From: Chrysomallon squamiferum
Lineage: Eukaryota; Animalia; Mollusca
DNA length: 64,000 nt
Reading direction: 5' to 3'
NCBI GenBank assembly: GCA_012295275.1
Contig: CM022671.1
Coordinates: 20,894,001-20,958,000 of the forward strand
Below the pieces are notes generated by a model. That model saw only the letters and a program-made list of their open reading frames with translations, was not told the origin of the DNA and made no database searches. Each line of letters opens with the position of its first letter. Position 1 is the first letter of the stretch. Of the stretch, positions 1-64,000 are shown in pieces. Position numbers and translations under genes: made by a program.

Positions 1-85
1 TATCGATCTATCTATGCATCTATATGTCTCTCTGTCTCTGTCTATCTGTACTTGCTTATTTGTCTCTCCTTCACTGTCACTTATT

Positions 86-185
<100 letters not shown>

Positions 186-1777
186 ATCTACATATTTTGT
201 TTTATCCTGTCTAATATTCTCTATATATCTCTATCATATACATGTTATTTTGTTTATGTTGTTGTTGTTGTTAACATTCTCTATTGTTATCTGTTGGTAT
301 TAAAATATATGTTGTTGCTGTTGTTGTTATTGTTGTTAGTATTGTTGTTGCTGTTGTTGTTACTGTTGTTCATTTTATTATTGTTATTATCATTGTTATT
401 GCTAATATTACTATTACTACTGCTATTATTATCGCTGTATACACGATATTTGTTAGAAGCTGCTGTTACTCCTGCTGTTGTTGTTATCCCTGTTACTGTA
501 ACTTGTGCTTTATTTTCAATGTCACTTTAACACATTATAACATCTTCATAAAATAAAGTCACTAATGAAAACTTTAATATAGATTTATTGTACGCAGTAA
601 AATGACAAGGATCTCCCGGGACTTGCTGCAATTAAACACTTGACCGAATGTTGTAAAGCTGTGTACGAATCAAAGGTTCCCTCCACTTAGTTACGGTGAA
701 GCTACGAATTCCCTTGATACTAAGCATAATTGATATAGATCACACACATCGCTGAAGATAAGAAAAACCTTAGTAACCCAAATAGGTTTTCGGGTGTATC
801 TGTTCCAAACCCAAACTAAGAACACAAGTGTTAATATTTATTTGACAACGACCTTCGAGTCTGGTAATATGATGTGTGCATATTTGAAGCAGACATCACT
901 GTTTGATAATGCTAGTAACAGTTGATTTGTTAAACGTAACGGCTAACTGAACATATTGGCAAGCTAAATAGTACAGACGCCACGTTCATCTTGCAATCGT
1001 TTGAAATTAGAACCAGACGATTTATTTCATTGCATATTAATAAGATATATATTTTTATTTATTTTTTTCATTTTAATAGATCAGTGGTTATTTTATGCTC
1101 CAGATATAGTTATTTGTGACCAAGGAAGTGGCAACGTTATTTATTTTTTAGATTATAGTATTTAGACAATTATCGTTGTTTTCAAAGTCAATAATACCGT
1201 GCAAAACGTCTGGGAATATAGGAAATATCCTTCGAGCGAACTGATTATGAATCGATCCCGTTATGCTCCGCTCCTCGGTCGAACAGGTCTGTCTCTGAGT
1301 TTTTTTTTGTAACATCAATTTGCACTGGAGCTAAATGGAAATAATTAAACCGCATTCTCTTTTTTATCAGCACAATTTTTGTTCCCAGCTCACCAGCTGC
1401 GTTCCAGTCCTAATGGCAAAATAACAGAGAAAATTAATGTTCTTTTGGGGTAACAGGAAGCATGGTAATTGTTTGGTTAAAGACACATAATCCCTAAGAT
1501 TAAATGGGAATAACCCCGTTAGTAATGGGGCGTGTAACAAATGGGAGACAATCAGTGGTGCCAATGACTGTCACGTTTATGACACAGGTTCTGTTTCAGG
1601 TGAAGAGATAGCAAGCAGTAATAAAACGATTCGACAGCAGTTTAATCACTTTTAACATAGGAAATGACTGAGTGTTGCATTTATCAGTGATCGATGTTTC
1701 AAACCAGAGAAATACACATTTGTAAAATGACAAATGTATTGGTAATCAAACAGGTTTATTTCTACATTTGATGTCTG

Positions 1778-1846
<69 letters not shown>

Positions 1847-4461
1847 GATGTTGTTGTTGGTGATGGTGTTGGTGGTGTTATTATTATCATCATTATTTAT
1901 TTATTTATTATGTACAGGTATCGTAAACATGAGTTCGTCATACACAAATAAAACCATAATTTATTCATTCATTTGTTTCATCAGACTTCTAAGTTTATTC
2001 CTGTCACCTAACCTCAGTAACTTTTTTCATCTTTTCTTTTCCTTTTCTTTATTTCACTTTTCGACATTTTCCTTTTAAAGGAATTAAAAGAGACATGTGA
2101 ATGTACTAGTGATAAGCATTTCCTTTGCCCTCGATTCTTTTAGAGGAAATAACGGTCCACAAATCAGACTGTTTGGTCTTTAAAGTCGTTCAGTCAAAGC
2201 CGATTACCACGCTACATATACGGAAATAGGTTGATTTGGGGAAATTGGACAACTAACACTCGAGGCAGAAAGTGTCTGAACTCAATAAGGTTGTAGATTG
2301 TGGCGCATCTTGGAAATTTATCAAGACAAATGACTTTTCATTAGGTTTAGAATAACGTCAGCTATGTAGTTTATTGAGAAACCAACGTGAACAATTCCAA
2401 TTTATGAACATGCATAACGTAAGAGAAGGTTGCTTTAAGAGCAATAAAACATTCCGTATCATTCTATCCTTCTCTCTCTCTCTCCTACACTCTCTTTCTT
2501 TCTTCCTGTCTCTTTCTCTCTTTCTCTTTCGCTTTCAGCTTTGCAGCAGCAGCAGCAACAGTACTAGTGGTAACAAAAGTTGTGTTAGTAATGATAATAA
2601 TATCAGTTTAAGCACTAACACTAGTAGAAGTACTAGTGCTAATAGTGTAATAAAAGCAATTATAGTAATGGCAACAGTACCAGTAGCAATTGTAGAAGCA
2701 ACAGTACTAGTAGTAGTAGTAGAAATAGCAGTAGCAATAATAGAAATAGTAATAGTAGTAATAGTAATAGTAGTAATAGTAGTAGTTATTTTTGTAGTAG
2801 TTATTTTTGTAGTAGAAGTAATTCTAACGTAGTTGTAATAGTAGTAAAAGTAATCGTATTAATGCTAATACATTTATAATTATAGTTTTCTTCGGTTCTA
2901 CTTTGTTGGTTAAACGTAATCTAGTTCATATTCAGGCTCTGCTTTTTGTCCAAATGAAAGCCGCAAGGAACTGATCAAACCAAGTAGCCGAAGATAGGGC
3001 AAAGAAATGAAAAAGCAATCAAGAGACACTTTATTGCATAACTCGAAATACTGCAAGAGGACCCACAGCTATGTCGACAATATGGAAAAAAATAAATTCA
3101 TTGCTTTTCCAAGCAATTATGAATCGTTCTTCTAGTTCAATTAGAAAATGACGAAGACATTTTTGTCAAATTCCCTGAAGGCACTTCGCAGTACCTGTTG
3201 AAATTGAAAACGTGTGAATTAATTAAAGATATTCATGGTTAGTGGGATTTTTTTGTTTTTTTGAATTAATAACAAAAAAAAATAATAATAATAATAAATT
3301 AATAAAGCGGAAATATCGCGTAGGGGTGGGATATGGCGTCATTTAATGAAATTTTGTAATAACAAAAGAAAAATTGTTTTTAAAGAAATGATGTAATTGT
3401 TATAAAGATAAAAAGATTATTAGTCTGGTCACGTTATCAACCTGAAATGAGAAATTTAGATAGTTGTATTTTCATCTGAGATAGATTGACATAATTATTT
3501 GTCTGTGATATAAAATAAAAAAATAAATAAATAAAAAAACGTTCCAGTTTATATTTATATTTATCTTGTCATATTAGAATAAAACAACAGTTTATTCTAT
3601 TTATTTTTTTTTTTTTTCAATTCAGTACATTTTAAACGTTATTTTCTAAACTTTTTTCTTCAATTTGTTTTCTTAGGATCAGTATAATTACGTCTATAAG
3701 AATATACCGTTTTGTAACTGCTAACTCCAGCCATCATATAACCCTAAGCCAAATAATTTCACGTCAAGTGATTCTCAAAATCTTCTTCTTTTCCAAGAGA
3801 TATCTGTAACAGAAATTTAAGGCAAGTTATTAATGGTCGCTTAAAGAAAAATCAAAATAAATATTATAGCCTTCAGTCGACTATTAATTGTCCTTTAACT
3901 GACTATTTGCAAAAAAAAAAAAAAAAACCAACCCAAACAAGACAGAACCTAATCTTTCCCATGTTAGTATATGTTCGATTTCATTACGCAGTTGTTGTCG
4001 TTGTTGTTTTTTGTGGATCGTGTAACTAGCTATATTAAAGAACAAGATTCTATTTCAATTTGTTGCTGCGGTAGTTTATTTATATATTTATTTTTTTACC
4101 TTGTTTTCCTTTTTTTCTTACAAAGTAGTTGTCTTCTTTCGCAGTGACGTGGATTGAATTTACCCTATCAATTTCTGATTCAGTAATCCACTAAGATTGA
4201 AGACGAATGAAAAACAGATAAAAGAAATAAATTTACACGTTCAGTATGTCAGTCGCATTGTTTATGTTTTCTCTTGCTTAAGATGATGATTCAGATTTTA
4301 GGCTTCATGATGCTGTCCTACGTTGTTTCACTCTAATACGAAGAACTGGCCATTTGAAGATTTCAGTTGGTGCATTTTAGATCGAAAACACGTTTAACAG
4401 TATCACAACAAATTTTATTACTGAATATCATTAGGGATCTCAAGACACGAGAGATGAAATA

Positions 4462-4558
4462 CGCTTTTATCATTAGCTAAAAGGGATTGTTTATATGCAC
4501 TTTCCTATAGACAGAGCAGCACTTACCACTAACACTGATAAAGCCAAATGGATACTTG
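4462..4558 (-). mobile_element. Degraded Meta-SINE-like core fragment
   Basis: CATTAGC..AAGGGATTGTTTATATGCACTTTCCTATAGACAGAGCAGCACTTACCAC matches the reverse orientation of the same core. Confidence 0.5.
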
Positions 4559-7500
4559 ATAAGGAGTGTTTGTAAGACCAGTCCATAACAAACAGTTAAT
4601 TTTGTGGTGATCTGAAGCTAAACTTTTATGCACTGAGTCGCAGATAAGATCATCACAACGTGTCTTTGCAATATTTAAATAATTGTATCACAAGCCAGCT
4701 TAACAGCATAAATTCAGAATAGATGTGTTTTGAATAAAATATTGTCAATCTTAAGGAATCAGAGATCGCGTCTGGATGAAACTGTAATTACAAAGTTTAA
4801 TTCTGTACAAAATCATCGAATGAATGCGTCAGTTTAGAAATCTAGCATACTTATCTGTTAGAAAACCATAAATAAATTATGTTGCAATAAATATTATTAT
4901 TGCTGAAATTATAACTAAACAATGTTCTAAAAATACATGTCACCAGCCAAGAAGGAGTAAATATTAAAACCATCTTCAGTTCTTTTCAAATCTATTATTA
5001 TTTTTAATATGTCACTGAAATATGTTTTTAAAATACATCAGTACAACAAAATGGATGCTGTCTGCATCCGCGGAGAACACTTTTTGGCAATAAAATATCA
5101 TTTCAAAATTCTATCCACTTAACTCCAACAAAAAAGAGAATTGCCGGTGTCTTGGAGAAAAAACCTTTACGATTTTCATTGCAGATTTAAAGGATTATAA
5201 TTATTTTGTTTGCTAGCGTTAACACTTCATTTTTTTTTTCCTAACATATAAATAGAGGTCATTTTCATTTAGGTTTCGTAAAGAACAATTGCAAAAAATT
5301 GTTAGAAAACCCAGAGGCTTCAAAAGTATTACACACAAAAGTTAATCTCTAATTTGCGGGTCTCCATTATGTCTAAATATTAAAAAAATGGTGCCAGGAG
5401 CTCGATTAGTTAACTCCTGCCTCAATGGCCAAGCGAACAAATCATGGCCAATGAGATTTTCTGTCACATCGTGGTGAACATTTGATAAATGACTCCAATG
5501 AAAAATATAAAAAAATGTATAAGGTAATCTTAAGATAACAATAAACTGATTATTTGAAGAAAAAAAAAATAAATGAAAAAAGAAGCTCTTCTACAAAATA
5601 ACAGAATTTATTTCTAAATGCTGTACACGATAAAGATCGACACAGCGATCCACAGTTCGCTGCTTGAAGCCAAAGTATTTTTAACTACGGCAAATGATTT
5701 AAAAGAATATTAATGTAATCTCTTGACATGATATTTTTTTCATACGTCATAAATGCCCGTCAGCACAATACGTAACACAACATTTACAAGAGATACCTAA
5801 ACTGCCTTATTCAATCTTCAAAGAATACTGTTTGTTGATGCTTCATACTGCGTGGAATATCATGTTATTTTCAAATATTTCAAACGTTCTGAAAATTCAC
5901 TTTTTTTAATTCCTTGAAGCCATGGAAGCAGATGAAAGAGACTGAACATGTCGCGACTTTTCTTAGCGCTCTTATTAAACATAACAATTTAATCTCTGTT
6001 TTTGAGCAACAATGAGAAAACAAAATATGTCAGATAAAATTGTCATTTCCCTAATTGCTAAGGTTTGAATTAGATTATAAAATCGAAAAATAAAAAGCAA
6101 ACGAAAACAAATCTTTTTTGTTAGACTTGATTCTATTTGATCTATATTAGAGAAAGACATCAGAAATAATCCACAGTGTCAGCTGACTCTCGCAGTATCA
6201 ATAAGATCTCATGAAGTCACAGAACTTTTTCACCACCCACTTGGGATTGTGATTTCGTCTAAGATTTAAATAATGCAGACAACAAAAAAAAAAAAAAAAA
6301 TAAGTAATGTGTAACATCGTGTCTGTGAACATAATTTCATATTAGCGATGTAAGCAAAGCTTTCCACTAACTAACTGTACAAATGTACAAGTAACGATAT
6401 AAAGATGGAACCCCAAAAAATCTTTTGCCGCCAAATACGAATGTAAATGAATTATGTGAACGGGCTTTTTACTCCGTGTTCGATCCAGCGTGACAGGGAA
6501 AACAACGAGAACAAATCGGGTCCCTATCTGTGTAACATCAATGTCAATTAGCATAAAAAGGTCATAGCAAGGATGTCTTATCCGAAGACCTGTCTGTGTC
6601 ATTCGGTTATATATTTGATCTGTGTTTTGTCAAACCAAAGTTTCTTCTTTCTGCGTCCGTCTCATACACACGTTTGGCAATGACATTTTCTCTGAGCCAC
6701 GGCTTAAGACATGAAATGGTATATCAGACATCATTAGAAGTGAGATTAGAGATGTTTGGACACTAAATGAAAATGCATTTCTCTTGATGGAACAAAAACC
6801 CTGTCATATTTTGTTTGTTATAGGTTGTTGTTTTTTAGGGGTTTTTCTAATCTCTTTCTTCTTTCTTTTAAAGAATGTGTAAATCAATTATAAAATGTAT
6901 AACCGCTACACATTTCTTCACTGTTTATTAGTATTATTATCTGATTGGAACAGATATTCGATAGTTATAGACATATCAACTTTCTTTGAACAATTCTCTT
7001 TACATATATTTTCACTGATCTGATACCTATACTGTGGAAATCCAATACTTCCTGTGAACACAAAGTAATTGAAAAGGATTTAATTTCTTTTCTCAGTTCA
7101 TTATACCTGCCTCACAAAGTGTACAATTTGTTGGTAAGTATGTTGCTGTTGTTGTTGTAGTTTTTAAACAAACTTCAGTTTTAGTTTGCTCACGCGACCA
7201 GTCTTAGCAATTAATAAAAAATGATATTAATAACGTGTTGTTTCTTATCCAGTCCCTAAGGAAAGTGTTTTTTTTATATGTTCTGTATCGAGTGACATTA
7301 GAATAAACTGACTATACATTTCCACATACATATATACATATATATGTGTGTGTGTGTGTGTGTTTGTGTACATACATATATATAAATATATACAAACATA
7401 TGCACAGTCATAGCATGCACGAACATACGTGCACATATCCACATACAGAGCAACATTACGTCTGTATAAGCAGTTACAATTAATTTTGTGTTTGTGTTTA

Positions 7501-7659
7501 AATATCTCCACAGAGTAATGAAATTTGATGCAGATGAATGTGCAATGTATTCTATCTACAAAATTTGATTTACTACTCAACATCTGTAGTAGAAGTAATT
7601 CTAACACAGTTATAATAGTAGTAAAAATATGAATTTAGATGTATTATACAAAAAACACT

Positions 7660-7756
<97 letters not shown>

Positions 7757-8181
7757 GTTTTCTATCTTTTTCGTGTAACTAATTAATTACTAGTTGACAT
7801 TACAGTGATGAAACGATACCGCACTGGCAAAGAGATGTTGCTTAACTCACGGAAAAATAGCCTTTATACACTAAAAGGAAATTGTACTAACATATTAATG
7901 ATGCACACTGTTTCAAATTACTTTTATATTAACGGGACACTAAATGAACAGTTAAATATTTAATAATTTAAGTGCCTCCAGCTTGAGCAAGAACGTTTGT
8001 TCCGCGACATTGTTATTTAACAAGCGTCCTGTAATCAGTGATTGTTAGGTATTAGCGATATCATTAGCATGACACTGGTATAAATTTCTTTCTAAATCAC
8101 CGAGTTGAGATGATCCACGGGTTAAGTAAATGAAAATATTGAATATTAGAAACAGAAAATTAATATTAAATACCAATTGCA

Positions 8182-8222
<41 letters not shown>

Positions 8223-8559
8223 GTGTTTGTAAATTAAAACCGAATAAACAATAGTTCACTGTTCTAGTGGAACCAGTATGTGTCATCTTTTTTTTTTTCA
8301 TATTCAGCAAAATTTCAAAACATATCAACATCTGATATCTTCAGTGCATCTTGTTTTGAAGTTTAAACAATGTCTAGAATTTGAAGTTTAAACAAGTCTG
8401 TCGGAGCTAACTGTCATGTTGAATTAATAATATATTCATTTGCTTCACTTCAAAGGTATACTTAAAATTATGTTTTTGCCAGTTGTGCACATCATTTTCA
8501 TCTATCCTCTCTACTATTCATTTATACGCCCACCCATGAACACACGCACACACACATAT

Positions 8560-8628
8560 ATACATACATACATACATACATACATACATACATACATACA
8601 TACATACATACATACATACATACATACA

Positions 8629-8656
<28 letters not shown>
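8560..8656. repeat. (TACA)n microsatellite
   Basis: Direct. Confidence 0.95.
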
Positions 8657-8659
<3 letters not shown>

Positions 8660-9044
8660 GTGCGGAAAAACACTGTGCCTGAAAAAAATATTGAAACACT
8701 GTATGAACTGTAATAAAAATGAAAATTTAAATATCCGTAATCCGAAACTTTAAAAGCTTTCAAGTAGCAGAACAAATCTAGCAGTCAGTCGACACTGCTG
8801 TGTACAAATAAACAGTCGTAAGTGCAGTTCACTCCTTTATGAACACAAATAAGACAAACTAAACTGATTAATTTAAAAATGAACTTTCATAGAAATGTAT
8901 TTAGACACATACTGCTGTTTCCTCAAATACATATAATTACTGGAATCTTCAGGAATTTCATTTATTTTCTGAAATTGTCAAGAATTATACACCTTTCCTC
9001 GTAATATATATTTCCTGTAACGCGTGTGAAAATATATTATTTGT

Positions 9045-9100
<56 letters not shown>

Positions 9101-9559
9101 CACACAGACACTTAAACACATACACCCAGGCACACACACACACATACACACACACACTCAACCACACACATACGTGTCACATCACAAACAAATATAAATA
9201 TTTATTCTGTATAAAAGCAAGCAAGTACCAATCCCACCAAAGCCACTGCATCTTGGAAACATCTGATCTAGCATCATCGACGTCAACCTCAAGCACACAC
9301 ACAATAATAAGCCAGACACTTTTTGAAGGAAAAAATAGAAGAGAGAAATCATACAAAAAACAAGAAAAGGACTTCGTATTTTTTTTTTTTTTTTTTTTTT
9401 TTTCCTCAGCCGTTCCATCGTTGGCCGTAGACAATAGTTCTACGTGTGTGTCATTCACTGCTCATTAACAACGGCAGAGCCCTCCCCTGTGATAAATGGT
9501 TGGACCTATCACACGGCGACAAAACTATGAGTTGTGTTCTTCAACCATTAAAACTACCG

Positions 9560-9630
9560 ATGCATAATTAAGTCGACGCTTGCCCACGTTATCACGTGGA
9601 ATCGCGGCAACGGACAGGTGGATATAAAAG
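9560..9630 (+). promoter_or_regulatory. Candidate core promoter of the PXFVamide precursor gene
   Basis: TATAAAAG at 9623-9630, preceded by E-boxes CACGTG (9593-9598) and CAGGTG (9615-9620) and a POU4-like ATGCATAATTA (9560-9570) in a locally CpG-rich patch. A consensus splice donor follows ~125 bp downstream. Linkage to the neuropeptide gene is inferred. Confidence 0.5.
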
Positions 9631-9652
9631 GTTGGCTAGGTCACACATCTCT

Positions 9653-9754
9653 TTGCAAAGCAAATTCTGGGAGATAGAAGGAACTATTTTTTTTTCCAAA
9701 ATAACACCAAAGCTTTCTCCAAGTTCGTTATCAGGCGCTACCTTGAGTTAAAAA
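9653..9754 (+). other. Candidate non-coding first exon (5' UTR)
   Basis: Begins ~30 bp after the TATA box (start approximate), contains no ATG and ends at AAAA|GTGAGT (donor 9755-9760). The signal-peptide exon at 43359 starts with an acceptor, so an upstream UTR exon is required. Confidence 0.45.
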
Positions 9755-9762
9755 GTGAGTGC

Positions 9763-9798
<36 letters not shown>

Positions 9799-11886
9799 TC
9801 TTTTTGTTTTATTTTATTTTATTTTATTTTATTTTAATTTTTTGGGTAACTGTATTTGTTTTTAGTAAATTAATTATGTTACGTATTTTACGACATCATT
9901 AATACCACTGTTTGCTTGTGCACATTGTATATGCTTAACCAAAATACCTTTAATAACTGCAATGTCCTTTCGAATTCTAAACTTTCATATAAAACATGTG
10001 CAGATTTAGGAGAACGGAAGTTTGAGAATGAAAAAAAAAAAATCCGTTATAATCAGTTCATTTCAACGAATGGTTCATTCATTCATACATTTTCTTTTTC
10101 CATAAATACCAAAACAGTGTGTGCTTATTTGTAATCTTCTGTCACCAAGTAAACGATACTTTGAAAATGATTCTTAACTCGGCCAATTTTGCTTCCCGTG
10201 CTTATTTTTAACATTATAATTATTTTCATGTTCAATTCGGTACCGCTTAATTTGGCTTAATAATAACGCGAGTAAGAAATACGTAAACTATAGTCAGCAT
10301 TTATTATCTCCAGTCAGACTGTAATAACAGTGCCTGGAGAATTAGGAGTCGTAACGGAAACGTCCATTTGTTATGTAATTAAAATCTTTTATTACTGAAT
10401 CAGCCACCCAGCGGTCTTTATTATTAGTGATAAGTTTTATTAATGGCAACGAAGAATCAGGTACCCAACAATGTTTATTTTTAGTTGGTGTGTTTTATCA
10501 GTAACGCTGAAGCACTTATTTTCAGTTTATTTCAGTTCTAACAATCTTGTGCAGTAATGTAAAGGGAAAAAGCACCTAGCACAATATTTTGAGTGGATTT
10601 TTTTTATTTTTTTTATTTTTTTATTTTCTGTCTGTCCGCTACGCCTGTATCACGTTTATGTCACCCAGTATTAATTAGTATTAGAGACTGTGTTTTATTG
10701 TTAACATTGAACTGTTAGTATAATAATCTAACTGAAAATGTATCTCAGTACAATATGTTGTTGTTGTTTTGTAATATTAATGGTAGTGGTCAATACGGTA
10801 CATTTAAAATAAAAGCAAAGATATCCCCAACAATACTTATTGGCAGTGGTCATTCCGGTACATAATATAACCTTCATATTTGATTGTTATTATGTTTAAA
10901 TGGAAATGTCAGCCATTTTAAATATAAGTACTGGCATTGGTTTTTCATCGACATCTGCATTATTAATTATTACGTTTCGTAATTAGCAGCTTTTAGTTTA
11001 GAATAACAGAAAAGTCACTCATAACTATGTTATATTAATACTTAGATTTAATCATCGACAGTCATCGGCAGTCATCGGAAAGACGCTGTGTATATTATTA
11101 CGTTTTATCATTTTGGTGTAGTAACATAACAGTACGTATCACTGCTAATTATATTTCATTATCGGCGGTGGTCAAACCTAGTACATTACAGTAACGACTA
11201 AAGTAACCCGAACAATATGTATTATTTACTAATCACGTTTGGTCGGGTGACTTCCTGATAATGTTCAGTTCGATGCAATAACGTAACAAAAATATCACCA
11301 AGTAGTGATCAGTTCTATACCTTAATAAAAAAAAAAAAAAAAATTATATAAATTATTTTGATCTCTCCAGTCTTTTATTTTAATATGTTTGCGAAAAAAA
11401 AAAATATAAAAATAAAAATAAATGAAGTGAGTACTGAAGCACTAAAGAATAAAATAAAGTTTGACTTATTATAAAAGAACTGAACGATACTTGTATATCA
11501 TTACTATTTCTCGACGACCTTCTTAAAAACATACGTACTTGAAAGATTATAATGGTTAATGAATTTAGCGTACTCTGCTCTGTGTAATGGAAGTAACCGC
11601 TAAACCATCGTCGCAGAGTCTGTGAAAGAACTAATCACTGCGATATTCTTTGTCGGTTCTTACAATCGAAACTAATTCCACAATACTCTGTCAGTCGATA
11701 AAAATAATACAGCGAGAAACTCGATTCAGTGACTTAGCATGTAATAAAGTACACACACTGACTTTTTATTGTTAATTACATTTTTAGTTTTTTTTTAAAG
11801 TTAAGAATAGCTGTACGTCTGTCGTTAGAACTTAATACTAAGGAATAATAAATGACACTAAGAGACATTCCTTAGCAGGTGATTTT

Positions 11887-11990
11887 CCGTTCCAGCCATC
11901 AATCCACGACTTATTTATCAAAGTATATAGGTCTTCCTGTCATTGGAAAATGCATATACAAGTGTTCTTACTGCTAGTTAAAAATGAATA
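11887..11990 (+). mobile_element. Degraded Meta-SINE-like core fragment
   Basis: CCGTTCCAGCCA..TCCACGAC..TCAAAG..TCCTGTC..GGAAAATGCATATA..CTTACTGCTA resembles the Meta-domain core of molluscan SINEs as I recall it; it is the reverse complement of the similar segments at ~4460 and ~63070. Confidence 0.5.
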
Positions 11991-14900
11991 ACTAATGACC
12001 AATTATTCAACGATGTATATTATTAATTGATACAGTTTATTACTGGTAGAGAAAAATCAGCTATCCAATAGTGTTTATTTATAGTTGATACGTTTCATTA
12101 TTTGCAACGAAGAATCAAATGCAATGAGCGGTGTACTGTTAAAACAAATAATTATTCTTTACATCTGAGTTCGATTTCGGTGACTTGATGTAATAGGTTA
12201 TTCGAAACCACAAGCTGTAGTTTATGTCTCGCAAAACTGAACAAGGCTGAGTCAGCGCACTGTGGTTATTGAGAACTGACAAGAGATATGTGAATAAGGG
12301 CGCTGTAACGCTTTGTACCAGAAAAGAAGATGGTTTAATGGTACTTATGTCTCTCTAGACTGACCAAGACTGAACCGTGAATGAAGTACTGTCAACCAGA
12401 AAGAGATATTCTTACTTCTATTACGGCGAGTGCGATCGTTCTTCTCTACATCATTAAATGACGCAACATGTGACTGAAATTCCAAGATCAATGACTGTGG
12501 CTAATGACAGGTAGTTAGAAATAATTATACTGCCACACACGATTAGAATTAACTGGACTTTCTTTGCTTGAGCATCCTAATGACGGAATGCTTCACGATG
12601 TAAATACGTTTCAATTAAACCTTTTTGATAAATAACTACTCGGAAATAAACTAAAGGAATGATTTTGTACAAAAATGTGTTGGGTTTTTTTCCTTCTTTT
12701 ATTTCTTTTAATAAAACTTAATATCGTTTTGATAACTAATATCAGTAATGCAGATTTCCTAACTGCAGCAATATTAAAGAATTTTTTTTTTTTGTAATTA
12801 TACTTTAAACCTTAAAACGGGAAATATGATGAAGTAATTTTATTTTATATGGTCACGCAGCAAACATTAACATTAAAGAAAATTTATTTTATTATATTAT
12901 TTAAATTTTCTTTATTTTATTTTTACCTGTATATAATTATATAACTGTGTATAAACTTGTCTCCATTGTATGTAAAGTAAAATATGTTAATGTATAACAC
13001 AGGTTATTATTTTGATGCCCAGAAGTTAATTATTTATAATATATATGTTTTATGATAACAACAATTTCGTGATCGCTTGGAAAAACTCACTCTCTCTCTC
13101 TCTCTGTATGTGTATGTGTGTGTATGTGTGTGTATATATGTATGCATGTATGTATGTATGTATGCATGTATATGTATATGTATATGTATATGCATATGTA
13201 TATGTATATGTATATGTATTTGTATGTATATGTATATTCATACATATATATTTGGCATTTTCTTCGTATGTGTTTCTATTGTTCTATCTCTATAACTCCT
13301 AGTCTCCATTTCTTTTTCTCTCTCTCTTATATCTTCTTCTTTTCTTTTTTTTTTTTCTTTTTTTCTCGATGTCATTGCACTGCATACTGCAGATATTTTA
13401 AGTTACAAATAAGCAGCGAAGTTGAGTACATCAATATTAAAACGGGGGCGGATTTTTTTCTTTTTCTTTCAAAAGTTGAAATCTGAAACCTTTGTTTAGC
13501 GCTTCATGCAGTGTCATTTTGAATATGTTTCTTCCCGTTCTTGTTTCCTACACAATTAGACACATATGCCCACAAATAGATTTTGGGAAAATATTTGTAT
13601 CTGTAGGCGTTTAATGGTCGAAACCTTTTAGCCTATCCCGAGTTAGCTGAATGACTTTACTGACGTCATTGCTTATCTATCGATGACTTGGCATCAGATA
13701 ACAATTAGCTGTGGATGTTGACTCTCCTTCCAGAAGGAGATTACTGCAAGATTTGAAATTTTACTTCTTAAGTAAGGTTTGAATCGTAAATGACTGCGAG
13801 TCAGATACGAACTACAGCGATATCTGCAACGTGCTTTTAGTTTAGATTTCTTTTTTACACAAATGATGGGTCAAAGAATTAGAATGTTATTATTTAAATA
13901 AAGAAGAAGAAAAAGAATACCGTTAAGAAAGGAAATAAATTTTATTACAGTCTTGTATTTATTAGGAAATAAAACGTACAGACAGAAATTACAAAGTACA
14001 GTTGTCTTTTCCTTCTTTTTTTTAAAATTTTTTTTATGGTTGTTGTTGAAAGCAAAACTCAAGAAAATAACCTATTACATTTTGAAGATTTTTGTTTTCC
14101 ACTTTAAGATATTTTTAGAAGACCCTAACACGCATTCAATACAAATCGTGCCTTACAACAACTGACCGTGATTAAGATGATATCCAATTCTGACCACAAT
14201 CGACGTCTTCGTTTGGCGATGTCATTGTTGTGCCTAATGTGAAAACCGGAGGTTTACAAAGCTGATGGGTCACCATGTCTCATCGCACGGATTAATGAAC
14301 CGAAAAGCGTAATTACTGACAATACCTTTGAGATCTATTAAAAATATTTCTGATATTCCCTTGAACCAGATGGCTAATGGTCATTTCTGTCTTAAATCCG
14401 TGTATCCCTGTGACAGCTATAAAGCAAAAGCTAATGGCCAATTTATTCTCCTAAGTGTGGCACAATAATAAGATATTACACACAGACACACAGATTTCTG
14501 CAGTATGTGTTAATTCCTCAAGGACAAAAATAATAGTTTTGAAATGACACATTACATATTACCTGAAACATTCATACACGCAGTACATACAAACTTTCAT
14601 TATTATACACACATATGCAGCAGCAGTTTCACTCAAATAATCAGTCACGGAGCCATTTTATTTTAGATGTCAGTAAAATTAACTTAACTCCAAAACTGGT
14701 CGATTGTCAAAAGCAATTGCAAAAACTATTTCTCAATTTGAACCACACTCGCTTTTTAGCTGCACTGATAAATTAACTGTAAAACGAATAATTGTGGCTT
14801 GCAAGCTGATTGCCTGTAAGAGATTGCAAAACTCGGCTACATTGCTAAGTAATATGTAATAACACGCCTTCGACAAAAGTATTGCGTGGTCCTGTTAATA

Positions 14901-17900
14901 TTTCGTATTACAGGAAATAGAAAATGGAGCCGATCGTCACCGGAAGCTTACCGGTCACTTAAGTGGGCTATTTGCAAACAGAGCAAATTCATCAGGACTG
15001 GCGTATCAAACGCACTGTTAAACGACGTGGTCCGGTGGGACACGACATCTGTAACTGATACCGTTGTGCTGCTGTTACGATGAGATAACCAACTAAGCTA
15101 GAGATCGACGTTGAGGATTGTAAACATATGACATAAAAATTGATTCCTTTCTTGTTTTAATGAAATGAAGGGTTTACTATTTTTCGTTAATCGAATCCAA
15201 AATGTTCTGGGTATGGTAGATAATACAGCAAAATGGACTATTTTTTATAGTAATAAAACAGTTATTAATTAGCAGTTATTTTTTTATAATTTGATTTATG
15301 TTTTATATAGGAAAAATCTACATAATGTAATTTGCTTTTTTCTTTCTTTATTTATTTAATTTTTTCTAATCATGTCTGTAGTAAAAAGGTACTTGCGCTG
15401 GTTCCTTTGAGAATATTGGCAAATAGTGCACAGACCTATTAACTAATCTCTACTTGAAATGTTACCGTCTGAGGAAATCAGAGGCGTAAAGTGCATCCAC
15501 GATTTAAGTCTTAAATTCGTATCTGATCCTTCTTTTTTTCTGCGATTGACATCAGGGTTAAGCCCAGGCAGTTGTCTGTAACAACTAATTTATTTTTTAA
15601 AGGTTGCATTGTTCCCGACTTAGCTCACGCGATTTTGTATACAGAGCAAGTAAGGGCAATTTTATCCACAAACTAACAATGTCTGACTTCCTTTACTAGT
15701 CTGAATTATTTTAGAAACTCTGCTTCCTTTATTTTCAAGTCAAGCGATTACATCAGAGAATCGACATCATGCAGCTACCATGATGAAGTCAATAATTTTT
15801 AATTTGCTTTGATCTGATTTCGTTCGCCAGTGCCGCCAATACGGTTTTCACTTTGATAAAACTGTGCAGTTTTTTTCATCCAGCCATTTCCTTTATGGAT
15901 ATTTCAGAAAATTTAAATTGTTTTAATGGATTACCTTTTTAAGCAGATGAAAAGATTAATTAAAACGTTCTTATTTAGAACGTCCATGATCCAACACGCG
16001 TTCAAAACTGCGTTATTTTCAGACTTGTATAATAATTCTTGTATGGTTCGAATAAATAAGATATAAACCCTGATTCTCTTTAATAAAATTACAATGGAGA
16101 TTCTTGAACCGTACAAACTCAATAAGTCTCATGCCTGTTTTAAGTGATGAAAGAAAATACTTCATTCTTAGATTAGCTCTGAACATATGAAACGTCAACT
16201 GAGTTATGCTTTTATTTGTATGAAAGGAATACGAAGAAGAAATATTTTATTTGCATGGCTAACTTCTTCTCTAAGTGACTAGTTAAAGAATTCAGTGTAG
16301 TAAGAAGAACCAAAAGCTTACTGCATAGAATCCTTAAGTATATGTTAATATTATATATAATTATTTTATTTCTTAGGAGTAAAAGGGAAAATTTCATTGT
16401 TACATAATTACAACTGTAAATGTTTACATATCCTGCAAAACAGATATATAGTTGTTTATTATTAACAGTTACAACAAATGAAAATAGTCGTCACTAAGAA
16501 TTTAACATCATAAGAAATAATCACATTTTCTTCAAAATCAATTTTTAACAAAACTTATAATGGTTTTGCTAAATAACGTACAGCTTTCTGCGATTGATTC
16601 TAAAAACGAACACCTCATAGAGCTATCTTTAATAGCAAAAATAACATGACTTAGAGTAAGGTCTATTGTCCTGTTGTGTTAATGGCACTTAAATTAGAAA
16701 TTCTTTTTTTTTTCTGTTTCTTTTTGTTACAGCTTTGGTCAGCCTATTTTCTATTTTGTATCTGTTCGCAATAACATCTTCTCTTTACGATATCTATTTA
16801 CAATAGAACGAGTCATGGAATTACTTTTTTAAGATGTATTATTCTAACCATTTTTTTTTTCGTTGGTCTACGTGGTCTATCTCTATACTACACTCTGCAT
16901 CTTTTAACGATCTATCAGTAACAGGCTATCAAAATCTAGCGGTCACAGACGTTTAAGATTTACGACTGTTTGTCGATGTAATCTTCAAGCGATTTTTGAA
17001 TCTTTTTTATGGATTTCACTGAAAATTGAAATGAGAGCTAAGCTCAATGTTAACTGTTTGTTTGTAATGGATAGATAATATATCACCGTTAAAATCAGAT
17101 CACGATTTTATCTTGTATATTTTCCAGGAGGATTGTAGGTGTGGGGGTGATGTTTGACTGTGTGTGTGTGTAGGCTGCATTTTTTAAACTGAACTTACTT
17201 GGAGAAACACTGAGCTGTTTCGCTCTCTGGCTAGGATCTTGGCTGAATCTCATTACTAGAATGATCTCATCAATGTATTTCTGAGTGTTTTACGTTATAT
17301 ATGATTAAAGAACGGTTTCTGATGGGTTTTTAAATAAAACATTTCTTCCTTTTGTAAGAATGGCGTTTCAGAAGTCATGATATGAAAGTTCCTTTCAATG
17401 TGGAAGTGTATGAGAATGCAATGCGATCTGCTTTCACATTTCACAACAACAAAATTGTAATTTTAATACTTAATAACCATTAATATATAATCAGCTCTAA
17501 TGTGTTATTAGAAACGATATTCTCTCTTTCACACAATTTATCTGATTCTGGGAGTTATTTCAACTGATATATCGAAGTACTGAATAACATATTGACTTTA
17601 CGTGTCCTTCATTTCTATTTGCGACTCTGCTATAAACCAATAAGATACAATGGCCGGTTCCCATTCAAAAATATCGAGCTTTCCTTCCATAAATATAGCT
17701 CATAAAATATATACTATCATCAATGACATGAATTAATAAATAAATAACCCTTTTGAATATACATCAACTGTTTATTATGTGTCCTGTCGTTGCATATAAC
17801 TCTCAATTGTTTCCAACATACTCGAATAGTTTGACTGTTTAGACTTACAATTGTTTAATAGATTCTCAAACGAACGGGTTTTCTTTTTTAATGAACATAA

Positions 17901-18217
17901 AATATAAAATATCAAAGAATTCATTGTAGCCAATGATTCAGAACAAAGCCAATAATTTGTTTACAGAGAAAGTAAATTTGGTTTCATTTCCTTACTGAAA
18001 GATAATCAATGAAAAACAAAAGAAACAACAAGAAAAAATAAAAATGAAAGATTTATTAAGAAAAATCAATTCGGTAATATCATTATCAAAACAATTACTG
18101 TTAATAAAGTTTATAGAAGAAGCAAAAAATATAATAAAGTGCCACAAATTCAATATATGTAATTTCGTTTCATCAGATATTTCTTTTAATGGAAAATATA
18201 GGTTTTTCCACACTTGC

Positions 18218-18253
<36 letters not shown>

Positions 18254-20591
18254 AAAACAAGCCCGCTGTTAGAGAATTCGTATCTTAAGGCAATTAACAT
18301 TTAACGAATTTTACGGATCCTTGCTCTCTATAAATCAGTTGCTGTCTTCTAAATTAAAATCTAATTTTACAAATGGCTGCCATAGCAACTTCATATATTT
18401 GTATTACTTTAACAACTGGCTAAACATATTTGAGCCTTGAGCCGAATGTGTGTAGGTTTTTTTTTTTTGTGTGTTTTTTTTAACAGTTTCAACCTCTGAT
18501 CATTCTCGATATTCTCGGTCATCAGAACTACTTGAAGGAGAAACAGTGTGGGGGTGAACGACTGTTAAAAAATGTTACAAAGTATTTTCTCTTAAACAGT
18601 TCCTGCTGACATTAGGATATCATCATATTCATAAATTCTTTTAAAACAGAGAAAAATTTAAATTGTATTTTTTAACCACCGAGGGGTACCGAGCACGATA
18701 TGCACCATCTCTGATTTGTCCTCCAGTGTGTTTTTCTTTTGAACTGAATATGATTTCGTCAACAGAAGTAATGTTCAATCCCAGATTCACAGCGTCCCAG
18801 TCTTAAATCCGGCCCTGATTTCCCACCTCTGTATCAGTGTTTATATTTATTACAACCTAAAATATACATTTCAGCACAAAATTCTACACGACTATTCTCT
18901 TTATCTTCCCCTTATCCTCCTCTGCCCCGCTGATATGTTACACTTCCTAGAATTAATGCGTTTCAGTAAGGAAAAAAAAAAGAAGAAGAAGAAAAAAAAA
19001 AAAAAGAAGAAGAAAAAAAAAAAAAAAGACGAAGAAGAAAAACAGCGATATCACACCGGAAGAAACAACATTTCCATATTTAAATTTCTTCGCGCAACAA
19101 TCGTTTCGCTAAAGTACTTTAAATAAAGTATTAGTTGACCGTGGTGTAAAATTACACTTACATTAGCAGCAGCAAAGGCGAACAAACAAAGCCTAGTAAG
19201 TCGTCTAGGGACTGGATCTTTACTTGTTGGCGCTTTTTCCCGTGTCATGGATTCTTGGACATGATGGATAACTCTCCCGATCCATGTTCCCCAGGGCCAA
19301 TCAGCTCGTCTGAGGTAGCGAGAAAAGTTGCCTCCGTGGAGGAGGTGTCAAAAAAAGGTGGAAATAAAATACAATTAATACATAGATATTAACTAAAAAT
19401 GCATTAGAACGAAAAGTGAGAAAAAGGAGGAAAAAAGAAAAAGGAAAAAAGATAATGAGTTTAAAAGCGACCGTGAAACAATGGGATAATTTAGTTTTTT
19501 TTTTTTTTTTTTTTTTTTTTTATTGATCTAAAAAAGAGTTAAAGTGTACGCTACATGCGTTAGCGATGGCTGAGTATGATATGATAAAATATTTATAAGA
19601 TCTGAATAGGCATTTTGTGTCGATTAGCCAGGTTTAGGTGTGTAACTAAACACTTTTTAACATATCAGTTGTTAATGGACCTCGCATTAAAATGGAAAAA
19701 TAATGAACACAAGCTTTTAGCTGCCAGGTTAATAACAAGTTTTACGATTCATATATTTTCTTTAATTAATGTTCAGAGGTAAATATAAGGACATATAAAA
19801 TATATTTCTATATTTCTATGGCTGCAGGTGCACGTAATCTCATTTTCAGCTGACAGTGACTTTCAAGTCACTACGACAGCTGCTGTGTACATCTACAAGT
19901 ACATCGAATTATAATAAAAGAAAGAGAACTTAGCGCCACCTTGACGTGTGTTAGGGATTATACGTTAAGGATTTTAAAAGCAGATTTAAGTAGTCGTGAT
20001 AGCATATACCAAAGGTTTTAGTAATACGGGAAGCGTCAAGATAATGATGATGATGAAGATGATGAGAATGGCCTCTGGTTTCACTTTCAATTTTTTTATC
20101 TTTCATTAATATAATTTCTTAGCTTATAATATTAATACTGAGTAAATCTTTCTTTCTTATTTATCCAAAAACACACGTAACAGTGTTTCCTGCTTCATTT
20201 CACATTATTAGTTAGGACAAATATTTTGCAATGCTGCTGTTGACTTTTTCGTTTAGGTACAAATGTGAAACGACAGTTCTTATTATTTGTCTGAACTTTG
20301 TTTTTGGCGAATTTCTCGTATAATTAGTAATTATCGATAGAATTGATTTAGAACGTACTCAAAATAGAAAAAATAGTTTGTACTTTGACGAATCATGCTT
20401 CTTTGGTTTGACATTGACGTACATTCGAGATGATTCATCACAGACCTTCCCGTGGGAGGTTAAACATTAAACAAGATTCAGAACAACAACTAAGCAAAAA
20501 AAAACGTTTAAAATGCATTATGCTCCTTGTAAAAGTTCTAACTCAGCTGCACAAACTGAAACAAAAACGTGGCTAATTTGAAGTCGATCTG

Positions 20592-20800
20592 CTAAGTCAT
20601 TTAAAGCAGTTTGTTTGAAGTTAACATTCTAAGACATTTAACGTAGGCAGTTTTACTAAGACATTTAAAATAGGTCGTTTGAAGTATACAGATTAAGACA
20701 TTTAACGTAGGTAATACGAAATTGACCTAGAATTTCTTTTCTTTTTTTAAAGAAGACAGTTTCAGGTCGTCCTTCTAAGATATTTAACGAAGCTAGTTTG
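20592..20800. repeat. Decayed minisatellite
   Basis: About 5 degenerate copies of TAAGACATTTAACGTAGG. Confidence 0.65.
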
Positions 20801-21555
20801 TCACAAAGGTGTAAGAAACCTCAGGCATACACAAAACAACATCACTTGTTTACGTACGTTGCATGATCCGACTCTTAAAATAGCTGATTAGCTTCATGTG
20901 CTTCGGCGAATAATCTTTTGTGTTTTCTAATCCCTCCGATTTTGTAGTCGTCTTTTGTAATGGAAGAATCCTCCAATAGTTTCAGCAAAAAGTTTTCCAA
21001 TACTTCGTACGGCTTCCTATAGAGAGCGATATCGCAATCAGCGGCTGCAAAGCGGAAATTTTTGATGAGCATGATGGTAGCGGTGACCTTTTTATCATAC
21101 ACTCTTTCCACATTAGGCTCTTGGAAGGAACGTTTTCTTTTGAAAAGGCGCTTTTGCGGAGAACGAGACATTTGTTGTTGGGCTTCAAAACTGTGTCGTG
21201 ATTCGCTGACAGTTCTGAAACTGGCAGAAAGAAGATGATAAAATAAAATGTACTGTTTGTCAAAAGTTCTCATATTTAGCTGAGTAACGATTTTTTTATT
21301 TTTTTTATTGCAGATGAAAATATATACACCCTATAATTATTTTGCTACACGTTGTGAGTAAGTCATGTAAAAGAAAGTACCAACCCACTTTAAAATAGTA
21401 CAAAACTAAAGCGAAATCACTTTACACATGGTATTACAGCTGCAGTAAACTCGCATTTAAAGATTAAATTTGAATATGGTTAATAACATTAACCGCCAAG
21501 AAAACTAATTAAAAAAAATAATAATAATAATAATAAATAAAATAAAATAAAATAA

Positions 21556-21613
<58 letters not shown>

Positions 21614-22203
21614 TAAATAAATAAATAAATAAATAAATAAATACAAACTATACAGAAAGAAATTCAGTCTACGTTTTGTTAAAAAATAAATTACATAACA
21701 AGACAATTACGGACATTGTCTTGAACGACTGCTATATTTTTCTATCAAAAAAAAAAAAAATGGAAAGCGATGAATGCCAGACTGTTAAAACATGTTTTTG
21801 AATCCAGACTGTCAGTTAATCATACATTGTTCGTTGCTTATATTATATGTCCTTATGGCGTTGTACATCATGTTAGTTGCTTCCGTAGGACCAGTGTATA
21901 ATATGCATTAATTATTTAGAGCTCTTGTATGTTATTACGACTGCAGTGTTTTGTAATTTGTCTTCGAATAAACATCAGTTTTAACAGAGAGATCAGGATG
22001 TAAGTAATTCTGTTTATCTGGTAAATAAATATTTTGTTTGTATGGATGAATGGACAGACAGGCAGAGTGGCAGGTAAATAGATAAATAAATATAATTATA
22101 TAAAATTATACAATTTAAGTGATGTTTATTATTACTGCTAGTTTACAAGCCAATTTATACAACATACACATAAAACAGGAAAGTGTATTGAAATAAATTA
22201 TGA

Positions 22204-22283
<80 letters not shown>

Positions 22284-22452
22284 TTGTTTCTCCTGATTGT
22301 AAATATTTTATTTCTGAAAGTATAAAAAAATACTGAAAGATATGCATCTACTAATTATTCTTAAACTGAACGAAATAATAACTCGAAAATAAATTTAAAC
22401 AATGCGTTACCATTCCCGATGTTTTTATTTATTTATATATTATTATTTATTA

Positions 22453-22503
<51 letters not shown>

Positions 22504-24425
22504 TAATCTGTTATTCTGCTAAAATTCTTTATCATAAACATGCATCAATTAAAAATTAATATCGATTTAATTAACAGTTTTCCTGAAGTTTGTTTGTTCT
22601 GTCGTGTATTCAGTCTGTTTTGAACACTCCTTGATTTTGTTTTCAACGAAAATTAAATACAGTACAGCGAGAGACAGCTACGTTTATATTGAAAACATAA
22701 AAAACAGTGGACAACAAATGAAAATTACAGCACAAAAGAATGTTTTCTGCATTCTGTTAAAATTAATAAGTTACGAATTGATTTTATTTTTTCTCAGTGC
22801 ACCAGGAAATGCATTACTTCTACAACGAATATCACAAAAGCTATTAGGTATTATTCTCAAGTGCGCATGACATATAAATATTTTTCATAACGTAATACTC
22901 ATAAATCGCGTGTTAACTAGTGCAGATAAAAATATCCCCCGTTAATAATTAAACGTCAGTTATTATTAAATCATATCAGAAGACTATATTATTAAAGGAG
23001 TTGTTCTGTGGTAATTAGTCTCTTCGGGTCTTAGAATTGTAACTGTTGTCTTGTCAAATGAAAGAAAAAGAAATAACAATAACGCAACAAGCAGATCATG
23101 GATTTTATCTGAATAGTCTATGATTCGTATATGTATAATACAAGTTTATTACAAATGTTTATTCTTTTGAAAATACTTCATATTCGACCAAGCCGACAGT
23201 TTATGCGTTAAAAGAAGATAGAAATAATTGAAGTGTAAGAATTTATCACACTTCTGTTCATTCTTTATTACTATCTTCGTGTACTAGAAACGAAAAGAAA
23301 GAGACTCCAACTGTTTTTAAGGCACCTAACACATCATAAATCGGTCAGAAAGTTAAATAAGTACACAACTCTGAACACATTCTAATATTTGCTGTGAAAT
23401 GTAGAAGTTGTATATAAAAAAAAATATATATATATATTAAATCAAAAACCACTCATATATAATATATACGCGCGCTCTCTCATATATTTTGAAATAATCG
23501 ATTCTTTTTATTGTTGTTTTTATATTCTTTAAATTGAAACTCTTTTGATTTTTCAACAAGTTTTTTACCCTCTTTTCAGAAATCCAGAATCCGCCACGTT
23601 TCGTATTTGCGAAGTTTAAAATGAATTAATACGATTCATATCGCCGATAAGAAAATTAATTAAAATAATTTCATTTTAACCAACATTGTTTTTCCACAGT
23701 CTTAATGGACTGCAAAAAAGGGCTATTAAATCTTTTCACAAACACCGTTCAAAATTAATTGACTTTTGAGAAATAAATCTTTTTTGGTGAAATCCATGAT
23801 CGAAAAACGATCATGATGTTTGATTATGATAGCTGTAAGCAATATCCTGCGAATAAATTCTTGTGTAAATATGTATATATTTAACATGGTCTGAGAAACA
23901 CTGATACTGCACTATCTTCAGAACAGCAACCGAACTAAGATTCAACACGAAAAACTAATTACGTTTTTTCGCATACTCTGGGGCATTCAGTGACGTATCA
24001 GATTAAACTGAATCATATTAAACTGTAGACTTTACACAGTGTAGTCGGTATTTCTTTATTGCCTTAATAAATCAGAATTAGATTTTAATATGAGATACGG
24101 TATATATTTTGTTTAGAAGCTCGACTTGAAGAAATGTCAACTTCTTCCGAAGCATATGCGTTATTGCTGCTATTATAGAAAACATTTTTATACAAATAAC
24201 TGGGTTTTAAATAAAAAATAATTCTACAGAGAATATGTGTTGACTATGGTGGCTGGCTTAGATAAATACTTGATTACATTAATTTAACATGTATTACAAA
24301 TTGTTGTATTTCCAATCACTTAATACTATTATGATACTCTAATAAATAGCAATACTTATATACGCTAAGTTATTACAGTTATATAGTCTTTCGATTCATT
24401 CTTGGATTTACTTCTTGTAACTTGT

Positions 24426-27400
24426 GATTCGTAATGCAACACTTTATAAAATTTGATTTGTTGATGATTATAATTAAGACTGTATTCTAATATTATCTTA
24501 TAAAATCATGTGACCAATACCATTTTTTTTTTTTTTTTTTTTTTTTTGGCGCTTAATAATTTGCTTTTATGTAGGTACGTAAATACTTAATTACCGGACT
24601 TGATATCTGGTGTGACTCATAATATGTAATTAATAAAATCTGAGGACAGACATGCAAAACTGGATAATCCAAATACTGTTAGTAAGGTCGAACAAGAAAA
24701 CTTCAACTTCTTTAACTGAAATAACTTATTTCGATATAGAATACAAATAAAATGGATACAGAACAAAGTTTATTCTGAATTTTGTTCTTCTAAAACTAAA
24801 GTATTATCAACAAAACTGAAAATGCTGGGTGATCAAAAAGTTATTCTACATCGAGAAAATTTATTAAGAAACACAGAATAAATGGTTATCCAACCTTTAT
24901 TCTGAATCTGGGTTCTTCTAACTTGTTAAAACTGTCATGAGATGATGAAGACATTATTGCAACAGGTGATATTCGGGTCTCAGGGGTGTACTTTTTAATT
25001 GTTAATCGACTTCTGGGAGGATATCTAAGTCTTTAACTCGGTTTCCGAAAGACAGCGTGTTTTATATGACACCCAAGACCCCTCTGTTACAAGAGCCACG
25101 ACTTTGAGTTAAACTCTGGAGTACTGGTAAGAGATATTTATAGTCAGTTAAAGAATATTTTGTAAGGACTTCACGGTGTCTTTATATAATGTCTTTGGCG
25201 TACTAATATTAGTGAACATTTCAGCGCCATTTTGTGTTTATTGCAGTGTCATCTTTCGGAGTGGCTGTCTGTGAACAGTTAATTTTTAACGTCATAATTT
25301 AAATTTCGAATCAAGAATCAGATTTAGACCTTCTTCTAAACTGGATACCGAGCCGATAGAATAATAATAAAAGTAACTTTTGTCCCACTAAATCACTTTT
25401 TATTACTTTGTAGAAAACTAAATAAAAAGCGGAATGATGGTTTTATTCTTAATAAAATAGCAATAGTTAATATATGCTGTTACTGGCTGTCAACCGATGT
25501 ACATTCAAATCGAATGAACAAACTCTTAATTTTTGTATCTGCATTTATTACTTGAACAAAAATTAACGTGCTAATCAGAGCAAGCTGTTGTGAAGCACGT
25601 CATTTATTACAACAAGAACATATAGCTTTATAACATACTTTTCAACAGCCTTTAGATTTAATCTGTGAAAACTTGGGTTTGTCAGTAATTCTGACCATTC
25701 TAGGAGAATAGTCTTTAATAACTGGTATATTAACGACAGTATTAACTTTACGTCAAGTGGAAAACAAACAACAGTTAACTGACTATTGTACAATGATACT
25801 GTTCTGCAGATAAGAACACAAACAACTTCCCCTGTTTGATTTGATGACCTTGGTTATAAATGAAATAATACAGTAGATAAGTCGGCACATAGTAATGAGT
25901 GGTCTCACGGCCATTCCTAATATACATTATCTACATTGTTTGGGGTTCTTAGTGCACACATCTTCACAAAAGAGTGTGAGGCGCAATTACTAAGATATTT
26001 TTATTTAATTAATCACGTTTCAAAACCCGTCGCTCTAACTTAACAAAAATATTCTCTGAAATTACGTCAACTGACTCTGATATCATTAAATTCTGACGAC
26101 TTCATTGTACCTTTTGTATCGTTCCAAAATATCTGCTTAGTCACTGAACAACTCAATTGTTCTTGTAAACTCGTTCAAATTCCGTTTATTTTCCCCTGAT
26201 AAAGAATAAAAGTTGCTTTTCCCAACAGTTTCCATAATTATACAGAATAGCATTTTATAGATCTGAATTAATTCTATATTAATTTAGCTAACCGTCTGGT
26301 CTTGAAGAAACTCCCCCTGTAGTTAACTAACTTTTCAGTGCTCCCTTTGAACGATTCGTAATGCAACACTTTATAAAATTTGATTTGTTGATGATTATAA
26401 TTTAGACTGTATTCTAATATTATCTTTTAAAATCCTGTGACCAATACCTTCTTTTTTTTCTCTTTTTTTGGCGCTTAATAATTTGCTTTTATGTAGGTAC
26501 GTAAATACTTAATTACCGGACTTGATATCTGGTCTGACTCACAATATGTAATTAATAAAATCTGAGGACAGACATGCAAAACTGGATAATCCAAATACTG
26601 TTAGTAAGGTCGAACAAGAAAACTTCAACTTCTTTAACTGAAATAACTTATTTCGATATAGAATACAAATAAAATGGATACAGAACAAAGTTTATTCTGA
26701 ATTTTGTTCTTCTAAAACTAAAGTATTATCAACAAAACTGAAAATGCTGGGTGATCAAAAAGTTATTCTACATCGAGAAAATGTATTAAGAAACACAGAA
26801 TAAATAGTTATCCAACCTTTATTCTGAATCTGGGTTCTTCTAACTTGTTAAAACTGTCATGAGATGATGAAGACATTATTGCAACAGGTGATATTCGGGT
26901 CTCAGGGGTGTACTTTTTAATTTTTAATCGACTTCTGGGAGGATATCTAAGTCTTTAACTCGGTTTCCGAAAGACAGCGTGTTTTTTATGACACCCAAGA
27001 CCCCTCTGTTACAAGAGCCACGACTTTGAGTTAAACTCTGGAGTACTGGTAAGAGATATTTATAGTCAGTTAAAGAATATTTTGTAAGGACTTCACGGTG
27101 TCTTTATATAATGTCTTTGGCGTACTAATATTAGTGAACATTTCAGCGCCATTTTGTGTTTATTGCAGTGTCATCTTTCGGAGTGGCTGTCTGTGAACAG
27201 TTAATCTTTAACGTCATAATTTAAATTTCGAATCAAGAATCAGATTTAGACCTTCTTCTAAACTGGATACCGAGCCAATAGAATAATAATAAAAGTAACT
27301 TTTGTCCCACTAAATCACTTTTTATTACTTTGTAGAAAACTAAATAAAAAGTGGAATGATGGTTTTATGCTTAATAAAATAGCAATAGTTAATATATGCT

Positions 27401-28302
27401 GTTACTGACTGTCAACCGATGTACATTCAGATCGAATGAACAAACTCTTAATTTTTGTATCTGCATTTATTACTTGAACTTGAACAAAAATTAACGTGCT
27501 AATCAGAGCAAGCTGTTGTGAAGCACGTCATTTATTACAACAAGAACATATAGCTTTATAACATACTTTTCAACAGCCTTTAGATTTAATCTGTGAAAAC
27601 TTGGGTTTGTCAGTAATTCTGACCATTCTAGGAGAATAGTCTTTAATAACTGGTATATTAACGACAGTATTAACTTTACGTCAAGTGGAAAACAAACAAC
27701 AGTTAACTGACTATTGTACAATGATACTGTTCTGCAGATAAGAACACAAACAACTTCCCCTGTTTGATTTGATGACCTTGGTTATAAATGAAATAATACA
27801 GTAGATAAGTCGGCACATAGTAATGAGTGGTCTCACGGCCATTCCTAATATACATTATCTACATTGTTTGGGGTTCTTAGTGCACACATCTTCACAAAAG
27901 AGTGTGAGGCGCAATTACTAAGATATTTTTATTTAATTAATCACGTTTCAAAACCCGTCGCTCTAACTTAACAAAAATATTCTCTGAAATTACGTCAATT
28001 GACTCTGATATCATTAAATTCTGTCGACTTCATTGTACCTTTTGTATCGTTCCAAAATATCTGCTTCGTCACTGAACAACTCAATTGTTCAATGCTTAAC
28101 GTTAATCTTGTAAACTCGTTCAAATTCCGTTTATTTTCCCCTGATAAAGAATAAAAGTTGCTTTTCCCAAACAGTTTCCATAATTATACAGAATAGCATT
28201 TTATAGATCTGAATTAATTCTATATTAATTTAGCTAACCGTCTGATCTTGAAGAAACTCCCCCTGTAGTTAAGTAACTTTTCAGTGCTCCCTTTGAACGA
28301 TT
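24426..28302. repeat. Near-identical ~1.93 kb tandem duplication (24426-26352 and 26353-28298)
   Basis: Sequence starting GATTCGTAATGCAACAC recurs at 26353; identical ORFs at 25575 and 27503; only scattered SNPs and small indels; GATT at all three boundaries. Confidence 0.95.
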
Positions 28303-29079
28303 TCCCATTCCAGTCTGCGCCATATTTCTGATTTATAATAAAAAAGAACCATGTGCTTTCCCACCGATGAGTTTGCAGTTAAGTTAGAAGAAAAAAAATG
28401 TGGAGTTGTGTACACGAACATACTTGAGTAAATATCCATATAAACCTAGGTGTTAAATGAAAGACGAATGGAGATTTCTGTCGGCAATTAAGTCTATAAA
28501 CATAAACAAGTGTCGACTGTAAATTTTGGTTTCAACGTACTTTTAAAGACACTGATATTTTAATTGAGATAAAGTGGCAAATTGGATGACATATAGATTT
28601 CACACAGGAGGCCGCTTTTCGCGTTGTTACCTATAACAGTGAAAAAGCACAATCTCCAAGTCTAGACATCTAATATATTGATTGTCGTTAGAAGCGAAAC
28701 AAGGATTTACCGCTTCCGAAGCACTAAAATTAGGTGCGAGATAGTTACTTATACATTGTTTAAAGTCTTCGCCAAGATCAGGAGTCAATAGTCGAGTTTG
28801 TAATTGATAAACTGTGAAAGAGACAGGATAATGCACTGTATATAAGGATTATTTTAATCACCCGTGTTACGTTAATGAATGTGTGTATACCTGTTTGTCT
28901 GTCTGCCTATATACTTACCTACCTACCTACCTACCTACCTACCTACCTATCTATCTATCTATCTATCTATCTATCCGTCTGTCTATAAACCTAAATATCT
29001 ATTTATCTATCTCTTAAGAACAAACTATAACATTTCTGTTAATTTAGTGTTTCTGTAACGTTCTTGAAATGCATGTATA

Positions 29080-29194
<115 letters not shown>

Positions 29195-29989
29195 AAGAAA
29201 TAAACAAAAAATAATCTGTAATATTTACACAGGAAATTACTTTTTTTTTTTTTTTTTTTGCATTTAACGATTGGTAAATACTCCGGTAATGTAACTATTG
29301 TTTGCTAAAAGCGTCAGAAAGAAGTGAAAAAAAAAACATATAAGTAATCGTTTCTTCGTATGTCGCACTTCCATAAATTTAATGTCAACCAGAGTGTATA
29401 TTTTATATTGCCCTACAGACATATGATATGGAAATGCTTTCAGTTTGGTTTCCGCTGCTTAATGCATGAAAATCCAAAGTAATCTTAAAGAGTTGAAACT
29501 ACATAATTAAAACGGATGTACACTAACATCTGAACCGGCTCCTTTTATTCTTCATATTTATTTTACCCATCATCAGAAAATAAAATGTCGGATCATTTAT
29601 CGACATGGTAACACATGTAGTTATGTCATCGATCTCTCGCTTCGGGATGTCAGTTAATAGCTGTTTTGATGCACCACTGTTAAAGCCACTGACACAGAAA
29701 ATTGATAGTAATAAATGTGAACACATTACACATAACCTATGTGAGCTATTAGTATTTATTCATCCAACTGTTTATGTTTTTGTGCTACAGGTTTAATGTA
29801 TTCGATGAATTTTATTCTTGTTTCATTTTATTGACAAAGATACGTGTGCGTGTGGTTATTTTTCGTACACTTTTATTGACTCGCAATAACTTTTTAATTT
29901 TCCTGCACATACAAACCAGTAAATTGTCCAACAAAATGAAATTATTCCAGGAAATTTTGATTTCCATACCCACATATTCACAAATACAG

Positions 29990-30050
<61 letters not shown>

Positions 30051-30157
30051 ACACACACACACACACACACACACACAGGCCTATATACATTAACACGCAT
30101 GATTATCTGCTGATAACACCAGCTCTGTGCAGTAAGCTTACGTTTTATGTGATTAAT

Positions 30158-31216
30158 ATATCTATATCTGTATCTGTATCTGTATCTGTGTCTGTATCTG
30201 TATCTGTATCTGTATCTGTATCTGTATCTGTATCTCTATGATTTACTGTGTCTGTATCTGTATATATCTGTGTCTGTATCTGGATCTGTATCTGTATCTG
30301 TATCTGTATCTGTATCTGTATCTGTATCTGTATCTGTATCTGTATCTCTATGATTTACTGTGTCTGTATCTGTATCTATCTGTGTCTGTATCTGTATCTG
30401 TATCTGTATCTGTATCTATATCTGTATCTGTATCTGTATCTCTATGATTTACTGTGTCTGTACCTGTATCTATCTGTGTCTGTATCTGTATCTGTATCTG
30501 TATCTGTATCTATATCTGTATCTGTATCTGTATCTCTATGATTTACTGTGTCTGTATCTGTATCTATCTGTGTCTGTGTCTGTACCTGTATCTGTATCTG
30601 TATCTATCTGTGTCTGTATCTGTATCTGTATCTGTATCTCTATGATTTACTGTGTCTGTATCTGTATATATCTGTGTCTGTATCTGTATCTGTATCTGTA
30701 TCTGTATCTGTATCTGTATCTGTATCTGTATCTGTATCTGTATCTGTATCTCTATGATTTACTGTGTCTGTACCTGTATCTATCTGTGTCTGTATCTGTA
30801 TCTGTATCTGTATCTGTATCTGTATCTGTATCTGTATCTCTATGATTTACTGTGTCTGTATCTGTATATATCTGTGTCTGTATCTGTATCTGTATCTGTA
30901 TCTGTATCTGTATCTGTATCTGTATCTCTATGATTTACTGTGTCTGTATCTGTATATATCTGTGTCTGTATCTGGATCTGTATCTGTGTCCATCTGTGTC
31001 TGTATCTGTATCTATTTGTATCTGTATCTATCTGTGTCTGTGTCTGTATCTGTATCTATCTGTATATGTATCTGTATCTGTTTCTGTATCTGTATCTATT
31101 TGTACCTGTATCTATCTGTGTCTGTATCTGTATTTATCTGTATCTGTATCTGTATCTGCATCTGTATCTGTGTCTGTGTCTGTATCTTTATCTATATCTA
31201 TATCTATATCTATATC
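30158..31216. repeat. (TATCTG)n satellite with higher-order structure
   Basis: Hexamer array punctuated 8 times by CTCTATGATTTACTGTG (ATG at 30238, 30350, 30444, 30538, 30642, 30754, 30842, 30930). Confidence 0.95.
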
Positions 31217-31436
31217 AATAAAAAATCTATAATTATTTAACTCATCCTAAATGGAGCGGAATTATAATTGTAATCTTTGATTCTTTATGCGACAGCAAAC
31301 GCAAGTAACAGTACACATTAACCACCGTTACTTTATTATATATACGTGTATATATTTAATTAAGAAATCTTTACATAACTCATACTCACCTACTCCACAC
31401 ATGCACACAAACTCAACAAAAACCTATAAATGTATG

Positions 31437-31515
<79 letters not shown>

Positions 31516-32188
31516 CGACTAAGTATCTAAATCTTGGTTCCAGTATGTTTAAAACTGATTATTAATTTCGATAAGGTTAAATGGTTCAATGGCATGCTTG
31601 GGTTTGATGATAAAATGAAGACAAAAGAGGAAACATGTTTGAAGTTGAGAAGCTGACGGAAAAAGTACATAATCGGAGTAGCTTTCGTGATGTATATCAG
31701 TGACAGTCTTGATAAACTTAGTCAAATAAGATCACAGAGATTTTCTAAAACAGAACATGTAAAAATATCTGATTGTGTATTAACATATCTCCATTACTGA
31801 CAACGAACGGTATGCCATGTATGTAACTTATAAAAGCCAGTTTCTCACTTTACTAATAATTGTGCAGTCACGTTTCCATTTCATTGCACTTATGCATTAA
31901 ATGAAATATTGATACTACGCCATTGTATCAAATTATCCGAAACTGATGTGTCGAGATAATAGAAATGATATTATTTTATCTCGAACATGCCATTCGGAAA
32001 TACTCGGAAATCATTGGAAGTATTAGTTTACGGTTGTTAAGACACATACAGAGAGTATTTCACGGGGATCTGTCTCGTGGCTGGAAGCTAAATGTGATTC
32101 GATAAATTTGCACTTCGCCCATTGTTGACTTATTGTCCGAAAATCGTAAAGTATTGCTTCCGGCATCTTCATGGTAGTTTCTAGCTTT

Positions 32189-32225
<37 letters not shown>

Positions 32226-33493
32226 GTAGAAAAGAAATCTGAAAGCTGTATTGGCTTCTTTGTTTTGATTATTGTTTGAATTCTGCAGATAACCATTAGC
32301 ATAAATAGTTTTTGTTTCTGTAGTTGTTCTGTTCATTTTATTTTAAAACAGTTTTGGTATTAAATAAATCCTTTATCTATCTAAATATTTTATATACCGA
32401 GTGTTAACTAAACATCTGCTTAATAATTATACGTAAGTTGTTGCTTTTTGTTGGGTTTTTAAATACATTTTGTACTAACACTCTATATTAATGATTTAAT
32501 TACTCTAAAAATGATTTAATTTTGTAAATATAAAAAAAACTTATTATTTTTTGGTAATCTCTCAAACTGAACTAAACTCAGAACACTACTGGTACAAAAA
32601 GATTATTTAAATCTTTTTTATAAACCATTGTAAAGTTGCTCTTTGCAAGAGAAGGAAGAAAAAAAGCTAGATTCCCTTGCGACGAAACAGGATTTGAAAC
32701 ACAAATGAGGCTACAACGCATCTTTAAACTGGTTTCCCTGGGCGAAACTTAAATCTCTTTCTACTTAATTCCTGATTAATAACAGAAAAATCTTTGACGG
32801 TCTTTAGAACGACCTAATTTTCTACTTTTCAGTGCATGTAGCGTCACTGGTAATTCTGTCTGATGAGTTACGCGTCGGTCCATCCTTAGATCTGGTTATT
32901 TTACAGAAACTCTGAAGAGAATTTTCCGCTGATAATACCGTTTATCCGTCCTGCTTTGGCATAGAAAAACACTATTAATAGCGTCTAATCTAAGACGATT
33001 ATTTTGTGTGGATGCCTTAGAAAATTTGAATTTTTATTAGCAGTTTGACGTCCAGTTCACTAAGAAGGAAATCACCTCATCTTCTTGATGTTTAATTTGA
33101 TTCAGTGCATATTTATAAAACGTATTAGATTTGGTGACAGTTATGTTGATTTTTATTCCATCTTTAAACCCGTTTGACGCTGCAGATGCATCATGGATAT
33201 TTTAGGCATTTATTTCTAGTACACTAAGTTAATACGTGTATTATTAGATGCTGTTTATGAATGAATAATATTTTTTAACTACAACTAAATATATTTTAAT
33301 ATAAACTTGTAAAAATCTGATATACGTTTTTATGACAGTGTAAAAATGTACTGTTATTATTCGGCAACAAACTATCTTTTGTACATATGAATCAAGTAGA
33401 GACCTAAACAGTCTGATAGGATCTCCCAGAAGAATTGAACCTGTGAATAACGCTCTTCCTGTTATCATTCTACCACAAATCTGTAGCTTTCAC

Positions 33494-33595
<102 letters not shown>

Positions 33596-36500
33596 ATTAT
33601 TATACAAAGCCATTTAGTTTTAATTATTTACACTCAGTACTGATGGAAGGCTTGAATATCCATATAATGATCATAGTCACACGTAGGTTATAAATCTGTA
33701 TTGTTATATTAATATAAAGTAATAAAGAGTAATCAGTTTCCACATGGAGTTGAATAGACACGATCAATATCTTTTATTGTCCTTTCCACAGCCAAGTATG
33801 GAATATATTTATTATAGTAGTAGTAGTAGTAGTAGTAGACGTAGTAGTAGAAGTAGTAGCAGCAGTAGTAGATGTAGACGTAGAAGTAGTAGTAGTAGTA
33901 GTAGTAGTAACAATACAAGAACTAGCAGTAGTCGTAGTAATACAAGAACTAGCAGCAGTTGTAGTAGTAGTAGCAGCAATATTAAAAGAACCAGTACTGC
34001 TGCTGTTGCTGCAGTTGTTAATGCTACTTCTACTAATGTTACTACTACCACCACTATTATTATTATTTTGCTGTTGTTATTATTATTTAAAATAAAATAA
34101 AATAAACGTATTTGTTGGTCTAGTAATATAAGTATCACACATTTTACTTTAATCTGAACAACAAGCATTTTTCACTGATAATTTGTCTTAACTTCGCCTT
34201 AACCTCGTTACCATGGAAATATATGCAAAGAACAATGGGAAAACAGCGTTTTCTGACTGACAGTATTAATTAATTTCCATTGTGCTAGATATGAAAGAGG
34301 CAGATAGTAATACATTATCGGAAATCACTTAACTAGGTCTGCTTAGTAGAGATAAAGAAAATCTTAATACTGTGAATATTCCTAGGTCCGCGTTCTTCTG
34401 CTGTGTCTATGTCTTAGTAGAAGTAAAAGCAATAAAAGTAACAGCCGAAGTTGTTATAACATTAGTAGTCGTTTTATGGTAGAGCAGAAGTAAAAGTAGT
34501 AACTCTTGTTGTTGTAATAGTAGTAGCATGTCTACATGTAATGGAGTAGAAGCAGTAGTAGTTGCAGTAGCGTTGTTGTTGTAATAACAGTAGTAATTAT
34601 ATAATAGAAAAGAAGTAGTTGTAGTTGTAATTGTAGATGCAGCAATAGCAGCAGTAAAAGCAATAACAGGAGACAAAATTCTTATTTTCATTTTAAAACT
34701 ATTCTAGAAGAATTCAGTTATTTTGTTTTCGTTCTGGTGTTTTCTACATATCAGTTTCTGCAGCAGTCTCTCCCAGCAGGTTGTTTTAAAGCACCGCATC
34801 GGGCTTTGTTAGAGTCCGATACACATTAGACTATAATAGTCATCTGGGTATTCATTGGTCGTTATTTCATTAAGTATTATTTACCTTCTTCATTGAAAAC
34901 CGGAACCGGAATGCGTTTTCCCCATGGCTATGCACTGTGAGAAAAGTCGTACAAAGTTAATTAATTTACTCTGATTATTTCCCGTCGTAAATTACAGTAT
35001 AAAAATAAATTAATCTGCGAATTGCTTCAGTGATTAGTAACAATATGTTGTGCCAGCGCATTATGTGCAATCCAGCGTTTCATTGAATTTCCTTTTTAGA
35101 TAATAATAGAAAACATCAAGCGTTCGTATCGAAAGAGCGTTGTATATACAACGACAACTCCACTTATTTTAATATTAACGGCTGTTAGATATGTCTGTCG
35201 TACATATTCTTATATAATGACGACGAGAGAGAGAGAGAGTGAGAGAAAAAAAAATCACTCCCTCAATTCCATCGACTACTTTTATTAACACCGTAACTTA
35301 GATCATATAGTAACTCGCAAACAGTAAAAAAAAAAGTATATAACACAGTGTTTGAAGTTGTGGCTGGAATGGGAAATAAAACAGTGAATGATAATAATTT
35401 TGTTCAGGAAATAAAATTTTGTTTTAAGTTTCTTGTAATGGTTGATTAATCCCATATATTTCCAAATTACTATATCATAACTATAAACACGTATTCAAAT
35501 ATGTGTTCACACAAACACACACACCAACAGACACTGATACACGCAGATAGAAAGAGAAAGAGAGAAAGAGAGAGACAATGATTGTGTAATGGCAGCTACA
35601 AATTCAAAATAAAATGTACAGGCAAAAAGAAAGTTTCCCCTATCTAAGAATACAGTTTTCTCCAAACTAATTAATTCTTTTATAACACATGTGAATAGAA
35701 CATAAAACGTGAAATTACACAGTATGAAGATTATTACTAGAAGCAATTTAACAACAACAACAAAAAAATCTACGGACTTACGCATTAACATTTAATCTAT
35801 TACTTTATTTTATAGTCTGGTGCAGTGAAGGTGATGATAACAAGAAAACAAAAAAACACAAAAAGTTGAAGAAACAAAAAGAAAATAAAACCTCCATAAA
35901 CTGAAACATAAACAAGATATCTATTCTGTTATTTTATTTCATCCCGTCACGTAATAAACACGATGACGGTCGGGTCTTGATTTTTAAATCGCGGGTCTTA
36001 GCTGGTTTTATTTTCCATTGTACGGCGCGTTTGAAACTAAATCATTTTCGATTTTTAGAGTCGATTCGGTAATTTCAGTGGGTGACGTGTAATTCAGTGT
36101 CAACATGTCTAATTCGTTTTAAATCTCTCCGTCTCGTGACGTCCCGCCGTTTCATCCATTTCGATACACAAGTACACGACAGAAGATTAAAACGCTTTCT
36201 TTGCCAACGCAGACTGTAAGGTGTTTAACAAACGATTGACGTGGGTTGTTAAATAGAAAGTCAGTTTAGATACCCCTGCTAATGTAATCACCTTCGACTT
36301 TTATAATTGCAGCTGAATCGTTAATGGGAAAACTAGTCAATTCGCTCATCTCTGTATGGTTTTTGTAATTGACATTTAGCAGGCCATCCCGATGTCTCTG
36401 TTGCCTGGGTATTCAAAAAGAAAATCTGTGTGAAGCGACTGGAAAATATGGAGATGGTGTATTGACGTGAGGATTCGCTTGAAGAAAAGCGACACATCTG

Positions 36501-36780
36501 CAAACCGAAACATACAGGCTGGAATTTATTACTTCTTACTGAAAAAAGCCTTTATTACGATTCCAATGTAGTTGAGTTACATTTAATGATGAAGGGTATT
36601 TGTTATGTGATTTAGAAATATATTTTGGAAAAAAGCATAATGATTTACGTGATGGCTTGCTTTTATTTAGATACTGATTTCAATAATTTACAAAACATCA
36701 TAAAAAGCTAAGGTCTCTAAAATGCAAAACAAACTAATATATATACATATATACAAACTATATATATAAATATATATACA

Positions 36781-36864
<84 letters not shown>

Positions 36865-36871
36865 AAGAGAG

Positions 36872-37383
36872 ACAAACCATACATGCGTATGCCCACACAC
36901 ATATACAGATAGTTAGTGCAAAAGACATACTTAAGCAGTATTTATCGATATTATATCGTAATGACACCTTTCAAAGACAACACAGATATGTATATATTTT
37001 TTTAATTTTACGTTAGAAATTCTATAGAAATAGGCGACAAAGTACATAAAACAACTATATCTGTCAATTTATTGAGAGAGCGAGAGAGAGAGAGAGAGAT
37101 ACAAACCATAGGTAGTTACGCATAAACACGCATGCCCACACACACATATACATATAGTTAGTGCAAAAGACATACTTAAGCAGTATTTATCGATATTATA
37201 TTGTAATGACACCTTTCAAAAACAACACAGATATGTATTATTTTTTTTTTAATTTTACGTCAGAAATTCTATAGAAATAAGCTACAAAGTACTTGGTCTC
37301 AAATGTCACATGTATATCTTTCTGAAATTTTCATAATACCGTATCAGAAAAGTCGATAAAACAACTGTATCTGTCAGTTTATT
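36872..37383. repeat. Diverged local tandem duplication (~36872-37073 and ~37101-37383), each copy preceded by (GA)n
   Basis: Shared TAGTTAGTGCAAAAGACATACTTAAGCAGTATTTATCGATATTATA and AGAAATTCTATAGAAATA; the second copy has ~60 extra bp. Confidence 0.88.
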
Positions 37384-38275
37384 AATTTATTTTAATAATA
37401 ATAAATTGCTTTGTATTAAAATAATTAGTTTTCAGAGGAGATATTCAGTTCCATCCATTTCATATACCTCTTTGTTTTGACGCTTTGTATGATGTGGTTT
37501 ACTTGTAATCTTGAAAACAGCTTTAGTTTCCAAAAGCCATACCGAGGTGTGAACTTTATTAAGTTTATAAATCATATTAATAATTTTATATTAACTTTAG
37601 CAGTGATCAAGAAAAGATATCATAATCGTTATAACGACTATGTTTCTGAAAAACAACATCGTAAACGTTAACGAGAACTTAGGTTATTATGTATTCCAGC
37701 GAGATTATTTATCAAAACAATTGTTGTTTTTTTATATGTTTCTAAATGCGATTTTCTCTTTCTGGGAAGATGTAATTAAAAATATCTTGCTGCTGATAAA
37801 TTAAAATATACATTGAAGAGTAGACAGTATATTTCGTTTCTCAACATCATTATCATTTAATATATACATTCCCAACAACTATCGTCATAAAAGTAAAATA
37901 TCGTTAACAATCAACCTTTCTTGAAAGCATATATGGCTCTTTGAAAGGCAATGTTTAGTAACTACTAACAACACTGTGAACAGACAACAAATACGGTAAA
38001 AATTTGTTTTAAAAACTCGACAAACGCTCAATGAAAAACATTCAGTTCCATACATAATTCACCAATGTCATTCATGATTTAAAAGACACATAAAGAAAAC
38101 ACTAAGGAAACGGTTAAGGTAATTGTGTTATGTCGCCTTGTTTCTCTGTTAATTGCTTTCTCTGAAAATAGCAATAACAATTAGCAGCCGACCGTTGCAG
38201 CACACAAAATGCAAAACTTGTGTCAAAATGAAGCAGACAATAGTAAAATATCCCAGTGAACTTCCACTTAGAAAA

Positions 38276-38319
<44 letters not shown>

Positions 38320-39672
38320 CCAAAAAAAAACAACAACAACTGGAAATGCACAATTAATGACGATATAATTGTGAACAAGATCAATCAGTGCAGTGGATGA
38401 AAGACGTATAAGAAGAAAACCACTCTAAGAAATTTATTAACTTACATCGGTCTTGTTAGCTTCCTCTCTCATTTCAAGAGATCTCTTAAAAGGCCAATTA
38501 ATAAAAAAATTTTTTATGAAATTATGTTTTCAGCGAGAATCTGGAGAACATACATTTGAAAAAATATGAAGTAAAGGAAATTTTTAATGAAAAACGTATA
38601 TCGCTTCTCATGCAGTTTATGACATTATTATTGTGGATCAGTATGTTTAGAGTATTTGTTTTATAGACACTCTTTGAATGTGTTTAATTAGTTGTTTTCT
38701 AATGGCTTTCCTGAAAAAAAGAGAAGCCTTCTTTAATATTTGAGTTTAAATAACATTCATTTCATTGTAGACTTAAAGAGTTTAGACTTAAAGTCAAGCA
38801 AAATGAAACGTTTCGCATTTCATTTATTAATTTTTACGCTCATAATCCAGTTTGATGAAAATGGCATAATTTTACATCAAAATATTTAAAAAGAAAATAA
38901 TCTTGGTTATCGCTTTTCTGCTCATGAAATATTTTAATTTTTTATTTTTAATATTATTAGTTTTGTAAAGGATTAAATTGCTGCTGTCGATGGATGTCAT
39001 TTTGTCTCGTTCTATCCTACAACAGAAGAGAAATACATTAAAAAAAATCTAATTTGTTTATATGTTAGCAGTAGAGAGGGTTTCTGCGTATTCACCAGAA
39101 TACTGTTTTTACAAATGATTCCGAAACTTGACAGAAATTTAAATACATCTCCAGATCAAGTCTAAACAGAGCAGCTAAAAGACTTTCTTCCATTACAATA
39201 TTTTTACAAAAAAAGAACAGAGTTTTATAGCGATTTACCAACCACCTAGGCTTCATAAATTTGACGTACTGAGTCCAGATTTGGTTTTGTAATTACAAAG
39301 CTTAAAATAATTCTGTCTTATTTAAAATATAGTTCTACGGGCAAACTCTTTAGGTTTTAACATTTCAATGCTTAGATTATCACATACGAACTAAAACGTT
39401 AGACATTTCCGGAAATATATGTAGCTTGTTTAATATTCGCTTTCTTGAAATAGAGAAGCGGTAAGATATTATGGATCATTAACGTTCTTTGTGAGAGGTA
39501 ATTAAAACGTCATTATAGACTAACGTCTCATCATGATTTTGTACGGGAGCTACAGTACATTGACAGGACATTGACAGTGATGACGGCCGTTCACGTTAAT
39601 AATCCTTTCTTGTTTATTAGCGAGATCATCCCTAACACTGTCAGATATACACATATACTTACACAGAGCTCC

Positions 39673-39716
<44 letters not shown>

Positions 39717-42198
39717 TCTAATAGTAATCAGTAGTGGCAGTACGAGTAGTAGTAAATATTGTTGTTGTTTTCATTATTAAACTACAGTAGGCAGAGAGAG
39801 GAAAGGAATAATGAATAAATGAAGGAATGAATGAATGAAGGAATATTTAACGACTTTTGAATGTCATTTAATACTAATCGTGTATGAATTTATATATGCA
39901 TGTATGAATGAATGTATGTATGTATGTATGTATGTATGTATGTATGTATATATATTGGATATTTGTGTTTGTATGTATGTGCGTGATTGTATGTATTTAT
40001 GTATGTATCTACGTATGTATATTTGAATAAAAAGATAGATAGATAGATAGATAGATAGACAGATAGATACATAAAGAGATAGATAGATAGATAGATAGAT
40101 TAGATAGATAGATAGATAGACAGATAGATGTTTTTATAAATGCGTAAGTATGCATAACGAAGACAGCCGTTAGAGGAACAATGTTGTTAACAATTAGCAA
40201 CAAAGAAAAGTATATATCAAACTCTATGACAAATCTGTCGCAGAGCATTGTCTATAACGGTAAAGAAAAAACAATAAAGGCACCGATGTTCATCGGACCT
40301 ACGAGTTATCTTGTCTTTGTCATGTTCTGTAATCACTAAGCTACAGCATCTTTAATGATATAGTTTTTTTTTTCAAGTTTTTTTTTTCAAAGTTCGTAAA
40401 ATATTAATATAATATACTATGATCATCTCCACTAATGGAATTTGTATTGTTATTTCACTTTCTTGTTTCATTTTACCTGTCAGATTGATGAATAGTAGAT
40501 GTACAAGAGCTATTAATCAAATCCCGCAGATACATTAGAAGTATACAGATATGTAAATGTTAATTGTTTGTTTAGCTTGATCTCAAACAAAATGAAAACC
40601 ACGGTTCTGATTACGAACATGGAATAATTATGTCAATGGTCCATTTTGTCTGCGTTCATACGGAAAGCTGTGTGCTGCAATCAAAAAATATTGTCTTGTA
40701 TTGTCTTTAGTTTTCTTGAAAATGTACAGTAATAATAAATGATTTCTAAATTTAAAAGGAATGGTGATTATTATGATGATTACCAGTTAACATTCCACGC
40801 TAAAATAACATCGTGATATTTAAAGTAATATGATCCTCTTTTTCTAATCCTTTTTTCTTTCTTTTCTTTTCTCTTCTACTTTTTTTTATCTTCCTCTGTC
40901 ACTTTTTTATCTCTTCTTTACATTATTTCATCATTTTTTTTTTTACTCTGTTCATTAAATTTAAAGGGTAATTGTTTTCAAATACACTGTAACTTAATGG
41001 TAACTGAAAACGGTTGTATAATTAATTTATCAAAAAGAGGAAGTTTGTTCCACATCACAGCTGATCACTGCAAGCCGAAATCCCAGAATGTGAATGATTT
41101 CATTTTATTTGTTTCGTCAACTTGCACATTATTATTTTTTTTTTTTTTTTTTTTTTCATCAACGTAATTTCTTCAATTTTTTTTCCACAGTATTAAGAAA
41201 TGAGTGGGTTTCGGAGCTAATTATTTTTAAACATGTTCTCAGCATAAACAGCTTAATCACTTTTCACAAGACAAGCAAGAAAGTGAATATGAAAAGATGA
41301 ACATTTTCAACCAGATCATCATCGATTAGCCTCATAGAAATTGATTGAAGCAATTCTGAAATAAATTTACTCCTGCTACTATCCCCACACACACACTACT
41401 ACTACTACATCTACTACTAACATTACTACTAATACTGCTACTGTATCACCATCGTCATCATCATCATCATCATCATAATCAATATTGTACGGATATTTGG
41501 CATTGAACTCTATTCCGTTTAGAAAGCTGAGGATGTTAACAGAGATTTCTAACGTGATTTCATATTTCCATTAATTTTCCAGAGCTCAGTGTGATAACAG
41601 TTTAAATTTTAACAATAATTATTACACTCATACACAAACACAAATAAAAAAACATGCAAAAGAGATCTTTTCGTTAGTGACAAATGTGGTTATGATAGTG
41701 TGAAATAAGCCCCCATCCCCCCCCAAAAAAAAAAAAGAAAATGTCAGACAGTCCTCATACCTTTTTATTATCCCCACCTTTCATTAAAAAACAAACCCGG
41801 AATCGATCGAAACTTGATTTGGATATCCTCCGGAGTCCTGATATGATTTATGTAAACGCTGGTAAAGACCGGAAGGAGCGTTTGCGCGACGTTTTATCAA
41901 AGTGCCCAGATTGTTTGACCGCCAGCTTTTTGTCAATATGTCGATTAGGAATCAGTGTATTTACAGAGTGCGGTTTCACAGACACGAAAACGCGAAAAAC
42001 GATCCGTCAGAGATTATACACGCCGATTTGTCATTGCTGATCAATTTACTAGCACACAAATGTGATGGAACGAGGCGTAGACTATTATGGACACATAAGC
42101 AGAGTGATGTATGGACTTCATATAATGTAGACAGTGTGCTTATTGTTCTTTGGACACCAACCCATTATATTAAACGGTCAATTATTAACAAGCAGCTT

Positions 42199-42670
<472 letters not shown>

Positions 42671-43097
42671 AAAGACAAACAGATAAACAGATAAAAAAAA
42701 ACCTAAGAACATGATCTTAATATCTGAAGAAACAGAGAGCGAATAATAAAAAAAAATAATAATAATTCATTAATTCATTAAAAAGTATGACTAAAATTAT
42801 GTACCGCAAGCCATTATTCACTGCAAAACCTTTTACTGCCGCATCCAGAGATGGCAGGAAATTAGATATGAATGTACTAATGTGGTAAAATATACGAATT
42901 TAATATATGGTGAAAAGTCACCTTTTATTAACATGGTTATGAAAACGACTGAATAATATGCATGTGTTAAAACAGAAGATACAGTTATTCATACATCAAA
43001 CCAATGCATTATATTGGAAAATTATTTTAAAAATACTTTTTATTATTTTTTATTTTATTTTGTTTTAATTTAATTTAATTTTATTTTATTCGTTATT

Positions 43098-43136
<39 letters not shown>

Positions 43137-43378
43137 TTTTAATTTATATTTATATTATTTTATTTTTTTTTTTTTGTTATTCTTTAATTATTGTTGCTGC
43201 TTTTTTTTTTCTTTCTTTTTTTTTTTTTTTTTTTCCCCCTTTAGCTACTTTTAATCCGTTTTAATGATATTTAGCCAGATCCACCTCTGATCGTCTTGCT
43301 GTTAAGTAACACAGAGGAAACACACTTTAATTAACTTCATGTACTTATTTCATTTCAGAATTACATTCGGAGAACGGA

Positions 43379-43442
43379 ATGATAACGGCGGGCTGTCTTC
43401 TGCTTCTTGTCGGCACTGTTTTAGCTCAAGCTGAAAATGCTG
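43379..43442 (+). CDS. MIP: Signal-peptide exon of PXFVamide/MIP-type precursor (MITAGCLLLLVGTVLAQAENA + 1 nt, phase 1)
   Basis: Acceptor ttatttcatttcag|A (exon starts 43359), ATG at 43379 with G at -3, hydrophobic core CLLLLVGTVLA with an A-Q-A cleavage motif, donor G|GTACGT at 43443. The leftover G is in frame with both downstream peptide exons. Confidence 0.85.
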
Positions 43443-43928
43443 GTACGTGGTAACACACAGACACATTTCTTTCAACTGCTTTTCTTCTTCTATAAATAAT
43501 ATCCAAAATTACTACATAATAATCTTCTTAATATACGAATAATTCACTTGATAATAATAATTTACCGTATTTACTCGTCTATAAGTTATACAAAGAAATA
43601 CTCGTGTATAATATAACAGAGTATTCTGGAATAATTCAATACTTTTTTAGTTTTCGTTGAGGGGTTTTCTACATATCACTTTTTGATTGGTAAGAAAAAT
43701 CGCCATACAGCTAGCTATACAGTTACTGATAAAATGAAATTATGACCATATCCATATTGACTGTTATAATTATATGTAGGTACTGTCACCGCTATAATTT
43801 TTCAAAATGCTTAAACTTTTATACTGAATTCTGATTTAAGAAAAATAAATAAATAAAAATAAATTATAATAATAATAATAATAATAATTTTTAAAATTCG
43901 TCTTATACATGAGTAAATTCGGTACTAT

Positions 43929-43979
<51 letters not shown>

Positions 43980-45725
43980 TCTTCGTATAAAAATATCTTT
44001 ACCATTTAATCATTTGTGTATTTAAATTTCGTTTTTTCTTATAAAATACTTCTTAGAGTTATTCACTTAATGTAAATAAAACGATAAAAAATATAATAAT
44101 TTGTGTTTTTAACTATTTTCTTGTTTGATATCTGTTTTAACTGATGGCACGTATTTAAATTAGTATTTTAATTTGCACATAGCAAGCGTTCTCGGTGTTG
44201 TATCAGTTTTAATGTTGTCACTATTAAATTATTTTGTTACACTGATATGTCGCATTATTTTTTTTAAATCTATTATTTGTATTACCCATGTGTATGAGTA
44301 GTGATGTTAATTCAATTACTTTGAATGTGTTTTCCTCTGTGTGTGTATATTTCTCACCTAGCCGTCGTAATAATTACTGATGGGTACTTTATAAACTCCG
44401 TTCCTACTATATGCGTTTTTTAAAGTTTTGTCTTCATAATTTTAGTTTTTGTTGTTGTTCTTATTTTCACTTTTGTATTTCATTTTTTTTTTCCGGATAT
44501 ATATATAGATGTATATATATATTAATTTTTATTTTAATAATAATAATAATAATAATAAGATTTTAATTATTATTATTATTATTATTATTATAAAACATAA
44601 TTTTACAAAAAGAAATTCACGTATTAAAATATTCTCGTTTCAAACAATATACATACCTAGAAACAAAGCAAAAACCGAATAATTAAATATCAAGAAATAT
44701 TAACAGACAAACTATACTCTTTTAATTATAGATTTTGTTTAATAAATAAAATAAAATAAAATAATATCATATATATATATATATATATATATTCCAACGA
44801 ATTGCACCAAACAGTAATTTAGTACTTGAACTCAATGCTTTGTATCTTACAGTATTCGATATGTTATGAAAGCAACAAACGTCAGAATATACTTTCTAGA
44901 CAAAGTCTTTGACCTTGATTACTTATATATCTCATAAAGGTAACGATATTTCCACCGTAAGTAATGACTGTCAATAACAACAACAAGTTTTAATCACCTT
45001 TTCAAATAATTTCCATTACTCCGGTTATCCGCTGAGGCGATTGTTCGCAAATTGTAGAAAACTATCAAATGCGAATTACGAAAACAAAAATACCCTCTGG
45101 AGATAAATATATCAGATGTCACTAAACACCGTGTAAAGTTGTGATAAACAGTTTAGCTCGAGGTCTGAGCCGAGCGAAACAACGAACTTTCTCCAAGACA
45201 ATAGTCGGAACATGAATGTGAATTACTCTCGGTAAGTTAGTCATGTTTGAACTGTTGACAGTTTGAACGGATAAATACACCAAGTAAGAGGAAGTGATTT
45301 TACTGAATAGCAGCCTCAGACAGTGTCGTAACTGTCATTATTTGACTTTTGTCTGACGGATGAAAAGCTAGAACGTTAACCGACAGCCGCATCCTGTGTT
45401 ATTGCCTCTGTAGATGACAAATTGTTCATCTTTCGATTTTTCTTTTTTTTCAAACAAACATTGGTTCAGGTGATGTTTGATTAAAGCGTTGGAATTTTAG
45501 AATCTATGGCTCAATTAAAAGACTGGTTGTTCCCGCCTAATTTCTATAATATTATATTTCTGTTGTTTTAAGGGGCTATAAGAAGACTCCCATACTTTAT
45601 AAAATGCGTTCCTAGAACATGCGTTTTTTAAAGTTTTGTCTTCATAATTTTAGTTGTTGTTTTTGTTCATATTTTCACTTTTGTAATTCAAAAGCATTTA
45701 CATTTTATATTACAATACTAAGTGC

Positions 45726-45756
<31 letters not shown>

Positions 45757-47120
45757 TTTATGTATTTAAGGGCATTCACACGTTTTATATTGCCAATACA
45801 ATTAACTCCCACCTAGCCTAAAACTTAAAAATCTCTCTCCAACATAGCCAAAATGATGTTGGGATACCTGGGCCAAATGTTTTCATAGTAAATTGGTATT
45901 AAGGGCTATGGTCCGTTTTTATATTAAGTGAATATAGCTCAGTAAATAGCAGTACTCTGGTAGTGATGTACGGTTGAGTGAATAGAATACCGCAAAATAA
46001 CTAGATGGCACTGAGTGAACAGGTAGTCATGTACAGTTTGAAAGGCCGAGCTACATAAGTCATCATGGAAGTCGAATTTATTGACAACTACAAAGGGGAC
46101 ACTTCCTTCTACACAACGAGTTTCATTTCGGGTGTAAAAACCCGATATAAAGATACCACTTATTGGCGTTGTAGGCATCACACGAGAGGTTGCCTTGCAA
46201 CAAACAACTACTCAGAATAGAGTACTATGTAAGACAGGTCTGCCACCCAACCATGCTAGTGACCCTAGGGACACATGCCAGTTCAGGACTATGCCGATGC
46301 AGCTTCATTCTATATTAACTTTTTAATTGTTTCAATGCACATGTTTGAGAACCTCTTCACGGCTGTCGGTGAATTAATGAATGAATAAATCATTTGTTTC
46401 GGTATCGAAACGACGGTGTTTCCAGGTGATTTTTTCATTACATCCAGTGTATCATCCTATACTCACGAGAATCATGCAAACATGCCATCCTCTTTAGGGA
46501 CAATGCTGATGTCCAGAGGTATTGATACATACTATAGCACGAATACAATATACTGACCAAAGTTAACCCTATACCACCCAGCTCCTACCTAGCTAAAACC
46601 CAATGTTGTTGTAATAGATTGATATGGTTCGGTTTTTGGCTAGGTAAACTGTATTTTTATTTACAAGTCATATTAAAGTAAATTCCCCAATTACTAAGTT
46701 AATGTTCAGTACGTAATAGTTTGTTTTAACATCCACATCCATTGTTTTCGCACCCCTCGGTCATTTATTACAATCGGATATCACTGCATGATTCAAAGTG
46801 ACGGTCATACTTTGAAAGAACCAAAAAAAAAATGTAACACAATCCTTACAAGACCCAGGGGTAAGGAAACGGTAAACAAATTACTTTTATATTTATACAG
46901 ATAATTGAGAAAGACATATGCAGCCGTACTAGTATGATTGCAATTTGCACAAGGAATGTGACTTGACAGGTCTTCCTCCGTCTTGCATCCAGCATTAACG
47001 ATGATGAGTACAACAAAACCTGTTTTATTAGTAACCTCTTGTCAACACATTGCTCAACTTAACGTATTAACATTTAGCTCATTTGGATGGCAGTGGAATG
47101 TATCATATGTAACAACAATC

Positions 47121-47160
<40 letters not shown>

Positions 47161-48711
47161 TTTTGAGGTATCAAATAAGCTTAAACAAAAGAGAACGATA
47201 TCCGTTAGAATTGTATTATTGGTATACTTAGCACTGATATCACCAAGGAAATTTAGGGAGATCTGAAAAGTCTGTGAACGAATATTGAACTAGACAACTA
47301 TCTTAACAAACATTGATCCACCATGTTTTTGACTTTTGCGCTTTTCTAGGATTTAATTCTGTTTAGTCGTCAGATCTGAAGGTGGCTCAGTTCAATCGGT
47401 TTTCGTCTCTCTCTTGTCTTTTCTAGGTTTTTATTTTCGTTTAGCTTAAAAGTTCGTTGAAAGGGCTGATAACAAATAATTTAATTGTTTTTTTGTTTTC
47501 CCGGCGTTTCGTTAAACACCGTTTGAATTATCAAATGAAAGTAACGATTTTTTTTTCTTTCTTTTTCTCTTGCTGAGTTTATTTCTTTTAAAAAAAAATA
47601 ATAATCTGGATAGAGAGCATGCTTTTAACAGCATTAGAGTATTAATTATTATTTTATTTATTTATTTATTTATTTATTTATTTTATTTTATTTAATTTTA
47701 TTTCGTTTTATTTTAGTTTTCATAGACAAACACATATGACAATGGAGCGTAATTTAAATATAAATCAAATATTTGAATTATTTTCAAAATTATGTAGATT
47801 TAAAAATAATTGCTTTAATATTTTTTACAAACTACAATATAAAATTACTGAGACAAATACAGCTAATTACAAGATCTTTAAAACTTTATATTTTTTCATT
47901 TACTTATTTTTTACTTATTTTTAATATTTTTCTTCTTTCTTTTAATTTCTTTATTGTTATTTTTTTCTTAAAAAAATATAAAATAGTAATAATAATGATA
48001 ATATCAATAACATTAACCTAGTAATTTTGTACACAGTAATATATTTTAAGCTTCTCGTTTTAATCTATTTTCCATGAAAAGCATTAGAGAAATCTTATAT
48101 TAAATTAAATCCATTAAATCATCTTACACAAAAGAGATTAATCTATTCTTTACGTTTATCTAATCATTGTCTCCTTCACTTTTGAATAAATATATATTTG
48201 GAAATTACTGACAGATATATTCTTGTTCCTTATCCATTAGTTTTTGCTTTAGTCAGAATAAAAGATTATTTCATTCTGATCTTTTTAAGTGGGGGTAGAT
48301 AATGGGTTGGCTTTGAATTCTTTATTTTGAAATACGTATAATTACGTTTACGTATACTGAATGTGTTAATGGAAGAAACAAAGAAATAAACTTTTTAAAC
48401 TGATAAATATTAGCTACAAAACAAGATTAGTAGTAATAATAGTGGTAGTTCCTCGTTATATAGCAGTAGCAGTAGACCTAGTAGTAATAGTAAAACTATT
48501 TTTTTTGTTTACCTGTGTATTATATATATTCCATCTTTTTTTAACTTTTTTTTCTTCTAAATTATGTCAACTTCATCAACTTGTAGCAGCATGCATGATA
48601 TTATTTATTTATAGCTGATGCCCATGCTTTTTTACTTGTTGTCAGTGCCGCTGTTTTGTTGTTGTATTTTATCGTCTGCATATCACTAATATTCACGTCA
48701 CTTTTTAATAG

Positions 48712-49481
48712 ATGGCGCCACATCACTGCAAGGCACGAGACTGCAAGCCTCGACTGCTGCGCTGCACAAAAGAGGAAAGTCGCTGGCAATGCGCGCTGCT
48801 AGCAAATTTGAAACTGAGGACGCCGGTAAACAAGATATGTATAATTTAGACAACCAGGTGAAACGAGGGAAAAGACAGGCTGACTCGGTTCTTCAAAGTA
48901 ACAAGCCAGATGGTGTTTTACATTCCACAAAAAAACGGTCGTTTGACGCACCCTACTTTGTTGGAAAACGTTACGATGCGCCTTACTTTGTTGGAAAACG
49001 TTACGATGCGCCTTACTTTGTTGGAAAACGTTACGACGCGCCTTACTTTGTTGGAAAACGTTACGACGCGCCTTACTTTGTTGGAAAGCGCTACGATGCG
49101 CCCTATTTCGTGGGCAAGCGTCAATTTGCGCCGTATTTTGTTGGGAAACGTCAAGATGAGTTTGAAGAGAATCGTGAGAGTTCTCCTTATTTTCTTACTA
49201 AACGTCAAGAAGCTCCTTATTTTGTGGGCAAACGTCAGGATGTTCCTTATTTTGTTGGCAAACGGGAAGACGAGTCACATTTGCTTGGAAAACGCCAGAG
49301 GGTTATATCTGTCCGAGAGCTTCACAATTTGGTCAGAGCGCTTCGTGTTTACGGATCACTGAGACAGTTATTTCAAACAGACAAGCGACACGTTCCAATG
49401 TTTGTCGGGAGACGAAGCAGCCCGCCAGTACAGAATAACGGAGACGCATCTATAGACAGCGATGAATACTACAAACGATAA
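48712..49481 (+). CDS. MIP: Peptide exon A: Mytilus inhibitory peptide-related (PXFVamide) prohormone; spliced product 277 aa
   Basis: Branch-like CACTAAT (48684-48690) and ctttttaatag|AT acceptor. G+AT=Asp continues as GATSLQGTRLQASTAALHKRGKSLA into the listed ORF at 48789. Ten PXFV-G-dibasic peptides: SFDAPYFVa, 5x YDAPYFVa, QFAPYFVa, QEAPYFVa, QDVPYFVa, HVPMFVa. C-terminal PXFVamide is the hallmark of molluscan MIPs (GSPMFVa, GAPMFVa). Confidence 0.92.
48942..49151 (+). repeat. Coding 30-bp tandem repeat, 7 units (F/Y-DAPYFVGKR and QFAPYFVGKR)
   Basis: Unit TACGAYGCGCCTTACTTTGTTGGAAAACGT visible directly; outer units differ mostly at synonymous sites. Confidence 0.95.
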
Positions 49482-49545
49482 AATGAATACAAAAAAAAAA
49501 AGAAAGAGAAATGTATTGTGCTTAAAGTGTACCTGTGGCGGTACG

Positions 49546-49563
49546 AATAAATAGTCTAATAAA
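49546..49563 (+). terminator. Candidate polyadenylation signals after exon A
   Basis: AATAAA at 49546-49551 and 49558-49563, 65-80 bp after the stop codon, followed by T-rich sequence. AATAAA is common in AT-rich DNA. Confidence 0.5.
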
Positions 49564-49882
49564 AGTAGAAATAAGTCCAAGCTATTATTTTATTATTTTG
49601 GGCGGCCTATCGTTAGTTATAATAACAACAATAACAACAAAAGTACTGTAACAAAAACATCTGAACGTAGCCATTTTACCTCTTTACAACTTGATCGTGT
49701 ACCCGGGGATCTGACTGCTCTATTTTTCTGACTCTATAAGAAATTTTAGAGCAAACAGATCCGCTTTGTAGACGATGACGTCACGAGTGCAGAAACATGG
49801 CAGAGGTTTCTAAACAGTATTTTTTTGCTATTGTTGTTGTTATACTTATTTACTGATTAAGACTGTCGTCTGAAAACAAACA

Positions 49883-50219
49883 CAGGTTGAGCTACCCTTA
49901 TCCGATATTCTTGGAACCGGAACTGCTTAGGACTTCGGAATGTTTAGGATTTCTGAAAGTAAGGACATAACCAAAGAAAAGGTTATTTTTTTTAGTCTAA
50001 ACCAAATTCCATTTACATTTCACATACAGCTTAAACAATTAGTAGTCTGCTGAATTTTAGTATATAATAGTTTTAATAATTTTGTGCATAAAATAAAGTT
50101 TGTGTATACTGAACCTTCCGATAACTGTAAGATATTGCCATTTCGGCTGTTCGCAAAAAGTTTGAGATTTCGAAACTTTTCGGTGGTTTTGGAATTTCGG
50201 ATAAGTGATCCTCAACCTA
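49883..50219. mobile_element. Non-autonomous pogo/Tigger-type DNA transposon resembling Tigger4/MER46 (Zombi)
   Basis: Imperfect TIRs: left CAGGTTGAGCTACCCTTATCCGA, right (revcomp) TAGGTTGAGGATCACTTATCCGA; TA on the right flank, CA on the left. Termini and internal TTTTAATAATTTTGTGCATAAAATAAAGTTTGTGTATACTGAACC match my recollection of the Tigger4/MER46 consensus. Confidence 0.75.
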
Positions 50220-50611
50220 TAAAATTTCAACATGGAAGAATACAGAATATATTTAGACTATTTCTTCATATCTCCACAGGAACACTTTAACTTCTTTCAG
50301 CCAGCCACAAAGAAAAATCCTGCGCAGTGAAATATATTTAATTTTTTTTTAACAATATTTAAACAAAACAAAAACAATAAATAAACTCAAATTTCACTTG
50401 TGAATCCAAAAACTGTGGCATTGCATTAGCGGCCTTACATTAAAAAGGCGTTCTCTAGAGCCAAGCCAAATCTACGTAATCAACATATTTCATTTTGTGA
50501 AAAAAAAAAATAAAATAAAATTATCTATAAGCATGCCAAATTTAAGTATTTATTTCTTCTTCCTGTCTTTTTTTTTTTCCTTTCTTGTATATTTATCCAT
50601 TTTTCTTTTAG

Positions 50612-51561
50612 CTGTTCAGACATCAAAATGTTTTATTCCCTTTATAGATTCTCAGCAACCAAACCTTATTAAACCTGAAACATTATCTACAGAGAAGGAA
50701 CGATTTTATGATAGATCTCTTGCCAAAAACGAGATACTCAACTTTCCGAAGAAACGTAGTCAAACTGTAGTTCCTTCGTTCTTAAGAATAAGGGCCATCC
50801 TTCCCCAAAAGAAGCAGATATCTTTCCAGTTTCATCCAAAATTCCTCGAGAAGCCTCAACCGTATCCAAAATTCGTCGAAAAGCGTCAGTTTTATCCAGA
50901 ATTCGTCGGCAAGCGTCATTTGAATCCAAAATTCGTCGAAAAGCGTCAATATTATCCAGAATTCGTCGGCAAGCGTCCATATTATCCAGAATTCGTCGGC
51001 AAGCGTCATTTGAATCCAGAATTCGTCGAAAAGCGTCCATATTATCCAGAATTCGTCGGCAAGCGTCCATATTATCCAGAATTCGTCGGCAAGCGTCATT
51101 TGAATCCAGAATTCGTCGAAAAGCGTCCATATTATCCTGAATTCGTCGGCAAGCGTCATTTGAATCCAAAATTCATCGAAAAGCCTCAATATTATCCAGA
51201 ATTCGTCGAAAAGCGTTCATATTATCCTGAATTCGTCGGCAAGCGTCATTTGTATCCAAAATTCGTCGAAAAGCGTCCATATTATCCAGAATTCGTCGGC
51301 AAGCGTCCATATTATCCAGAATTCGTCGGCAAGCGTCCATATTATCCAGAATTCGTCGGCAAGCGTCAATTGTATCCTGAAATCATCGGAAAAACAACTG
51401 ATTCTCCAAAATTCGTCGGAACAAATGATTATTATCCGGAATTCGTCGGCAAGCGTCATATGCATCTTGAAATCTTCGGAAAAACAACTGATTCTCCGAA
51501 ATTCGTCGGAACAAATGATTATTATCCGGAATTCGTTGGTAAAAGGAACAATGAACACTGA
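50612..51561 (+). CDS. Peptide exon B: second PXFVamide-type prohormone region encoding PEFVamide peptides
   Basis: Open frame with 12 PEFV-G-KR motifs (QFY-, QYY-, 7x PYY-, SYY-, 2x DYY-PEFVa). Two phase-1 acceptors are in frame with the signal exon: ttttcttttag|CT (50612) and ttccctttatag|AT (50648). Alternatively a stand-alone ORF from ATG 50533. Stop TGA at 51559-51561. Confidence 0.82.
50827..51546 (+). repeat. Coding 30-bp tandem repeat, 24 units, ending in a 90-bp higher-order duplication
   Basis: Consensus CCATATTATCCAGAATTCGTCGGCAAGCGT spanning exactly 720 bp without indels. 51367-51456 and 51457-51546 are near-copies. Confidence 0.95.
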
Positions 51562-51678
51562 ACATAGTTTTCTTTTCAGAAAATACCTGTTCTGGTAACA
51601 TTTCTAACCAAGATAATGTAAAATAATATTAATTATGTTTTATTTTATTTTCAAACAGAGAGATATTTTTTTCTTGCA

Positions 51679-51759
51679 AATAAACCCAAAACATCAAAAC
51701 CACAGTGTTTTTGACTGAAAATGAAATATGTAAAATTATAATTTAAACATATCAATAAA
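51679..51759 (+). terminator. Candidate polyadenylation signals after exon B
   Basis: AATAAA at 51679-51684 and 51754-51759, followed by GT/T-rich sequence. Confidence 0.45.
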
Positions 51760-51810
51760 TGTATTAATTTATGAATTGTATTTGTTTTATTTTTCCTCTC
51801 TCCTTCATTG

Positions 51811-51902
<92 letters not shown>

Positions 51903-53898
51903 AATCTCTCTCTCTTTCTCTCTCTCTCGTTCTCTCTCTCTCTCGAAAAGGTTTCGATTTTCTCTCTCTCTCTCTCTCCTCTCTCGAAAAACGGAAATGG
52001 GTAGACGTTAAATAAAAAGTATTTTTTAGGTGGCCTTACGTTAATATAATAAATCAGCATCGAAAAGGTTTGCGATTTTGTTCCTTTAATAACCATCAGA
52101 CGTTGGTCAGAGGTAATAGTTTGTTCTCATAAACATACAACAGTATTTCAATGAAACTGTGATTTTAGTAATTATAAAGCAGTTATCGCATTACAAAATA
52201 GTATGTTCTCGCAAATAATTATGTTTTCATTTATATGTGAAAATAACTTGAAACGATTTTTAATTTAATATTAGTAGGTTGCCATGAAAACAGAAGATGC
52301 ATTCATATCATCCACAACAGCTTGAAATTCTCGAAATATGAATAACTGAATAATTGTTCTCTACTAAAATAGTGTTTGACACCTTTTAAACTTTAACACA
52401 TAACATTGTCCAAAAATAAAATCTAAGCAAATGACACTCTTTTAGAAAAAAACATACAATTAATATATCATCATCTTTATTCCATTATTTCAGTTTGTAT
52501 ATTACCATTTTCGATATAATTAATAATTTCATCTCACCGTATGAAGCTATATCCATTGTAAGTAACCGTTTTGAAAACAAAAGTCATGCCCATAGAATAA
52601 TGCAAAACTAACGTATGACAATATTACTGTAGTGAGCGCTGCCATTTCTTTCATACTTCAAAAATTGTCTGTTTCTGCAGTGATTGCAGTAAAGTTACAA
52701 TATATCATATCATTTTTCCGTAAACCATTTTAAGATACTAAGGTTAAGCTTTCGACCGATGATCCGTTGCGATTAAAATTATTATATAATATGCATTAAT
52801 TAAACAGCGTTAATCATAAATATAAATAATATGCAAATGGAATTGCTGAGATAAACGAACTGGATTTTTTTATGGTTTTTTAGTTTATTTATTTATTTAT
52901 TTAAGTTTTTAAAATTCAACTGCAAAATGCAGTAGTACTTCAGAATCATATTTGTTTTAGTAGGTGATGACGATGTAAACAATTAGCCTTGTATTTAAAA
53001 CTGTAATTAAATATTTTACTCTAAACAGACGGTTTTTATTATAGACAGAAACAAATATTAAACTATACAAGAATATTATAACGACTCTCTATAAAAGAAT
53101 TTGCGACATTATTAACTCTAATAACGAGCAAATATCAAATCCTAATTCTATAACATGCATCTCTGGAATAACCAGCCACCGAATCCGTGACAAAATAAAA
53201 ATTAGTTTTTTGTGATGTACCGAAAACTACAGAGGATTGCTTGTAAATAAAAACCTATATTTTTATGAGTTGCTGAACTAGATACTGGGCACATTTAATT
53301 ATGTGTTACGTGAATGTAACAAATATTAACTGGATAGACACATAACCCTAACTTAATCTGTGTGTCAGCGTCAAACAAAAGAAGACGAAAAAGACAAGCA
53401 TTGAAATTTAATCTCTTCACTGCCCGTACTTGGTAGACCGCCGAGTTTAAGTTTTAATTTTACAGTATGATACAATAATTTGCTAATTATAGTGTTATGT
53501 GGAATCACAACACTCAAAATTAGTACTTTTTGTTAATGAAGATATCCTCTAGTTGTCAAAACGATTCATTAAAAAAGACAGGATCAAATGTAATGTAAAC
53601 TGCAAATTGTAACTGAAATGTTTCCTTACGCTGGACCTCTGATAACTTCTAAATATTGCAGAAGCAGACAGTGGCAAGATGTCATGCTGGATACTATTCA
53701 GGTAGAAGATCTGTTATAATTGAGTCTGCTATTACAGCTGAAATGGAAATGAAGAAGTTAAAAATCGAATGCTTCTGAGGTCAGTGAAGGTACTAAAGAT
53801 GCTACTTGTAACTGTTTTAGTGGTTTTAATGACATCTTGTAGCGGTCGCGACTTTTTATCTTCTTCCTTACCGACAGCGACCATTTCAGCGGTCGCAG

Positions 53899-53998
53899 TA
53901 CACTGATTATAACAAATAATAATAATTTACTCTAGATAATTGTTATTTTACACTGATTATAACAAATAATAATAATTTACTCTAGATAATTGTTATTT
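53899..53998. repeat. Perfect 50-bp tandem duplication
   Basis: TACACTGATTATAACAAATAATAATAATTTACTCTAGATAATTGTTATTT occurs twice head to tail. Confidence 0.92.
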
Positions 53999-54109
53999 CA
54001 CTATCCAGTGTGTTTCTAAATTGTTCTGAGAACCTGAGAACCAGTAAATCACAAGAACGTTGTCAGATATTTTGATGGATGATACTCTGACGAATTGTAC
54101 TAAAACTAC

Positions 54110-54140
<31 letters not shown>

Positions 54141-55169
54141 AATGTGAATCTGATGTTTTACTATGCTTCAAGCAATAGATCACAATTAATTCGGGTTTAT
54201 TTTACACAAGAATGCTGTAAATGAAGTTAAAATAGAACTTTGAAACCTTACTAAACCTACCATGATGAACATCCATTTTTCTTCCGCATATCCCTATGAA
54301 CAATTAATATGTATATTATGCACTTCTTAATGTGTGTGCGGAAATTTACATAAGGATTAAAGTGGGGAATCTTTTTTTTCATAATACTTTTCTCAAAAAA
54401 AAAAAAAAAAAAAAAAATCTTCCGTTTAATATAGTGAGAATATACGGTTTTTGATTCCTCTTTGGGTTTTTTCAAAAATATTTCTAGTACATTGTTACAT
54501 CTGCAACTGATCATGAATTCTTTTAAAACACAGTCACATTATTAAATCTTTAGTTTGACAATGTCCTAGGAATATCGCGCCAGCCACATGCTGAAGAAGC
54601 TGAAGAAGCTGTTGTGGATTTGCAGTGGTATTTAGAAATAATGTATTGATACAAGACTTAAAAATGTAAAAGAACACTTGTCATGACATTTAATACACGA
54701 ACATATAATAACAAAGTAAAAACAACAAAACAAAAAACCATAAAAAATAACAACAACAATTAGTTGTGATGATTACGAAAAACAAAACACATAAGGAAGA
54801 GATTTGTTCTATTTTTGTTTTCTTTGTTTCTTCCACTCACCTTCTTTTTCATTATTAAGGAAAGAAATCGTCGATTTATTACATATACATATTTATTAAT
54901 GAAATATTTTTAAACTAATTATTTTAAAATTTCTACATTTTTGCCATTTGTTTTAAATTAATAACATTAATGAAAAAATATGATATTTCAAATGATTTCT
55001 TTTTAATTTCTTTTTAGTGTAATACATGATACAAAAATATGTCTAACTCTGTCGTCACAGAAATGATTTGTGTAATCTGTACCATTCAATATTAATAACA
55101 ATATTTCAGTTAATGCAGCTTTTCACCATTATCATTTTCATCGTCATTATCAGAAATAATAGTAGTAGT

Positions 55170-55358
55170 AGTAACAACAGCAGAAGTATTAATAGCAGTT
55201 CTAGTAGCAATAACAGCAGTAGCAGCAACAGTGAAATAGCATCTCAGTAATAATGATGGTAACAATAGCAGTTATAGCCGTAGTGGTGGTAGTAGTGGTG
55301 GTAGTAATAGTAGTAGTAGCAGCAGCTGTAGTAGAAGTAGTTATTAATATTGTTGTTG

Positions 55359-55410
<52 letters not shown>

Positions 55411-55589
55411 TTTATGTTTCAGAAAAACATTCATGTTATATATTACTTTCCATTTCATGGAATTCGAAATCAAATAAAAACCACAACAAAAAGTTCATTC
55501 AGATTCATTTTTCCACATATTTTCAGTTTATCTTAGATTATGATGATAATGATGATGATTATGATAACAACAACAATAACAACAATAAC

Positions 55590-55647
<58 letters not shown>

Positions 55648-55745
55648 TTAAAACAAATAAACAAACATTAAAAAAACAAACAAATAAACAAATAAATAAA
55701 TAAATAAATAAATAAATAAAATAAAATAAAATAAAATAAAATAAA
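55170..55745. repeat. Compound trinucleotide/AT-rich simple repeats (AGT, ATT, AAC, AAT, AAAT, AAAAT)
   Basis: Direct. Similar low-complexity blocks at ~255-490, 1780-1850, 2540-2850, 21510-21640, 31438-31514 and 33815-34085. Confidence 0.9.
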
Positions 55746-57166
55746 ACCTAATAACCATCAATATCAAAATGTGCTTATATTTTATTAAACTTCTTTTGTT
55801 TCTAGAATAATGTCGTGAAATTATGAAATGAGAAAAAAGCACAAACATTAAGGAATCCAGAGAACATTCACTGAGTAAGCTACACACACTAAATCTTTTT
55901 TTCAAGGTTTATTAAGTATATCAAAACGAAATGAATATTCTGAAAATCAGTTTTTCGAAATTATCTGTTTAAGACAGACTAAACAGAGAGGTTTATAATA
56001 CTCCTTTTCTTCTTAATAAGATGTCGTTGTCAAAAATATTCCTTATAACTGCAAGTTAAAGCAACGAACCTTCATAGTTTTTAAAACTTTATTAAAGAAA
56101 GAAGAAATTGAATACTACGCTAAAAAAACAAAATTAAAAAAAAAAAAAAAAAAACAAATCACCTCTAAGAAGAACTGTTAAAGCTAAAATACGAAAGGTG
56201 AATTGACTAAAACGTAAAGGTTATGGTTGTTGAATTATGAACGTTAATCTGACTAAATCGCGAATGTTAACATGTCTAATGAAGAACGATATTTGGGAAA
56301 ATCTCAAGAGACTAAACCATGAACTTTTCTTCATTAAATTGCGCAGACTGTCGTGTCTACATCACGTATCTTAGATTGACTAATACATGATCGTCGGATT
56401 GTATGTTTCATTTACTGCGTACTTTAGACCAAAATTAAAGTATTACTTAACATAACGGATAGTATATTTGGTTGTTTTACAAATATACTCAGTAGATTAA
56501 TATATATTTTTTATAATTAAGTTTATAAATTAAAAAAAGACAATGAGCGTGTCTGTCTATATGTGTATGCTTATGTTTGTCTGTGTGCATTTATTAAAAA
56601 ATAGGCCAAAATTAAAAGAAAAATTATTTGAAACTGTTGTTACAAATAAGCGTACACGTAATGACGGAAGATTAATAAAATAATGTATACAGTTAAAAAT
56701 TTGAGAACGAAAGAGGAAGAAGAAGCATTATAAAAGTTTTTTTGTCTAATTATGTAAGTGTGGAATGAGAGATAAACATGTGTGTCTTTCATGTGAGGAG
56801 ATGTCTAAGTGGGTTAAAATAGTTCACAAGAAAAAGAAAAAAGAAAATGAAAGCTAATCATTCGAAAACTCGAAGTATACCTGTTACATAAAAGAAACGC
56901 GATATTGCGACAGGGTTCTAAACAGGGGCTTCACGCGGAGTTGTGATTCTAATGAAATCCGATGTCTAACGACAAAGAAGCCGTAACCTTTTAGACTTGT
57001 CACTGGCGAGCATACAAAAACAATCAGAATTTTCGACAGCATCTAACAGCCAACGGCGCAGCTGTCATCCCCACGGTTAACCAAAAAAAAATGTTGACGA
57101 AGGAAGAAGAAGAAGAAGAAGAAGAAGAAAAAGAAAAATGGATCCGATAAACAACAGCATTACAAT

Positions 57167-57371
57167 TATAAAAGCCACTTATTTTTCAAAACGTCTCAAA
57201 GAGACATCATCTCTCAACGTGAGGCGGCTTCAAAATGGCTGACTTAAAAGGATGTCCGACTGAGAAACGTGTGTGAATTTCCTCATTAATGTAGCGTGCT
57301 CGCTGTGCACGTCGGTGTTGTCGCAGTTCGTTAAAGTTCGTTTCGTCCAATCGTTAGTTACTTCTTTGTAG
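57167..57371 (+). promoter_or_regulatory. Possible promoter/5' exon of a neighbouring gene
   Basis: CpG-rich patch with TATAAAAG (57167-57174), YY1-like CAAAATGGCT (57231-57240) and a possible donor AG|GTGAAT at 57372. No coding exon identified. Confidence 0.25.
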
Positions 57372-57519
57372 GTGAATTAAAAAAATATGTGCATGTCTAC
57401 ACAGTATTTTTATGAGTTCTTTCACATATGTAGTTCTGTATAAAAACATATTTATATGGTAGTATTGTTATATGTTGTATGTACGTATTAATATAGTGGT
57501 GTGTATAAATATTATAGTG

Positions 57520-57581
<62 letters not shown>

Positions 57582-58787
57582 CTTGTTAGTTTTGCTATGT
57601 CTTTTATATGTTTATATATTGGTTTTTTACGTTCTGTATGTACATGTACATTACTATTGTTATGTTACACATGTGTATTAGTATTATTATGTGATGTATG
57701 TGTATTATTGTGTTATGTATATATATATATATATTAGTACTGATATGTGTTTTATTGGTATTATATTAGCACTGGTACGATGTAAATAACTGTAACATAT
57801 ATATTTGTATAGTAATATTGTAATGTGTCGTATATGTTATATTAATATTATTAAGTGTCGTATGTTTTTTTTACATCTGTATTGTATATGTTATGATTTA
57901 TTTATTCTTTTTTTTTGCTATTTTTATATGTCGTATGTATGTGAACTTTTTTTATTTAAGTTGTGACTCGTCTGTTTACCTGCATTAGTATTGTTTTGTG
58001 TCGTGTTTCTATGAATATTAATATTGTTATGTGTATGTATGTATATTAGTACTATTGTGCTTTGTGTTTGTATATTAACATATCTGCAATTTCTTTTGTA
58101 TAAAATACTGAGTATTTTCATATTTGTACATACTTGTCTATGAATTTTTATATATATATTTTTTTTCTCTCTCTCTCTCTTATTGTTACTCTGTTGTAAA
58201 TATAAAATTATTCAGTATTTTGGTACATATATTTGATCTCTCAAATCTTCCAATATAAATTATAAACGCTCCTGGATAATGAAGAATGGGGAAAAAAAGG
58301 AAAAGAAAGTAAAAATTACATATTATTAAGAAATTATCATAAGACGACAGCAACTTCCTCAATAAAGAAATAAAAACAATACATACGCAATAACTGAATA
58401 CAAGCGACTTCTCTGAGATTACATATGTACAAAATATTTCCTTTCAAAGATCTGCTGAAACTCAGAAGAAAGAACAAAAATGCCCACATGTTTGTGTTTA
58501 ATTATCACAGCAGAAGAAAATGTTTCGTTGTTAACAAGGTGTCAGATGATTAAATTGACAATTAAGTTAATCTGACTCAATGTCATTTGTTGTAATTACC
58601 TCGGTGATTGCCAGGAAATGTTTACATCGCTTTCAGTGAAATTTAATAGCAGCAATCAAATGTACAAATCTAATTTCAAGTTGTTATTGTTTTAGGTTCA
58701 TTTTGATTTGTGTTGGATTGAGTTAAGCTTTGTTTTCTTCTTGTGTGTGTTTGGTTTTTTCATTTTATTTCCATGTTTATTTGAATT

Positions 58788-58818
<31 letters not shown>

Positions 58819-59172
58819 CTTTTTATTTATTTATTTTACTTTTTTCTTCTTCTTTTTGTTTATTTATTTGATTTGGTATTTATTAACTTTTAAATTTATT
58901 TATTTATTTATTTGTGGTTGTTGTTGTTCTTCTTCTTCTGTTATTTTTCTTTATTAATATAATTTTAGTTGTGATAGTTTTAAATTATGTTAAAGGATAA
59001 AGAAAGAAAACCAAATAGATATCTACAAAAAAACTAGCAAATAAATGAACAATATCAATTACATAAATAAATGAAAAGAATGCATTTAATATAGTTAGCA
59101 AGTAAGTAAATAAATAAATAAATATATAAATAAAATAAATATATAAATAAATAAGTAAATAAATAAATGAAC

Positions 59173-59267
<95 letters not shown>

Positions 59268-59764
59268 ATAAATCAAACAAAAATAATAAATAAATAACTA
59301 AATAAACAAACAGGTAAATAAGTAACAAATAAACAAACAAACCAAAAAAAATTATTTAAATATTCAGGTCTCATGAGTGAGTTTTCAGAAGTGTGTACCG
59401 CAGCATGGGGTATCTTCCACAAGCTTTTAGCGTCGCTTTCCTGGAATTTAGCGCGCCACTGAGTCGCGATAACTTAAAGATTGCAAGAACTTCATTTCCT
59501 GAACTTTCAGTCGTCTGGTATCCTGAACAGATGGCTAGCAGGACGACAATTAGCGACACTGGCAGCTACGTCGCTTCCTCTTAAAATGGAAATCCCCGGA
59601 AGTCGCTGTTGATCAATATAACGTGGGCTCTCGTTTAGCAGACTTCCATGTTTGAAAGAAAAGCATGATCAGGAAGACGACGTGCCATGAGCTTAATTAC
59701 CTAATAATTATCTACAGCCACACAGCCATCTTTATTACAGAATATATATATATATATATATATA

Positions 59765-59987
59765 CAGGGCGGCCCAGATGTAACCGAACCCGAAAGCTCA
59801 ATCGATGATCACTGATTTCAAGTCTGCTTCACGAAATACCGAATCAACCATTGAACGATGTCATCACTGTATTACAAATAATGGTTTGCATTTTGAACAT
59901 TTGCTGTAACTATATGAAATAAAATTTGTTTCATTTAACTGTAACTTTTCATAACAATTCAGGTTCGGTTACATCTGGGCCACCCTG
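59765..59987. mobile_element. Tc1/mariner-type MITE, 223 bp
   Basis: 30-bp TIRs CAGGG(C/T)GGCCCAGATGTAACCGAACC(C/T)GAA with 2 mismatches, TA on both flanks, inserted in a (TA)n run, no coding capacity. Confidence 0.88.
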
Positions 59988-60866
59988 TATATATAATTTC
60001 GTTTTTAAGCCTTTTTTTTTTAACACGCAGCGGTGCCACAGTTTAATAATCTTTCACTCATCTAGATACCGCCATCTTGCCTCGATTATCGTCATATCTG
60101 CTGAAGATCAGCTTTTTTTTTTTTTTTTTTTTTCTTTTTGTGGAGCTTTAAAAACACGAACAGAATACTTGAAGTCTAACAATGAAGGCAGTCGTACGTT
60201 ACAAATTATGCTAAGAAATATCATTTTTCATTTATAAAAAATAAGATAATTTAGGCGATGTTGCTAAGAATACAGTTTCAGTAATATTTCTCGGTCCTTT
60301 TTTTTTTTTTTTTTTTTATTTTTTTTTTTTTTTTTTTGGCTTGAATTATATAAAATATCAGTTTATTAATGTCACTTTTTTTTTCATTTATAATAGGTAA
60401 CAATATTCATACTAGTTATTGTAGTTCTCTCGTTATCACCTGGATATCAACAAACCGTAGATAGTTCATTAACCTCTAATTAGATATTGCAAAAAATGTT
60501 TAACGAGACGTCAGATCCTTTTTATATTGACAAGATCAGATGGAAGTCATGTGATTTTACAATAAGACCAAGAGAAAGGAAACTTGACGCGGCAGCTCAT
60601 AGGTTATTCCTACTGATCACATGTTGTGTGAACTTCCCGACAGACTGAAAAAAACAAGCAGATCTTAATGAATTTCAGAAATTGTAGCTTGTGACCTTTT
60701 GTTCATCACACTTTCTCACCATTAAATTGTGGTTCCATTTAGGGTATGAAGAATTCTCTTAATATAACGACTGTCCATTCTAATGATGTGAGGACATTTC
60801 TGACATAATTCGTTGTAAAACGAGAGAGGATGATAAAAGTAAAGAAAAAGAAGCGTTATCACAATT

Positions 60867-60994
<128 letters not shown>

Positions 60995-62615
60995 ACACAC
61001 ACACACGAAACAGGTTTTCACGCTCCGTAACAATTTATTTTCTATTTTGAGGAGTAATTATCTCACATCATACGCTCAAAGGCAAATTGCAAACTAGCTA
61101 AACTTTGCTACTAAAGTACATTTACCACGATGAAACAGTCAAGTCACTAACCTTACTGTGTCAATAGCACATATATTACGACCTGCATAACGGATTCTCT
61201 TTAAGTAACACAACGACCATTATCAACCATTACAGCAATCTCACAGCAGAGAAACTGTACAATTCAAGAAACAATTACCCTTGCTGGTGATCCTAGGTTA
61301 ATCTGCTGTGTTCAGACTGACCGCTAAAGTCAATTCATCTTGATGGCAGGATTTCAAGACACTTCCTATCTTTAAAACGTCCTGAACGTCACTTCTGTCG
61401 TAATTCAGATAATAAGATTGCACTTCTTAACCTCCGTTCCAAAGCGTTTACAAAGCAAAGAACGTTTGTGGCTTTGGATCCCTTTCTTCGGAGTTTGGAT
61501 GGGCACGGTACATATCTTGATGGCTAAAATCAAAGACTCGAACGTATGGCACCCATTCACCTGCACCCCGGTAGTGTCCGTTCGGCTATCAAGACAACCT
61601 TGAAAAAAGTTGCTCAGTAACCGAGAGTAATCATAGCTTCCCCCGAAGCACGCCGTTCTTTCGTCTTTCGTTATTTTTGCGTGATTCTTTTTTTTTAAAT
61701 TTTTTTATGGGAAACCTGGCTCTGGCAAGTATGTAGTTTAGGATTTTGAATATTCTCTGTCTGAAACAGATATATCTATATATATGTATGCATGGATATA
61801 TGTATGTGTGTGTGCATGTATTTATGTATGTATGTATATATGTATGTATGTATGTATGTATGAAAGTAAGTACGTATCTATCTATAAAGTTATTTATAAT
61901 TATATATATAATGTCTGTGTGTATATATCTACGCTAGTACAAATGAATACCTCATTTGTCATTCGCGTGTATATGTATGTATGCATGAAAGCAAGTACGT
62001 ATGTCCTTACAAACATATCTATAAAAATAAATATAATTATATATAACTTTTATGGCATTAGCTTTTATTATATTTTGTAGGAAAATGTGCCTGACTTAAT
62101 CATATTTTTTTTTTTTTTTTACTCATTCCGTTTTTAAGCAAATACCATCCATCTTAAAATCCAATTATTTCACATGCCAGAAGTTTATGAGGTTTCAAAT
62201 GATTAACACCTCACGATCAAATCGTAAACATTCCCACACAGTGCGAGAGTCGAAGACTGTACCAACCTGAGACAATGTAACTGACGTCAGAATTCTTCAC
62301 ACTGTAACTGTAAAAAAGAACGTATCATTCCGACACATTTAATTTCATCACTTGTTGTAATAAGAAAAAGACGAAGAAGACAAAGAAGAATGTTTGGATT
62401 TTTTATTTCTTCTCCTTATGGAGATTTTTTCAAATAAATCTCTTTTTTCTTTTTTATTTTCTTCTGTTCATAATTATATATGAATGTATTTTCATCTCTA
62501 TCTGTAAATGTATTCATCGCTCTACCTGCTATCGATCTATCTGTTTTCTATCTAACTTTCCTTCTTTCTTTCTTTTTTCTTTCTATTTCTTTTTCTTTCT
62601 GTATATCTATTTATG

Positions 62616-62716
<101 letters not shown>

Positions 62717-63038
62717 GTGCCTATCTACTTATCCCATTCAAACACAGTTTTTCTCTTTCTACCTCATTTTGTGACTGTATGAAGAACGGAATTATTATTG
62801 TGCTTTACAGAAATAATAGCAAACAAATCCAACTTTGAAATTCTAAGCTACAGTTAATAATTCAAAAGTACGATAAAAGAGAAAAGGTCATGATATGTAT
62901 TCTTTTCACTTGGCTCGAAAATTAATTCTAATCCTGGTCTCCAAAGACCTGAATGTTTAACAGTTCCTCGTCGTAGTTTTATAATTATAGTTTTTATTGA
63001 TTGTCACGCGTTTCTTCTATAATCAGGGAATAAAGTAA

Positions 63039-63145
63039 GAAATCCCCTGCAGTGGTTTTTTTGTATTTAATAGCAATAAGGCGCTTTTTACATGCACCTT
63101 TCCATAGATAGGAAAACAGACAAACTAGTCGTAGAGACTGTTCTC
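63039..63145 (-). mobile_element. Degraded Meta-SINE-like core fragment
   Basis: TAGCAATAAGGCGCTTTTTACATGCACCTTTCCATAGATAGGA..CTAGTCGTAGAG resembles the 4462-4558 segment. Confidence 0.42.
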
Positions 63146-63226
63146 AACAGACCTATTTAAAATAGTTCCGTCATTTTCTTACCTTAGTCTCTGGTCTAAT
63201 GTCCAGTGGGTCTGTTATTTAATTCT

Positions 63227-63281
<55 letters not shown>

Positions 63282-64000
63282 AATTATTAAAATTAAAAAA
63301 CTATTCAGACAATTACTATCTATTGTTTACGGTTGAACGCGTCAGTTAGTGTGTATAAGAGAGTATGTATGTGTATGCATAATTATGTGTGTTTGCGTAT
63401 ACGTTTGATTAGTTACATGTTTATGTTATGTTTATGTTATGCACCATCTCTGCTCGATGACAGCCCAGCGCGATCCATCAACAGTAAAATACGAATACGT
63501 ATACATGTATATTTGTGTATGTACGAACTAATTTTACAATGAAAAAAATCAAAATTACACTACATAAAAAAAAAATATATATATATATATATATAAATAA
63601 ATATTTATTATTGTTTTTACCTTCTTCTTTTTTAAATACATAAATTACATTACTTTTTCTTTCGCAGGCTCTAAACAAAAATTCTGAATTAATCATTAAA
63701 CTAATATTCTTTTTACCCTTTTTGTCGAAAACAAAGTTATTTAATTAATGATGCAGAAAAGCCTGGCGTTTAATAATTACTGAAAACAAAAGATGTTGTT
63801 TATTATAAACCTGCATGGTGTTCTTTGTTTTAAAATAAAATTAAAACAAAAATTAAACCGACAAATGTTTTAAAAAGAAAGATACGTTACTTTTAATAAT
63901 ACCTTATCGACTTTAATTTCTCTTTAATGCTACGCATTATTATTATTATACACAACAACATCAACATATAAATAAATACATAAATAATGAAAAAAAAAAA

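Follow-up and report, generated by a model that had tools for sequence, protein, structure and literature searches.

The locus is probably a gastropod gene of the Mytilus-inhibitory-peptide (MIP, PxFVamide)/fulicin (EFLGamide, TRH-type) kind, in which splicing in phase 1 is predicted to join a single signal-peptide exon to one or the other of two peptide exons, termed exon A and exon B here. Within the window, that is, the whole 64,000-nt stretch of Chrysomallon squamiferum DNA that was analyzed, its parts are arranged as follows.

43359..43442, + strand: signal-peptide exon, with acceptor AG at 43357-58, ATG at 43379 and a GT donor at 43443
43443..48711, + strand: intron of 5.3 kb in phase 1 leading to exon A, rich in microsatellites
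48712..49481, + strand: coding part of exon A, MIP/PxFVamide precursor body, TAA ending at 49481
49482..49600, + strand: sequence after the stop of exon A, candidate poly(A) site; AATAAA occurs at 49546 and 49558, ahead of a T-rich stretch
50533..50611, + strand: tract rich in T ahead of exon B, forming the polypyrimidine tract for acceptor 50612; in the frame of exon B it reads as an ATG and a Phe-rich hydrophobic stretch
50612 or 50648..51561, + strand: coding part of exon B, most likely a fulicin/EFLGamide-type precursor body, TGA ending at 51561
51562..51759, + strand: candidate 3' UTR downstream of exon B; AATAAA occurs at 51679 and 51754

The coding part of the signal-peptide exon comprises 64 nt, or 21 codons plus one base, and thus ends in phase 1 on G 43442, directly followed by GT; a non-coding exon probably lies upstream. 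Acceptors 48712, 50612 and 50648 each accept this G in frame. The predicted products measure 277 aa for the leader with exon A and 337 aa (acceptor 50612) or 325 aa (acceptor 50648) for the leader with exon B, and both the coordinates and the sizes given in a preliminary description of this DNA were reproduced by recomputation. Exons A and B cannot yield a single protein, as they occupy different frames and have separate stops. The frame difference and the 29 stops in the frame of A between the two exclude stop-codon read-through from A to B, making the locus a case in which the read-through proposed for Platynereis (PMC3890597) cannot apply. Comparing the two acceptors of exon B, pyrimidines account for 15/17 positions at 50612 versus 13/17 at 50648, and the AG-free zone spans 63 versus 26 nt; neither has a YTRAY branch motif. 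Each peptide exon does carry its own stop and AATAAA signals, as described before, but the signals are weak evidence because AATAAA occurs 2.5 times per kb on the + strand of the window. The segment 49482..49600 falls in one arm of an inverted repeat.

The peptide repeats of both exons are beyond chance, given the ORF lengths and the near absence of F[VLI]G[KR] motifs elsewhere. Among the 35 ORFs of at least 110 codons in the window, only those of 263 and 385 codons exceed 190 codons, a count that leaves out opposite- or shifted-frame ORFs over the two repeat arrays. Outside these two, the six frames of the window contain four F[VLI]G[KR] motifs, all isolated. Pfam returned no family above cut-off for any of nine proteins, and the sole ESM Atlas matches were unrelated repeat neuropeptide precursors, under 0.9.

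Judged by its sequence, exon A qualifies as a MIP/PxFVamide precursor exon, combining P-x-F-V-Gly units between dibasic sites with homology outside the repeats. It contains ten such units (nine PYFVG and one PMFVG), mostly flanked by dibasic sites and set on a 30-nt repeat, no EFVG unit, and a conserved C-terminal MIP tail in common with Batillaria, Babylonia, Patella, Lottia and Gigantopelta. The Gigantopelta aegis protein XP_041349877, annotated as 'MIP-related peptides-like', joins the leader and the exon A counterpart in one protein: 16 of 20 leader residues are identical, the start of exon A is near-identical, the body agrees at 42-44%, and [FY]DAPYFV-amide repeats and the same tail follow. 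At 467 aa versus 277 aa here, it differs by an extra block of ~120 residues with PMFV/PLFV peptides and by a doubled tail. Protein searches found no second isoform of it.

Exon B was previously taken for a second PXFVamide cocktail; by position and motif, the fulicin/EFLGamide (TRH-type) exon is the better reading and its most likely identity. It encodes 12 Y-P-E-F-V-G units on a 30-nt repeat, mostly between dibasic sites. Seven of 19 units end in Glu instead of Gly and are not amidatable; the Gly and Glu ends differ by two bases and go with the type of unit, with all five His-Leu units Glu-ended. The oyster report (PMC8398477) gives E-[L/F]-[L/F/V] as the core signature of the fulicin family, and exon B has it before Gly and a basic site in its 12 EFVG units. 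The exon lies downstream of the MIP region, out of frame and predicted to be able to take the shared leader. Lottia, Physella and Mytilus edulis have fused gene models that show the same order, MIP and then EF[VLI], and in Patella caerulea the MIP and EF parts sit on adjacent locus tags, the EF part showing no leader of its own. PEF[IV]G occurs as one copy in the fulicin part of 19/24 hand-picked fulicin-type proteins (YPEFIG in five); it also occurs once in 25 MIP-type precursors, which are bivalve where named.

Whole-sequence comparisons were less specific. Exon B alone as a query recovered no fulicin, its one match among 52 candidates being an annelid FV-amide protein (E 1.8e-4), and against 261 proteins GSEFLG-type and MIP-type repeats ranked above named fulicins. 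Fulicin matches of a profile search arose by construction, as the profile included the Lottia and Physella fulicin-type parts. Protein searches recovered no leader-plus-B protein of a close relative. F[NST]EF[VIL]G and Y[ED]F[LV]G, typical of gastropod fulicins, are absent from exon B. Achatina fulicin is an FNEFV-amide pentapeptide with a D-residue. FNEFV-amide is present in P0171 and several snails and absent from exon B and from the Lottia, Aplysia and Deroceras family precursors; because of this absence, exon B is not a fulicin in the narrow sense and is filed under the wider family only.

Vertebrate calcitonin/CGRP and the Lymnaea FMRFamide gene have mutually exclusive peptide exons behind a shared leader and serve as analogies only; the orthologous precedent is the MIP/fulicin gene itself. 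That the leader exon is spliced to either peptide exon, as proposed earlier, is well supported by relatives, namely oyster, Deroceras and Reishia, but no such joint was found among reads at exon B. In Deroceras reticulatum MIP2/fulicin and Reishia clavigera MIP-2/fulicin (PMC10036341), the leader is common to both precursors, which diverge right after it. Deroceras MIP2 (ARS01373) and fulicin (ARS01371) are identical over residues 1-21 (21/21). In Reishia, 25 of the first 26 residues are alike (counted by eye), followed by Gly versus Asp; both have G-initial codons, as a phase-1 joint requires. The fulicin parts of these two species carry F[NS]EF[VI]G, Y[ED]F[LV]G and a single P[EG]FIG, whereas exon B is essentially of the YPEFVG type only. 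Babylonia was considered as a case of separate MIP and fulicin genes (different contigs, leaders 11/40 identical) and rejected, as the Reishia paralogue MIP-1 explains it: the MIP-1 leader resembles Babylonia MIP, while the Reishia fulicin leader matches MIP-2.

The design had been regarded as undescribed for MIP/PXFVamide genes, a claim that two published loci overturn. In Crassostrea gigas, LOC105328755 likewise encodes MIP (PxFV/I-amide) and fulicin in one gene, fulicin being downstream and out of frame; by skipping an exon or using an alternative 3' splice junction, 'as in' Capitella, it produces two transcripts for MIP and one for fulicin (PMC8398477). Oyster MIP comes in long and short forms, and the gene also encodes (F/Y)S(E/D)FL-amides, in contrast to the homogenized YPEFV-amide array with Glu-ended units found here; transcripts and mass spectrometry support the oyster isoforms, whereas ours are predicted. 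In annelids, the FVamide/EFLGamide locus of Platynereis and Capitella also consists of an FV-amide region, a stop and then an EF-type region, the latter in Platynereis having no Met or signal peptide of its own; EFLGa is present there in a subset of FVa neurons (PMC3890597). Alternative splicing of the present locus is thus probable by comparison with relatives, and its design is not new. Since the oyster MIP mRNA includes the fulicin region in its 3' UTR and the Platynereis FVa mRNA has the EFLGa region behind its stop, likewise in the 3' UTR (PMC8398477 and PMC3890597, respectively), a choice between 3' splice sites on mRNAs that end at one common 3' end would be at least as likely as alternative polyadenylation.

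Two of four RNA runs contain the stretch, and RNA data were mapped to 50200-51780. In this interval, no read joined 43442 to 50612 or 50648, and 51562..51759 had no cover. A single RNA contig fell in exon B (50712-50976, 265 nt, depth 2, no mismatch); it ends short of both acceptors and could be library DNA or the 3' UTR of an A-type mRNA. Cover of exon B was absent in two of three RNA runs, an absence that is no evidence of lack of expression. Run X2 covers non-coding sequence and crosses acceptors 50612 and 50648, and therefore behaves as DNA, while runs X3 and X4 contributed dispersed repeat only. That run X1 holds B without A is not claimable, with the B contig at 0.084 of words versus a listed share of 0.13.

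By analogy with the relatives, splicing to the first acceptor would yield the 277-aa MIP precursor, on an mRNA that may either end at the AATAAA of exon A or continue with exon B as 3' UTR; skipping of exon A would yield the precursor of 325 or 337 aa. Convertases would then cut at KR, and after amidation exon A would supply about ten PxFV-amides and exon B at most 12 YPEFV-amides, the Glu-ended units being presumed unamidated by-products. The YPEFV-amides likely act on a TRH-type receptor; annelid and nematode peptides activate a TRH-receptor orthologue, as cited in PMC8398477. Neuron-specific exon choice would be plausible.

Several other readings of exon B were weighed. The preliminary description overlooked an in-frame ATG at 50533 upstream of the exon, from which B might be translated as a stand-alone intronless gene, or as an internal-start isoform behind the MIP gene, with a Phe-rich signal peptide of its own. 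The frame of B is open from 50404, mean hydropathy after the ATG reaches 2.74 over ten residues versus 2.88 for the leader of the signal exon, and all 44 further acceptor-like, pyrimidine-rich sites in the window lack such an upstream ATG. However, the stretch at the ATG contains 63 T among 115 nt, as expected of the polypyrimidine tract of an acceptor, and among 20,000 shuffles of the T-rich stretch with the ATG kept, 23% were open and 12% both open and hydrophobic. The tract also includes a long T homopolymer, which would presumably be unstable in coding DNA, and the relatives (oyster, Deroceras and Reishia) use the shared leader rather than a private start, so that we regard a private start for B as very unlikely. 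Apart from the ATG at 50533, no leader exon was seen between A and B in the window.

Splicing could also proceed as proposed while B arose from the MIP exon by a lineage-specific duplication (PxFV-amide with Glu as x), the fulicin exon being lost or elsewhere. The repeats of A and B share a 30-nt, 10-codon unit with P, F, V, G and K in the same register, B lacks a classic fulicin peptide and is not drawn to fulicins by whole-sequence scores, and single PEF[IV]G peptides also exist in MIP-type precursors. Yet the most frequent unit of A and that of B agree at no more than 16/30 bases and 2/10 third positions, which argues against a recent duplication, and B lacks the MIP tail that A has in common with Batillaria, Babylonia, Patella and Gigantopelta. 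B moreover occupies the place where oyster, Lottia, Physella and Mytilus have fulicin; the window contains no further EF[LV]G repeat exon, and the 12 kb past exon B show no EF exon. We consider this origin highly improbable. It is harder still to credit that transcription of B is confined to the 3' UTR of the MIP mRNA, or that the exon is in decay and no longer translated. The positions of the oyster and Platynereis fulicin-type regions behind a stop would fit, as would the absence of a spliced EFLGa transcript from Platynereis Illumina reads (PMC3890597) and the Glu in place of the amide-donor Gly in 7/19 units. Against this, the frame stays open for 303 codons behind the acceptor, its first portion is free of repeats, 12 amidation sites are intact, the Gly/Glu pattern is not that of random decay, and the oyster fulicin peptides have been seen in mass spectrometry (PMC8398477).

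With exon B read as the fulicin/EFLGamide-type exon behind the shared leader, the locus is distinctive in its 12 YPEFV-amide copies and seven Glu-ended units, the absence of classic fulicin and the in-frame ATG with its Phe-rich stretch. A speculative and rather unlikely extension is that, in this lineage, the TRH-type exon lost the usual fulicin peptides and amplified a YPEFV-amide fitting both the MIP (PxFV-amide) and the TRH-type (EFV-amide) cores, interleaved with non-amidatable Glu-ended units, so that one peptide could act on both receptor systems, possibly also with own-ATG translation from the T-rich tract, independent of the shared leader. The MIP receptor was called unknown in 2018 (PMC6188537), and the dual-motif YPEFV-amide would be a handy probe for it. 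The significance is mainly one of annotation: a gastropod close to Gigantopelta joins the molluscs and annelids with MIP and TRH-type fulicin from one gene, at a locus where gene predictors often err, either by merging the two exons (Lottia, Physella and Mytilus edulis) or by giving the second one no leader (Patella).

The preliminary description had proposed one signal-peptide exon serving two alternative terminal exons, A (from 48712) and B (from 50612 or 50648). This anatomy, including leader, phase, acceptors, stops and product lengths, was reproduced by a script run on the sequence:

43359-43442, plus strand: signal exon; ATG at 43379, 21 codons plus one G, then a GT donor
48712, plus strand: acceptor of exon A; takes the leader G in frame to give 277 residues, with the stop ending at 49481
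50612, plus strand: acceptor 1 of exon B; takes the leader G in frame to give 337 residues, with the stop ending at 51561
50648, plus strand: acceptor 2 of exon B; takes the leader G in frame to give 325 residues, with the stop ending at 51561

The exon A and B reading frames are by far the longest of 35 open reading frames (ORFs) of at least 110 codons in the 64-kb window. Both exons consist of a 30-nt, 10-codon repeat unit; motif counts gave ten PxFVG units in exon A, nine of them PYFVG, and 12 PEFVG units in exon B. Variation in the Pro, Val and Gly columns of exon A is almost confined to silent sites, and the exon B repeats are more homogeneous than those of exon A. A second strong acceptor, with pyrimidines at 17/17 positions, lies at 43245, 114 nt before that of the signal exon, and points to alternative 5′ UTR forms with a putative upstream non-coding exon.

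Most likely, the donor at 43442 would be joined to 48712 in some transcripts, with a candidate end of the A-type mRNA at AATAAA 49546/49558, and other transcripts would skip exon A, joining 43442 to 50612 or 50648. The AATAAA motifs previously cited as signals exist but carry little weight at a density of 2.5 per kb. For exon A, a word-seeded protein search gave three matches among 144 candidates and a full HMMER search 192 matches at E up to 0.001. Among the best 150 of these 192, the top match by far (E = 1.6e-108) was Gigantopelta aegis XP_041349877, ‘MIP-related peptides-like’, with 16 of its first 20 residues identical to the window leader. This leader passes directly into sequence matching the start of exon A, so a gene model from a close relative already contains the leader-to-A join; the similarity likely places the window near Gigantopelta among the gastropods. 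The exon A tail is common to MIP precursors of Batillaria, Patella, Lottia and Babylonia. The Gigantopelta protein, present as two accessions with one sequence, differs in a ~120-residue block with PMFV/PLFV peptides (residues ~70-190) that is absent from exon A (compared with 48714-48860); exon A has just one PMFV-amide. Either a genuine deletion or a collapsed assembly may account for the missing block.

Junction reads into exon B, named in the preliminary description as one check, did not appear: contigs from four runs on 50200-51780 contained no joint. One RNA run yielded a 265-nt contig of depth 2, identical to 50712-50976 within exon B, and its source may be a spliced B transcript, an A-type mRNA with this region as 3′ UTR, or DNA; two RNA runs yielded solely a dispersed repeat near 50235-50290, and the fourth behaves as DNA. 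Splicing in Chrysomallon is thus something we infer. Separately, an inverted repeat (49522-49593/50219-50290; 72 nt, 71% complementary, core 33/38) has a duplex energy of -45.8 kcal/mol versus a best of -34.5 in 881 control windows, the pair having been chosen for complementarity. Its first arm holds both AATAAA motifs behind exon A and its second is a dispersed repeat with many loose ends at very high depth. The structure could mask the candidate poly(A) site of A; alternatively, a mobile element could have left both arms as old copies.

The A-type mRNA may instead run on into exon B: a second (fulicin) region lies behind the MIP stop in an oyster contig (PMC8398477) and a second region behind the FVa stop in a Platynereis mRNA, for which PMC3890597 records no spliced EFLGa transcript, places EFLGa in some of the FVa neurons and proposes read-through. 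That proposal cannot apply to the Chrysomallon gene; stop-codon read-through from A into B is ruled out by the different frames of the exons and 29 intervening stops, counted in the frame of A. We regard as very improbable that exon B is translated from its own in-frame ATG at 50533, which the preliminary description missed. The hydrophobicity of the Phe-rich stretch after this ATG is close to that of the real leader (2.74 versus 2.88), and 0/44 other pyrimidine-rich acceptor-like sites in the window have such an upstream ATG and stretch; however, the stretch and the polypyrimidine tract are one and the same, and 12% of 20,000 tract shuffles with the ATG kept give the same feature.

Use of a common leader, our preferred reading, was also sought in relatives. 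Among 260 proteins, 12 MIP-type/EF-type pairs agreed at no fewer than 11 of their first 40 residues, most hits being without a same-species partner or an N-terminus. One pair, Deroceras MIP2 and fulicin, has an identical leader (residues 1-21); the remainder are cross-species or chance. In PMC10036341, Reishia fulicin and MIP-2 are alike at 25 of the first 26 residues and then diverge (Asp versus Gly), compatible with a phase-1 joint. Neogastropods, on the evidence of PMC10036341 and two further proteins, apparently have two MIP paralogues, with only MIP-2 having a leader common to fulicin. A parallel case is described for bugs, where a TRH-type EFLa exon borrows the Prohormone-4 leader (PMC7294237). 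The gene is real, and its design, which the preliminary description did not know to be described for MIP/PXFVamide genes, is already published for orthologues; what stays noteworthy is that exon B has an atypical set of peptides and a possible private start. Titles and abstract openings in the open-access literature revealed no YPEFV-dominated exon, a weak negative.

Exon B accepts the leader in frame, as claimed for a second peptide exon, but its PEFVamide array is better filed as fulicin/EFLGamide-type, an identity drawn from context, namely position and the core motif E-[L/F]-[L/F/V] (12 copies in exon B, none in exon A). Counting against this assignment, exon B contains neither FNEFV nor Y[ED]F[LV] peptides, PEF[IV]G was also found once in 25 MIP-type precursors, and GSEFLG-type and MIP-type repeats rank above named fulicins when exon B is scored against 261 proteins. 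Between the most frequent units of A and B, only 6, 8 and 2 of 10 bases agree at codon positions 1, 2 and 3, which rules out exon B as a recent duplicate of exon A, and the 64-kb window holds no further EF exon. We therefore place exon B in this wider type, and not under fulicin strictly defined. Searched alone, exon B matched one of 52 candidate proteins, an annelid FV-amide precursor (E = 1.8e-4); Pfam and the ESM Atlas gave no useful match.

A profile built from exon B and the EF parts of Lottia and Physella served solely to gather relatives; it fetched 136 proteins, and the named fulicins among the best 120 of these are there by construction. Lottia, Physella and Mytilus edulis have fused gene models in which an EF[VLI]G part follows a MIP part, and Patella caerulea has the two under consecutive locus tags on contigs of equal length, the second beginning without a leader. 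PEF[IV]G occurs as a single copy in the fulicin part of 19 of 24 hand-picked fulicin-type proteins (at the very end in nine, as YPEFIG in five), is absent in four and is confined to the MIP part in one. This peptide seems to have been amplified in exon B. In 7/19 of the exon B repeat units (50854-51273), the Gly codon GGC that precedes Lys-Arg or Lys-Pro is replaced by GAA (Glu). The five His-Leu units are all Glu-ended and alternate with amidatable units.

No other genes were recognized across the 64 kb, and non-repetitive ORFs of 151, 113 and 112 codons at 20875-21330 (minus strand) and 41699-42204 (plus strand) had no Pfam match. An intronic 51-codon frame (46065-46217), without a Pfam match at E 0.1, contains a YWRC..H...C motif reminiscent of the FLYWCH/MULE transposon zinc finger. 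A 98-nt intronic direct repeat (44385-44482/45593-45690) is 91% identical, its copies lying 1.2 kb apart.
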